DNA of 42,570 nucleotides from Promethearchaeota archaeon. GTDB lineage: Archaea; Asgardarchaeota; Lokiarchaeia; Sigyniarchaeales; SOKP01. How positions within the stretch are numbered: the stretch's first letter is position 1; each line of letters opens with the position of its first letter. The stretch is from assembly GCA_008080735.1 (NCBI GenBank), contig SHMW01000029.1, positions 1-42,570 on the forward strand. The letters run 5' to 3'. Below are positions 1 to 42,570 of the stretch, piece by piece. The notes beneath the pieces were generated by a model. That model worked only from the letters and a program-made list of their open reading frames with translations. It had not been told where the DNA came from and searched no databases. A program made the position numbers and the translations under genes.

Positions 1-119
1 ACTTTAATATCATTATCAAAATTTAACGTTTCTAAGACCGATTGAATGAAGAAAGCATCATTCGATTCCTCTCCAAAATATTCCAGAAATTTAGTTAATA
101 AATGCTCTTTAGATGACAT
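1..119 (-). CDS. 5' part of a hypothetical protein running off the left edge (MSSKEHLLTKFLEYFGEESNDAFFIQSVLETLNFDNDIK...)
   Basis: Reverse-strand ATG at 119-117 with an open frame to base 1; divergent from the hdrA-like operon; not in the ORF track. Confidence 0.6.
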   Translation of the reverse strand, partial: MSSKEHLLTKFLEYFGEESNDAFFIQSVLETLNFDNDIK

Positions 120-258
120 AACCCTTATGAAGTTGTAATGAAGATCTCATTAAATTCGCAAAAATACGAATGTTCAAAAGTTTTATATTTAATTATTATC
201 GTATTTCTAAAAAGATTTTTATTTTTTTTTCAATACATGACTTTTGGAAATACAACAT

Positions 259-297
259 TGTGCGACTAATCTCATACATCAGATGATCAGTCTCACA
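259..297. promoter_or_regulatory. Imperfect inverted repeat TGTGCGACTAATC-N13-GATCAGTCTCACA (possible operator)
   Basis: 13-bp arms (259-271 and 285-297) with 2 mismatches in the divergent intergenic region, just upstream of a TATA-like TTTATAT at 304-310. Confidence 0.4.
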
Positions 298-341
298 CAT
301 AAGTTTATATTTTTCCAAAACATATTTATCATGTTGATTAA

Positions 342-382
342 TTGACTTGTCAAGAAAATATTATTTCAATTTTTCTTGTCAA
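342..382. promoter_or_regulatory. Palindrome TTGAC-TT-GTCAA, direct repeat CTTGTCAA and inverted repeat CAAGAAAA/TTTTCTTG (possible operator of the wHTH-HdrA operon)
   Basis: TTGACttGTCAA at 342-353; CTTGTCAA at 346-353 and 375-382; CAAGAAAA at 351-358 pairs with TTTTCTTG at 371-378; downstream of TATA-like boxes at 304-310 and 323-329. Confidence 0.4.
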
Positions 383-411
383 AAAATATCTATAATAAGA
401 GTTGAGATAAA

Positions 412-2958
412 ACGGACGTCTATTCCATATTATCGCATGATTTTAGAAGGAAAATTCTCCAACTTCTTGAAAACGAGGGTTATATAAGTTATACTGATTT
501 AATGGAGAAAATGGGTCTTGATACTACAGGTCAGCTCAATTTTCACCTAAAAAAATTGGGCTCCTTGGTGGATAAGGATAGCAAATCATATTATTTAACA
601 GAAGACGGAAAACGCGTTCTTAAAATCCTTAATCTAAATAAACGTATTTTGGCTGGAGAGGATATCGATGAATATTTTGATACTAAAGGCTCTGATATTA
701 ATAGGGTAGGTGTAATTATTTGTAATTGTAATACTGAAATTTCAAATGTTGTCAATATTAATTCCTTAGAATCATATATAGGTAAAATTAAAAATGTAGT
801 TTCAGTTAAGATCTTTGCGAACTTATGTCAACAAAAAAATTATTCTCAGATTTCTCGTTGGGTCAAAGAGAATTTTATTAATAAAATTGTAATAGCTGCA
901 TGTTCACCTAAAACCCACCAACCTCTTTTTGAAAAAATCTTTCATGATGTAATCGAATCATCTAATATAGAAATAGCCAATATTCGGGAACAATGTGCAT
1001 GGGTACATCCATCAAACAACACACAAATCGATCCCCTACTTACATTAGAAAAAGCAAAATTATTAATAGAAGCAGCTGTCAAGCGAGTATCTCTACAAAA
1101 AAGTATTAAAGTAAAAAGAGTTGAAGTTGAAAAGAGTTGTGCTGTTATTGGTGGTGGGATTGGTGGAATGACGACCGCTCTTAATTTAGCCCGGTCGGGA
1201 ATCAAGGTGTATTTGATTGAAAAATCTCCTACACTGGGAGGAAAAGTTGCTCGTTGGGACAGAATTTATAATATGGGGGATTGTTCTATATGTTTCATTT
1301 CCGAATTGATCGCGGAGCTTTCCCGTGAAAAGAATATTGAAATACTTACTAATACAGAGGTGACTGATGTATCAGGGGAGGTGGGAAATTTCACTATTGA
1401 ATTAATTAAACAACCGCGATACGTTGATGCTGAAAAGTGTACTGGATGTAAGCAGTGTTTAGAGGTTTGTAGTGTAGAAAAACCAAATCAATACGAATTC
1501 GGATTATCTCCTCGAAAACTTATTTATATACCATTTATTCATTCTTATCCCTATGCACCGACAATCGACCAAGAACATATAAATAAATGTTTAGAATGTA
1601 GAATTTGTGAGAGAGCGTGTGTTAATAATGCCATCGATTTGACAGAAAAGCCAGAGAAAATGCGCATTAAGGTCGGAGCAAAAGTAATCGCGATTGGTGC
1701 TGATCTTACTGATGATCTCAAAGAATATAATTATAATCCACAGAATGATATTATTACTTCTGCAGAGTTTGAAAGAATTCTCTCTTCCGATGGGATAACA
1801 GAGGGAAAATTATTGCGATTATCTGATAAGACGTCTCCGAAAAGCGTCTCAATTATTCAAGATGTAGGACCTTCTGAGTATGAAAACGAATTTAGTGATA
1901 TTATTGCATTGAAATATCTAAACGATATAAAACTCAAAGATCCAGAGTGTGAGGTAAATGTATTTTGCAATCTGAAGCGATATCGAAAAGATCAACAATC
2001 CATGTTAAAGTCAATTGATAGACGATTTTTATATGCAAATGAGATCGAAATAGAACCGAGAGGAGATGGAAACGTAATTATTGCAGATTCAGTGGAATTT
2101 CCTTCAGATTTGATAGTGCTTAACGTTAATCTAGTTCCTAACGAGGATTTGAAAAAATTACGCAAAATTATGGATTTTACTCTGAATGATTATGGATTTA
2201 TGAGTGAGGAGACTTTAGCATCTGGTATATATGGTGTGGGTTCTATTTTTGGCCCCTTAAGCTATCAATCCACAATTGACACAGCGAATAGTGTGGCCCT
2301 TAAAGTGATATCTGTTCTCTCTCAGGATTATCTTATGGCGGAATTTAGCGGAATAGAAGTCGATGAAGATAAATGCGGTTTGTGTGGGCTCTGTGTTAGC
2401 TCTTGTCCATATAATGCTCTTATATTGGAAAATACGAAAATTAGCATAGATAAATTTAAATGTAAAGGATGTGGTGTCTGCGTAAGTGTATGTCCGACTG
2501 ACGCAATTGAAATGAATATCGACAGCTCTGAGAAAATAAACACTACTTTAGAAACCCTATCTAAATTTGATAATGGTCCTAAAATAGTTGCCTTCTGCTG
2601 TAACTCTTGTGGGTACGCAGCCGCAGATGATGCAGGGCTGAAAAGAATACCTTATAAACCCAATGTATTTATAATTAAGGTACCATGTACTGGAAGAGTA
2701 GACGCAAGCTTCATTATTAAAGCATTTGAGTTAGGATTTGATGGAGTAATGGTAGTTGGTTGTAGAAAAGATGCGTGTAGATATATAGATGGTATCCAAA
2801 AAGTAGAAAAAAAAATAGATCTATTAGAAATAAATTTAGGAAAGAAGTATTCCGACCGCGTAATTTTAAAACATATGAACGCGGTGGAAGGGAATAAATT
2901 CGCCGCAAGTATTAATGAATTTTATAAAAAATTAGATGAGGCGGTTCTCATTGAGTAA
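412..2958 (+). CDS. hdrA: Winged-HTH (ArsR-like) / HdrA-like FAD-FeS protein / MvhD (FlpD) triple fusion
   Basis: Frame open from 406 gives DVYSILSHDFRRKILQLL...ISYTDLMEKMGLDTTGQLNFHLKKL...YYLTEDGK (wHTH). HdrA N-domain: RVGVIICNC, AACSP, NIREQCAWVH. FAD motif VIGGGIGG. Four CxxCxxCxxxC ferredoxin motifs. MvhD motifs CCNSCGY, PCTGRVD, GCRKDACRY. First ATG is at 502; ACG at 412 is proposed as the start. Confidence 0.88.
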   Translation, partial: TDVYSILSHDFRRKILQLLENEGYISYTDLMEKMGLDTTGQLNFHLKKLGSLVDKDSKSYYLTEDGKRVLKILNLNKRILAGEDIDEYFDTKGSDINRVGVIICNCNTEISNVVNINSLESYIGKIKNVVSVKIFANLCQQKNYSQISRWVKENFINKIVIAACSPKTHQPLFEKIFHDVIESSNIEIANIREQCAWVHPSNNTQIDPLLTLEKAKLLIEAAVKRVSLQKSIKVKRVEVEKSCAVIGGGIGGMTTALNLARSGIKVYLIEKSPTLGGKVARWDRIYNMGDCSICFISELIAELSREKNIEILTNTEVTDVSGEVGNFTIELIKQPRYVDAEKCTGCKQCLEVCSVEKPNQYEFGLSPRKLIYIPFIHSYPYAPTIDQEHINKCLECRICERACVNNAIDLTEKPEKMRIKVGAKVIAIGADLTDDLKEYNYNPQNDIITSAEFERILSSDGITEGKLLRLSDKTSPKSVSIIQDVGPSEYENEFSDIIALKYLNDIKLKDPECEVNVFCNLKRYRKDQQSMLKSIDRRFLYANEIEIEPRGDGNVIIADSVEFPSDLIVLNVNLVPNEDLKKLRKIMDFTLNDYGFMSEETLASGIYGVGSIFGPLSYQSTIDTANSVALKVISVLSQDYLMAEFSGIEVDEDKCGLCGLCVSSCPYNALILENTKISIDKFKCKGCGVCVSVCPTDAIEMNIDSSEKINTTLETLSKFDNGPKIVAFCCNSCGYAAADDAGLKRIPYKPNVFIIKVPCTGRVDASFIIKAFELGFDGVMVVGCRKDACRYIDGIQKVEKKIDLLEINLGKKYSDRVILKHMNAVEGNKFAASINEFYKKLDEAVLIE

Positions 2959-3715
2959 GCTTAAGTTTTCTATTTCCACCTTAACTTCTTGTAGTGGGTG
3001 TGTGGCATCCCTTATGGCTCTTGATGTATTTCCACAATTTTTAGAACGTACAGAACTTATTTATTTTCCCTTTATGACTGATAGTGAAGAAATTGTAGAA
3101 CATGACATCGCTTTAGTAGAAGGGTGTGTATCAAATCCAAATGATATAGAATTACTCAAAAAAATTAGGACCAATTCTGTTAAGGTCTACGCCTTAGGTT
3201 CTTGTGCTGCATTTGGAGGGATTCTCAGTCTTTCCAACAAAAAGAACGCGGAACCTATAGCAAATTATATAGAAATCGACGGTATGATACCTGGTTGTCC
3301 CCCGGCAGAGAAATTTCTAGGAAATCTACTTATTAGATTAATAGAGAATAAAGAAATTACACTGTCCGAGAAAAATTTATGTGCAACTTGTCCGTTAAGA
3401 GAGACTATGAATCTTTTTAGAACTCCAAAGAGTATCGATACTATCTATTCTAATCCATATGAGTTTTTAGAAAAAAAAGAAGATAGAACGTGTTTTTTAA
3501 ATAGAGGAATTCTGTGTTTGGGGCCAATCACGAGAGATGGATGCGAGCAAAAATGCATTGAAAAGGGAATTCCATGCGAAGGGTGTATGGGCCCGATTTC
3601 TAAAGATTTTACATCAAATGTTGTGAATTTTTTAGGTTTATTTGAAGTATCTGAGAAATTTAAGAAATATAAAGGAATTTATTATCGGTTTTCGAAACCG
3701 CAATTAGAAAAATAA
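2951..3715 (+). CDS. mvhG: Group 3 [NiFe]-hydrogenase small subunit (MvhG-like)
   Basis: CSGC, EG, GSCAAFGG and PGCPP proximal-cluster motifs; C-terminal CATCP...CFL...CLGP...GC...C...PCEGCMGP. TTG at 2951 follows GAGGCGG and overlaps the hdrA stop (ORF track start 2936). Confidence 0.88.
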   Translation: MSKLKFSISTLTSCSGCVASLMALDVFPQFLERTELIYFPFMTDSEEIVEHDIALVEGCVSNPNDIELLKKIRTNSVKVYALGSCAAFGGILSLSNKKNAEPIANYIEIDGMIPGCPPAEKFLGNLLIRLIENKEITLSEKNLCATCPLRETMNLFRTPKSIDTIYSNPYEFLEKKEDRTCFLNRGILCLGPITRDGCEQKCIEKGIPCEGCMGPISKDFTSNVVNFLGLFEVSEKFKKYKGIYYRFSKPQLEK

Positions 3716-3724
3716 GGTGAAATT

Positions 3725-5023
3725 ATGCAAAAAGTTGTTGAGCTATGTAAAAGAGTTGAGGGTCATGGAAAAATAGATATTTACCTTCAAAATGATATCA
3801 TTTCCGAGATTAATTTCGATTTGGCAGCTTACAGAGGGTTTGAAAGTATTTTAAAGAACAAAGACCTACTTGATATTCCGAGAATTGCATCGAGGATATG
3901 CGGTTTGTGTCATGCTTCTCAATCTATTGCTAGTTGTAAGGCTATTGAATCTATTTTCGGGGTACGACCAACAGAGAAATCAATCTTATTAAGACGCTTG
4001 CTAATGATTGGTGAACTCATCAAATCCCATTCAATGCATTTTTTCTTTCAAGCTTTCCCAGATTTATTATATTTATTTGGATATAAGACTAAACCACCTC
4101 AACCAAATGAACTAATACAATTTGACGCTGACTTGACAACAAAATTTTATGAGTTGATTAAAATAGGGAATGATATTGACAGATTATTTGGTGGCAGATC
4201 TATTCATTTAGTAACAACTATTCCGGGATCGACTATCCATAGCAAGACCTTAAAAAATATCAAAATTTCATCCAAATATTTACAGAAGGCGGAAGAGAAT
4301 CTTAATTATATTATAGATCGATTTATAAAATTATTTTCAAAATTTTCTCCTCCTAATTTCTTGGATCTTCACAATCCAATTTATATGAGTCTCAATAATA
4401 ACGAAAGTTATGATAGATATGATGGGAATTTAAAAATGGATTATGGAGATAATAAAATAGTTAAATTCTTTGTCGAAAATTATTTGACATATTTCGATAA
4501 GGATCCAGAATTGCGAGGTATTAATTTTCGCAATGATGAGAGGGTAATTGTGGGACCAATCGCACGTTATAATAATACTAAGAATTTTGTTCAAGAAAAG
4601 TATAGATCCGGAATTAATAAGTTCGACAACACTTGGATCCACAATGGATTATTTTCCAATTTTTTAAGACTTTTAGAGATGGCTCATGAGGTCGAAAGAG
4701 CACTTGATATTATGAACGATCCAATATTGAAAAAACAAGAGGATTATGAGATCCCTAAAAATATTCAAAAAAAGGATGGAATTGGTATAGTTGAGGCTCC
4801 ACGAGGTATTCTGCTCCATCATTATCACTTGGATAAGAATGATAATGTAGATAAAGTCAAACTCTTCATCGCGACCGAAATCAATATTCCCTCTATAAAT
4901 AAAATACTCATGGACTTCTCAAAGGAACTATATAATAAAACTGGGGATATAAATTTAATAAAAGAGAAAGCTCAGATAATTATCAGGTCATTTGATCCAT
5001 GTATTGCCTGCGCTTCACATTAA
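3725..5023 (+). CDS. mvhA: Group 3 [NiFe]-hydrogenase large subunit (MvhA-like), no C-terminal extension
   Basis: RVEGHG; L1 motif RICGLC; HFFFQAFPD; EAPRG; L2 motif DPCIACASH immediately followed by the stop; GGTGA ribosome-binding site at 3716-3720. Confidence 0.92.
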   Translation: MQKVVELCKRVEGHGKIDIYLQNDIISEINFDLAAYRGFESILKNKDLLDIPRIASRICGLCHASQSIASCKAIESIFGVRPTEKSILLRRLLMIGELIKSHSMHFFFQAFPDLLYLFGYKTKPPQPNELIQFDADLTTKFYELIKIGNDIDRLFGGRSIHLVTTIPGSTIHSKTLKNIKISSKYLQKAEENLNYIIDRFIKLFSKFSPPNFLDLHNPIYMSLNNNESYDRYDGNLKMDYGDNKIVKFFVENYLTYFDKDPELRGINFRNDERVIVGPIARYNNTKNFVQEKYRSGINKFDNTWIHNGLFSNFLRLLEMAHEVERALDIMNDPILKKQEDYEIPKNIQKKDGIGIVEAPRGILLHHYHLDKNDNVDKVKLFIATEINIPSINKILMDFSKELYNKTGDINLIKEKAQIIIRSFDPCIACASH

Positions 5024-5029
5024 TATAGA

Positions 5030-5038
5030 TTTTTTTTT
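5030..5038 (+). terminator. Oligo-T archaeal terminator candidate
   Basis: T9 run 7 nt after the mvhA stop. Confidence 0.35.
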
Positions 5039-5119
5039 ATTCCCTCCTTATACACCAACCTTTAATTTTAATCTAATATTAAATGTTCTTAAAATTTTTG
5101 AGACAGTGGTGAAAAAAAA

Positions 5120-6181
5120 ATTCTGAAATTTTTAGTATCATTATTGGATTTTATTATTGTCTCATTTATGATATATCATATAATTAGGTCATGGAATGAG
5201 AAAAATAATACATACTTTAAGATTAATGAAATAATGTATTGTATTCTCACGCTTGCTTTTGCATTTTATTATCCATTTTTTATCACCCATTTTGGGAATG
5301 CTCATCCCGGAATTTTTTATCCTTCGGCTTCTGCTGATTTTATACTCTTAGGAAATCTGTTTATAGTGGGTATGATTTTTCTCATGCTCATTTGGGCTCT
5401 CTCTGCCAAGATACGGACGATCAAAAATCCCCGCTTATTAGAGACTCGGAACAATTATGAAGTCTTCAAAGAACGATTTTTAGAAGAATACTCAAAAAGA
5501 AACAAACTGAAAAGAAAATGTTTTCATACTATTCCGTTTGGAGTAGTGGGAACTGTCGTAATAATTTACTTTTTGTTCTCTCCACTATTAGGAACTCGAT
5601 GGTTTGATTATGCTCGATTTACAATTGTAGTTTTGGGAGTAGATTTTGCCTTTACTTTTATTTTGGGTGATTTGATTCGACTATTAGATTTTAGTTATAT
5701 GCCTCCAATTCCCGCAAAATTATTTCAAAAAGCAATGACTGATGCGGAATTGGATACATTTACTAGTACAAGTGTTATGGTTTTTGGCTTTGGTCCTTTT
5801 CTATTTTTTGATTTTTCAATTTTTTTAATTGTGCTTTTAATCGCTGCTGTGGCCGATGCGTGCGCATCTATGTCAGGATTACTGGCTAAAAATAAGCACC
5901 ACTTCCCTCCAAATACGGATAAAACTATAGAGGGCTATATCGGGGGTGTTGTTTTTACATTCTTATGTACGATTTTTGGCGTTTTCTTTGCCAGTATGTT
6001 TGGATTATCAGTTTGGTCTATTGAAGTTATCTTACTGGTTGCCATAGTTCTTTCGATCACATTCTTCATTATTGATCTTATCACCAGTAAGGTTAAGATT
6101 CAAGATAATTATCTCAATCCATTAATTTGTGGTGCTGTGTTACTTATAACTCTAACACTCTTAGGAGTACCTCTCTTTTAG
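5120..6181 (+). CDS. CTP-dependent polyprenol/phytol/diacylglycerol kinase-like membrane protein
   Basis: RKCFH, DACASMSG, KTIEGYIGG and DNYLNP motifs; many TM helices. ORF track start is TTG 5144; in-frame ATT at 5120 follows GGTGA. Confidence 0.75.
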   Translation: MLKFLVSLLDFIIVSFMIYHIIRSWNEKNNTYFKINEIMYCILTLAFAFYYPFFITHFGNAHPGIFYPSASADFILLGNLFIVGMIFLMLIWALSAKIRTIKNPRLLETRNNYEVFKERFLEEYSKRNKLKRKCFHTIPFGVVGTVVIIYFLFSPLLGTRWFDYARFTIVVLGVDFAFTFILGDLIRLLDFSYMPPIPAKLFQKAMTDAELDTFTSTSVMVFGFGPFLFFDFSIFLIVLLIAAVADACASMSGLLAKNKHHFPPNTDKTIEGYIGGVVFTFLCTIFGVFFASMFGLSVWSIEVILLVAIVLSITFFIIDLITSKVKIQDNYLNPLICGAVLLITLTLLGVPLF

Positions 6182-6239
6182 AAAAGAATGAGTCTTATTT
6201 ATTTGAGGGTAGTTATCTTTCAAAAAAGTAAATAGAATT

Positions 6240-7943
6240 TTAGAAAATATCAAAAATAGAATCTTTTTCAATTAGATCCGCATCTTTTAAGATTTCTCTA
6301 TGGTCAAATGCTAGCGGAATTTTCACTAATTCTTCTGTAGGGATAAATTCTGCTGATAATGCATCCGTTTTTCCCTTGAGTTGATAATCGCCATCTTTTA
6401 TTTTGCATAAAAAAGCCGTTGAATGCACTTTTCCTCTCGGATCTCTGTCAGGATCATCATAATATCCAATTTTCTTTATAATCGAGACATCTAAATTTGT
6501 TTCCTCTTTTACTTCTCGTTTTACCGCATGTTCAAGGGATTCTTTTTTCTGAACATATCCTCCAGGTAAGGCATAATGATTTTGAAAGGGAGGGAAACGA
6601 CGTTTTACCAGAATAATTTTATCCTCCTCTTCATTTAATATAACCGCGTCCACAGTATATTTAATGGCTCCCCGTTTCACTTTAAATTTCACAAACGTAT
6701 AGTATATGACCGCCATTATTAGAATTGAACTAATTATAATAGCTACCACACTATTTAAGAAGATGGCTTGGAAATCCTCGGCATTTAGGCTCAAAGCAAT
6801 CATTGCAAGCTCCACTAAATCTGCGAGAATTCCGGCTCCTAAGAGGAAGTTTAATATGTTCAAAGCTTTTTCAGTTTCTTCCTGATCCTCCTGTACTCGC
6901 TTTTGATGGATTTCGTTCATGGTATTGTATAATAGATCAAACTTTTGATTCATCCTCCCCTTTATGCTATCCAATTCAAATTTGTCGATTAAATGGGTTA
7001 GCACGCTTGTATAATGCTGCCTTCGGTTATAATCTAATTCATTATAAATTATACTCAGCGCATTCTGAAGGATTCCTCTTAAGAATCGTAGATTATTGAT
7101 CTTTTCTTCTAATTTTTCTGTATCAATCCTACCCTCGGAATAGGTGTTTAAAAATAAGATGTCCAAAGAACTATTTATTTCTCTCAGACAAAAAATAATG
7201 GTTCTAATTTGAGCGGCAGGTGTGACAACATATGGCTTCATATATGGCTCAAAAAAGTTTTTATAATTATCTTCTGCCATATACACGAATCCACTATTTC
7301 TATTTATAAAATGCAGCTCGGAGAGTCGATTTGACAAATTATTTTGTATACGATTTTCATATAAGCTGGGAGAATAATCTTCCCACTGACCGGAATAAAG
7401 CACTGTCCAATAAGAAAGATCTTTTTTATAGGTTTCTATAGCTTCTTGGTCCCATTTAATTTTTGGTGGATCCGTCTTATTGGATGTTGCAAAGATATAA
7501 ATTGGACTTTCTAAATCAATTAGGACCTCTTCGGTCATAAATTGTGCTTTATCTTTCAACTCCCGTAATATTATATGAGGTATTTGTTGTATAAGTATCG
7601 GTTTAATCGTTTTCTTTTTTTCTGGATTATCGTTATAATATTCGATTTGAAATTCAAAATAGCCTAAAACATCATAAAATTTATCGGTATTTTCCTTATA
7701 ATAAGGAAATATGGAGATATAATCAACCCAATTGCAGACAATAGAAACATTTTGAGCCATATCAACTAAATTGTTTGCTAATTGTTTAAGATAGGCATCT
7801 TTTTCCGAAATTTTTGAGACTCTTTCTTTCACTATCTTTTCGATACGTTCAGCTATCTCATCCCGATCACATTTATTACTATTTATGAATGCTGAGATAA
7901 ACCAAAACTCTTCATTATAAAAGAAATCTAAGTTTTTTTCCAT
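6240..7943 (-). CDS. Fusion: CorA-like soluble domain, 2 TM helices and C-terminal Nudix hydrolase (ADP-ribose pyrophosphatase type)
   Basis: Nudix box GGYVQKKESLEHAVKREVKEETNL, DPDRDPRG and LAFDH; two hydrophobic helices before it; a long helical stalk upstream. The CorA resemblance is inferred. Confidence 0.75.
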   Translation of the reverse strand: MEKNLDFFYNEEFWFISAFINSNKCDRDEIAERIEKIVKERVSKISEKDAYLKQLANNLVDMAQNVSIVCNWVDYISIFPYYKENTDKFYDVLGYFEFQIEYYNDNPEKKKTIKPILIQQIPHIILRELKDKAQFMTEEVLIDLESPIYIFATSNKTDPPKIKWDQEAIETYKKDLSYWTVLYSGQWEDYSPSLYENRIQNNLSNRLSELHFINRNSGFVYMAEDNYKNFFEPYMKPYVVTPAAQIRTIIFCLREINSSLDILFLNTYSEGRIDTEKLEEKINNLRFLRGILQNALSIIYNELDYNRRQHYTSVLTHLIDKFELDSIKGRMNQKFDLLYNTMNEIHQKRVQEDQEETEKALNILNFLLGAGILADLVELAMIALSLNAEDFQAIFLNSVVAIIISSILIMAVIYYTFVKFKVKRGAIKYTVDAVILNEEEDKIILVKRRFPPFQNHYALPGGYVQKKESLEHAVKREVKEETNLDVSIIKKIGYYDDPDRDPRGKVHSTAFLCKIKDGDYQLKGKTDALSAEFIPTEELVKIPLAFDHREILKDADLIEKDSIFDIF

Positions 7944-8132
7944 TGTTAATAACTCTTACTTTTATGAACTACTTAATGCTGTACTGGAATATAAAATTTA
8001 TTAACTTTTTAAAAATAAGGGATTTAATTAAAGATGTTGGGTATTTCTGTATGAGATATTTATCCTCATAGAATCTTTGGAGATTTTGATTGAATAATTT
8101 CCATAATTGAAATAATGGAAAAGAAGAATTAA

Positions 8133-8513
8133 TTAATAATTAAAATTCTGGTTTCTAAGTTTTGAAATTAAGTGTCCCCTGCTTAATAATTGAATTCCAA
8201 ACTGTTCACTATAATCTTTTGAGAAATCAGTCGTTATATTACATACCATTATACCCCCAGCGATTTCTCGAATATCCGTACATGCTTTATGTAATTGTCT
8301 TAATTGGGTAATTGATATCTCTCTTTTCCAATCCCTAATAAATACCCCAAATTTTTCTGAATGTTCATTTTCAATAATCGCATCGAAATCCCATTTTTTC
8401 CCACTTTCTCCTTTTAGCTCTTCTGGTTTTTCGATAAAATGATATCTTCGTGAGAAAACGACCTTTGTTAATTCATATAAATTTCTGTCGATGAGAGACA
8501 TTAAATTTTTCAC
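8133..8513 (-). CDS. Stand-alone Mrr-type restriction-endonuclease-fold protein, probably inactive
   Basis: GESGKKWDFDAII...FGVFIRDWKREISITQLRQL...GGIMVC...FGIQLL matches the Mrr_cat layout; ExK is replaced. Confidence 0.6.
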   Translation of the reverse strand: MKNLMSLIDRNLYELTKVVFSRRYHFIEKPEELKGESGKKWDFDAIIENEHSEKFGVFIRDWKREISITQLRQLHKACTDIREIAGGIMVCNITTDFSKDYSEQFGIQLLSRGHLISKLRNQNFNY

Positions 8514-8691
8514 AAATGTTTAGTTTAATTTGCTATTATCGTGTATTATATAAATACTATTTACATAATCATCTATATATTTCTTAAGGATTTGTAATAC
8601 GAGGAAGATATTGGGTTTTATTAATGATAACTCTTGGAATTTGTCCTTTTTTCCAACCGACAAAAAATTTTCTTTCCTTTTATTCAAATGA

Positions 8692-9516
8692 TTAATTATT
8701 AAAAAATTCAAAAAGGGCATGTAAGGGATACATTCCATTCGGATCAATGCCTCTCTTCTCTATGAGCTGATATATATGAGTTTTGAAAAAGGATATCAAT
8801 GAAGTTGCGATATCTTTGCAAATATATGGACACTCAAGAAAATTTTCAGGCATATACTTACATTGGTTAGATTTATTTTGGCAAAACTTCTTAAGTTGCA
8901 GAGAAATTCCCTCAGCGGGTAAAGGATATATTCGATCCCATCCATCTTGAAACCCACCCAGCTCTGAGGGTTTATTATTTTGTAAATCCTTTATAATGTT
9001 GCAATTCTTAGAAAGGTGAAGTGAATTTTGAATTCTTTTCTTTATTAAATCGTGCTCTTTTCTGGCCTCCTCTGCACTGTAGGTATTATATCGTTCTAGT
9101 AATTCTTTCGCCCTTCTTGTATTTTTAAAATTGGTAATTTTCCATCCATCTGTGATTTTACAGCTAATGTTTTTACTTTTGTTATTGAATTTAGTGGGAT
9201 ATATCCAACATTGAGGTGGTTTTATTCCCGAATGATGAATCGAACATCCGTTTATATCTGGATCAAATAAACAACATTTTGCTTTCTCATCATCAAATCG
9301 AAATTTAAATGAAAAAATATTGGAACGAATAAAATCATCTCGAGTAGCATATCCACGTTTAATGTATTCTTCGGCTAATATCTTAGGGACATCAATTTGT
9401 ATTCCACAGCAATTTCCTTTACATAAAGAAGGATTTGTACAATCTGGTCCGCTTATGGAACTTTTCATGAGTCTATTATATTCTTCAACTATCTCTAAGA
9501 ATTTTTCTTTAATCAT
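8692..9516 (-). CDS. YkgJ/CxxCxxCC-type Fe-S/Zn cysteine-cluster protein
   Basis: CTNPSLCKGNCC, CCLFD...GCSIH...KPPQCWIYP; additional C-terminal Cys cluster. Confidence 0.7.
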   Translation of the reverse strand: MIKEKFLEIVEEYNRLMKSSISGPDCTNPSLCKGNCCGIQIDVPKILAEEYIKRGYATRDDFIRSNIFSFKFRFDDEKAKCCLFDPDINGCSIHHSGIKPPQCWIYPTKFNNKSKNISCKITDGWKITNFKNTRRAKELLERYNTYSAEEARKEHDLIKKRIQNSLHLSKNCNIIKDLQNNKPSELGGFQDGWDRIYPLPAEGISLQLKKFCQNKSNQCKYMPENFLECPYICKDIATSLISFFKTHIYQLIEKRGIDPNGMYPLHALFEFFNN

Positions 9517-9747
9517 TACTATTTTATAAGATTTACTTCAATATTTGGCTTTTGTATGGAAAAAGTTCAATTTGTAAATATTTTGTGTAATAAAAAATAC
9601 TCAATCCTATCTCATTCTGTATTAAAAATAAAGAATACTAATGCTTTATATTTGATTTTTACCAAAATTTTAAATTTACACACTTTATTTTTTTATTAAT
9701 TACATTATAAACATCTTATAAAAAAAACTACAAAGGTACGTTCGAAA

Positions 9748-11850
9748 ATGCTAATTTTGATAGACATAACAGATAAAGAAAACACCCTTTTAGATGACAA
9801 TCAAAACATCAAGGAGATCTCTGGTACTGGGACTTTGATGGTTAAAAATCCTTCTACTCGTTCTCGATTATGGAATTTGGAGCTTAACTTGAGCGAGACA
9901 GTGAATATCGATCTTGAGAAAGTTATTGAAGTGGGACAATTAAATCCCGATCAAGAGTTTAAAAAAGATTATCAATTGAAAGAAATGGATAAGCCCATCC
10001 TCGCATTGGAAGAGATTTTTGATACTAATCGCAACATTTCAAATATCGTCAATAATACTTTTATTTATAACCAGAGTAATCCGTGCAAACTAATTATAAA
10101 TCTCACGAATACATTAGATGTCCCCATAGTAGAGGTAAATGTATCTCGGATAATGCTTCCATCCTTACAGAACCTGGAAATTCCTACACCAAATTATGGA
10201 AATGCGGAAATAATCGATGAGGGAGGGAAAAAAGTATTAAATTGGGCAATAGACTCAATTCCTGCCAAAGAAACGGCTACTATTGAGATAATGTTTGATT
10301 CTATGATTAATAATAGCGAAATGCAGTCTTTAGGTGCTACGAAAATTACTTATCTAGCAAATGACGCGAAAATAGCAATGATGGATCCAGAAGTCCGAGG
10401 CTTAACGGATTCTCTTAGTGGGGTAAGTACAGATGAGGGAGCCTCTCCCGGAACATGGGATTGTAATGTGGAATTTATTAACGAATCAGAATTCAAAGTA
10501 AGACTTGAAGAGGTGGATGTTTCCCATAATATTGCAACGGGGGCTGAGACTATTGTTTCAGAAACTCCAGACACAAAATTAGAACCAGATGATTCTTGGG
10601 ATTTTGATTTTCAAGTAGAATCAGAAAATGTCCCTCAATTGGAATCCTCTGTGGAATTCACAACTCTATTTGAAGTGGTCACAAGAATTATTGGAGAAAT
10701 TAACAAAGAAGCAACCTTTTATCCAGTATTACGAGCAGAAATTGAAAAGGCGATACTTCCCCCAGAAGTTGATGCATATGCAAACACAGATATGCAAATT
10801 GAAAATACAATCACCAATTCAGGTACCTCACCTATAGATGCTATAATAATAAGCGATTCCATACCAGAAGATTTTATACCCCCTCTAGAAAAGAACCTTA
10901 AATTACTATTGGAGGGTGCGGATGGCGAAATTGAAATCCATGAAAGAGAAGAGTTCATTGAAAGCCTTGATATCACCCCAGATGACCAAGATCCAGACTC
11001 GGCACATCAAATTTCAATCAAATTAAAGGATTTAGCAAATCATTTTGTCCCTAGCAATATACTTAAATATACATATCCGATGCGTGCAAAAAATCCAAAA
11101 CCAGAAGTAAAGTATCCCACGCCGATAGAAGTCAAAATAAACAGTGCTAAAAAGGGAGATCATTACATTAAGTCACCAGCAACAGAACCTGAAATAAAGA
11201 TCAAATATGTCAAAAGAAAATTAAAAACATTAAAAAGTATAAGACCTGGAATCAATGAAGGAGAATTTGATATTAGCGTACGTATACAAAATAAAGGAAA
11301 CGTGGAATTGGAGAATATCGTAGTAAGAGATCAAATTCCCGAGGGTTTCTCCTTAACCGATTTCACTCCGAAAGATTTAGACTACGAAGTAATCCAGCAA
11401 GGAGGAGATTCAGAGCTAATAATAAGAATAAGGGAGATTTCTGCTCAAGAAGCAGTCTCTATAAGATATACATGCGCGGGTACGGGCGATTATCCTCGGA
11501 CAGAACCCCAAGTCGTTGTAAAAGGAAGAGGGGCTGGCGCGGGTAGTTCGGAAGAAGGCGGCCCTCAACCTTTAGAGACTAAGGTATCCGAAGTTGGGCT
11601 CCATAAAAAAGGTCAATATCATGACTTCTTCATGGAGATATACAAAAAAATTGATCGCGGGTTAAGTTGTAAAGATTTAGGCGATATTATTGAAGATGCA
11701 CGAGATGACTTTCCACCAGGCCCCGCTTTACATCAATTTATGAGATTTGCACGAGATCTGAAGGCAAAAGCAGGTAAGATGATTGTAGGTTCAGAGCGCG
11801 ATGAGATTATAACACAGCTGAAAGATTTTCAAGAAAAATACGCTAAATAG
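9748..11850 (+). CDS. Large acidic beta-sandwich protein (mu-homology-like N-terminal region, DUF11/Ig-like repeats, C-terminal four-helix bundle)
   Basis: DUF11-like motifs ITNSGTSPIDAIIISDSIP and IQNKGNVELENIVVRDQIPEGF; no signal peptide or TM helix; Gly-rich linker followed by a helical C-terminal domain. Confidence 0.6.
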   Translation: MLILIDITDKENTLLDDNQNIKEISGTGTLMVKNPSTRSRLWNLELNLSETVNIDLEKVIEVGQLNPDQEFKKDYQLKEMDKPILALEEIFDTNRNISNIVNNTFIYNQSNPCKLIINLTNTLDVPIVEVNVSRIMLPSLQNLEIPTPNYGNAEIIDEGGKKVLNWAIDSIPAKETATIEIMFDSMINNSEMQSLGATKITYLANDAKIAMMDPEVRGLTDSLSGVSTDEGASPGTWDCNVEFINESEFKVRLEEVDVSHNIATGAETIVSETPDTKLEPDDSWDFDFQVESENVPQLESSVEFTTLFEVVTRIIGEINKEATFYPVLRAEIEKAILPPEVDAYANTDMQIENTITNSGTSPIDAIIISDSIPEDFIPPLEKNLKLLLEGADGEIEIHEREEFIESLDITPDDQDPDSAHQISIKLKDLANHFVPSNILKYTYPMRAKNPKPEVKYPTPIEVKINSAKKGDHYIKSPATEPEIKIKYVKRKLKTLKSIRPGINEGEFDISVRIQNKGNVELENIVVRDQIPEGFSLTDFTPKDLDYEVIQQGGDSELIIRIREISAQEAVSIRYTCAGTGDYPRTEPQVVVKGRGAGAGSSEEGGPQPLETKVSEVGLHKKGQYHDFFMEIYKKIDRGLSCKDLGDIIEDARDDFPPGPALHQFMRFARDLKAKAGKMIVGSERDEIITQLKDFQEKYAK

Positions 11851-11906
11851 TATTTTTTAATTTATTTCTTCTATTTTTTTAACTTATTTATAGTTGCATA
11901 ATACCT

Positions 11907-13160
11907 CTATTCTATTTGATCCGTATGCTTATGGACAATCAGCCCACTTAATGGTTTTGGGTAAAAATAGGTACTTTTTTGAGGCATAATCTCTCCTAAC
12001 TTTGTGATTCTGTGGACTTGATCCAGTGTGGTAGGGTTTACAATGAAGAGCGCATCTATCTTTCCTTGTTGAACTTGTTCAATTCCTTGGTCCATATCCT
12101 TTATAAAGTCGACGTCATCTTGTGAAATTTTTAGGCATTTTTCAAATAAAATATTATGAAGAATAGGCAAATCTAAGTTCTTCCATTCTTTTGAATGTTG
12201 ACCAGATATAATTTGTTCAGGTTTCACATCATCTTTAAGTTTAATAAAGATATTAACATTTTGATAAAAACATCCAAAAACATTTTGATCTTTATGCAAT
12301 TCCAATAGTTCTTTTAGTTTAGACGTTGATTCCACCAAACTAATATCAAAATATTTAGCAAGCTTTTCTTGAAGTTGCTCTGTATTTTTAACTTTTATAT
12401 TATGAACCCGACGATGGCTTGTATAAATTATTAGTCCCGGATCATTAAAATCAATAAAAAGGCTCATGATATATTTGCATCCCCCATGTCGGCTATGTCG
12501 GAGGCTAGTAATATAGCGGTGGTGTCCATCTGCGATTATGATCGAATTGTTCTTTACGATTTTTTGTATTTCTTCAATATCTTCTGGTTTCCATACATCC
12601 CATATTTTATGAGTAAATCCATCTCTGTCGACAGTCACTAGATTAGGCTTGTGTTGGATATATTTTTGAATGATTTTATCTGCGGAGCCATTTCCGTTAT
12701 AAATCGTAAATATTGGAGAAAAGTTAGCATCAGTTTCTCTTATCAAATTCAATCTATCCCGGGTGTATTTTTTAAAAGTCATCTCATGCGGAATAACACC
12801 ATCATGAGCAGGAAAAATCTCCACTAATCTTAATAATCCGACAAATCCATATCGACTAATTATCTTTTCGGATCCGGGCTTTGTGTATTCAATCCCATAG
12901 ATACAGATACATCTGTCTTCCCCACAGACCAAAATCTCGTCTTGAATCATTTTATTAAGTTTGTTACCCGCCTTTTCATATGAATCAGGAAGAATGATAT
13001 GACAAATATTGTTATGGTCTTTTTGCTTAAGCTCTTTCTCTTCCTTTTTAGAGATCACATCATACGGAGGGGCAACAAGCTCTTGTAGTCTTTCTGAGTT
13101 CTTTTTTCCTTCTTTGTAATGGAAATTCCGAAAAGGTATCAGTTTCGGCATAGTAACCAC
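11907..13160 (-). CDS. DUF1015 family protein
   Basis: APPYDVIS, PHEMT, IADGHHRY, MPQKSTYFYPKPLSGL. Confidence 0.9.
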   Translation of the reverse strand: MVTMPKLIPFRNFHYKEGKKNSERLQELVAPPYDVISKKEEKELKQKDHNNICHIILPDSYEKAGNKLNKMIQDEILVCGEDRCICIYGIEYTKPGSEKIISRYGFVGLLRLVEIFPAHDGVIPHEMTFKKYTRDRLNLIRETDANFSPIFTIYNGNGSADKIIQKYIQHKPNLVTVDRDGFTHKIWDVWKPEDIEEIQKIVKNNSIIIADGHHRYITSLRHSRHGGCKYIMSLFIDFNDPGLIIYTSHRRVHNIKVKNTEQLQEKLAKYFDISLVESTSKLKELLELHKDQNVFGCFYQNVNIFIKLKDDVKPEQIISGQHSKEWKNLDLPILHNILFEKCLKISQDDVDFIKDMDQGIEQVQQGKIDALFIVNPTTLDQVHRITKLGEIMPQKSTYFYPKPLSGLIVHKHTDQIE

Positions 13161-13367
13161 TTCACGCTTCTTTAATTTTTAAAATATTCTAAAAATTAAA
13201 TAATTTTTGAGAACAATTTATTGCTAGTTTAATAGTTCTATTGGATTTTTAGGGAGAAATAAAATTTTCAAATAAATAATTTATAATCCAAACTCTAAAA
13301 TTAAAAGTAATTTAAAGGGAATATAAAGGAATTAAACTAAAAAATTATCAATAAAGGTGGTATTGTA

Positions 13368-13886
13368 GTGGTGAAAAAAGTCGCTATGATTGCTACGAAT
13401 GGATATGAGGATTTAGAACTTCATTATCCACGTATTCGATTAATAGAAGCGGGATATGAAGTGGATCTGATCGGACTTTCAGAAGATATTATAAAGGGTA
13501 AGCACGGATATCCAATAAAACCCGATTTGGCCATGGATGATGCAAACCCGAATGATTATATAGGATTAGTATTACCGGGCGGCGCAAGCAACCCTGATCA
13601 TCTTCGTCGCTATGATAGTGTATTAAATTTTGTTAAATCTATTAATGAGAGTAAGAAATTAATTGCTGCGATATGTCATGCGGGATGGGTGTTAATCTCC
13701 GCTCGTATTCTTGAGGGAAAAGCAGCAACTAGTTATTTCGCGATAAAAGACGATATGATTAATGCGGGAGTATTATTTAAAGATGAGGCGGTGGTTATAG
13801 ACGATAATCTAATCACGTCAAGATCTCCAGAAGATTTACCCGCATTTATGAAAGCAATAATCGAATATCTTAAAAAAATAAAGTGA
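13368..13886 (+). CDS. pfpI: PfpI/DJ-1 family type 1 glutamine-amidotransferase-like protease/glyoxalase
   Basis: EDLE, LPGG, AAICHAG nucleophile elbow, LITSRSPEDL. Confidence 0.9.
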   Translation: MVKKVAMIATNGYEDLELHYPRIRLIEAGYEVDLIGLSEDIIKGKHGYPIKPDLAMDDANPNDYIGLVLPGGASNPDHLRRYDSVLNFVKSINESKKLIAAICHAGWVLISARILEGKAATSYFAIKDDMINAGVLFKDEAVVIDDNLITSRSPEDLPAFMKAIIEYLKKIK

Positions 13887-13954
13887 ATAATCTATTCTGA
13901 ATATAATCTAAATAAATTTGTTTTTAAAATTTTTTTATAGTAAAAAAAAGGAAC

Positions 13955-15151
13955 TTATTCCATTTTTTTTAATCTCTCTATTTCCGCATCGATTATATCT
14001 TCTAACTCATTTACCTGTGCCATCTGTTTGTTAATTATTTCCGCTTGTTTATCAATTATTTCCGTATCGTCAACTGATCGGGATTCAAATTGCTTTCTCA
14101 CGATGTTATAACTCCTAATTTGATTGAGGATATTTTGAATCTTTTTCACCTTCAATCCCATATCTTTTTTAAAAGTTTTTAAACTTTCAATAACAGCGTC
14201 CATTTTCTCGACATTTTCAAAACAACTATTCACATTATCTTCTCGCTTGAATTTACTGGCACATTCATCCAAGTCCTTTAGAAAGTCAATTGCCTCATCT
14301 CGTTCTTTAATACCAACTGGTTTTACCTCCCCTTTTTCTCCGAAACTTATCTCATCGAAAACATTCGTCTCATATTTTATGTTGATTTTTTCTAGGGTTT
14401 TGTCCACTTTTTTTGGATTGATTTCTACTTCTACTTCTTCATATTCGTCTAAATCTGTAATGAGTTCAAGTTCATCTAGTTCTACTTGAGTCATTAGAGG
14501 GGTAAAGCGTACTTGGAGTTGCTTTTTCCCATAGAAATTATTATCAACTCTAAGTATTTGTGTATATGTTTGCACTAAACCTTCTCCTATTGGGGCATAA
14601 AGTACTCCCTCGTTTTTATCCAGTTGTCTTAATAAGGGAGTAATCCTACTCTGTTTGATTGCTCCCGTCACCAAAATCTTTTGCCAAGGAGTTAAATCTG
14701 GCATGCCTTCTAATGGATTTTTTACAATTACCGTAATATTATGATCCAAATCTAATTTTTGCAAATTTTCTTCAGTAAGATTCGCAATTTCTGAATTCGC
14801 TTCTAAAATAATTATCTCTCCTTGGGGTGCTAATTCGTGTGCTAAGGCCGCGATATATCCCGATTTTGCCCCCAAAATCAATAAATCATCATCTTTTTCT
14901 AATGCTAATCCTTGAAGCATTATTGTAATCATATGAGGGGCTGAAATAGTTCTGTAGTTATTCGGATCATGATAATAGAATAAATTGGGAATATCTTGAT
15001 AGATCTTTAAAGGATCCTGATAATTTCGTGGAATAAACTCTTCTAAAGGAATTTCTAAAAATGCCTTATAAAGGCGCTTGTCTTTTAATAGATTGTTGCT
15101 TGTTAGCGATTCCACGAGTTTTTTTTTCTTTTGATTGTAGTCTTCGTGCAT
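13955..15151 (-). CDS. pcm: Protein-L-isoaspartate O-methyltransferase-like protein with a long C-terminal extension
   Basis: TISAPHM, LILGAKSGYIAAL, ILVTGA, LYAPIG, VRFTPL; followed by an acidic linker and a helical tail. Confidence 0.75.
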   Translation of the reverse strand: MHEDYNQKKKKLVESLTSNNLLKDKRLYKAFLEIPLEEFIPRNYQDPLKIYQDIPNLFYYHDPNNYRTISAPHMITIMLQGLALEKDDDLLILGAKSGYIAALAHELAPQGEIIILEANSEIANLTEENLQKLDLDHNITVIVKNPLEGMPDLTPWQKILVTGAIKQSRITPLLRQLDKNEGVLYAPIGEGLVQTYTQILRVDNNFYGKKQLQVRFTPLMTQVELDELELITDLDEYEEVEVEINPKKVDKTLEKINIKYETNVFDEISFGEKGEVKPVGIKERDEAIDFLKDLDECASKFKREDNVNSCFENVEKMDAVIESLKTFKKDMGLKVKKIQNILNQIRSYNIVRKQFESRSVDDTEIIDKQAEIINKQMAQVNELEDIIDAEIERLKKME

Positions 15152-15259
15152 TTTCTCAAACCTCTCTATACATTTTAAATGGTAATTCGGATTATTAAAA
15201 GTTTTTACTTAGTTCCTATAAATAAAATAAATTTAAAGAAAGCAAAGATTAGACTAGGT

Positions 15260-15841
15260 ATGATAATTTTGGATGCGGATGATCTTAAGAATGCCAAGCT
15301 CACCTTGACTTTGATACTTATAAACGTGATTTGCTATATCATCTTTTTATCTCCGGTGGCAAAAGATTATCTTCTCTTATTCGTCCAGATAAATCACGAA
15401 ATTATTTACGATTACCAGATTTGGCGTTTATTTACATCAATGTTTCTTCATTCGGACCCATTACACTTGTTTTCTAATATGTTCGGTCTTGTTCTTTTCG
15501 GTGCTTTGGTGGAAAATAATTTCTCAAAAATAGAATTTTTAGTCATATACTTTGTATCGGGGTTATTAGGAAGTTTCTTTTCATTATTGATCTTACCGCC
15601 TTATAGTATCAGCCTTGGTGCTTCAGGAGCAATTTTCGGGTTATTAGGTTCGGCATTTATTATTATAGCGTTGGAAAATCCGTCCTTATTAATTTTAGCA
15701 TTAATGTATGTAATGTTTTTTTTAACGGCTTCATTTGCCCCAGGTATAAATGCGTGGGCTCATATATTTGGTTTACTCGGTGGAATTAGCTTAGGATATA
15801 TATTTCGCAAATATACTCATCCAAAAGTAGTTTATTACTAA
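15260..15841 (+). CDS. Rhomboid intramembrane serine protease
   Basis: WRLFTSMFLH, HLFSNM, GASGAIFG (catalytic Ser), WAHIFGLLGG (catalytic His). ORF track start is 15179; ATG 15260 is more plausible. Confidence 0.92.
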   Translation: MIILDADDLKNAKLTLTLILINVICYIIFLSPVAKDYLLLFVQINHEIIYDYQIWRLFTSMFLHSDPLHLFSNMFGLVLFGALVENNFSKIEFLVIYFVSGLLGSFFSLLILPPYSISLGASGAIFGLLGSAFIIIALENPSLLILALMYVMFFLTASFAPGINAWAHIFGLLGGISLGYIFRKYTHPKVVYY

Positions 15842-15855
15842 AAATTATTAAAAAT

Positions 15856-16506
15856 CTATTTTTGTTCCATTGAAAAATTTTTTGGACAAATATCTTCAAC
15901 GGGACAGATTTCATGTTTAGGATTATTTGGAAGACAAATCTGCTGTCCAAATTTTACGAATAAACGATTTATTCTAATCCATTGATCTTTTGGGATAAGC
16001 TGTTTTAATTTTTTTTCGGTTTGTTTGGGATTTTTCGACTTCGTCCATCCTAATCGGTTTGATATACGATAGACATGGGTATCAACGCAGATTGCCGGAA
16101 TCTGAAAAGCATAAGCCAGGGTACAATTTGCCGTCTTTCTTCCAACTCCTGGTAACTCTATGAGCTTATCAAAATCTCTGGGGACCTTTCCATCATATTT
16201 TTCATGAATTATCTGTGAAGTTTCTTTGATATGTTTTGCTTTCGCTCTATAAAACCCTGCCTCATAAATTAGATCTTGTAACTCCTCTTCTGAGAGATTA
16301 GCAATATCCTGTGGAGTCTTGTATTTTGTAAATAGACGTTTAGTGACTTTCCTTGTGTTCTGGTCCCTAGTTCGCGCTGAGATAATCGTTGATATTAATA
16401 TTCTAAAAGGATCATGGTTAGCATTGGCCAACTCATCTAAATGGGCACTTCCTTCCAGTGAATCTTCAAGCTTATCAAAAAAATCTTTATAGTTCATAAA
16501 TTTCAC
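15856..16506 (-). CDS. nth: Endonuclease III (HhH-GPD DNA glycosylase)
   Basis: LISTIISART, LPGVGRKTAN (HhH Lys), VDTHVYRISNRLG; C-terminal Fe-S loop C-X6-H-X2-C-X5-C. Confidence 0.93.
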   Translation of the reverse strand: MKFMNYKDFFDKLEDSLEGSAHLDELANANHDPFRILISTIISARTRDQNTRKVTKRLFTKYKTPQDIANLSEEELQDLIYEAGFYRAKAKHIKETSQIIHEKYDGKVPRDFDKLIELPGVGRKTANCTLAYAFQIPAICVDTHVYRISNRLGWTKSKNPKQTEKKLKQLIPKDQWIRINRLFVKFGQQICLPNNPKHEICPVEDICPKNFSMEQK

Positions 16507-16509
16507 TTT

Positions 16510-17913
16510 TTATGATTTTTGAAAGACAAATATTTTACGCTTTATAATTTGTCCAGGTTTTGTATCCATAATTGAATATAGTTTTTGTTTTCTAAATTGA
16601 AGAATTTCGTTTGATTTGTTCGTAATTCTTTTTGAAGAAATTAGAGGGATTGGTCTAAAATTATGCCTCGTCGCGATTTTTTGGATATCCATTCGTTTAT
16701 CGCTGGTATCATCAACCAAACTAATACTTGGGGCAACTATACAGATTCTTGAATCATGTTTTAAAAGTTTATATGCTTCCCTGAAGATGATATCATATAA
16801 TGGTTCGAGTTTGGTTTCAAATAATTCAATTACTTCTATCGAATATGGTTCTTCCGTATAAAAAGGCCCTAAATCGGGTTCAGAAACGATTCCATCAAAA
16901 AATTCGTGCTCAAACTGATTAGACAAGTGTTTAATATTAATTGTTCGGAATCTTTCTGATATTTTTGGAATTTGGGGGATTTCTAGCTCTTTCTGAAGCC
17001 ATCTTATATTTTTTTTAGTATGCTCCACTTTTTCTTTCTCAACATCAGACCCATATATATTAAAATCTTCTATGAGAGCAAAAAGAGCAATAGTTCCATT
17101 TCCAACAAAGGGATCTAAGATTCTCTTTTGGTGGCGATTATCAAAAATATTAAGAAAATTCAACATCATAATAGCTAATTTTGGCGAAATAGAACTTTTG
17201 AAATCTTTATGAGGTCGTTCTTCGTCAACCTTACGCTTAAAATTGGGGTCATCCGCCGTAAAAGTTCGACCAAAATAACATCCCTCCTCAGTTATCGCAA
17301 AAATAAGCTCTGCTCTATTTTCTTTTAGGAGTTCATATTTAATAACATGATGAGGAAAAATGGGATTAAGATTTCCTGATGTTATATTCTTTTCGGGATA
17401 TTTAAAATAAATTGCCTTATTTGCTCCTTTTTCTTTCAGTATTTTAGAAATGTTTTTATTTAGAAATGGTAAGAAATGCTTTACTAACACTTCTCGATAA
17501 TACTTGTCGTCAAATAGGTTAGGATAAATAGAGACCGCAAAAAAAATATCTCTGTCTTCTATTTGTCGAAATATCTTTTCTAAATTATTTTTTAGAATTT
17601 GTTTGATTTTTTTCCTAGCTCGCTTTACCTCATTAAAATTATCAATATTAAGAGGGAAGGCACTCTTTAGAGTAAAAATGTTAAAAAAATCAAAAATTCG
17701 CGCAACTTTTTGCGTTCCTCCTAAGTAATATTGAAGGTTTTCAAGGTGATCCACATAATATTCTTGCTTAAGTAACTTATTAAACTTGACCGACGCAATA
17801 TTAGAGGAGTAATCGTTAATCTTTCCCGCATAGACATTGCTTTTTAAAACCATATCTAATTCTGCTAGTGAAAGTTTCCAATTACTTCCCAAAACAAAAA
17901 TGAAATCGTCCAT
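16510..17913 (-). CDS. Trm11/UPF0020-type SAM-dependent RNA (tRNA m2G) methyltransferase-like protein
   Basis: SPKLAIMMLN, ILDPFVGNGT, GSD, DGIVSEPDLGP. Confidence 0.7.
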   Translation of the reverse strand: MDDFIFVLGSNWKLSLAELDMVLKSNVYAGKINDYSSNIASVKFNKLLKQEYYVDHLENLQYYLGGTQKVARIFDFFNIFTLKSAFPLNIDNFNEVKRARKKIKQILKNNLEKIFRQIEDRDIFFAVSIYPNLFDDKYYREVLVKHFLPFLNKNISKILKEKGANKAIYFKYPEKNITSGNLNPIFPHHVIKYELLKENRAELIFAITEEGCYFGRTFTADDPNFKRKVDEERPHKDFKSSISPKLAIMMLNFLNIFDNRHQKRILDPFVGNGTIALFALIEDFNIYGSDVEKEKVEHTKKNIRWLQKELEIPQIPKISERFRTINIKHLSNQFEHEFFDGIVSEPDLGPFYTEEPYSIEVIELFETKLEPLYDIIFREAYKLLKHDSRICIVAPSISLVDDTSDKRMDIQKIATRHNFRPIPLISSKRITNKSNEILQFRKQKLYSIMDTKPGQIIKRKIFVFQKS

Positions 17914-18011
17914 TATACTTTCTTAAAAACGTAAATGAAATATGTAATTTCTTTTTTTCGATTTACTCGATACCTATATTAAAATATTTTAAAAATCAAG
18001 ATAAATAAGAA

Positions 18012-19370
18012 TTAGTTAGAGTTCTCGATATCCTCTTCTTCAATTCCAAATTTTTCTTTAATCCATTCTTTATATTGATTCGTGATATTTCCTTGCCAGA
18101 TGGCATGTTTACCCGTTTGTTTTTCAAACTGTTCAATCAATTGTTCATCTTTGAATTTTCCTTTATGATTTTGTGTTTCTATTGCTGGGTTTTCCTCTTT
18201 ATTTGAACTGTCCTCATTAGTTACTTCCTTTTTTTCTTTAGATTTTTCAATTTCTTCTAATTCTTCCTCTTCTAAATCCAGCTCGTCGAAATCTATCGAT
18301 AATTCAAATTTTTCTCCCGAGATTTCCTCTAAAGTACTGATTATATCCAAGAGATCTTCTTTTTTCCGTTTTGGTATTAGATTTAGAATTTCTTCCTCAG
18401 CGGCTCTTTTCTTCTCCTTCTCTTCTTTTTCATAAGCTTTCTTCTTTTCTAATTGTCGAGCTTGAAGTTCATTCATGATCTCTCGATAATTATCCTTGAA
18501 ATGTTTAAGTCCTACATTTACTAAATCGGAAAAACTTCCCCATTGCTCTTCATTAACAGTTTTTTCAGACCATTGAAATAATTCTCTATTGATATTAAGA
18601 GTTAATACTTTATCTTCGGTAGATTCTTTTTCTATTAACCAGGTGATCGCATTTCCAATTAGTACATCATTATCATGAGCATAAAATCCGTATTCTTTTC
18701 CCAGTGATGAAAATAAAGATAATGCTCCAAATGCAACTACTCTTCCCTGATAATATTCTATTGCCACCATAAGCGGACTATTTGGAATATCTTCTTCAAT
18801 CCATCCTTCTCCATCATACATCTTATGCCAAGCGTTTAGTCCTGCTTTGATAAGTACATCGATATTGATGCTTTGGTCTTTTTTAATATATTCTTGGACA
18901 TCTAATGAGCAAGCGCTGGAAAATACAACTTTTTTCACGCCGTTAGTGATACTATGAGGTTTAAAATCCGAGAAAATTGGGCGCTTTTGGAGATTGGCAT
19001 ATTTCATTGAATCACGGACCTCATCCGGAACAATGGAGAACTTGAACCTTTCAGTTAGTTGGCTTAAATTTGTCCTGTTTTTATAATCTCCTCCCGCAGA
19101 GCTGACGATTAGAAGACCACCACCTTCTTTTACATATTCTTCGACATTATTTATTTCCTCTTCGGTGAACTCTGCACTCCTTGGGGTTGTTAACATAATC
19201 AAGTCATAATTTTCCAGTTTTTCTATCGAATCGAAACCAGCTTGGATTTTCCCGAGTCTAAAACCAGAATTAAATAAAAACTGTACAAAATCCGAATAGG
19301 AGCTGGATTCCATAGTTAATTTATTTTTATGCGAATAGTCTAAAGCAATCTTACCTCTTTTAGCCGTCAT
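18012..19370 (-). CDS. GldG/IFT52-like (DUF4350, GATase-like) domain, ribbon-helix-helix-like segment and acidic tail
   Basis: IALDYSH, FTEEEINNVEEYVKEGGGLLIV, GRVVAFG...NDVLIGNAITWL; then TLNINRELFQW...GSFSDLVNVGLKHF. Confidence 0.65.
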   Translation of the reverse strand: MTAKRGKIALDYSHKNKLTMESSSYSDFVQFLFNSGFRLGKIQAGFDSIEKLENYDLIMLTTPRSAEFTEEEINNVEEYVKEGGGLLIVSSAGGDYKNRTNLSQLTERFKFSIVPDEVRDSMKYANLQKRPIFSDFKPHSITNGVKKVVFSSACSLDVQEYIKKDQSINIDVLIKAGLNAWHKMYDGEGWIEEDIPNSPLMVAIEYYQGRVVAFGALSLFSSLGKEYGFYAHDNDVLIGNAITWLIEKESTEDKVLTLNINRELFQWSEKTVNEEQWGSFSDLVNVGLKHFKDNYREIMNELQARQLEKKKAYEKEEKEKKRAAEEEILNLIPKRKKEDLLDIISTLEEISGEKFELSIDFDELDLEEEELEEIEKSKEKKEVTNEDSSNKEENPAIETQNHKGKFKDEQLIEQFEKQTGKHAIWQGNITNQYKEWIKEKFGIEEEDIENSN

Positions 19371-19469
19371 TTTTCTTATATTATATTTTATTGCTCTAGC
19401 TTAATTATATATACTCTTTAATTTTGAGTTTTATTATTATATCTAAAAAAAATACAATAACCTTCTCTT

Positions 19470-20333
19470 TTATTTTTCTGCCTTTTTAGCAAAAATATCG
19501 TATACTGTGTGATATAAATTTGGTCCGTAGCTCTTTACAAAACGTTTGTCCTTCAATTCTGTGATAAATCCCAGGCATTCAGCATTCTCAGCAAATTCAT
19601 TGTAGAGCACCAAATCTTTTTCCCTATCGCCAATCCCTTCATAGTGAATAATAGTGCCAGAATTTTTTACTAAAGTTAATGCCTCCTCAATATAATCTTT
19701 TGGAGCTGGAAAAACTCCCATAATGATCCTATCAGCTCTAATCCCCTCCTCACTCAATCTTAACACCTCCTCTTTACAATTTCCGTGGATGGGATGAATC
19801 AATTCTTGAACCTTGTTTAATTTAATATTTTCAACAAGATATTTATAGGCAGTTGGATTTAACTCGATACTATGAATCTTTTCAGGATCCGCTAATACAG
19901 CTATTGGGAGCGAAAAATAGCCAATTCCTGCAAACATATCTACAATAATCTCCCCAGCCTTCACTAAAGATGCAAGATGTTTTCTTTCGTTAATATTTCC
20001 TTTACTAAACATTATTTTTTTAATATTGAATCGATACACAACTCCATGTTCTTTATGTTCAACCATGGGATCCTTCTCTCCGGCCACATATTCAATTCTT
20101 TCAGGTTCTCGAAATTGACCTTCAATTTTCCCTCGATTTATATACACTGAACGCATATAGTGAAGGATGTCAAGATATGCATTCGCAATGAGTTTTTTCT
20201 TTTCTAATAATTGCTCATCCAATTTAATTATAACAATCCCTCCTAACGTTTGAAATCCGCTAGGCAACAGCTCTAATTCTTTTTCGGTTAGCTCTGCTCT
20301 TAATTTTTCAACTAACTTATCTTTAAATCCCAT
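19470..20333 (-). CDS. taw2: Trm5/TYW2 (Taw2)-family tRNA-modifying SAM-dependent transferase
   Basis: HKEHG, MFSKGNINER, VDMFAGIGYF, ELNP, ADRIIMG, IIHYE, VKSYGP. Confidence 0.8.
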   Translation of the reverse strand: MGFKDKLVEKLRAELTEKELELLPSGFQTLGGIVIIKLDEQLLEKKKLIANAYLDILHYMRSVYINRGKIEGQFREPERIEYVAGEKDPMVEHKEHGVVYRFNIKKIMFSKGNINERKHLASLVKAGEIIVDMFAGIGYFSLPIAVLADPEKIHSIELNPTAYKYLVENIKLNKVQELIHPIHGNCKEEVLRLSEEGIRADRIIMGVFPAPKDYIEEALTLVKNSGTIIHYEGIGDREKDLVLYNEFAENAECLGFITELKDKRFVKSYGPNLYHTVYDIFAKKAEK

Positions 20334-20511
20334 CTTATTTCTAATGTTTTGAACAATGATTAGAATCTAAACTGATCTATATAAGTAGTTAAGTATATAA
20401 ATTCAATTTTTCTAATAATTCAATAAAAAACATTAAATATCTTAATATCAAAATAGATTATTAATTGTAATTTGAAACATAAAATATCTAATACATAACT
20501 GTTAAAAAAAC

Positions 20512-22374
20512 GTGAAATATATGCCAAGTTTAAAAGATTTTGAAGTTGACGATAATAAAGTATGGTTTACTGGAGGATATTGGCCAGAGGGAGTTCCAAA
20601 ACAGCTTTATGATGTCGATCGTGTTAAGATAGAGCCGATGTTCGACGGGTTTATCCGAAATGCGAACGATAACGATCTCTGGGACGAAGATATCTGTATG
20701 GCGGTCTTTGGGCCGCATATTGAGAAAATAACCTATCGTAAATTAATCGAATATGCAAAACGATTCGGTACATATTTATATGATTTAGGTGTGAGAAAAG
20801 GGGATACGGTCGCAATAGATTTACCCAACTCCATTAATTTCGTTGTAGCATACATCGGGACCCAATATATTGGTGCGATTGTGGCTGGTGTCAATCCACA
20901 ATATAAACCGATGGAATTACTCCACGAATTAACTATTACTGATGCAAAAGTGCTAGTATTGATGGATGCGCTTTATTTACTCGTGAAATCTACTTTACCT
21001 AAAACTAAAGTTAAACACTTAATTCCAACTAACCTTCTCGACTTCGTAAACGTTCCCGAGAAAATGTTTGAATTATTACGAGATAAAGTACCAGATTTTC
21101 AAGATAAGATTCCTGATGAGGGGAAAACCTATAAGGTCCATCGATTAATGGATATTCTTGAAAATACCGAACCTAAGGAGATCGAAGTGGATATAGATCC
21201 GTGGAATGATCCCGCAGTCTATTTAATGACCGGTGGAACCACAGGACTACCGAAAGCTGCGATGCTAAGTCATGCAAATTTAATTGCGAATCTTTATCAA
21301 ATGCAAGACTGGGTACAATTAACTCCTGGCATGATTACTATTGGATCAATTCCGTTCTTCCACAGCTTTGGGATGACCTGCGTAATGAATGGCGCTACTG
21401 CCCTAGGAATGAACATGCTTCTGTTCCCACGACCACCTGAGGAGGAAGATTTATGTAAAACAATCAAACAACTTGATGCTCCGAAAGGTATTATGTACAC
21501 CGGAGTTGAGATGCTTTTCAAGAGATTAACCGATTTCGTAGAAGAAATGGGAGAGGAAAAATTCAAAAAACGCTATGATTTCCATGAGAAATTGAAATAC
21601 GCCACTCAAGGCGCGGGACCATTGCATGATTATGTGAGAGTTCCCTTCGAAGAAATATTCTGTCCAATTCGCGTTGGATATGGATTAACTGAAACCTCGC
21701 CCGTTGTGTCTGTCGCACCCTTCTGGGGACCGACTAAAACGGGAAAAATTGGATTGCCACTTCCAGGTACCGATTGGGCGATTTTCGATCCAAATGATTT
21801 TGATGCGGGACCAATCTGCGATGGAACAAAAGAACGAGGTGGTTTTGGAGTTGAACATACGGGAGAGATCTGTGTCTGTGGCCCTCAAGTTATGCTGGGC
21901 TATAAAGGTGAGCAAAAGGAACAAGAGGACAACTTGAAAATGTGGGATGGACGTCGCTGGTTATTGACCGGTGATATTGGCTTTATGGACGAACACGGCT
22001 GGTGTGAAATCCGAGATCGCAAGAAATCCTTAATCAAGGTATCAGGACATTCTGTCTTTCCAAAAGAAGTAGAAGAGCTGATGGCACACCATCCGATGGT
22101 CGATGAAGTGGCTGTCGCGGGCCTGCCAGATGAACACCGAGGGGAAGTTGCAAAAGCGTGGGTGACACTCAAAAAGGATTATAAAGCCGATAAGGACATC
22201 ACATCGGAGCAACTGAAGGAATGGTGCTATGAAAATATGGCTAAATGGAAAACTCCATCGTATATTGAGTTTGTAAAGAGTCTTCCTGTAAGCATGACCG
22301 GAAAAGTCCAACGTAGAGCACTACAAGAGAAAGATCTTAGCAGAATCGAGAAAGGGCGCGATATTAGAGGTTAA
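20512..22374 (+). CDS. Long-chain fatty acid--CoA ligase (AMP-binding enzyme)
   Basis: MTGGTTGLPKA, GYGLTETSP, GEICVCGPQVMLGY, TGDIG, DRKKSLIK, GKVQRR. Confidence 0.92.
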   Translation: MKYMPSLKDFEVDDNKVWFTGGYWPEGVPKQLYDVDRVKIEPMFDGFIRNANDNDLWDEDICMAVFGPHIEKITYRKLIEYAKRFGTYLYDLGVRKGDTVAIDLPNSINFVVAYIGTQYIGAIVAGVNPQYKPMELLHELTITDAKVLVLMDALYLLVKSTLPKTKVKHLIPTNLLDFVNVPEKMFELLRDKVPDFQDKIPDEGKTYKVHRLMDILENTEPKEIEVDIDPWNDPAVYLMTGGTTGLPKAAMLSHANLIANLYQMQDWVQLTPGMITIGSIPFFHSFGMTCVMNGATALGMNMLLFPRPPEEEDLCKTIKQLDAPKGIMYTGVEMLFKRLTDFVEEMGEEKFKKRYDFHEKLKYATQGAGPLHDYVRVPFEEIFCPIRVGYGLTETSPVVSVAPFWGPTKTGKIGLPLPGTDWAIFDPNDFDAGPICDGTKERGGFGVEHTGEICVCGPQVMLGYKGEQKEQEDNLKMWDGRRWLLTGDIGFMDEHGWCEIRDRKKSLIKVSGHSVFPKEVEELMAHHPMVDEVAVAGLPDEHRGEVAKAWVTLKKDYKADKDITSEQLKEWCYENMAKWKTPSYIEFVKSLPVSMTGKVQRRALQEKDLSRIEKGRDIRG

Positions 22375-22537
22375 TTCAATATTTTCTTTATAAATTTTTT
22401 TCACTTTATTTCTATTTTATGCTTAATATAGGTTTATACCTCATTTAGAATTTTTAAGTTCTCAGTAGAAAAGTTAATATAATATTTTCTCTAAGTTGTA
22501 TTAAAATAGTATATAATTTACTTATTGTGAGAATAAA

Positions 22538-23968
22538 ATGAGTTCTACGGAAAAAAACTCTGTCAAAGAGACATCTACAGCAGATAAAGTCAAATTACCC
22601 TTATTAGTCTTTCTTTCATTTGCTCTTGGCGATTTCATTATCGAGCTGTTTGTCTATCTATTTAGTGTACGCGTACTACATTTCTATGAGACAGTTGTTG
22701 GTCTTCAACCGACAGTATATCTTCTGGTATATATAATCTACGCGGGATATAATATGGTAAATGATCCCATCGTGGGTAATTTCGCGGATAAACCAAAATC
22801 TTTCTGGAAAAAATATGGGAAGCGCGCGCCTTGGATTGTAGTTGGAGTAATTGGATTGGCTATTTCCTTTGTATTCATATTCGCAGTTCCAGATATAAAC
22901 CCTCAAGAAAGTATCGCAAATACGGTTATCGTATTTATATGGTTCCTCGTATCTGTGTGCCTTTTCGATACTTTTTTCTCTATGTTTGATACTAACTACA
23001 ATGGCTTAATTCCAGAGAAATTTAGAACGGACAAACAAAGATTAAGATTGTCTGGGTTTGAAGTGACTATGGGAATATTGGGCCAAATCGTAGGGTCAAC
23101 ACTTTCACCTTTACTGTTCGACGACGATATTCAGAGTTCCTTTATCGTGATGGCTTTAGTAATGGCAATCGTGGCGATCGTGATTGTGCTTCTTCAGCTT
23201 TATGGAATACGCGAAAGCGAAGAGATGAAGGAAGGACATTTGAAAAACGCTGGTCGTCTTCAAGACAGGAGCTTCTTCGAAACATTAAAAATTTGTATTA
23301 CTCAACGGAGTTTCTTAGCTTATCTTCTGCTATTTACATGCTATCAAGCAACAATTTTGCTCCTTTTAGGTTCTATTCCATATTTAGTTGAATTTGTATT
23401 AGGATTGTCAGATGATTATGAAACTCTTATTATGTTGGGGTACATAGTTGCGGGTTTAGCATCGGTTCCGATTTGGTCTAAAGTAGCCTTGAAAAAAGGA
23501 AAAAAGAATGTATATGTGGTGACGGGTATTGCTACGTCTTTCTTAAGCATTCCGTTTTTCTTTATCGAGACACTTGAATTGAGCATCTTATTTGGTGCTA
23601 TTCTTGGTGTGGGACTTATAGGATTTTGGCTTATGTCAAACCCAATTCTGGCGGATGTGATTGATGAAGCGGTAGCGAAAAATGAAATTCGGCAAGAAGG
23701 ATTATATATGGGTGTGCGCGTGTTTTTCGCTCGGATTGCGCTTATAATTCAAGCACTCACTTTTGCCGTGATCCATATGCTTACGTTTTTTGACCCAGAA
23801 GCGCCTGCTCCTATAGATCCACTACCAAAATTAGGATTGAAAATACAAATGGCGATCGTTCCAATGATTATAATGCTTATAGGGATCATTATCTTTTATC
23901 TGTTGTATGATATAACTCCTGAAAAGAAAGAACAAACAAGACTTCGGTTAGAACAGCTAAAATTATAA
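22538..23968 (+). CDS. MFS transporter, GPH/MelB-like family
   Basis: NDPIVGNFAD, YGKRAPW, ADVID...RQEGLYMG; about 12 TM helices. Confidence 0.9.
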   Translation: MSSTEKNSVKETSTADKVKLPLLVFLSFALGDFIIELFVYLFSVRVLHFYETVVGLQPTVYLLVYIIYAGYNMVNDPIVGNFADKPKSFWKKYGKRAPWIVVGVIGLAISFVFIFAVPDINPQESIANTVIVFIWFLVSVCLFDTFFSMFDTNYNGLIPEKFRTDKQRLRLSGFEVTMGILGQIVGSTLSPLLFDDDIQSSFIVMALVMAIVAIVIVLLQLYGIRESEEMKEGHLKNAGRLQDRSFFETLKICITQRSFLAYLLLFTCYQATILLLLGSIPYLVEFVLGLSDDYETLIMLGYIVAGLASVPIWSKVALKKGKKNVYVVTGIATSFLSIPFFFIETLELSILFGAILGVGLIGFWLMSNPILADVIDEAVAKNEIRQEGLYMGVRVFFARIALIIQALTFAVIHMLTFFDPEAPAPIDPLPKLGLKIQMAIVPMIIMLIGIIIFYLLYDITPEKKEQTRLRLEQLKL

Positions 23969-24009
23969 ATATTCAAATCTATATTACATTTTTTTATTTC
24001 TTTCCATTT

Positions 24010-25287
24010 TTAAAGATATGAATAGCAATAGGAATCATGCTTTGGGAATAATTTCTCCATAAATACCAACCAATCTTCCTTGTATATCGTGTCTGTGATT
24101 ATTGATTTGATTTCTTGAATAGTTTTTGAACCGAGGATAATTTGGGTTAAATGTGAATTGGGAACCTTCAAATCGTAATCAGGCTCCTCGGGAAATCCTT
24201 TTCTCAATTCAATTTGCTTGATTTCTCCGTTCCTAAAACAAATATGGAGATTTTCGCGATAAGTACTTATTTTTATTATTTTATTCATATCCCGAAAGAT
24301 TGAATTCTTGATTCTTCTCTCCATCAAGGGTCTAATCGCATCAAAAAATTTCTTGAGATTGGGGATTTTAATTTGCCAACCCCACTTATTCTCTATCGTG
24401 GCACCCAATGATAATAGAAATGAACTAAGCTCTGAATTTGGAGGATTGAGAATTAGAATTGAATTTTCTCTGAGATTATTCTGTTTTTTGCATTCATTTT
24501 TCCAAAAATCTAACATTCGAAGTATCTGTCGACAGCTTAATGCGCTCGTTAGCATAATTACATTTTCCGTGCCGAAATATTCTCCCACACAAAAAAAAGC
24601 TTGGACCTCCTTCTTTTCTTCCAAAACATAAGTTCGAAATTGAAATTCTGTATATTTATCATTTAAATATTTATAGATAAAAGGCTTAGAATTAAATTTT
24701 TGCGTGATGCTATATTTTTCAGCCCATTGATTATACAGATTTTCCAAGTTTTCGATATCAGCTTCCAAAGCTCTTCTAATTCTTATATCGTAGTTCTCGG
24801 ATTCGGGAATTTCATCAAATGAAACCTTATATCCATAATCTAAAGGTATAGCAAATTCATAGCCGTATCTCCGATAAAAGAAAGGAACTCCTCGAATTAC
24901 AGAGAGTATATAACCTCTTTCTTGCATAATTTTTTCGTAGCATTGATTTATTTTTGAAAATAGACCATGGTCCCTATACTCTTCAGCTGTAGCAACAAAT
25001 CCCATTTCACAGATTGGAATATTAATGCCTTCAAAGTCCCAAATTTCTGGAAATAACAACCCAGAGGAGACTATTTTATCTTTTAATTCATCTTCTATAT
25101 AAAACCATATATGATCTTTCCTATTGGGGTGATCATTGAATAAACGGTACATATAGTTCTTTAGATCTTCTCCATGGACTTGGATATTTAACTTAATTAT
25201 TCTATCAATCTCCTCTTCATTCTCTTCAGCGATTCTAAGAATAAGATTATCTCCAATTTTTTCCAAATGACCCTTTTGTAACATCAA
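24010..25287 (-). CDS. Eis-like GNAT acetyltransferase with SCP2-like C-terminus
   Basis: MGFVATAEEYRDHGL, FFYRRYGYE; tandem GNAT-sized region. Confidence 0.8.
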   Translation of the reverse strand: MMLQKGHLEKIGDNLILRIAEENEEEIDRIIKLNIQVHGEDLKNYMYRLFNDHPNRKDHIWFYIEDELKDKIVSSGLLFPEIWDFEGINIPICEMGFVATAEEYRDHGLFSKINQCYEKIMQERGYILSVIRGVPFFYRRYGYEFAIPLDYGYKVSFDEIPESENYDIRIRRALEADIENLENLYNQWAEKYSITQKFNSKPFIYKYLNDKYTEFQFRTYVLEEKKEVQAFFCVGEYFGTENVIMLTSALSCRQILRMLDFWKNECKKQNNLRENSILILNPPNSELSSFLLSLGATIENKWGWQIKIPNLKKFFDAIRPLMERRIKNSIFRDMNKIIKISTYRENLHICFRNGEIKQIELRKGFPEEPDYDLKVPNSHLTQIILGSKTIQEIKSIITDTIYKEDWLVFMEKLFPKHDSYCYSYL

Positions 25288-25380
25288 GGAAATAAACGAT
25301 TTGCAATTAATATCTTTTTTTAAACATTCCTTTTTCCTCTATCCTATTTTAAGTTCATAAGCTAGCTTATACAAAATATT

Positions 25381-25605
25381 ATTTTCCGTAAATCTTATTT
25401 AAATTTAGATATTGATATGGCGAATTATTTATTGGAAATAGATCATAATAATATCTAAGAAACTTTTTGTACATATATATCTCCTAAAGGTTTATTAAGC
25501 TATGTGGATGCTTCGCTAGTTTATCTTTATCAAAAATATAATGCGTTATATTTAATTTCATTTGATGTTCATATCGATAATTTAGTTAATAGATTATTGA
25601 TATAA
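25381..25605 (+). pseudogene. PIN/VapC toxin remnant (C-terminal part)
   Basis: Frame reads ...NNI*ETFCTYISPKGLLSYVDASLVYLYQKYNALYLISFDVHIDNLVNRLLI*; LSxxDA and (S/T)FD are PIN C-terminal motifs; in-frame TAA at 25456-25458; no intact N-terminus. Confidence 0.55.
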
Positions 25606-25638
25606 TTAAAAAAGAAAAAGAAAGTGAGAGATTGTTAG

Positions 25639-27264
25639 TTATTCATTGATTCTTTCGTAGATGTCTCCTACAGCATCATAAATATTAACATATTCCTTAA
25701 AAAGTTTATCATAAAGCGTACGATTATCGGGATTTGGAGTAAAGATCTTCGAAAATTCTATATGTTTTGGGATGTGCTCCCATTTTGTATATCCCAGCCC
25801 TACAGCGGCAATAAAGGCTGCGCCTCGGGCATTTGCTTGGATTGGGTTCTTAACTTGCCGTATTTTCCTATCAAGAATATCCGCAAATATCTGACACCAT
25901 ACATCTGACTGACCACCACCACCGATAATGTTTAATTGGGGCATTATTTTGCCGTTTTGAATTCTCTGCGGCTCCTCTTTCTTAACCCATTTTTCAATAA
26001 ACTTTTCTACATACATCAAAAGCCATTTAATGTTAAATGCAACACCCTCAAAGATCGCGCGAATGATGTGTTCTCGATTCATTTCCAGCGAAAGATTATA
26101 CAACCCGCCTCGAATAGAATGGTCATCTATCGGTGCTCTCTCTCCCACCAACCAAGGGGTAAAAATAAGTCCATTTGAACCTGGAGGGGTCTCAGCTACG
26201 ATTTTATCAAATATTTTATAAATATCAGGCACAGCTTCTTCTTGTAACAACTCATCCTTATGATACAAAATGTTGTCTCTCAAATAAGTTAATGCCCCGC
26301 CAGCAATTTCTTGCTCATTGATAATCATATATTTTCCTGGAATCGCAGAAGGAACGCTCGCCATATTATGGAATATATCTGTTTTTTTATACGGCACATG
26401 ACAACCAATCCAATCAGAAGTTCCGATATAGATATGTCCATCATAATTCTTTATTGCTCCAGAACCAATATCTGCTGAATGAAGATCTGGAGCGCCCATA
26501 ACCACTTTTGTATCTTTTTCAAGCCCTAATTCATCTGCAACTTGCGGGTCCAAGGGCCCTAATACATCGGTCGACCATTTTAACTCTTGAGGGAGTTTTT
26601 CTTTATCAATCTTCAGTTTCTTAATAAGCTTATCAGAATAGGAAATATTATTTATATCTCTAATATCAGTGACCCAATGCATTTGAATAGTGGCAAATGA
26701 AGAAGCGATTTTACCTGTAAGCTTATAATTAATATAATCTTGGGGTTCTAAGAATTTATAAGTCTTATTATAGATATTAGGTTCTTCATTCTGTATCCAA
26801 GTAATATTAGAAATAGGGTCTTTCCCACTTAGAGAAGGACCTCCCGCTGTTCTTTTAATCCAAGTGAGCATTTTAAACAGATTATATCCATCGACTTGTA
26901 ATAATCCTTTATGGAATTCCTTCGCATATTTAGCTGCTCTAGTATCCATCCAAATAATTGAATTCATCAAGGGATTACCGTCTCTATCAATAGCAACTGT
27001 ACCACTCCATTGACTCGAATTACACACACCGACGATTTCTTCGACTGGTATCTCACAATCCTCTAAAACTTTCTGGGATGCCTTTTTCATAGCATTCCAC
27101 CATTCGTTCGGTTTTTGCTCGGCTAACCCTCCTTTACCTGTGATAAGGTCAACGGGTTCAAAAGCCCAATTGATAACATCTCCGTGAGTAGAGACAATCG
27201 CACATTTAGGACCACCTGTACCGTGATCTATCGCTAAAATATATTTTTTATCCTTAATCGACAT
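25639..27264 (-). CDS. FGGY-family carbohydrate kinase (xylulokinase-like)
   Basis: LAIDHGTGGPK, IIWMDTRA, PWLVGERAP, RAIFEGVA, GGGGQSDVWCQIFADIL. Confidence 0.92.
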   Translation of the reverse strand: MSIKDKKYILAIDHGTGGPKCAIVSTHGDVINWAFEPVDLITGKGGLAEQKPNEWWNAMKKASQKVLEDCEIPVEEIVGVCNSSQWSGTVAIDRDGNPLMNSIIWMDTRAAKYAKEFHKGLLQVDGYNLFKMLTWIKRTAGGPSLSGKDPISNITWIQNEEPNIYNKTYKFLEPQDYINYKLTGKIASSFATIQMHWVTDIRDINNISYSDKLIKKLKIDKEKLPQELKWSTDVLGPLDPQVADELGLEKDTKVVMGAPDLHSADIGSGAIKNYDGHIYIGTSDWIGCHVPYKKTDIFHNMASVPSAIPGKYMIINEQEIAGGALTYLRDNILYHKDELLQEEAVPDIYKIFDKIVAETPPGSNGLIFTPWLVGERAPIDDHSIRGGLYNLSLEMNREHIIRAIFEGVAFNIKWLLMYVEKFIEKWVKKEEPQRIQNGKIMPQLNIIGGGGQSDVWCQIFADILDRKIRQVKNPIQANARGAAFIAAVGLGYTKWEHIPKHIEFSKIFTPNPDNRTLYDKLFKEYVNIYDAVGDIYERINE

Positions 27265-27444
27265 AGTTAATCCTAATTTAGAACAGGTTAATTATATTGT
27301 ATATTAATTAATTTTGTAGTTAATAATATTTCCTTGTTTAATAGCATATTTTTATTATATATACGATTTATGATAATCTAGACAGATTTAAAGAAGAAGA
27401 TAACTTAACAAAATGTAGAACTAATAAGAAATTTATTTAAAAAA

Positions 27445-28248
27445 ATGAATTGGGAAACGCAAGATATCAAAATAGAAGGTATCAAGATTCATTTACATAA
27501 AAGCAATAACAATAAGCAACCAATTATTTTTTTACATGGTGCAATGGATAATGGACTATGTTTCTCCCCCATTGCAGAAAAATTTAATGAGGATTACCGT
27601 GTAATTATGCCTGATCTTCGGGGTCATGGGCTAACGGATACATTAGATGAGGATTGGACCTACGAGGCGATGGCAGAGGATATAAAAAAAATAATAGAAT
27701 TCCTTGGATTAAATAGGGCTATTCTCATTGGGCATTCTATGGGGGGCAATATTGCGGCAAAAGTAGCTCAAAAATATCCTAATTCAGTACAAAAGTTAGT
27801 ATTGGAAGATCCCGGATTTGTGGTGGGGGAAATGTCTTGGATTAAAAAGGTATTCTATAAATTTCTAATGCGTATTTTCCTTAAACTACTTCTTAGAGGA
27901 GATAGTCAAAAAATTTTCAAGCGAGGAAAAAAGCAGAACCCGAAATGGTCTGAAGAGGAATTAGAACCGTGGGCCGAATCAAAAGTGCAATTTAAAAATC
28001 AAAATCCTAAAAAATTAATAAGTTCCTTAATCAAGTCCTATAATTGGGAAAAAATTGTAGAACAGATCGAATGTCCAACTCTCCTTATTACTTCAGAAGA
28101 AGGAATAATGGAAGATGAGCTTGCTAAAAAGGTATTGGAACTAAATAACAATGTTAAATGGATTAAAATTGATAACGCAGGGCATAATATCCGTCGTGAA
28201 AATATGGAGGATTATTTATCGGCCGTGAAGTTCTTCTTAAAGGGTTAA
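27445..28248 (+). CDS. Alpha/beta hydrolase
   Basis: FLHG, DLRGHG, GHSMGG, AGHNIR. Confidence 0.9.
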   Translation: MNWETQDIKIEGIKIHLHKSNNNKQPIIFLHGAMDNGLCFSPIAEKFNEDYRVIMPDLRGHGLTDTLDEDWTYEAMAEDIKKIIEFLGLNRAILIGHSMGGNIAAKVAQKYPNSVQKLVLEDPGFVVGEMSWIKKVFYKFLMRIFLKLLLRGDSQKIFKRGKKQNPKWSEEELEPWAESKVQFKNQNPKKLISSLIKSYNWEKIVEQIECPTLLITSEEGIMEDELAKKVLELNNNVKWIKIDNAGHNIRRENMEDYLSAVKFFLKG

Positions 28249-28274
28249 ACGAATTACCTTATTTTGCTAATTTC

Positions 28275-28306
28275 AGATGGGTGATAAATACCCACCTAGT
28301 TTTTTT
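28275..28306 (+). terminator. Hairpin plus T-tract after the hydrolase gene
   Basis: TGGGT-GATAAAT-ACCCA stem followed by a T7 run. Confidence 0.35.
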
Positions 28307-28420
28307 CGAATACTTATTCACTATTACAACGAAGACAACAACTGGACTTCATTTTTGTTATATTTAATTAGTCACATAATTATTTAAAAATCGTTAATTA
28401 AACATTAGTGTATAAAGAAT

Positions 28421-29374
28421 ATGCTAGAACAAAATATTATTAAAAAAGAGCGAGATAATAAAGTGAATATACGTGAAAAATTGAAGGCTTATATTGATTT
28501 AACAAGACTACATTTTGCCTTCGTATGGCCAGTTCTTTTCTGTACAGGATTAATGCTTGCTTTCAGAGATGCGAGTTTTTTCTCTTGGAATCTTCTATTC
28601 AGAGTGGCTCTGATTGGGTTATTTGGTTTTGAAGCAGGAATGGTTTTAAATGATATCGTGGACAGAAATTTGGACAAATTAGATGTGGATCAAGAAAATC
28701 TTACCCCTTACTGGAGACCTTTTAAAGAACGACCCATTCCCTCCGGGAAAGTTTCTTATAAAGAAGCTATGGCTATCTTCCTCGTATTTGTATTTCTAAG
28801 TGCTGCCTTAATTGCAACTCTTCCATTTCCAAACTCGCTATATATTTATGGGTTTATGGTCTACGGATATGGTATGGAAATATTTTACCAAATCAAAAAA
28901 CGTGATCAAAAATATCCCATCGCGCAGTTATTAGGTCGTACCGATTTAACATTTTTCCTAGTTGCGGGCTATCTCTGTTATGGTCAATTAAATATTACCA
29001 TCCTCTGGTTAATCCTATTCCTTTATCCATGGGCACAACTCCATCTTGGAGCGAATGATATCGTCGACTTAGAAAATGATAAAGCAAAAAATCTAAATAC
29101 CGTAACGACTTTATATGGTATAAATGGCAATCTCTATTGGATTCTAGGATTTTCTATAGTCCATATTATATCCGCTTCAATGTTCTTGATTTTTGAGTTG
29201 GGACAAGTTGCACTATACGGATTTTTGATTTCATTTGTATTAATTGGGATTGCAAACACGGTTCTTTTAGTGAAGAAAACCACCAGAGCGGGTTTGAAAG
29301 TTTTACCCTTATTCCATGCCTCCTTATTGATCTATTGTCTCTCCATTATCTTAGATTCCGTAATTGTTATATAA
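28421..29374 (+). CDS. UbiA-family prenyltransferase
   Basis: NDIVDRNLD, RPIPSG, NDIVDLEND; multiple TM helices. Confidence 0.88.
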   Translation: MLEQNIIKKERDNKVNIREKLKAYIDLTRLHFAFVWPVLFCTGLMLAFRDASFFSWNLLFRVALIGLFGFEAGMVLNDIVDRNLDKLDVDQENLTPYWRPFKERPIPSGKVSYKEAMAIFLVFVFLSAALIATLPFPNSLYIYGFMVYGYGMEIFYQIKKRDQKYPIAQLLGRTDLTFFLVAGYLCYGQLNITILWLILFLYPWAQLHLGANDIVDLENDKAKNLNTVTTLYGINGNLYWILGFSIVHIISASMFLIFELGQVALYGFLISFVLIGIANTVLLVKKTTRAGLKVLPLFHASLLIYCLSIILDSVIVI

Positions 29375-29549
29375 TTACCTTCAAAATCTAATTTTTATTT
29401 TCGTTATCTTTATTCTTATTAAATTGTACACTGATTTGATATCAAAACTGTACTTTTTTTTAAAGTAGTAAAAAATAATTGCATCAATTATTTTGAGTAA
29501 ATAATGTTAATTCTCAAATTATTAATAATGTAAAAGTGAGGAGATTTTT

Positions 29550-30335
29550 ATTAAAAAAGTACTTACAATCGCGGGATCAGATTCGGGAGGTGGGGCAGGC
29601 ATCCAAGCAGATCTAAAAGCCTTCGCTGCTCGTGGAGTATATGGGATGACTGCTATTACAGCTTTAACAGCTCAAAACACTCTTGGTGTTCAAGGGATAT
29701 TTGAAGTCAGTCCTGAATTTGTTGCTCAGCAAATTGATTCAGTAATGAGTGATATCGGAGCTGATGCATGGAAGACTGGAATGCTCTCGAATGCTGAAAT
29801 TATTTCCGTGGTAGTGAATAAAACTAAGGAGTATAAAATGGAAAAATTAGTGGTAGATCCAGTGATGGTGGCAAAGGGCGGAGATTCGCTTCTACAAAAA
29901 CAAGCTCAAATTATCCTAATTAATAAATTACTTCCGCTTTCCTTTATAATCACACCCAACCATCATGAGGCAGAGGTATTAACAGGTCTCAAGATTAATA
30001 ATTTAGACGATGCAGAAAAGGCAGCTATGAAGATTCATGAAATGGGGGCTGAAAATATAATAATAAAAGGTGGACATATCCCTACCATCTCAGATGCTAT
30101 TGATGTGCTGTATGATGGAAATCAAATTATACATATCAGTTCTCCACGGATAGATACAAAAAATACCCATGGAACGGGATGCACATATGCCTCGTCTATC
30201 GCAGCTGAAGTGGCAAAAGGGAACGATTTTGTAAACGCAGTGAAGATTGCAAAGAAATATATTACTAAAGCTATAAGAAATGCGGTTGATTTACATATAG
30301 GAAAAGGTCATGGACCATTGAATCACTTCTACTAA
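29550..30335 (+). CDS. thiD: Hydroxymethylpyrimidine/phosphomethylpyrimidine kinase
   Basis: Conserved N-terminus [20 protein letters not shown] is in frame upstream of the ORF-track ATG (29646); [35 protein letters not shown] start at 29550 after GAGGAG. Confidence 0.93.
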
Positions 30336-30357
30336 TGAATTTTTTTCACTGAAGAAA

Positions 30358-30828
30358 TTATACTTCCATCAGTTCGATTCTAATAATATATTCTGGATCC
30401 TCCAAGTCTACTATAACTTTATCGATTTCTTTAGCAGCAGCTTCTACAATCTCATCATGAGAGATATTCGTAGCTCTTCTCCTTAACAATACTCTCCAAT
30501 TATCATCTTTATCTAATTCTGATTCAAATCTATCAGCTAAATCGCCAATTTTTGATAAATCTGTTTCTAATTTATATTGAATGGGAACTATTTTTAGTAC
30601 ATATCTAAATAAATCAGGATCCTCTACCATCTTCTCTTCAATTTTTATAAGAGTTTTGATAGGATCTTGATGAAAATGAGCTATGGAAAGACCAATTAGC
30701 TTATATATAGGTCTTACTTCCACATCTTCATACTCTAAGACCATTTCTAAAATATAATGTATCTCTTTGGCGGCTTCTTTTTCTTCATATCTTCTACTTG
30801 AGATAACAAATCCGTGAAAATTTTCCAT
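30358..30828 (-). CDS. Stand-alone THUMP-domain RNA-binding protein
   Basis: LKIVPI, WRVLLRRR, VDLEDPEYIIRIE. Confidence 0.78.
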   Translation of the reverse strand: MENFHGFVISSRRYEEKEAAKEIHYILEMVLEYEDVEVRPIYKLIGLSIAHFHQDPIKTLIKIEEKMVEDPDLFRYVLKIVPIQYKLETDLSKIGDLADRFESELDKDDNWRVLLRRRATNISHDEIVEAAAKEIDKVIVDLEDPEYIIRIELMEV

Positions 30829-31023
30829 CTAAAGTCATCCTACTAATTTTTAATTTATTGGTTTTTATTCTCTATGAATGCCTCCCATCTAATTTTTAAA
30901 ATTAGTTCTAACTTTTATATCTTCTATTTATCGGTTATTTAATTTAAAATCCCACATATACATTCTTTTTTCCAGAGTGAGTTTAAATTTCTAGAAAAAT
31001 TAACTAAAGATTTTAATTAATCC

Positions 31024-31049
31024 AAGCCTCCTCCAGAAGCAGGAGGCTT
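31024..31049. repeat. Perfect GC-rich 9-bp hairpin AAGCCTCCT-N8-AGGAGGCTT
   Basis: Arms at 31024-31032 and 31041-31049, flanked by TTAAT/ATTAA. Confidence 0.6.
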
Positions 31050-31067
31050 ATTAATCTTTTATTTTCG

Positions 31068-31646
31068 TTGGTTTTTTTATTTGTATCCGTAGGTTTGATA
31101 TTAAATATGACATATGCTTTGCTTACTCACGAACTTGTTGTTTTAATCTTAAATTTCTTAACGAATTACCTTATCGCATTCGCCCCTATTTTCCTTGTTC
31201 TGTTCAATTTAAATCTTCTTAAAAAACGAGTAGGTAAGCTAAATACGCTGCAATTAATATTCCTCATTCTGTATGGGATATTACTTTTCCTAAAAATTAT
31301 TTTCTTCATTGATGATGGTGTAAAAATTAATGCGACAACCCAATGGTTTCCAGAATGGGATTTTGAATATTTAATCTATTTATTATCCGTTAAAACGATT
31401 TTTACCACTATACCATTCATATTGTCAAGTATAAAACTATATATGATGTTTGAGCATAAGATTTTAAGACAAAGATGGAAATATTTTGTTATTGGTGTAA
31501 TAGGATTAATATTCTACATGGATTTTAATTTTTCAAACAATTACACATCTCATCCCCTTGTAGTAATAGGATTATATCTCTCGATTTTAGGTATTATTCC
31601 ATATATATCGTTGATTTATTACGGAGTAGGAAAACAATTAGCATAA
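31068..31646 (+). CDS. Multi-pass membrane protein of unknown function (5-6 TM, possibly N-terminally truncated)
   Basis: Hydrophobic helices ending LIYYGVGKQL; frame is open upstream to 31017 without an ATG. Confidence 0.6.
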   Translation: MVFLFVSVGLILNMTYALLTHELVVLILNFLTNYLIAFAPIFLVLFNLNLLKKRVGKLNTLQLIFLILYGILLFLKIIFFIDDGVKINATTQWFPEWDFEYLIYLLSVKTIFTTIPFILSSIKLYMMFEHKILRQRWKYFVIGVIGLIFYMDFNFSNNYTSHPLVVIGLYLSILGIIPYISLIYYGVGKQLA

Positions 31647-31775
31647 TACAGTCTTCCGTGTTAACATATTAACTTTTTAATAGTTCATAACAGAACTCAT
31701 TCACACTCTCTCTTTTAAATAAGCACCATTAACAAATAGAATTAATAAAAATTCAACTCGTCGTTTGTAAAAAAA

Positions 31776-32060
31776 ATGGCACTTAACATAAAGAATAAAT
31801 ACAATTTCCAAGTCAGAAAATTATTGATCGTGCTTGATTGTGCCGCTGAAGATGAAAAATGCTCTATATGCGATGCTCCTCTTTATCCAGCAAGATTAGA
31901 ATCCTGGCAGAATGATTCCCTTATAGATTTTAAATTTCATAATGGATTTTGCGAGCAATGCGGATTATTTGAATATGAACCAATTAAGGATACACAAATT
32001 TGTTTTCAAAAAACTGGGCACCAAGAAACCTATAATCAAGAAATAAATTCATTTATTTAA
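31776..32060 (+). CDS. Small Zn-ribbon protein
   Basis: CSIC...CEQC pairs in 94 aa. Confidence 0.55.
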   Translation: MALNIKNKYNFQVRKLLIVLDCAAEDEKCSICDAPLYPARLESWQNDSLIDFKFHNGFCEQCGLFEYEPIKDTQICFQKTGHQETYNQEINSFI

Positions 32061-32243
32061 AATATCTTCTTCTTTTTCTCTATTTTCAACTTATTCAACA
32101 ATTATTTTAGATCCATAGTTAGAGAAAAATACTATAATCTTATCTTATAATTGAAAAATTCTATAAAGACTTCTAATTTATAGTAAAATAACACTAATAA
32201 TAGAATTTGAAATAAAAATTTGAATTCAAACGAGGTTAATTAG

Positions 32244-33656
32244 ATGTCTACAAATATGGAATATGAGGACCAAATACGTAAAATAGATAATATCGTCTCC
32301 TCCCCTATGAAGGAATTTAAGCCAGAAGAGTTGAGGGGGATCGTGGAGCGATATGAAAAAAATCATTCCAAATCTAAGGCAGCTTTCGAACGAGCGAAAA
32401 AGATTATTCCTGGAGGGGTCGAACACAATCTTGCTTTTAATTTCCCATTTCCTTTAGAAAGTAAGAAATTATACGATTGTTATATGGAGACTGTTGATGA
32501 TGTTGTTCTCACAGATTATCTTTGTTGTGGAGGTCCTATTATTTTGGGCCATAATTATAAACCATTAACAGAAAAGGTTGTTGAAACTATACAAGAGGCG
32601 GGATCTTGTCATGGTATTACACATGAAATGGAATACAAATCTGCTGAACAATTACAGAAACATTTTCCTTCCTGTGAGAAAATCCGTTGGTTGCAAAGTG
32701 GTACCGAAGCAGATATGCTTGCTTTAAGAATAGCAAGGGTATATACAGGGAATAAACATGTAATTAAATTTGGAGGGCATTATCACGGATGGAGCGATCA
32801 ACTTGTATATGATCTTCACATTCCGGGAACGAAGAGAATGGAATCACACGGTATTCCTAAAAATATTTACAAATATATCGATTCTTGTCCGCCAAATGAT
32901 ATTGAACGATTAAGAGAGATGTTTAAAGAAAAAAGACGGGTTGCAGCAGTTATTTTAGAACCGATGGGAGCCGAATCGGGAGCTATTCCAGTGAAACCAG
33001 GCTTTAATAAACAAGTGGAGGAATTATGTCATGAAAATGATGCATTATTGATTTCTGATGAAGTGGTATGTGCCTTCAGATTGGATATGGGCGGGGGACA
33101 AGCATATTTTGGATATGAACCAGATCTTTCTGTTTTTGGAAAAATTGTAGGTCATGGATATCCATCCGCCGCAGCTATCGGAGGTAAGGAAGAGATCTTG
33201 AATACCGTAGCAGCTGGTGTTGGAGGCGGTTCTAAACGAGCATATTGCGGTGGCACACTTGCAGCAAATCCTTTGACATGTACAGCTGCATATTGGGCAA
33301 TTAAATTCGTGGAAGAAACCAACGCGACCGAGAGAGCGGGTAAAGTCGCTACCCGGTTATCAAATGGTATGAACGAAGTATTTGAAAAACATGGTTTGCC
33401 ATGGTTCTCTTATAATTACAATGCAACCGTTCATCTTCACTCATCAGCGGTGTTTGCGCTCGATATCACAGATCCCGAGCAAGCCCCCCAGATTAAGGAA
33501 CGTAAAGAGTTTATGGAACACTTAGGTGCCGCTCTAATTGATCAAGAATTAATCTCTGTTGCTGGCTCGAGATTTTATACAAATATTCAACATACAGACG
33601 AGATCATTGATAAGACCTTAGAAAAGATTGACAACATTTGTTCTAAAATAGAATAA
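32244..33656 (+). CDS. Class III PLP aminotransferase (glutamate-1-semialdehyde aminomutase-like)
   Basis: IPGGV, GPIILGH, SGTEA, YHGWSD, DEVV, FGKIVGHGYP (PLP Lys), GGTLAANP; GAGGT ribosome-binding site. Confidence 0.88.
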   Translation: MSTNMEYEDQIRKIDNIVSSPMKEFKPEELRGIVERYEKNHSKSKAAFERAKKIIPGGVEHNLAFNFPFPLESKKLYDCYMETVDDVVLTDYLCCGGPIILGHNYKPLTEKVVETIQEAGSCHGITHEMEYKSAEQLQKHFPSCEKIRWLQSGTEADMLALRIARVYTGNKHVIKFGGHYHGWSDQLVYDLHIPGTKRMESHGIPKNIYKYIDSCPPNDIERLREMFKEKRRVAAVILEPMGAESGAIPVKPGFNKQVEELCHENDALLISDEVVCAFRLDMGGGQAYFGYEPDLSVFGKIVGHGYPSAAAIGGKEEILNTVAAGVGGGSKRAYCGGTLAANPLTCTAAYWAIKFVEETNATERAGKVATRLSNGMNEVFEKHGLPWFSYNYNATVHLHSSAVFALDITDPEQAPQIKERKEFMEHLGAALIDQELISVAGSRFYTNIQHTDEIIDKTLEKIDNICSKIE

Positions 33657-33789
33657 AGAGAATAAATTCGTTTTTCTTTCCTATATTTTCTTTTTTATCA
33701 TTTTTAAACTAGACGTATCCTTTTTATTATTTTTTAATGAAATTCTGAAGATCTAGAAACAAATTTGAATGAAATAATGGGAAAAAAAT

Positions 33790-33993
33790 ATTATAAAATG
33801 CCTAAGTTTGCCTCGAGTATGTATTCGAGAAGCGAAAAAAAAAAGAATAATTTCCTACTTAGGATATATCCTCAAATTGCAGATGATTTTATAGGCCAGA
33901 TTTGAAAATTTCTTAGAAAGTCCTGATTTAGAACATAAACATATCTATGAAATAGAAAAAGAAATAGCAAAAATGATTTTTGAGAAAAAATGA
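33790..33993 (+). pseudogene. Possible degraded CDS fragment
   Basis: One frame reads ...PRVCIREAKKKRIISYLGYILKLQMIL*ARFENFLESPDLEHKHIYEIEKEIAKMIFEKK*, protein-like with an internal TAG. Confidence 0.25.
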
Positions 33994-34146
33994 TTTGCGA
34001 ATATTAATCTCATCTTCTTTGTTTTTATTATTGAATTTTTGACTCTCCTACCTAATTTTTTTAGAGATCTTTATTTTTTAAATCAAATGGCTTTTTATTA
34101 TTCACACATTTATCTACTTAGAACAAAATTTAAATTGGCTATTAAA

Positions 34147-35400
34147 ATGAGTATGTCAGAGAGAGATAAAGAAATTGAAAAAGAAGCAATGAAAATCTTT
34201 GAGGAATGGCCACGTACAAAAATTATATTTGGAAAGAATACTCTAAAAGAGACCGGTAAATATGCGAAAGAATTTGGAGAAAATGCCTTAATTGTTATTG
34301 GTGGAGGTTCGGTTAAAAAATTTGGATATTTAAATGAACTGACCAATTCTTTAGAATCAGAGGGAATTGTCCACAGTTTATACGAGGGAGTAGAACCAAA
34401 CCCTCCCAAAGCTACTGTTGAAGATATTGCTGAAACCTTCAATGGGAATACTTATGATATAACAGTTGCAATCGGGGGAGGAAGCACAATGGATGCTGCG
34501 AAAGCAGCTTTAATTCTCACTGGGACAGGAAATAAAGATATTAATAAGTATTTTGGGGTGAATAAAGTGAGTGCGGAGTTGGATAGGATTTCACCGTGTA
34601 TATGCATTCCGACGACCAGTGGCACTTCCTCCGAAATAACTCGTTATTCTAATGTGACGCTACCCGAGAAAGGGGTTAAAAAGCTTATATCTGATATTGC
34701 CATCCATCCTCATTATGCCATAGTAGATCCAACCTTAACTATGTCTTGCCCGCAGGATTTAACTTTGACTGTGGGCTTAGATACCATGACCCATTCAATG
34801 GAAGGGTATCTCAATAGAGTTCAAGACGAGGGGAATGAGGATATTAATAAAAGAGCACTTATGTCTTTAGAGTTAGTCTTTAGATGGTTAAAAGTTGCTG
34901 TAAAAGAGCCAAAAAATTATACTGCACGAAAAATGATGGCGATCGCCAGTGTATTAGGGGGAACTGTGATAGGCGGTAAAAGGTTTAAAGGTACGGCTGG
35001 TCCGCATATGAATTCCTTTTCATGGGCTGAAACAATAGCACATGGAAAAGCAACGGGAATCATGATGCCCTATTACATCGCTTATTATGGAAAAAATGAT
35101 ACTGTGATGAAAAAATTAGAACCCATTGCTGAAATGCTAGGAGTTGAGAAGGGTGAGAAGATTGGACTAAATGTTGCACAAGCGATGTTGAATTGGTATG
35201 ATGAGATGGAATTCCCCACAAAAATAAGCGATTTAGAGGGGTGGAAATCGGAATATAAAGATAAAGCAATAGAAGATGCCGCTGAAAATACTATGAAGTT
35301 GGAAGCAATGCCAAATCCCGTCCAATTAGATAAAGTAGAAGAAACTATCGGCCCAATTCTCGAAGCCGCTATAGACGGAGAGCTGTCTAAATTAGAATAA
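34147..35400 (+). CDS. Iron-containing alcohol dehydrogenase
   Basis: GVEPNP, AIGGGSTMDAAK, PTTSGTSSE, DTMTHSMEGY, GPH, HGKA. ORF track TTG start at 34039 is probably too long. Confidence 0.9.
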   Translation: MSMSERDKEIEKEAMKIFEEWPRTKIIFGKNTLKETGKYAKEFGENALIVIGGGSVKKFGYLNELTNSLESEGIVHSLYEGVEPNPPKATVEDIAETFNGNTYDITVAIGGGSTMDAAKAALILTGTGNKDINKYFGVNKVSAELDRISPCICIPTTSGTSSEITRYSNVTLPEKGVKKLISDIAIHPHYAIVDPTLTMSCPQDLTLTVGLDTMTHSMEGYLNRVQDEGNEDINKRALMSLELVFRWLKVAVKEPKNYTARKMMAIASVLGGTVIGGKRFKGTAGPHMNSFSWAETIAHGKATGIMMPYYIAYYGKNDTVMKKLEPIAEMLGVEKGEKIGLNVAQAMLNWYDEMEFPTKISDLEGWKSEYKDKAIEDAAENTMKLEAMPNPVQLDKVEETIGPILEAAIDGELSKLE

Positions 35401-35730
35401 TCAATTTACCTTTTCTTTTTGTTATTTTTGAGTATTTTAACCCAATAAGGTAGTGTAAATTATTTAACTATTTTAATGCTAAGAGAACAACGTTATATTT
35501 AAATAATTATCTCTCTTAATTAATGATGTCGGAATCAAATGGAGATATTCTTACCTAAAATATCACAGATTCAATTCATCTAAGTAATAGAATCTAACGG
35601 GCTAAAAGTTATTATATGGGTACTTATAGAGGAAGAAAAAACAGATTTATCTAATTTTTCGGCGCTTTTCAAGACTCTTGATTAATCAATTCTTAAATCC
35701 AAATAAATGGAGAATATAATATAAAAAATT

Positions 35731-36711
35731 ATGTTAGATATATTTATTGCATTTATTATACTCATTGGTAGCATTATTCTAATTATTTTTTCCAGTAATA
35801 TTGCTGTGAAGCATTCTGCAGCCCTTGCATCAAGTCTTGGTGTCTCTAGTTTAATAATTGGTATCACATTAGTTTCCATTGGAACCGATGTATCAGAAAT
35901 ATTCAATTCGATAATATCATGCGCAATGGGACATGGAGATATCGATGTAGGCGATTCTGTTGGATCAGATTTAACTCAACTAACACTTGTATTTGGGCTT
36001 CTACCTATCATATGTGGAAACTTTATCGTAAAAAGAAAGGAATTCCTCATAATTGGTTCTTGTGAGATACTTTCTCTTATTTTAATATTTACTGTTGTGG
36101 AAAAGGGTTATTTTACTCGATTAGACGCTCTTTTTATGATGCTTAGTTTTTTATTCTATACAATGGTGACTTATAATGTCACTAAAAGTGATATGCTCAC
36201 TAAAGTTGACTTAATGATACATGAGGATCATCATCAATCAATCGGGGAAAGAATTCATTTTTTAGTTTTCGCATTAATTGGTTTTGCTGGTGTTACTTTA
36301 AGTTCGTATTTCATTGTTCAAAGCATTATTTTTCTTTCAAGTAAACTGAATATACATGAATTTATACTCAGTTTTTTCCTTCTTAGTATTGGCACTTCTT
36401 TGCCAGAACTTAGTGTGGATGTAACTGCTTTAAGACAAAAAGAGTATAATCTTGCTATTGGTGATATAATTGGTAGTTGTATTGTAGATTCAACCATTTC
36501 TATTGCTATCGGACAATTCTTATTCCCCCAAGCTGTATCAGCTCAATTAGCGATACCTACTGTACTTTATACTATATTTGCTTCATTAATAGTTATTATA
36601 GTTGTTTCTAAAAGACAAATTATGGATAAAAAGGCAGGTATCTTATTTATACTAATTTATCTTCTTGCCTTTCCCTTACTTTTAACAACCTTTTTGTATC
36701 ATTCTGCCTGA
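35731..36711 (+). CDS. Ca2+/Na+ antiporter (CaCA, YrbG-like)
   Basis: Alpha repeats SIGTDVSE...GDSVGSD and SIGTSLPE...GDIIGS; about 10 TM helices. Confidence 0.9.
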   Translation: MLDIFIAFIILIGSIILIIFSSNIAVKHSAALASSLGVSSLIIGITLVSIGTDVSEIFNSIISCAMGHGDIDVGDSVGSDLTQLTLVFGLLPIICGNFIVKRKEFLIIGSCEILSLILIFTVVEKGYFTRLDALFMMLSFLFYTMVTYNVTKSDMLTKVDLMIHEDHHQSIGERIHFLVFALIGFAGVTLSSYFIVQSIIFLSSKLNIHEFILSFFLLSIGTSLPELSVDVTALRQKEYNLAIGDIIGSCIVDSTISIAIGQFLFPQAVSAQLAIPTVLYTIFASLIVIIVVSKRQIMDKKAGILFILIYLLAFPLLLTTFLYHSA

Positions 36712-36762
36712 GCATCCTTTAGAAAGCTTTTTTATAAAATAATTGAAAAATAATATTATTTG

Positions 36763-37281
36763 CTATCTCTTTAAATCATACTCGGGTCTAATTTTAAATC
36801 CTTCAGGGACTTTATCTTCTTTCCATGGATTTTCTGACAATTCGAATTTAAATCCTACGATATTTTCTCCTCCGATCATATACACTTGTGGAGGTTTTTC
36901 GCGAAGATCTTCGGGATTAAGAAGTTTTTTCCAATTCACTCGAAATTTAAATTCAGTTTTTACACCCTCCTTTTTAAAAGCTCTCGCAGCTTCCTTTACA
37001 TCTTTTACCCTAAATGTAATATTATGCACTCCGGGTCCTTTTTCTTTTAGAAACTTCGACCATGTTGTTTCGATATCATCGCTCGTGGGTTCAATAAATT
37101 GTATTACCAAATCTCCCAATTGAACATGAATTGCTTTAACTAATCCAATTGAAGATAAATTTTCAGCTAGATCTTGCTCAATCTTTTTAACTCCAAATAT
37201 GTTATGAAGAAACTGATAGGCTTTCTCCGCATCCGGAACAACAACTTCGACATGCACTAGAGGTGAGACTTCAATTACCAT
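36763..37281 (-). CDS. VOC/glyoxalase family protein (methylmalonyl-CoA epimerase-like)
   Basis: HVEVVVPD, IQFIEP, FLKEKGPGVHNITFRV, FELSE. Confidence 0.8.
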   Translation of the reverse strand: MVIEVSPLVHVEVVVPDAEKAYQFLHNIFGVKKIEQDLAENLSSIGLVKAIHVQLGDLVIQFIEPTSDDIETTWSKFLKEKGPGVHNITFRVKDVKEAARAFKKEGVKTEFKFRVNWKKLLNPEDLREKPPQVYMIGGENIVGFKFELSENPWKEDKVPEGFKIRPEYDLKR

Positions 37282-37439
37282 TTTCTCTTTCCTTTTTTTT
37301 ATGTTTGCATTATTATTAGTTTTAATAGTATATAAGAGCTAAACCGGAATTGGAATAAATCATTAATAAAGAAGGTATTTATAAAGTAAGGATTTCTTTG
37401 TGTTATAATCAACTACATTATCATTAGCGAGGTTATTTT

Positions 37440-38438
37440 ATCAATCTGATTCTTATCATATTTCTTTCCATTATTATAGGTTTTTTAGTTATTTTTACTA
37501 TATTATTGATTGCTGCAAAGTTATGGGCGAAAAATAAGATTAAAAAATTGAAGTCTGGATCAAAGATTGTATCTACACTTGAAGGAGAAATCGAATATAT
37601 TATCTTCGGAGAGGGAATACCACTTCTGATTTTTCATGGTGCACCAGGTGGGTATGATCAAGGGTTTTTAATGGAGAATTTTGTAGAAAACAATTTTCAA
37701 GTAATCGCGTTCTCAAGACCCGGATATCTTAGAACACCGTTAAATGGTAATAGAAGTTATAAACAACAAGCAAAATTAGCGGAAAGTCTTCTTGATTATC
37801 TCCAAATATCAGAATGTGTGATTGTGGGATTGTCTGCGGGGGGACCTGTCGCATTACGCTTTGTTCTCCAATTTCCTTCCAGAGTTATTTCAGTTATTTT
37901 AATGTCAGCGGTTACAAAAAAATATATCCCCAGCGATTACCAATCTAATTCTCTCTTAGGAAAAGTTTATTTATCAAATCTTGGCGGAGATTTGATGGGC
38001 TATTTCATGGGGCTTAGTTTACGGAAGTGGCCTGAAAGAGTATTAAAATCTTTTTTAAACATAGAGACTACATTTTCGAAGGAGATTATAAACGATCTTG
38101 TGAATGAGATTTCAAAAAAACCAAATCAGATGAATTGGTTTAGACAGCTTGTAGACACAACCATTCCATTAAGTGTGAGGAAAGAAGGACTGAAGAATGA
38201 TATTCAAGTTCTCTCAGAACTTGAACCTTTATCTCTAGAAAACATAGAAAAGCCTATATTAGTTATACACAGTAAAAAGGATGCGGATGTAGAATTTTCT
38301 CACGCACAACATATTATTGACAAGAGTAAAAATACGGAACTTTATAAAAGTCAGGGATTAGGGCATCTGGTTTGGTTGGGACCTGATAGAAAACAAATGT
38401 ATCAGAAAGTTTTCAATTTTATTAGAAAGAATGCATAA
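37440..38438 (+). CDS. Alpha/beta hydrolase with N-terminal membrane anchor
   Basis: HGAPGGYD, SRPGY, GLSAGG, D-ADV, GH. In-frame hydrophobic helix NLILIIFLSIIIGFLVIFTILL lies upstream of the ORF-track TTG (37506); ATC at 37440 follows GAGGT. Confidence 0.85.
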   Translation: MNLILIIFLSIIIGFLVIFTILLIAAKLWAKNKIKKLKSGSKIVSTLEGEIEYIIFGEGIPLLIFHGAPGGYDQGFLMENFVENNFQVIAFSRPGYLRTPLNGNRSYKQQAKLAESLLDYLQISECVIVGLSAGGPVALRFVLQFPSRVISVILMSAVTKKYIPSDYQSNSLLGKVYLSNLGGDLMGYFMGLSLRKWPERVLKSFLNIETTFSKEIINDLVNEISKKPNQMNWFRQLVDTTIPLSVRKEGLKNDIQVLSELEPLSLENIEKPILVIHSKKDADVEFSHAQHIIDKSKNTELYKSQGLGHLVWLGPDRKQMYQKVFNFIRKNA

Positions 38439-38616
38439 TGAAATTATTATTTTTTTCACTTTTATTATTTCATTTTAGTCCCAAGGAGAAATCACTAATT
38501 TCTACTGTGAATAAATAGTCTATTATAAAAAATCTAAAATCGAAATCTTTAGATAATTATGAGTTTTATTATATTCGCCAGAAATTTTAAGAATTTGATA
38601 TTTGAAGGTTTTAAAT

Positions 38617-39297
38617 ATGAAAATATACATCTTCGAACCTCATCCAGACGATTTATTATTTGGACCGGGCCCTATTTTGTTAGATTGGATCAATGAGGGT
38701 CATGAAATACATGTCATCACCATAACGGATGGAAGAGCGTGCTATCGCTCCGGGCAAGATATATACTCTGATGATGTTGCTGGGATGACGGAGGACGATG
38801 TGGCTGAAATGAGGATAAATGAAGCGAAACAAGCCATAGAGTTTCTTGGAATTCCACAGAATCATCATCATCTGCTAAGATTTCACGATGCAGATGGTCA
38901 AAAATATGTTCCAGAAGCGATTGAAAAAGTCAAACCTCTTATAAAAGACGCCGAACGACTTGTGTTTCCCAGTGATAATAATAGCCATGTAGATCATCAA
39001 GCTACGCACGATATTGCCGTTAACGCTGCAAAAGCATTGAAATTAAAGGATGCGGAATATTTTATTTATGCGATACCATCTTATGTAAGGTTTAGTGAGG
39101 ACTCCATCAAAAAACAGTTTAATATAAAAATAGGAGAGGAAAAAGCAAAACAGTTAATGGAATGGTATCAGATTTATAAATCCCAACAGAAAATTAAGTT
39201 TACTAATAAAATGTATCTGAGCTTTCTTAGAAATGTTAGAGAACGTACTTATGCTATATTCAATTACGATGATATAGGGAAATATAAAAATTTTTAA
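38617..39297 (+). CDS. PIG-L/LmbE family deacetylase
   Basis: PHPDD, TDG, R..EA, HVDH, YKSQ. Confidence 0.88.
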   Translation: MKIYIFEPHPDDLLFGPGPILLDWINEGHEIHVITITDGRACYRSGQDIYSDDVAGMTEDDVAEMRINEAKQAIEFLGIPQNHHHLLRFHDADGQKYVPEAIEKVKPLIKDAERLVFPSDNNSHVDHQATHDIAVNAAKALKLKDAEYFIYAIPSYVRFSEDSIKKQFNIKIGEEKAKQLMEWYQIYKSQQKIKFTNKMYLSFLRNVRERTYAIFNYDDIGKYKNF

Positions 39298-39345
39298 CTA
39301 ATAGATTTCTTGAAAATCTTAATTTTACTTTAAGAAAATTTGAAA

Positions 39346-41010
39346 TTAATTTTCTTCCTTTAATTTCTTTGAATAAAGTGTACTTAGTCTGACAAGGTCA
39401 TTGAGATCTTCTTCGCAGCCTTCCAAAATGCTATAACACAATTTTATTATTTTCAAAAACTTTAGAGTGATTTCTCTTTTAAACTTATTTCTTGAGTTCC
39501 ATGTGTTGTAGTTTTCAATATTTAATTGTCCTTCATTACATAATATATTCACAATTTTATTAAGATCTAAGAAAACGAAATACTCTTTTAGATTAAATAT
39601 AGTTATTCTACGTTTATCTTGTTCAGTTAGGTTTTGATCAGAATTGAGAAGGAATTTAATTCTTTCAACATTAACCCAATCATCTTCTCGTAATAAAACT
39701 ATAATTAAATATCTACTTTCGGAATGATAATTTTTATGAAATTTATCAATTATTACACTTGGTGTTAATGAAAAAGTAAAATCAATAGTAATAAATCTGA
39801 TTTCTTTGGGAAAAACTATTAATTCCTGATTTGCTTCGATATACTTTTTAAAATTTAATTCTACGTGGATAAACAGATCGGATCTTCTATCATTAGAAAG
39901 TACATCCTCATGATTAATTGAACAATTGAAAAAACGAAAATAATTAATACTAAAATATTCGAGAAGAGGATGAGCCAATAAGCCAACAGCCTTAACCAAG
40001 TCTCCACAGAAGGGACACCAACTACCAGATGGATTACATCTATTTGGAACAATACTCGTTTTCGCTGCCCACCATTTATGACCCACTTCACATTCAATTA
40101 GGAAATAAGGAACTCTATTATTTTTTTCTCCCTTATATCTCCACTCCGATCGCAGTATTTTTCCTCCCTTTTTCTTGACTATTGGTTCAATATCGGTTTG
40201 ATGTTGTTGTAAATCTTTACGAAAACATGTTGGACACCAAGATCCGCTTTTAATATTATCTTTGTGCGACCACCAATCGTGAGCTTCCTCACATTTGATC
40301 AAGAAATACGGTTTTTTATGATTATTCGCGCCCGTAAATCTCCACTCTGCTTGCATAATTTCGCCTCCCTTATTCCTCACTATAGGTTCAATTTCTTTTC
40401 TATGATCATCTAAATCCATATTAAGACATGACTGGCACCATGATCCTTTCTTAATATTCCCTTTAAGTGCCCACCACTTATGTCCTTTATCGCACTCAAT
40501 TTGAAAGTAAGGGCGCTTTCTCCTTCCATTTCGTCTCCATTCTTCTTGTATAATTTTACCCTCCTTATTCCTCACTATAGGTTCAATATCCTTTTTATGA
40601 TCATCTAAAGTTTTATTGGTGTTAAAATCAAATTTACAATTATATTCCTCCTCTAATTGGGTATAAATCCTCTTAAGAATATGATAAGTTAAACCAGAAG
40701 CATCCATAACTTCCTTAAGCTGATCAAAATTATACTCAGGGCTCAATAAATAATAAATCCCCTTGTAATGTTTAATGACATGTTTAATATTATAATCAGT
40801 GAGAGGATAACCAGCATTTCTTAAAACTTTACTAATAATATTATCTTTATTATTTTCTAATTCTGATAAAGTATAATTGTCCCCTAAAAATACATTATAG
40901 CATTCATCAATTATTAATTTCGAGCCATCTCTTCTTATTATATTTACATCTCTTTTGATATCCGTTTTCTGCCCTTTTTTAACAACTTTAACTCTTTTTT
41001 TGCTACCCAT
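39346..41010 (-). CDS. Protein with three Zn-ribbon repeats (C-x3-H-x-W...GSWC-xx-C) and a C-terminal PD-(D/E)XK-like domain
   Basis: CDKGHKWW..GSWCQSC, CEEAHDWW..GSWCPTC, CEVGHKWW..GSWCPFC; RSDLFI...IDFT. Confidence 0.7.
   Translation of the reverse strand: MGSKKRVKVVKKGQKTDIKRDVNIIRRDGSKLIIDECYNVFLGDNYTLSELENNKDNIISKVLRNAGYPLTDYNIKHVIKHYKGIYYLLSPEYNFDQLKEVMDASGLTYHILKRIYTQLEEEYNCKFDFNTNKTLDDHKKDIEPIVRNKEGKIIQEEWRRNGRRKRPYFQIECDKGHKWWALKGNIKKGSWCQSCLNMDLDDHRKEIEPIVRNKGGEIMQAEWRFTGANNHKKPYFLIKCEEAHDWWSHKDNIKSGSWCPTCFRKDLQQHQTDIEPIVKKKGGKILRSEWRYKGEKNNRVPYFLIECEVGHKWWAAKTSIVPNRCNPSGSWCPFCGDLVKAVGLLAHPLLEYFSINYFRFFNCSINHEDVLSNDRRSDLFIHVELNFKKYIEANQELIVFPKEIRFITIDFTFSLTPSVIIDKFHKNYHSESRYLIIVLLREDDWVNVERIKFLLNSDQNLTEQDKRRITIFNLKEYFVFLDLNKIVNILCNEGQLNIENYNTWNSRNKFKREITLKFLKIIKLCYSILEGCEEDLNDLVRLSTLYSKKLKEEN
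40368..40609. repeat. Intragenic direct repeat, 195-bp period
   Basis: CCTTATTCCTCACTATAGGTTCAAT is identical at 40368-40392 and 40563-40587; TATGATCATCTAAA at 40401 and 40596. Confidence 0.8.
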
Positions 41011-41259
41011 TTTTTTAACACTTATTCAATTTTATTTTCAATCAAATTTTACAGACACTTCAAAATCCTGTAAACCCCAGTAAACGCTCGTGAACGATAA
41101 ATTCTCATCGGAAAAAAATAATGTAATATATTTTTTTTCTAATCTTATAAAAATCCTACCGATATCTTTTAAATGGAAAGTTCCATGCTTTATATATAGA
41201 TTTTACATATTTAAATTTTTAGATTGCAATAATTTACAAAATTTCTTAATATGTATTAA

Positions 41260-42546
41260 TTAAAACAAGGGAATCCGAGATTGGGATATCTCCTCGATTC
41301 TTTTTGAATTCTCTTTTTTAAGGATGTTCTGGTATCTCTCGAGGGCTTTCTCTATATCTTTCCAGACTTTAGTTAGTCCTTTATCTTTAAAGAGCAAATT
41401 ATTATTTTTAAAAAAAACAAAATCATTATAGAATTCATTGATAAGTTCATTTGCTTGAGACGGTTTGTAGCGTTTTTCTCGTGAAAGAATGGTATAATAA
41501 AACCGAAACATTTCTCTTGCTAGTGCTCTTGCTAATCGATCCTTGAGTTTCGTTGTTATTTTTGTGCTTTTAATAGGCTTAGAGTTTTCGAAAAAAATCT
41601 CCTCATCCACTTCAATTAATCTCACAATCTTCGTGTTCAGCATACTTTGCACTATACCTGCTTTTTCCGCGATCTCGATTAAAGGCATCTTATCTCGTAA
41701 ATCTAAGACATTCACAAAGGAAGCGAAGCACGTCGCCGCTAAGAGATTAGTGTCTGTACTCATATGCATAAATGTCGATTTCATGATCATATGAGAAAGG
41801 TCTTCGATTTTATCGACAAACTCACGATCTACACCTCTCTGTTCTAATACGCTTCCCAGAATCCGTATACGCTGAACCCCCAGATACAGATAGATGATTT
41901 GATAACTTAAATTATAGAGTGAACGCACCCGTTCCTTTTGAAGCTTAGTTTTTTCTAAAAAAAGTTTATCGAAAAAATATGTTTCCTCGTTTATAAGCGG
42001 ACTTGTCTTAAACTCGTACTTAAACACATTAAATAACGCAAGATTAGTCATCATTTCCCGAATAAACTCTTCCGATCGTGGAATATCATATTTTTCTGTG
42101 AAAATATCTGTAAAGGTTTTAAATACCGCAAAGAAATAATAGGATCTCACAACTATATTCTCGAACGTATCAATAAAATTTTCATTTGACAATAATCGAA
42201 GTTCCGTTAATTTTTTTTGGATTGATTGCACCTCTTTCTCACTAAGATCGTCTATTCTCTTAGATTCTAATTCTGAACTATAATCACGCAGAAATTCTCT
42301 ATAACCCTTATCCCACTGTTCGTCTAACTCTTTTTTTAATATGTTTAACGAAGGGTTTATTGTAAAGTCCAAATCTCTACTCAGTAAAATATCGCACGGC
42401 TTCTTCAAGAAGATAAGCTTCACTTTTCCACCATAAATCGTTCTCACTAATCTTGCATCTTTGGAAAAATCAAATTTTTCTAATTCAATCTCCTTAATGG
42501 TTAAATTATTTAAATTTTCTCTTTTTGGTTTTTTCTCAACTTTCAA
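41260..42546 (-). CDS. Hypothetical protein with a TFIIB/cyclin-box-like segment
   Basis: TNLLAATCF...PLIEIAEKAGIVQSMLNTKI resembles the TFB C-terminal repeat HTH; the start is near the window edge and uncertain. Confidence 0.55.
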   Translation of the reverse strand: MKVEKKPKRENLNNLTIKEIELEKFDFSKDARLVRTIYGGKVKLIFLKKPCDILLSRDLDFTINPSLNILKKELDEQWDKGYREFLRDYSSELESKRIDDLSEKEVQSIQKKLTELRLLSNENFIDTFENIVVRSYYFFAVFKTFTDIFTEKYDIPRSEEFIREMMTNLALFNVFKYEFKTSPLINEETYFFDKLFLEKTKLQKERVRSLYNLSYQIIYLYLGVQRIRILGSVLEQRGVDREFVDKIEDLSHMIMKSTFMHMSTDTNLLAATCFASFVNVLDLRDKMPLIEIAEKAGIVQSMLNTKIVRLIEVDEEIFFENSKPIKSTKITTKLKDRLARALAREMFRFYYTILSREKRYKPSQANELINEFYNDFVFFKNNNLLFKDKGLTKVWKDIEKALERYQNILKKENSKRIEEISQSRIPLF

Positions 42547-42570
42547 TGTTTTATGGGTTTTCAGGTATTT

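Follow-up and report, generated by a model that had tools for sequence, protein, structure and literature searches.

The DNA that we analysed, a contig of 42,570 nucleotides from a Promethearchaeota archaeon (C29; hereafter "the window"), carries near its start an operon to which we give about an even chance of encoding a "trigger enzyme": a rewired [NiFe] hydrogenase module of the Mvh type that also represses the gene cluster to which it belongs. The operon comprises three consecutive genes, all on the plus strand: gene A (412–2958), an MvhG-like gene (2936–3715), and a [NiFe] large-subunit gene (3725–5023). Their reading frames, Pfam matches, and motifs bear out the initial annotation, which had described a fusion of a winged helix-turn-helix (wHTH), HdrA, and MvhD, encoded together with MvhG and a tail-less MvhA. 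The coding features, numbered from the first nucleotide of the window, are as follows.

412–2958, plus strand: gene A, the wHTH-HdrA-MvhD fusion; 848 aa from ACG 412, or 818 aa from ATG 502
412–651, plus strand: winged helix-turn-helix (DUF7347, ArsR-like), residues 1–80, assigned by Pfam, AF2, Foldseek, and conservation
652–705, plus strand: acidic conserved linker, residues 81–98 (conservation 0.88), absent from solved HdrA
706–2556, plus strand: HdrA-like module (phmmer against solved HdrA 8rvu_a, E = 7e-114; Cys map of 61 members)
1849–1920, plus strand: HA4-ligand site, CVGSRD...YCSRVCC in canonical HdrA and here, by alignment, SIIQDVGPSEYENEFSDIIALKYL, without Cys
2584–2940, plus strand: MvhD (FlpD) domain with conserved Cys (Pfam, 122 bits; solved MvhD chains, E = 1e-25; Cys map)
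2936–3715, plus strand: MvhG-like [NiFe] small subunit, 259 aa (Pfam Oxidored_q6; best solved match MvhG 5odc_E), the start of which overlaps the 3′ end of gene A by 23 nt
3725–5023, plus strand: [NiFe] large subunit, 432 aa (Pfam NiFeSe_Hases), starting 9 nt past the small-subunit stop and ending at the L2 His
5030–5038, plus strand: T9 run directly 3′ of the large-subunit stop

Since oligo-T termination is known in archaea, the T9 run is likely to be an archaeal terminator that closes the three-gene operon. A fusion of this kind might have been unique to the assembly, or a chimera. However, fusion and gene order are alike in ~70 retrieved loci, and the operon is carried by ~120 of 400 sampled Asgard genomes, from at least nine families (f1, f2, f4, f5, f6, f19, f21, f28, and f31). 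It is therefore not an assembly artefact. The architecture had been thought to be undescribed, and our literature search likewise found no paper describing a wHTH-fused HdrA-MvhD hydrogenase. The window had also been said to lack hdrB and hdrC. This held in so far as a profile search found no CCG (HdrB) domain on C29, although the view upstream of gene A is limited, because the window starts only 411 nt before the gene, at the contig end. The same genome has ~19 CCG genes on other contigs. In the ~60 loci examined, the operon consists of three genes, or of four with an frhB-like gene, and neither hdrB nor hdrC is part of it; assembly with HdrBC encoded elsewhere is possible.

The Pfam domains of gene A follow in the order DUF7347, HdrA-type FAD and Fer4 domains, and FlpD/MvhD. 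The HdrA-like module retains the N-terminal cluster cysteines, the DCSIC pair, the FAD GxGxxG motif, and both the inserted and the C-terminal ferredoxin domains. At the HA4-ligand site, other residues take the place of all four cysteines, and a comparison of 61 family members shows none to be conserved there, whereas the FAD motif and the remaining clusters are retained family-wide. The missing cluster was assigned to HA4 by elimination; in canonical HdrA, the high-potential electron travels to HdrC/HdrB through HA4 (PMC13580544). As judged from its sequence, the enzyme is not a canonical Mvh-Hdr complex, because the HA4 ligands, and with them the route to HdrBC, are lost throughout the family, which supports the proposed independence from HdrBC.

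Each of the three proteins has its best solved matches in the MvhAGD-HdrABC complex of methanogens (5ODC, 8RVU, 9SW2), which catalyses H2:heterodisulfide/ferredoxin bifurcation. The two systems share the NiFe motifs, small-subunit clusters, MvhD cysteines, FAD motif, N-terminal "shuttle" cluster, Cys pair, and both ferredoxin domains. Unlike the methanogen complex, the Asgard module has an extra 98-residue N-terminal winged helix plus linker, has MvhD fused to HdrA, lacks the HA4 ligands and so any path to HdrBC, is encoded in an operon without hdrBC, has a large subunit without a cleavable tail, and carries a candidate palindromic operator on its own promoter. A C-terminal MvhD fusion with an FrhB-family flavoprotein nearby also occurs in type Ia HdrA (HdrA2-MvhD fusions such as Methanosarcina HdrA2B2C2) and in ANME and methanogen clusters of the FrhB/FdhB-HdrA-MvhD type (PMC12054007, PMC5296606). 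Those proteins, in contrast, have no DNA-binding domain, are described as acting together with HdrBC, and have no hydrogenase subunits of their own in the operon.

The large subunit contains intact L1 (RICGLCHASQ; RxCGxCxxxH) and L2 (DPCIACASH; DPCxxCxxH) motifs, and the small subunit aligns with MvhG 5odc_E (E = 1.6e-35) at its cluster cysteines. Together with HypD, which is encoded in this genome, and the fact that the fusion hydrogenase is the only hydrogenase detected in this 93%-complete genome, these are indicators from which an active enzyme is predicted. The large subunit is closest to enzymes of group 3 rather than to the group 2b sensors, with MvhA 5odc_F as its best solved match (E = 5e-50), the class being set here by best solved matches (5odc_F, 5odc_E, and 8rvu_F/5odc_D). 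Whereas solved MvhA 5odc_F runs 25 residues past the L2 His, the protein encoded here stops exactly after ...DPCIACASH, with no C-terminal extension. The tail-less ending described in the initial annotation thus recurs, being found in 60 of the 61 homologous loci.

The C-terminal extension of a group 3c large subunit is removed by an endopeptidase, and a tail-less large subunit is a trait of HoxBC/HupUV (HoxC/HupV), the group 2b H2-sensing regulatory hydrogenases that work with HoxJ/HupT kinases. The complex could, by analogy, be a dedicated one-component H2/redox sensor with little H2 turnover, in which the flavin/FeS state of HdrA switches the winged helix and controls hdr-type bifurcation genes. 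A purely sensory role has room because, without HA4, it is hard to see what the HdrA part would catalyse; the loss of this cluster leaves no canonical catalytic outlet. As with HoxBC/HupUV, another hydrogenase co-exists in most genomes; in family f1, 74 of 92 genomes have, alongside the fusion, a well-conserved Vhu-like [NiFeSe] hydrogenase that could take on the metabolic flux. The non-ATG starts of gene A at about a quarter of homologous loci would also suit a sensor. Nevertheless, we consider this reading unlikely. The lack of a tail on the large subunit does not by itself mark a sensor, no second hydrogenase was detectable in 18 of the 92 fusion genomes (this one included), the sequence groups with group 3 rather than group 2b, and the electron-relay clusters, inserted ferredoxin domain, and FAD site are all kept. 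Moreover, the frhB-like gene shares an operon or operator with the fusion, and such co-transcription or co-regulation suggests metabolic electron flow. Unlike HoxBC/HupUV, no conserved kinase partner is found in the operon across loci (one locus has a downstream kinase, which is not conserved), and the putative output is direct DNA binding, not a phosphorelay.

An ArsR-like wHTH had been placed at the N-terminus of the fusion, and three lines of analysis agreed with that assignment. The Pfam DUF7347 (PF24038) match scored 49.8 bits (cut-off, 27.6; E = 4e-13; profile positions 2–75 of 77), and 55 bits in the genome-wide search. The AF2 model, with pLDDT >90 for residues 11–70, has the order H1-H2-H3-wing-H4, with TTGQLNFHLKKL as the recognition helix, which is nearly invariant in the family. 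The top 50 Foldseek matches were all DNA-binding proteins, and almost all transcription regulators (ArsR/MarR/HxlR-type), including NadR, YodB, BigR, ArsR, NolR, and CadC, at a probability of 1.00 and TM of 0.5–0.67, with weak E-values of 2e-3 to 2e-2. As modelled, the N-terminus adopts an ArsR/MarR-type winged-helix fold. It is the best-conserved segment of the fusion (0.92 vs. 0.83–0.87 for the other domains), is basic (median pI 9.6 across the family), and contains no Cys. SurR of Thermococcales is a free-standing ArsR-type redox-switch regulator of hydrogenase operons with a CxxC switch; the two have in common an archaeal ArsR-like winged helix and redox control of hydrogenase genes (putative here), but the domain of the fusion lacks Cys and is covalently part of a hydrogenase-linked flavoprotein. 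DUF7347 is also fused to an NrdD-like enzyme elsewhere in the same genome. The alignment with solved HdrA begins only at residue 99–100 (numbered from 406), leaving the linker without an HdrA counterpart.

In many complexes of archaea and eukaryotes, winged helices mediate protein–protein contacts. The domain might therefore be a docking or oligomerisation module of a metabolic hydrogenase-flavoprotein, with the palindromes described below belonging to another regulator or acting as promoter or 5′-UTR elements. The linker is conserved as if packing on the enzyme, and the NrdD-like fusion hints that DUF7347 may be a general appendage. We find this explanation improbable, given that the nearest structures are all DNA-binding and almost all sequence-specific repressors, that the domain is basic, and that its recognition helix and wing are (nearly) invariant.

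The wHTH had been described as complete and fused in frame. The frame is indeed open, from 406 to the stop at 2956–2958, and the Pfam match is near full-length; the weak point is the start codon, which is ACG here. Codon 412 aligns with the ATG/TTG/GTG start of >60 homologues (MDIYSILSH...), and no ATG, GTG, or TTG separates the TGA at 403–405 from ATG 502. The latter is the first canonical start, and initiation there would cost the winged helix two helices. It is thus conceivable that regulation is decaying in this genome, with an 818-residue protein made from ATG 502, its winged helix truncated and only the enzyme left; an SD-like sequence weaker than in relatives and the lost left half of the first palindrome (see below) point in the same direction. 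Against this, the 30 codons before 502 are intact, with only a few conservative changes relative to the closest homologue (87% identical overall), and an independent genome, L067, likewise has ACG at the equivalent codon, where a further one, L142, has CTG. We consider decay very unlikely and infer that translation starts at ACG 412, such that the full winged helix is made.

Upstream of gene A lies a promoter element with the following features.

304–311, plus strand: TATA-like box TTTATATT, aligned with the invariant TTTATATA of the element in 42 homologous loci
314–331, plus strand: first 18-bp palindrome, TCCAAA-N6-TTATCA, 3 nt past the TATA box, its left half degenerate here (family TGAYAA-N6-TTATCA)
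335–352, plus strand: second 18-bp palindrome, TGATTA-N6-TTGTCA, 21 bp after the first, matching 11 of 12 specified positions
364–381, plus strand: weak third palindrome, TTTCAA-N6-TTGTCA, with TTGTCA exact and 4 of 6 positions in the left half

The element spans ~75 nt, is conserved in those 42 loci, and is always oriented as the operon. At loci with an frhB-like gene before gene A, it lies upstream of the frhB-like gene. The operon palindromes have the family consensus TGAYAA-N6-TTRTCA (18 bp, in tandem 21 bp apart, abutting the TATA box), and this tandem layout recurs in homologues; the operator of this genome is itself degenerate, with one poor half-site and one with a mismatch. The initial annotation had remarked that an HdrA dimer would suit a palindromic operator, and such conserved palindromes are now found on the operon's own promoter. 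Their geometry, 18 bp with a 21-bp period, fits dimers of wHTH proteins, again at odds with a mere docking module. That the element extends partly downstream of the expected transcription start would be in keeping with a 5′-UTR element, but no Rfam family matches the region.

The palindromes also track the fusion. A strict 27-nt operator pattern matched 29 times across 27 genomes, with no match in controls; almost every site is located at the fusion operon or a stand-alone frhB-like gene. The shorter GAYAA-N6-TTRTC occurs upstream of gene A in f19, f21, and f31 as well (36–54% protein identity); in these distant families there were 13 matches in 6 kb upstream vs. 5 in 62 kb elsewhere, and in close loci 73 matches in 84 kb vs. 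16 in 644 kb. Palindromes are almost absent from genomes without the fusion, and frhB-like orthologues in five fusion-less genomes have no palindrome site, a co-occurrence that also speaks against a domain without DNA binding. The adjacent hdrBC-hdrAA-mvhD-frhB and Sec-hdrA units have a second class of sites at their promoters; this class was found in 42 of 92 fusion genomes vs. 3 of 43 without the fusion (p = 4e-6, a value inflated by the relatedness of the genomes, which are not independent, and by the physical linkage of many sites to the operon). In the present genome, a PWM built from relatives detected no second operator site, and the frhB/hdr cluster on another contig (C42) has no clear palindrome copy.

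Sites on neighbouring hdr promoters are what a dedicated H2 sensor would also call for. However, every site lies at partner genes of the fusion, within ~14 kb of it or on other short contigs, and in the five genomes checked, a search around the other hydrogenase (type X) turned up no palindrome. An autoregulating enzyme fits better than a dedicated H2 sensor, because the sites lie on the fusion's own hdr/frhB cluster; a pure H2 sensor is thus less likely than an active, rewired autorepressor, and the sensor proposed initially is disfavoured.

In the autorepressor that we prefer, the large subunit would take electrons from H2 and hand them to the small subunit, whose three clusters would lead to the [2Fe-2S] cluster of the fused MvhD; from there, the electrons would reach the FAD and the FeS centres in the HdrA-like module. 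With HA4 missing, there would be no outlet to HdrBC, and the remaining outlets would be the ferredoxin-type domains and, probably, the co-regulated FrhB-like flavoprotein. The N-terminal winged helices of an HdrA dimer would bind the tandem TGAYAA-N6-TTRTCA palindromes, which are flanked by the TATA box and the expected transcription start, a position in which bound protein would block recruitment of RNA polymerase. The enzyme would probably be released from DNA when its redox, cofactor, or assembly state changes. From sequence comparisons, we infer that the winged helix of the fusion is what binds the palindromes and represses, and that H2 or redox state modulates its binding to DNA, although a separately encoded factor could bind them instead.

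There are precedents for such trigger enzymes, BirA among them. PutA of enterobacteria is a flavoenzyme with an RHH domain in which the redox state of the flavin controls release from DNA, and by analogy this would be the mechanism proposed for the fusion. RbkR is an archaeal riboflavin kinase with a wHTH and a validated autoregulator (PMC5397151). In PutA, RbkR, and the fusion, a DNA-binding domain sits on an enzyme; the fusion likewise has a candidate operator on its own promoter and a small, pathway-specific putative regulon. It differs from RbkR and PutA in that its enzyme part is unrelated in sequence and is predicted to be a multi-subunit metalloenzyme fed by a hydrogenase. A more specific version, which we regard as possible but doubtful, is that H2 oxidation at the Ni-Fe site reduces the flavin/FeS centres of a DNA-bound HdrA dimer and thereby releases or engages the winged helices at the palindromes. 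If so, a [NiFe] hydrogenase complex would itself be a transcription factor, and H2 availability would be read directly at the hdr/frhB bifurcation promoters of Asgard archaea, without a kinase or second messenger in between.

The operon occupies the beginning of contig C29, the entire 42.6-kb window, in a Promethearchaeota/Lokiarchaeia-type Asgard genome (G000) of 4.1 Mb that is 93% complete and has ~32% G+C. Its three genes are as follows.

Genes of the operon
406 to 2958, + strand: open frame of gene A, encoding a winged helix, then an HdrA-type flavoprotein with ferredoxin domains, then an MvhD/FlpD domain
2936-3715, + strand: hydrogenase small subunit, overlapping gene A by 23 nt
3725-5023, + strand: hydrogenase large subunit, 9 nt after the small subunit, with a T9 run past the last stop

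The N-terminus of the gene A product, described in the initial annotation as an ArsR-like helix-turn-helix, scores 49.8 bits with the Pfam profile of the DUF7347 winged helix, for which the cut-off is 27.6. Solved HdrA chains align with the protein from residue 99 onward only, and the first 98 residues are therefore an addition. The small subunit aligns with MvhG, cluster cysteines included. The large subunit holds the two Ni-Fe motifs and has the L2 histidine as its last residue, whereas MvhA of the solved complex continues for another 25 residues. The open frame, the Pfam domains and the L2 His terminus thus bear out the proposed wHTH-HdrA-MvhD fusion with MvhG and a tail-less MvhA.

More than 100 homologous protein clusters start with MDIYSILSH..., and the window has ACG at that codon; after the TGA at 403-405, the first ATG, GTG or TTG is the ATG at 502. 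Initiation at ATG 502 would remove helices 1 and 2 of the winged helix, and the 30 codons ahead of it are intact and conserved. Across 63 loci, the start codon is mostly ATG, with TTG, GTG, ACG (locus L067), CTG (L142) and TTT (L074) also represented. We infer that translation of gene A begins at the ACG. Homologue clusters of 818-821 aa were considered as further lost starts and rejected; three of the four checked have a TTG skipped by the gene caller, and the fourth has CTG.

The search for the fusion with adjacent mvhGA genes in archaeal genomes, as initially proposed, found the wHTH and the HdrA N-domain in one reading frame in ~120 of the 400 genomes surveyed in the phylum, which rules out a chimera or a peculiarity of this assembly. 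The carriers fall in families f1, f2, f4, f5, f6, f19, f21, f28 and f31, with identity down to 36%. The order of the three genes is identical in ~60 fetched loci, and the large subunit ends at His in 60 of 61. A search for the wHTH as a free-standing protein gave, among close relatives, nothing beyond contig-end fragments of the fusion itself. The architecture had been put forward as one with no known description, and we likewise found no DNA-binding HdrA in the literature searched. We dropped an argument from hydrogenase abundance data, since two complete genomes, G135 and G138, have no wHTH fusion, and their large subunits, which adjoin hdrC-hdrB, are 26-29% identical to that of the window. 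The operon differs in type from these hdrCB-linked hydrogenases, and also from type X, a Vhu-like [NiFeSe] enzyme that many genomes of the family carry; it represents a second Asgard hydrogenase type that had not been distinguished before.

Most genomes of family f1 also hold type X, which is better conserved than the fusion-linked hydrogenase and in which, as in Vhu, the large subunit and a small selenocysteine peptide (DCULSCAAH) are encoded separately. In genome G277, of the same genus, the large subunit (L106:1330-2757, minus strand) ends ...DPWID without an L2 motif and is followed by a small ORF for ...YDC-U-LSCAAH and a tail. The enzyme is a split [NiFeSe] hydrogenase resembling Vhu, and it adjoins an HdrC-like gene. 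Type X was not found in G000. The two systems are distributed independently in f1.

Fusion and type X in family f1
Fusion present, type X present: 74 genomes
Fusion present, type X absent: 18 genomes
Fusion absent, type X present: 34 genomes
Fusion absent, type X absent: 9 genomes

Coexistence with type X in most f1 fusion genomes would suit a complex dedicated to sensing H2 or redox state, as would a large subunit without a tail, but the 18 genomes, G000 included, that have no other detectable hydrogenase argue against a pure sensor, and so does the presence of HypD. We also observed a HycI-type maturation protease in G000 (C37:10348-10635, 38 bits), even though the sole large subunit detected there lacks a cleavable tail; a tailed hydrogenase was once, or still is (in the missing 7%), in the genome, unless the protease has another substrate.

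The HdrA part is rewired throughout the family. All 61 aligned members keep the N-terminal CxC...C...C and DCSIC ligands, both clusters in each of the two ferredoxin domains (inserted and C-terminal) and the MvhD cysteines. In contrast, none of the 61 has a cysteine in the segment matching CVGSRD...YCSRVCC of canonical HdrA. By elimination, the lost cluster would be HA4, which passes the high-potential electron from FAD to HdrB (PMC13580544). Since the HA4 ligands are lost and hdrBC is missing from the operon, the complex is predicted from its sequence to be incapable of acting as a canonical H2:heterodisulfide bifurcating enzyme. The missing HA4 is again compatible with a sensor, although retention of the entire electron relay and of the FAD site speaks against its being only that.

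No other part of the protein is as well conserved as the winged helix (0.92, versus 0.83-0.87 for the rest), which is basic, with a median pI of 9.6; its recognition helix (TGQLNFHLKKL) and wing are close to invariant across the family. In an AlphaFold2 model it folds as H1-H2-H3-hairpin-H4, with pLDDT >90 at residues 11-70, and the 50 top-ranked Foldseek hits are without exception DNA-binding proteins, nearly all of them ArsR, MarR or HxlR-type regulators. The E-values reach only 2e-3 to 2e-2, which is normal for a domain this small. We regard it as improbable that the winged helix does not bind DNA. A second DUF7347 winged helix in G000 (C31; L021:1453-3225, + strand) is N-terminal on a protein of at least 591 aa resembling NrdD, of the anaerobic ribonucleotide reductase family; the lineage may make broader use of enzyme-wHTH fusions.

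In ~20 loci, gene A is immediately preceded on the same strand by an FrhB-family gene; the best solved relatives of that gene's product are F420 hydrogenase/dehydrogenase beta subunits. Many loci adjoin an hdrBC-hdrAA-mvhD-frhB operon and a selenocysteine-type hdrA, which in G000 are on another contig, C42. Several MvhD and HdrA genes in G000 (C42, C13, C49 and C87) have in-frame TGA at Cys positions, as at C42:13636-13995 and C42:14121-16000 (both minus strand; AACSP read as ASA-TGA-TP). They probably code for selenocysteine variants, and gene callers break them into pieces. Just 3' of the operon, 5144-6181 (+ strand) encodes a CTP_transf_1 (cytidylyltransferase family) membrane protein with no evident functional link; ~12 homologous loci have a gene of similar length at this position (cluster 8), the scanned representative of which has no Pfam match. 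Further on, 6240-7943 (- strand) encodes a 567-aa protein with a C-terminal NUDIX domain (residues 430-554) and a long N-terminal part without a Pfam match. Upstream of the operon in ~25 loci (L052:3240-5653 and equivalents) are three tandem paralogues transcribed divergently from the operon, one with a methylene-H4MPT dehydrogenase N-terminal (Mpt_N) domain and two without a family match, and then a CDC48-type AAA ATPase; the intergenic region between the paralogues and the operon holds extra palindrome copies.

The upstream regions share a ~75-nt element, GATCA-TTTATATA-N3-TGACAA-N6-TTATCAT-N3-GATCA...TTATCAAAATAGTCAT, always in the orientation of the operon. It lies 75-150 nt 5' of gene A, or ~1,300 nt when the frhB-like gene intervenes, and so sits at the first gene of the operon. 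A strict 27-nt pattern matched 29 times, in 27 of the 135 family genomes, and never in the control; nearly all matches lie at the wHTH-HdrA-MvhD operon or 5' of a stand-alone frhB-like gene. The core, GAYAA-N6-TTRTC, occurs 73 times in 84 kb upstream versus 16 times in 644 kb elsewhere in close loci; it persists in f19, f21 and f31, where the flanks no longer align (13 in 6 kb upstream versus 5 in 62 kb elsewhere). A second class, TGATAAGA-N17-GAYAA-N6-TTRTC, marks promoters of the neighboring hdrBC-hdrAA-mvhD-frhB and Sec-hdrA units (50 sites in 45 genomes, none in the control) and is found in 42 of the 92 fusion-bearing genomes versus 3 of the 43 others, a difference (p=4e-6) inflated by relatedness and site-operon linkage. 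No such site was found at frhB-like orthologues in five genomes lacking the fusion.

The layout is of two 18-bp palindromes 21 bp apart, the first 3 nt past the TATA box, conserved candidates for the palindromic operator that had been expected to suit a dimer. Archaeal repressors usually sit over the transcription start, and a protein bound at these palindromes would cover the expected start.

Promoter features in the window, read from the sequence
304-311, + strand: TATA box
314-331, + strand: palindrome 1, left half degenerate
335-352, + strand: palindrome 2, TGATTA-N6-TTGTCA
364-381, + strand: palindrome 3, weak

A PWM of the relatives' promoter gave no convincing second site across G000, which has no excess of simple palindromes and no clear operator copy at the frhB/hdr cluster on C42. 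That the regulatory function has decayed in G000 seems to us very unlikely. The only such intergenic site elsewhere in G000 (C70:10480-10540; L105:3473-3545, minus strand) is a perfect TTATCA-N3-TGATAA, 7 nt past a TATA-like box and preceding a 77-aa ORF of no known family. An Rfam scan of 1-5300 found nothing relevant, and a bacterial-type promoter/terminator scan was uninformative, the host being an archaeon.

The observation of the fusion is confirmed, and the initial reading is supported in part. Further points against a pure sensor are that the detected sites sit on the fusion's own cluster, none was found near type X in five genomes, and the FrhB-like partner is co-transcribed or co-regulated. 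We consider a dedicated H2/redox sensor unlikely. We give roughly even chances to a rewired but active hydrogenase-flavoprotein acting as repressor of the cluster it belongs to; that H2 or redox state directly controls its DNA binding is a more tentative proposal, possible though somewhat doubtful. PutA is a trigger enzyme in which reduction of the flavin frees the protein from DNA. A regulator aimed mainly at itself and its partners is the trigger-enzyme pattern, of which RbkR is another example (PMC5397151).

The family-wide loss of HA4 supplies a naturally occurring HdrA variant that lacks the HdrBC branch and bears on how flavin-based bifurcation modules are rewired. Hydrogen metabolism is central to syntrophy models of the origin of eukaryotes, and the lineage concerned is the Asgard archaea. 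Should the fused domain bind the operator, the protein would be the first flavoprotein linked to a hydrogenase that regulates genes directly, and would add to the trigger enzymes of archaea. The candidate is a tractable one, its domain, 18-bp site and promoter geometry all being sufficiently well defined.

Follow-up and report, generated by a model that had tools for sequence, protein, structure and literature searches.

Organization of the operon and its fusion protein

Close to the beginning of the window (the whole stretch of 42,570 nucleotides that was analyzed) there are three genes encoding a fusion of a winged-helix (wHTH) domain with HdrA and MvhD, and the two subunits of a [NiFe]-hydrogenase.

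412–2958, + strand: wHTH-HdrA-MvhD fusion gene, frame open from 406, with Pfam FlpD, Fer4 and FAD families
2936–3715, + strand: mvhG, [NiFe]-hydrogenase small subunit (Oxidored_q6; best solved relative 5odc_E, E 1.6e-35)
3725–5023, + strand: mvhA, [NiFe]-hydrogenase large subunit, with RICGLC and DPCIACASH intact (5odc_F, E 5e-50)

The first 23 nt of mvhG also belong to the end of hdrA. Wherever an orthologue locus has room for all three genes, hdrA, mvhG and mvhA keep their synteny. MvhA terminates at the His of DPCIACASH, with no tail, and its gene is the only hydrogenase large subunit gene detected in this 93%-complete assembly. The RxCGxC and DPCxxCxxH motifs, the Oxidored_q6 small subunit, the MvhD partner and the Mvh proteins as nearest solved relatives all correspond to group 3c (Mvh-type). 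MvhA and MvhG do not reach the NCBIfam cut-offs for VhuA and VhuG, and the enzyme is therefore a divergent member of that group.

The fusion protein comprises 848 amino acids when read from the ACG at 412, and 818 from the first ATG at 502; the full-length form has no canonical start codon in this genome. The starts of the orthologues align with codon 412, with TTG, GTG, ATA or ACG also used there, and the 30 codons lying 5' of the first ATG are conserved among them. The best NCBIfam match is HdrA2 (NF040770) over residues 68–813, at 596 bits and thus below the 1100-bit cut-off; the remaining scores against the HdrA2 and HdrA models are 431 against a cut-off of 1300 and 383 against 1400 bits. 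The HdrA and MvhD portions contain the following elements.

721–903, + strand: N-terminal domain cysteines C74, C76, C109 and C134, ligands of the shuttle cluster HA3 (alignment to solved HdrA)
1150–1167, + strand: FAD-binding GxGxxG motif, G217–G222, invariant in alignment A1
1282–1293, + strand: DCSIC, with C261 and C264 aligned to Cys197 and Cys200 of solved HdrA (Cys in 69/69 orthologues)
1438–1620, + strand: inserted ferredoxin domain with two CxxCxxCxxxC motifs (HA5/HA6, the low-potential outlet), all eight Cys in 69/69
1765–1776, + strand: EFER motif, E424 being Glu356 in 5ODC numbering
2374–2493, + strand: C-terminal ferredoxin domain with two CxxCxxCxxxC motifs, all eight Cys in 73/73
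2584–2955, + strand: fused MvhD domain with C699, C700, C703, C729, C754 and C759 (FlpD, E 1.3e-35)

Conservation was measured in a census of 73 species-representative loci, about 71 of which cover the HA4 segment discussed below. The four cysteines of the N-terminal domain are present in 66–68 of 67–68 orthologues, G217–G219 in 68/68 and G222 in 67/68, while E424 and R425 are invariant (71/71). Taking the 22 cysteines of the N-terminal cluster, C261/C264 and the two ferredoxin domains together with the six of MvhD, each is found in 66–73 of 67–73 orthologues. The role of Cys197/Cys200 in solved HdrA is taken from PMC9012536 and PMC13580544, and we infer the FAD and cluster content of the complex from these ligands alone. 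Canonical HdrA contains six [4Fe-4S] clusters; for the present protein five would be expected, in addition to the MvhD [2Fe-2S] cluster. The predicted fold is retained, with a pLDDT of 87 and TM-scores of 0.82–0.85 to solved HdrA (normalised to target), and the MvhD domain matches solved 8rvu_F and 5odc_D with E 1e-25 and TM-scores of 0.84–0.90.

Neither hdrB nor hdrC is found on the 42.6-kb contig, which has no CCG domain, nor in the conserved operon. About 19 CCG-domain proteins are encoded elsewhere in the genome, and given these it is possible that there are HdrBC-type partners encoded in trans. Only 9/73 loci have an HdrD-like gene within 6 kb; as a candidate operon member it was rejected, belonging instead to a separate cluster (HdrD-like, giant HdrA, MvhD and FrhB). 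The downstream membrane protein P0004, considered as a conserved fourth gene, occurs at just 1/73 loci.

At least 73 Lokiarchaeial genomes, counted at species level, carry the operon. Its distribution is patchy even within the genus; it is therefore not core energy metabolism for all relatives. The closed 4.4-Mb genome G032, from the same order, lacks an orthologue; its only large subunit is a distant one of the Vhu type. The idea that the operon is the single 'MvhADG-HdrABC' hydrogenase of cultured MK-D1 was dropped, and G032 was not taken as MK-D1.

The former HA4 site and its history

In 5ODC the motif Cys386/Cys399/Cys403/Cys404 is the only conserved cysteine cluster of the HdrA TrxR domain. 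This numbering was obtained by aligning a canonical paralogue to 5odc_A, in which Lys409 lies five residues past Cys404, and Glu356 lies within ELER. Because these four cysteines lie in the TrxR domain next to Lys409, we infer that they are the ligands of HA4, the TrxR-domain cluster, which sits on the high-potential route from FAD to HdrC/HdrB (PMC13580544, PMC9012536, PMC13518236). The corresponding region of the fusion protein is altered at several places.

1849–1914, + strand: former HA4 site, S450–K471, with the four Cys replaced, the loop shortened and K471 kept
1948–1950, + strand: C483, a Cys conserved in the HA4-less clade only (66/71)
1963–1992, + strand: degenerate Y-x-DIR-x-x-GKG motif, here FCNLKRYRKD (alignments)
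2251–2265, + strand: GPLSY at the GPKDI position (alignments and orthologue census)

We anchored the register on the invariant Lys, K471 of the fusion protein (P0001) and K501 in alignment A1. The substitutions are then C386 to D454, C399 to E461, C403 to S465 and C404 to D466, in a loop that is six residues shorter than in solved HdrA. A HMMER alignment of P0001 with the HdrA of 8rvu, 8rvv and 5odc places IIQDVGPSEYE..NEFSDIIA opposite the canonical cysteine motif, three residues off the Lys-anchored register; there is no cysteine in either register, bearing out the initial annotation that all four Cys of CVGSR...YCSRVCC are absent. A strand-loop-helix is still predicted for the segment, with pLDDT of about 79–83. 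K471 is the equivalent of Lys409, which contacts flavin N5 and is discussed as a hallmark of bifurcation (PMC6405883, PMC13514486), and both K471 and Y472 are kept in 71/71 orthologues.

The same HMMER alignment sets CNLKRYRKD opposite MDIRAFGKG, and GPLSY opposite GPKDI. Leu replaces the Lys of GPK in 68/72 orthologues, with Ser or Asn taking the place of the DIR Arg in 59/71. The DIRxxG and GPKDI motifs had been described as degenerate, which holds for this protein, where the Asp of DIR is Asn, but that Asp is kept in most orthologues (61/71). All three motifs fall in the interval 1840–2310 to which the changes had been assigned.

Could other residues have taken over the role of the missing ligands? 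We scanned residues 447–482 in 73 orthologues, and found no cysteine in 43, one in 20, two in 8 and three in 2, so that cysteines are sporadic and never number four. Cys occupies the first HA4 position in 15/71 orthologues and the other three positions in none, in every possible register. C483 has no counterpart in canonical HdrA or in the wHTH relatives that keep HA4; as a substitute ligand it was rejected, since although conserved it stands alone, where the following strand begins. A restored NAD(P)H site was likewise rejected, with no GxGxxG-like dinucleotide-binding motif at the former HA4 loop. The initial annotation had proposed selective loss of the heterodisulfide branch. This agrees with what we find: the TrxR-motif cysteines alone are gone, hdrB and hdrC are not on the contig, and the FAD motif, the (E/F)ER Glu, the Lys, the N-terminal cluster and both ferredoxin pairs, which it listed as remaining, are near-invariant in the orthologues.

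The loss extends well beyond one strain. The C..CC triplet is present in none of about 120 close homologues (65–85% identity) and in 0/71 species-representative orthologues, the HA4 state of L004 (C-x4-CC) and of P0188 being scored by alignment. P0057, the family's own cluster representative, is also without the four HA4 cysteines. Of the nearest 149 50%-identity representatives, 147 cover the site, and among them only P0128, of the same lineage, is without the four Cys. Five HdrA paralogues of the same genome retain CVGSR..YCS.VCC, DIR and GPK. In the tree the wHTH clade has a support of 100, with the HA4-less clade nested within it at 99. The basal wHTH-HdrA-MvhD members P0124, P0125, P0126 and P0130 keep all four Cys, and the tree therefore implies one loss only, later than the wHTH fusion. 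As judged from the sequences, the absence of the HA4 cysteines is thus shown to be a lineage trait, fixed once in a large Lokiarchaeial clade, and its occurrence in all orthologues argues against the strain-specific decay that the initial annotation had named as the alternative. The basal four-Cys relatives are likewise without hdrBC nearby, so independence from HdrBC may predate loss of the cluster.

The N-terminal domain and the DNA upstream

The N-terminal extension and the DNA 5' of the start contain two further features.

412–660, + strand: ArsR/SmtB-type winged-helix domain (Pfam DUF7347, E 1.2e-14, above cut-off; HTH_24, E 6e-6)
326–381, + strand: three direct TT[AG]TCA words (326–331, 347–352 and 376–381), a candidate operator or promoter element 5' of the start

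A profile of the wHTH domain matches the ArsR repressor 1Y0U with E 7.4e-7; as a single sequence the N-terminal domain found nothing significant in the PDB. The residues T39, G40, N43 and H45 of the recognition helix are invariant, and the domain persists throughout the clade, even in members of 33–41% identity. A helix-strand pattern is predicted with pLDDT of 84–87. Between the wHTH and HdrA the model is of low confidence (pLDDT < 50 at residues 87–94), and the linker is predicted to be flexible. In the literature searched we found no description of DUF7347, or of HdrA with a helix-turn-helix in Asgard archaea, and there is no described precedent there for a DNA-binding domain fused to a hydrogenase-bound flavoprotein. 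The conserved ArsR-type domain, which the initial annotation did not report, is the strongest hint of the sensory role that it raised.

There are 85 TT[AG]TCA words in 65 orthologue upstream regions, compared with 20.6 +/- 4.3 in shuffles, an enrichment of about fourfold that is overstated because the orthologues are kin. They are concentrated between -140 and -60, and could be an ordinary promoter element. A TTGAC-N2-GTCAA palindrome was examined as a conserved operator and discarded (0/64 orthologue upstream regions).

Function of the complex and relation to known systems

On balance we favor an HdrBC-independent, non-bifurcating module of the H2/ferredoxin type as the most likely reading. 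The operon would encode a self-contained complex of MvhA, MvhG and the wHTH-HdrA-MvhD fusion, in which electrons could pass between the [NiFe] site, the MvhG clusters, the MvhD [2Fe-2S] center, FAD, the HA3 shuttle cluster and the ferredoxin-domain clusters, and which would thereby link the [NiFe] site with ferredoxin-type carriers. HA4, whose four proposed ligands are missing here, is the only HdrA cluster joining the flavin to HdrC/HdrB. In its absence the flavin would have no high-potential outlet, and classical bifurcation to heterodisulfide would therefore not be possible; the complex probably does not perform the classical H2-driven electron bifurcation of its usual annotation. In a fermentative or syntrophic Lokiarchaeon the most plausible direction would be downhill, with reduced ferredoxin as electron donor and H2 as the product. 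The ArsR-type wHTH on its flexible tether may also confer redox-dependent DNA binding on the complex, and by analogy a PutA-like regulatory role is possible.

That role might instead be the primary one. The complex would then be first of all an H2- or redox-sensing transcription factor, akin to PutA or a regulatory hydrogenase, an account we take seriously but consider rather unlikely. The hydrogenase and its flavin/FeS chain would report the redox state of H2 or ferredoxin to the wHTH, which would control its own or other promoters, and the HdrBC branch would have been lost because catalytic turnover to disulfide was unneeded. More specifically, and as tentatively, the whole might be a PutA-like Asgard enzyme-regulator, with a dimeric wHTH binding TT[AG]TCA operators according to the reduction state of the flavin or clusters; HdrA is a dimer in the solved complexes. 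The clade-wide invariance of the recognition-helix residues and the profile match to 1Y0U are consistent with sensing, as are the flexible linker, the roughly fourfold enrichment of TT[AG]TCA and the tailless MvhA, which stops at its His. Many relatives have a second, Vhu-type hydrogenase that could carry the metabolic work, but here a single hydrogenase was found in a 93%-complete assembly. Moreover, the sixteen ferredoxin-domain cysteines, corresponding to the output clusters, are perfectly conserved, a level of constraint that seems excessive for a sensor; the TTGAC-N2-GTCAA palindrome is not conserved, and the enriched word may be a plain promoter element.

The retention of Glu356 and Lys409 equivalents could mean that bifurcation persists through a different high-potential acceptor, reaching the flavin directly or via a partner encoded in trans that occupies the old HdrC dock. 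Both residues are invariant, including the lysine discussed as a bifurcation hallmark, the low-potential route is intact, many CCG-domain proteins in the genome are unassigned, and the conserved C483 arose in the HA4-less clade. However, the operon has no conserved fourth gene, the former HA4 site has not regained a dinucleotide-binding motif, and GPKDI and DIR have lost their Lys and Arg, respectively. The basal four-Cys relatives are likewise without hdrBC nearby; we think a new acceptor improbable. It is scarcely credible that the loss reflects decay in one strain, a pseudogene or an artefact of assembly. The missing canonical start codon and an estimated 7% contamination of the assembly might suggest one of these, but the frame runs uninterrupted, identity to the closest homologue reaches 85%, and about 190 orthologues carry the same substitutions between flanking residues that do not vary. 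The codons 5' of the first ATG are conserved, and orthologues too have aligned starts other than ATG.

The preferred reading, a module independent of HdrBC, bears on how such gene sets are interpreted. Asgard reconstructions routinely read Mvh plus HdrA sets as an 'MvhADG-HdrABC' bifurcating or confurcating hydrogenase (e.g. PMC7015854, PMC11291895), and such metabolic models feed hydrogen-syntrophy hypotheses on the origin of eukaryotes. Since the known route to HdrBC would be closed to the HdrA here, the energetics and H2 coupling of the operon need a different model. The protein is in effect a natural 'branch-deleted' bifurcase; with the flavin-N5 Lys and the entire low-potential path still in place, it offers a clean test of both without the high-potential outlet. 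No description of an HA4-less, hydrogenase-linked wHTH-HdrA-MvhD was found in the literature searched. If sensing were its true function, a bifurcase would have become a redox reporter when its HdrBC branch was lost.

PutA and the group 2b regulatory [NiFe]-hydrogenases couple a redox enzyme to control of transcription, and PutA binds DNA or not depending on the redox state of its FAD. The likeness to the present complex, in which DNA binding is predicted, is a functional analogy only, with no homology. The MvhAGD-HdrABC complex of hydrogenotrophic methanogens (5ODC, 8RVU, 7BKB) has the same HdrA domain order, of N-terminal cluster domain, TrxR/FAD domain, and inserted and C-terminal ferredoxin domains, and shares the FAD motif, Glu356, Lys409 and Cys197/200; among solved structures, the partner parts are most closely related to its MvhD, MvhG and MvhA. 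It differs in that here the HA4 cysteines are gone, the loop is shorter, DIR and GPKDI are degenerate and the operon has no hdrBC, while MvhD is fused to HdrA, an ArsR-type wHTH has been added and MvhA is tailless.

HdrA2 operates with HdrB2C2. The HdrA2-MvhD fusions (NF040770, Methanosarcina type) have the HdrA-MvhD fusion architecture in common with our protein, but the canonical fusion representatives examined keep the four HA4 cysteines. In ANME archaea HdrA homologues outnumber HdrBC, and keep the FAD residues while variably retaining FeS-binding cysteines or whole domains (Chadwick et al. 2022, PMC9012536). Those modified paralogues mostly have no hydrogenase partner, whereas the variant described here is hard-wired to MvhAG, has lost the TrxR-domain cluster alone and carries a fused wHTH. 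Lastly, the TrxR-fold FAD core also occurs in the sHdrA of Hyphomicrobium denitrificans (6TJR), with a TM-score of 0.79 (normalised to target) and E 2.4e-10. This sHdrA is a minimal HdrA core of 340–349 residues, without the ferredoxin and N-terminal domains, and our protein is the reverse case, having retained its peripheral clusters but not the one in the core.

The hydrogenase operon and its surroundings

The sequence is the whole of contig C29, from an assembly of 4.1 Mb in 140 contigs (estimated 93% complete, 7% contamination); its GC content is about 32%, and the source records of close homologues are Promethearchaeota or Lokiarchaeota. It begins with three closely packed genes running in one direction:

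502-2958, forward strand: gene for the wHTH-HdrA-MvhD fusion, an open reading frame of 818 amino acids in a frame open from 406
2936-3715, forward strand: mvhG, sharing 23 nt with the end of the first gene; nearest solved relative a Mvh subunit of 5ODC
3725-5023, forward strand: mvhA, with RICGLC and DPCIACASH intact; nearest solved relative a Mvh subunit of 5ODC

In the first protein an ArsR-like winged helix (wHTH; Pfam DUF7347) is followed by HdrA and a fused MvhD (FlpD, E 1e-35). Its best matches of solved structure are HdrA of 8RVU, 5ODC and 7BKB (E 1e-114 to 1e-90) and MvhD (E 1e-25). mvhG and mvhA lie directly downstream of hdrA in every orthologue locus with enough room. The His of DPCIACASH is the exact end of MvhA (4990-5023), leaving no cleavable tail; orthologous large subunits (432-434 amino acids) align to the end, so the tail-less form is a family trait.

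No CCG (HdrB/HdrD) domain is encoded on the contig; about 19 CCG-domain proteins occur elsewhere in the genome, some adjoining other HdrA paralogues. No conserved fourth operon gene was found among the orthologue loci. Nine of 73 loci have an HdrD-like gene no more than 6 kb from the operon. In eight of these, the gene stands at least about 0.6 kb beyond mvhA on the downstream side and matches the first gene of a separate cluster that adjoins the operon in two orthologue loci. This cluster, often beside the operon, encodes an HdrD-like Fer4 and CCG protein (about 400 amino acids), a giant double HdrA (1037-1047 amino acids), MvhD and a protein resembling FrhB; the present genome carries it on contigs other than C29 (C42, C13 and C20).

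Locus L009, 3509-9494, and locus L011, 1-4096: the separate HdrD-like/giant HdrA/MvhD/FrhB cluster
Loci L020, L024, L026, L030, L036, L057, L068 and L081: separate cluster about 0.6 kb downstream of mvhA

Searches with PF00374, PF00346 and PF02906 found mvhA as the only [NiFe] large subunit in this 93% complete assembly, and no group-4 (Complex1_49kDa) or [FeFe] hydrogenase was found there. A survey of 40 relatives showed that many members of the same family carry both an orthologue (43-61% identity) and a large subunit of a distant Vhu type. No orthologue was matched in four of the six same-genus genomes, of which three had only distant types and one no match; a closed genome of 4.4 Mb from the same order likewise lacks the orthologue. 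The operon is therefore spread widely but unevenly. In a closed 3.7-Mb genome of that order (G033:C1:3696128-3697864) a 646-amino-acid reading frame, not beside that genome's mvhA-like gene, matches residues 1-592 at 54% identity and then stops; this is perhaps a family member that has been truncated or split.

The cysteine motif of the TrxR domain

When the protein is aligned to solved HdrA with HMMER, DVGPSEYE..NEFSDIIA stands opposite CVGSRD...YCSRVCC, NLKRYRKD opposite DIRAFGKG, and GPLSY opposite GPKDI. Aligning 5odc_A with a canonical paralogue encoded in this genome numbers the motif as Cys386, Cys399, Cys403 and Cys404. Lys409, the residue 3.2 Å from flavin N5 (PMC13514486, PMC6405883), is five residues past Cys404; in ELER, Glu356 is the second of the two Glu residues. 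The lysine is at least 90% conserved in 62 diverse HdrA-MvhD proteins, and its equivalent K471 is invariant in this family. Anchored on it, Cys386, Cys399, Cys403 and Cys404 become D454, E461, S465 and D466, and the loop joining the first two is six residues shorter. The HMMER register is offset by three residues, and neither register puts a cysteine at these positions. We infer that the four cysteines are the ligands of HA4, the [4Fe-4S] cluster of this domain, since they form its only conserved cysteine cluster and abut Lys409.

The absence of all four, reported in the initial annotation, is thus confirmed in both registers, and the absence of the last three extends to every orthologue. The best 120 homologues (65-85% identity, mostly 849 amino acids) all lack the C..CC triplet, some retaining the first cysteine as IIQCVG. 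Of 71 species-representative orthologues, 15 have Cys at the first position, no sequence has it at any of the other three, and none has four cysteines anywhere in residues 447-482 that could serve as alternative ligands. The motif is complete, and DIR and GPK are present, in five HdrA paralogues encoded by this genome. Of the nearest 149 cluster representatives at 50% identity, 147 cover the site (two are fragments that do not), and only P0128, of the same lineage, is without four cysteines at the site. On these alignments the loss is a lineage trait and not decay.

The five paralogues (contigs C19, C87, C49, C42 and C13; loci L002-L006) have one to four in-frame TGA codons at conserved cysteine positions, giving, for instance, CxU within the N-terminal motif and DCSIU where solved HdrA has Cys200; VhuD-like genes come after them. 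They match the multi-selenocysteine HdrA known in Lokiarchaeota (PMC4989117).

Four distant relatives (P0124, P0125, P0126 and P0130; 36-42% identity) carry the wHTH and the MvhD fusion as well and keep four cysteines in the form QC....C..(Y/F)CC. Where their contigs are long enough the operon is the same, P0125 and P0126 having mvhG and mvhA and P0124 at least mvhG. In a maximum-likelihood tree all wHTH forms fall together (support 100), and the HA4-less sequences form one clade nested among them (support 99). Since the four-cysteine members are basal to it, the fusion and the stand-alone three-gene operon arose first and the ligands were lost a single time later. DIR and GPKDI, also described as degenerate, are indeed both altered, in part before the cysteines were lost: the DIR motif and the GPKDI Asp are already changed in basal wHTH members, and the GPK Lys is lost in the HA4-less clade only.

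The rest of the cofactor apparatus is retained, as had been proposed. In a census of every cysteine across 73 species-representative orthologues, four in the N-terminal domain, the Cys197/Cys200 pair (C261, C264), eight ferredoxin cysteines in each of the inserted and C-terminal domains and six in MvhD are conserved in 66-73 of 67-73 sequences. GxGxxG, E424/R425 and K471/Y472 are invariant. An AlphaFold model (mean pLDDT 87; TM-score 0.82-0.85 to solved HdrA, normalised to target) still has a strand-loop-helix at the former HA4 site. A further cysteine, C483 (1948-1950, DPECEV strand), is kept in 66 of 71 HA4-less orthologues and absent from canonical HdrA and the four-cysteine wHTH relatives.

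The winged helix and upstream sequences

The domain at the N-terminus is a genuine ArsR-type wHTH: its score exceeds the Pfam DUF7347 cut-off, and its profile matches the ArsR repressor 1Y0U (E 7.4e-7). T39, G40, N43 and H45 are invariant, and the linker to HdrA is disordered in the AlphaFold model. Given a TGA at 403-405 and no in-frame ATG, GTG or TTG before 502, a complete wHTH requires translation to begin at ACG 412. The 30 codons ahead of the first ATG are conserved, and the aligned start codon varies among 64 orthologues (ATG 45, TTG 12, ATA 3, GTG 2, ACG 1, TTT 1), so the wHTH is very probably translated in this genome too. Non-ATG starts would likewise explain why gene callers cut it short in several genomes (816-821-amino-acid forms).

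Upstream of the gene a short word is repeated:

326-381: three direct copies of TT[AG]TCA

It occurs 85 times in 65 upstream regions of the orthologues, which are related, versus 20.6 ± 4.3 in shuffles (about 4-fold), ranks first of 60 words of the same composition, and clusters between -140 and -60. It fits a candidate operator, and equally a promoter element. TTATCA-N3-TGATAA palindromes are present at some loci (upstream regions of L016-L088).

Proposed electron path and relation to known enzymes

In structural models electrons pass from the MvhD [2Fe-2S] to FAD, the first, high-potential electron leaving via HA4 and the low-potential electron via the N-terminal shuttle HA3 to HA5 and HA6 (PMC13580544, PMC13518236). 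Here a hydrogenase-bound HdrA has every cofactor site except HA4, in an operon without HdrBC. Loss of HA4 would remove the sole high-potential outlet, and H2-driven bifurcation to disulfide could not then run. What is left would be a linear chain from the [NiFe] site through FAD to the ferredoxin-domain clusters; in fermentative or syntrophic Lokiarchaeia it would operate in the downhill direction, taking electrons from reduced ferredoxin to H2 when H2 pressure is low. We consider that the enzyme probably both is independent of HdrBC and does not bifurcate, and hold the exact electron direction and partner with less confidence.

Retention of the Glu356 and Lys409 equivalents would also suit a new high-potential acceptor reaching the flavin directly, with bifurcation kept; we regard this as improbable. 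A PutA-like enzyme-regulator with a sensory wHTH fusion, compatible with a non-bifurcating chain, is less doubtful, yet still unlikely. It accords with the true ArsR-type fold, its invariant residues and disordered linker, and the enriched TT[AG]TCA could be its operator as readily as a promoter. A pure sensor is less easily squared with output clusters that are all perfectly conserved, and with the finding of no other hydrogenase in this assembly. The initial annotation had proposed selective loss of the HdrBC branch, with a sensory or non-bifurcating role; the cysteine census and the lack of hdrBC in the operon uphold the branch loss, and the proposal as a whole is supported in part.

FeS ligands are variably kept in HdrA paralogues of ANME archaea (PMC9012536), and a catalogue of HdrA-MvhD and HdrA-HdrA fusions exists for Asgard archaea (PMC11237513), where group 3c hydrogenase and Hdr have been taken as bifurcating or confurcating MvhADG-HdrABC (PMC7015854, PMC11291895). 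We found no description of the wHTH-HdrA-MvhD family or of its HA4 loss in open-access papers and preprints. The family bears on flavin-bifurcation enzymology and on Asgard metabolic models. Canonical HdrA has the TrxR-domain cysteine motif and a partnership with HdrBC, whereas the present protein has neither and scores under the NCBIfam HdrA cut-offs. It is best filed as a new variant of the HdrA/Mvh kind rather than as a heterodisulfide reductase subunit.
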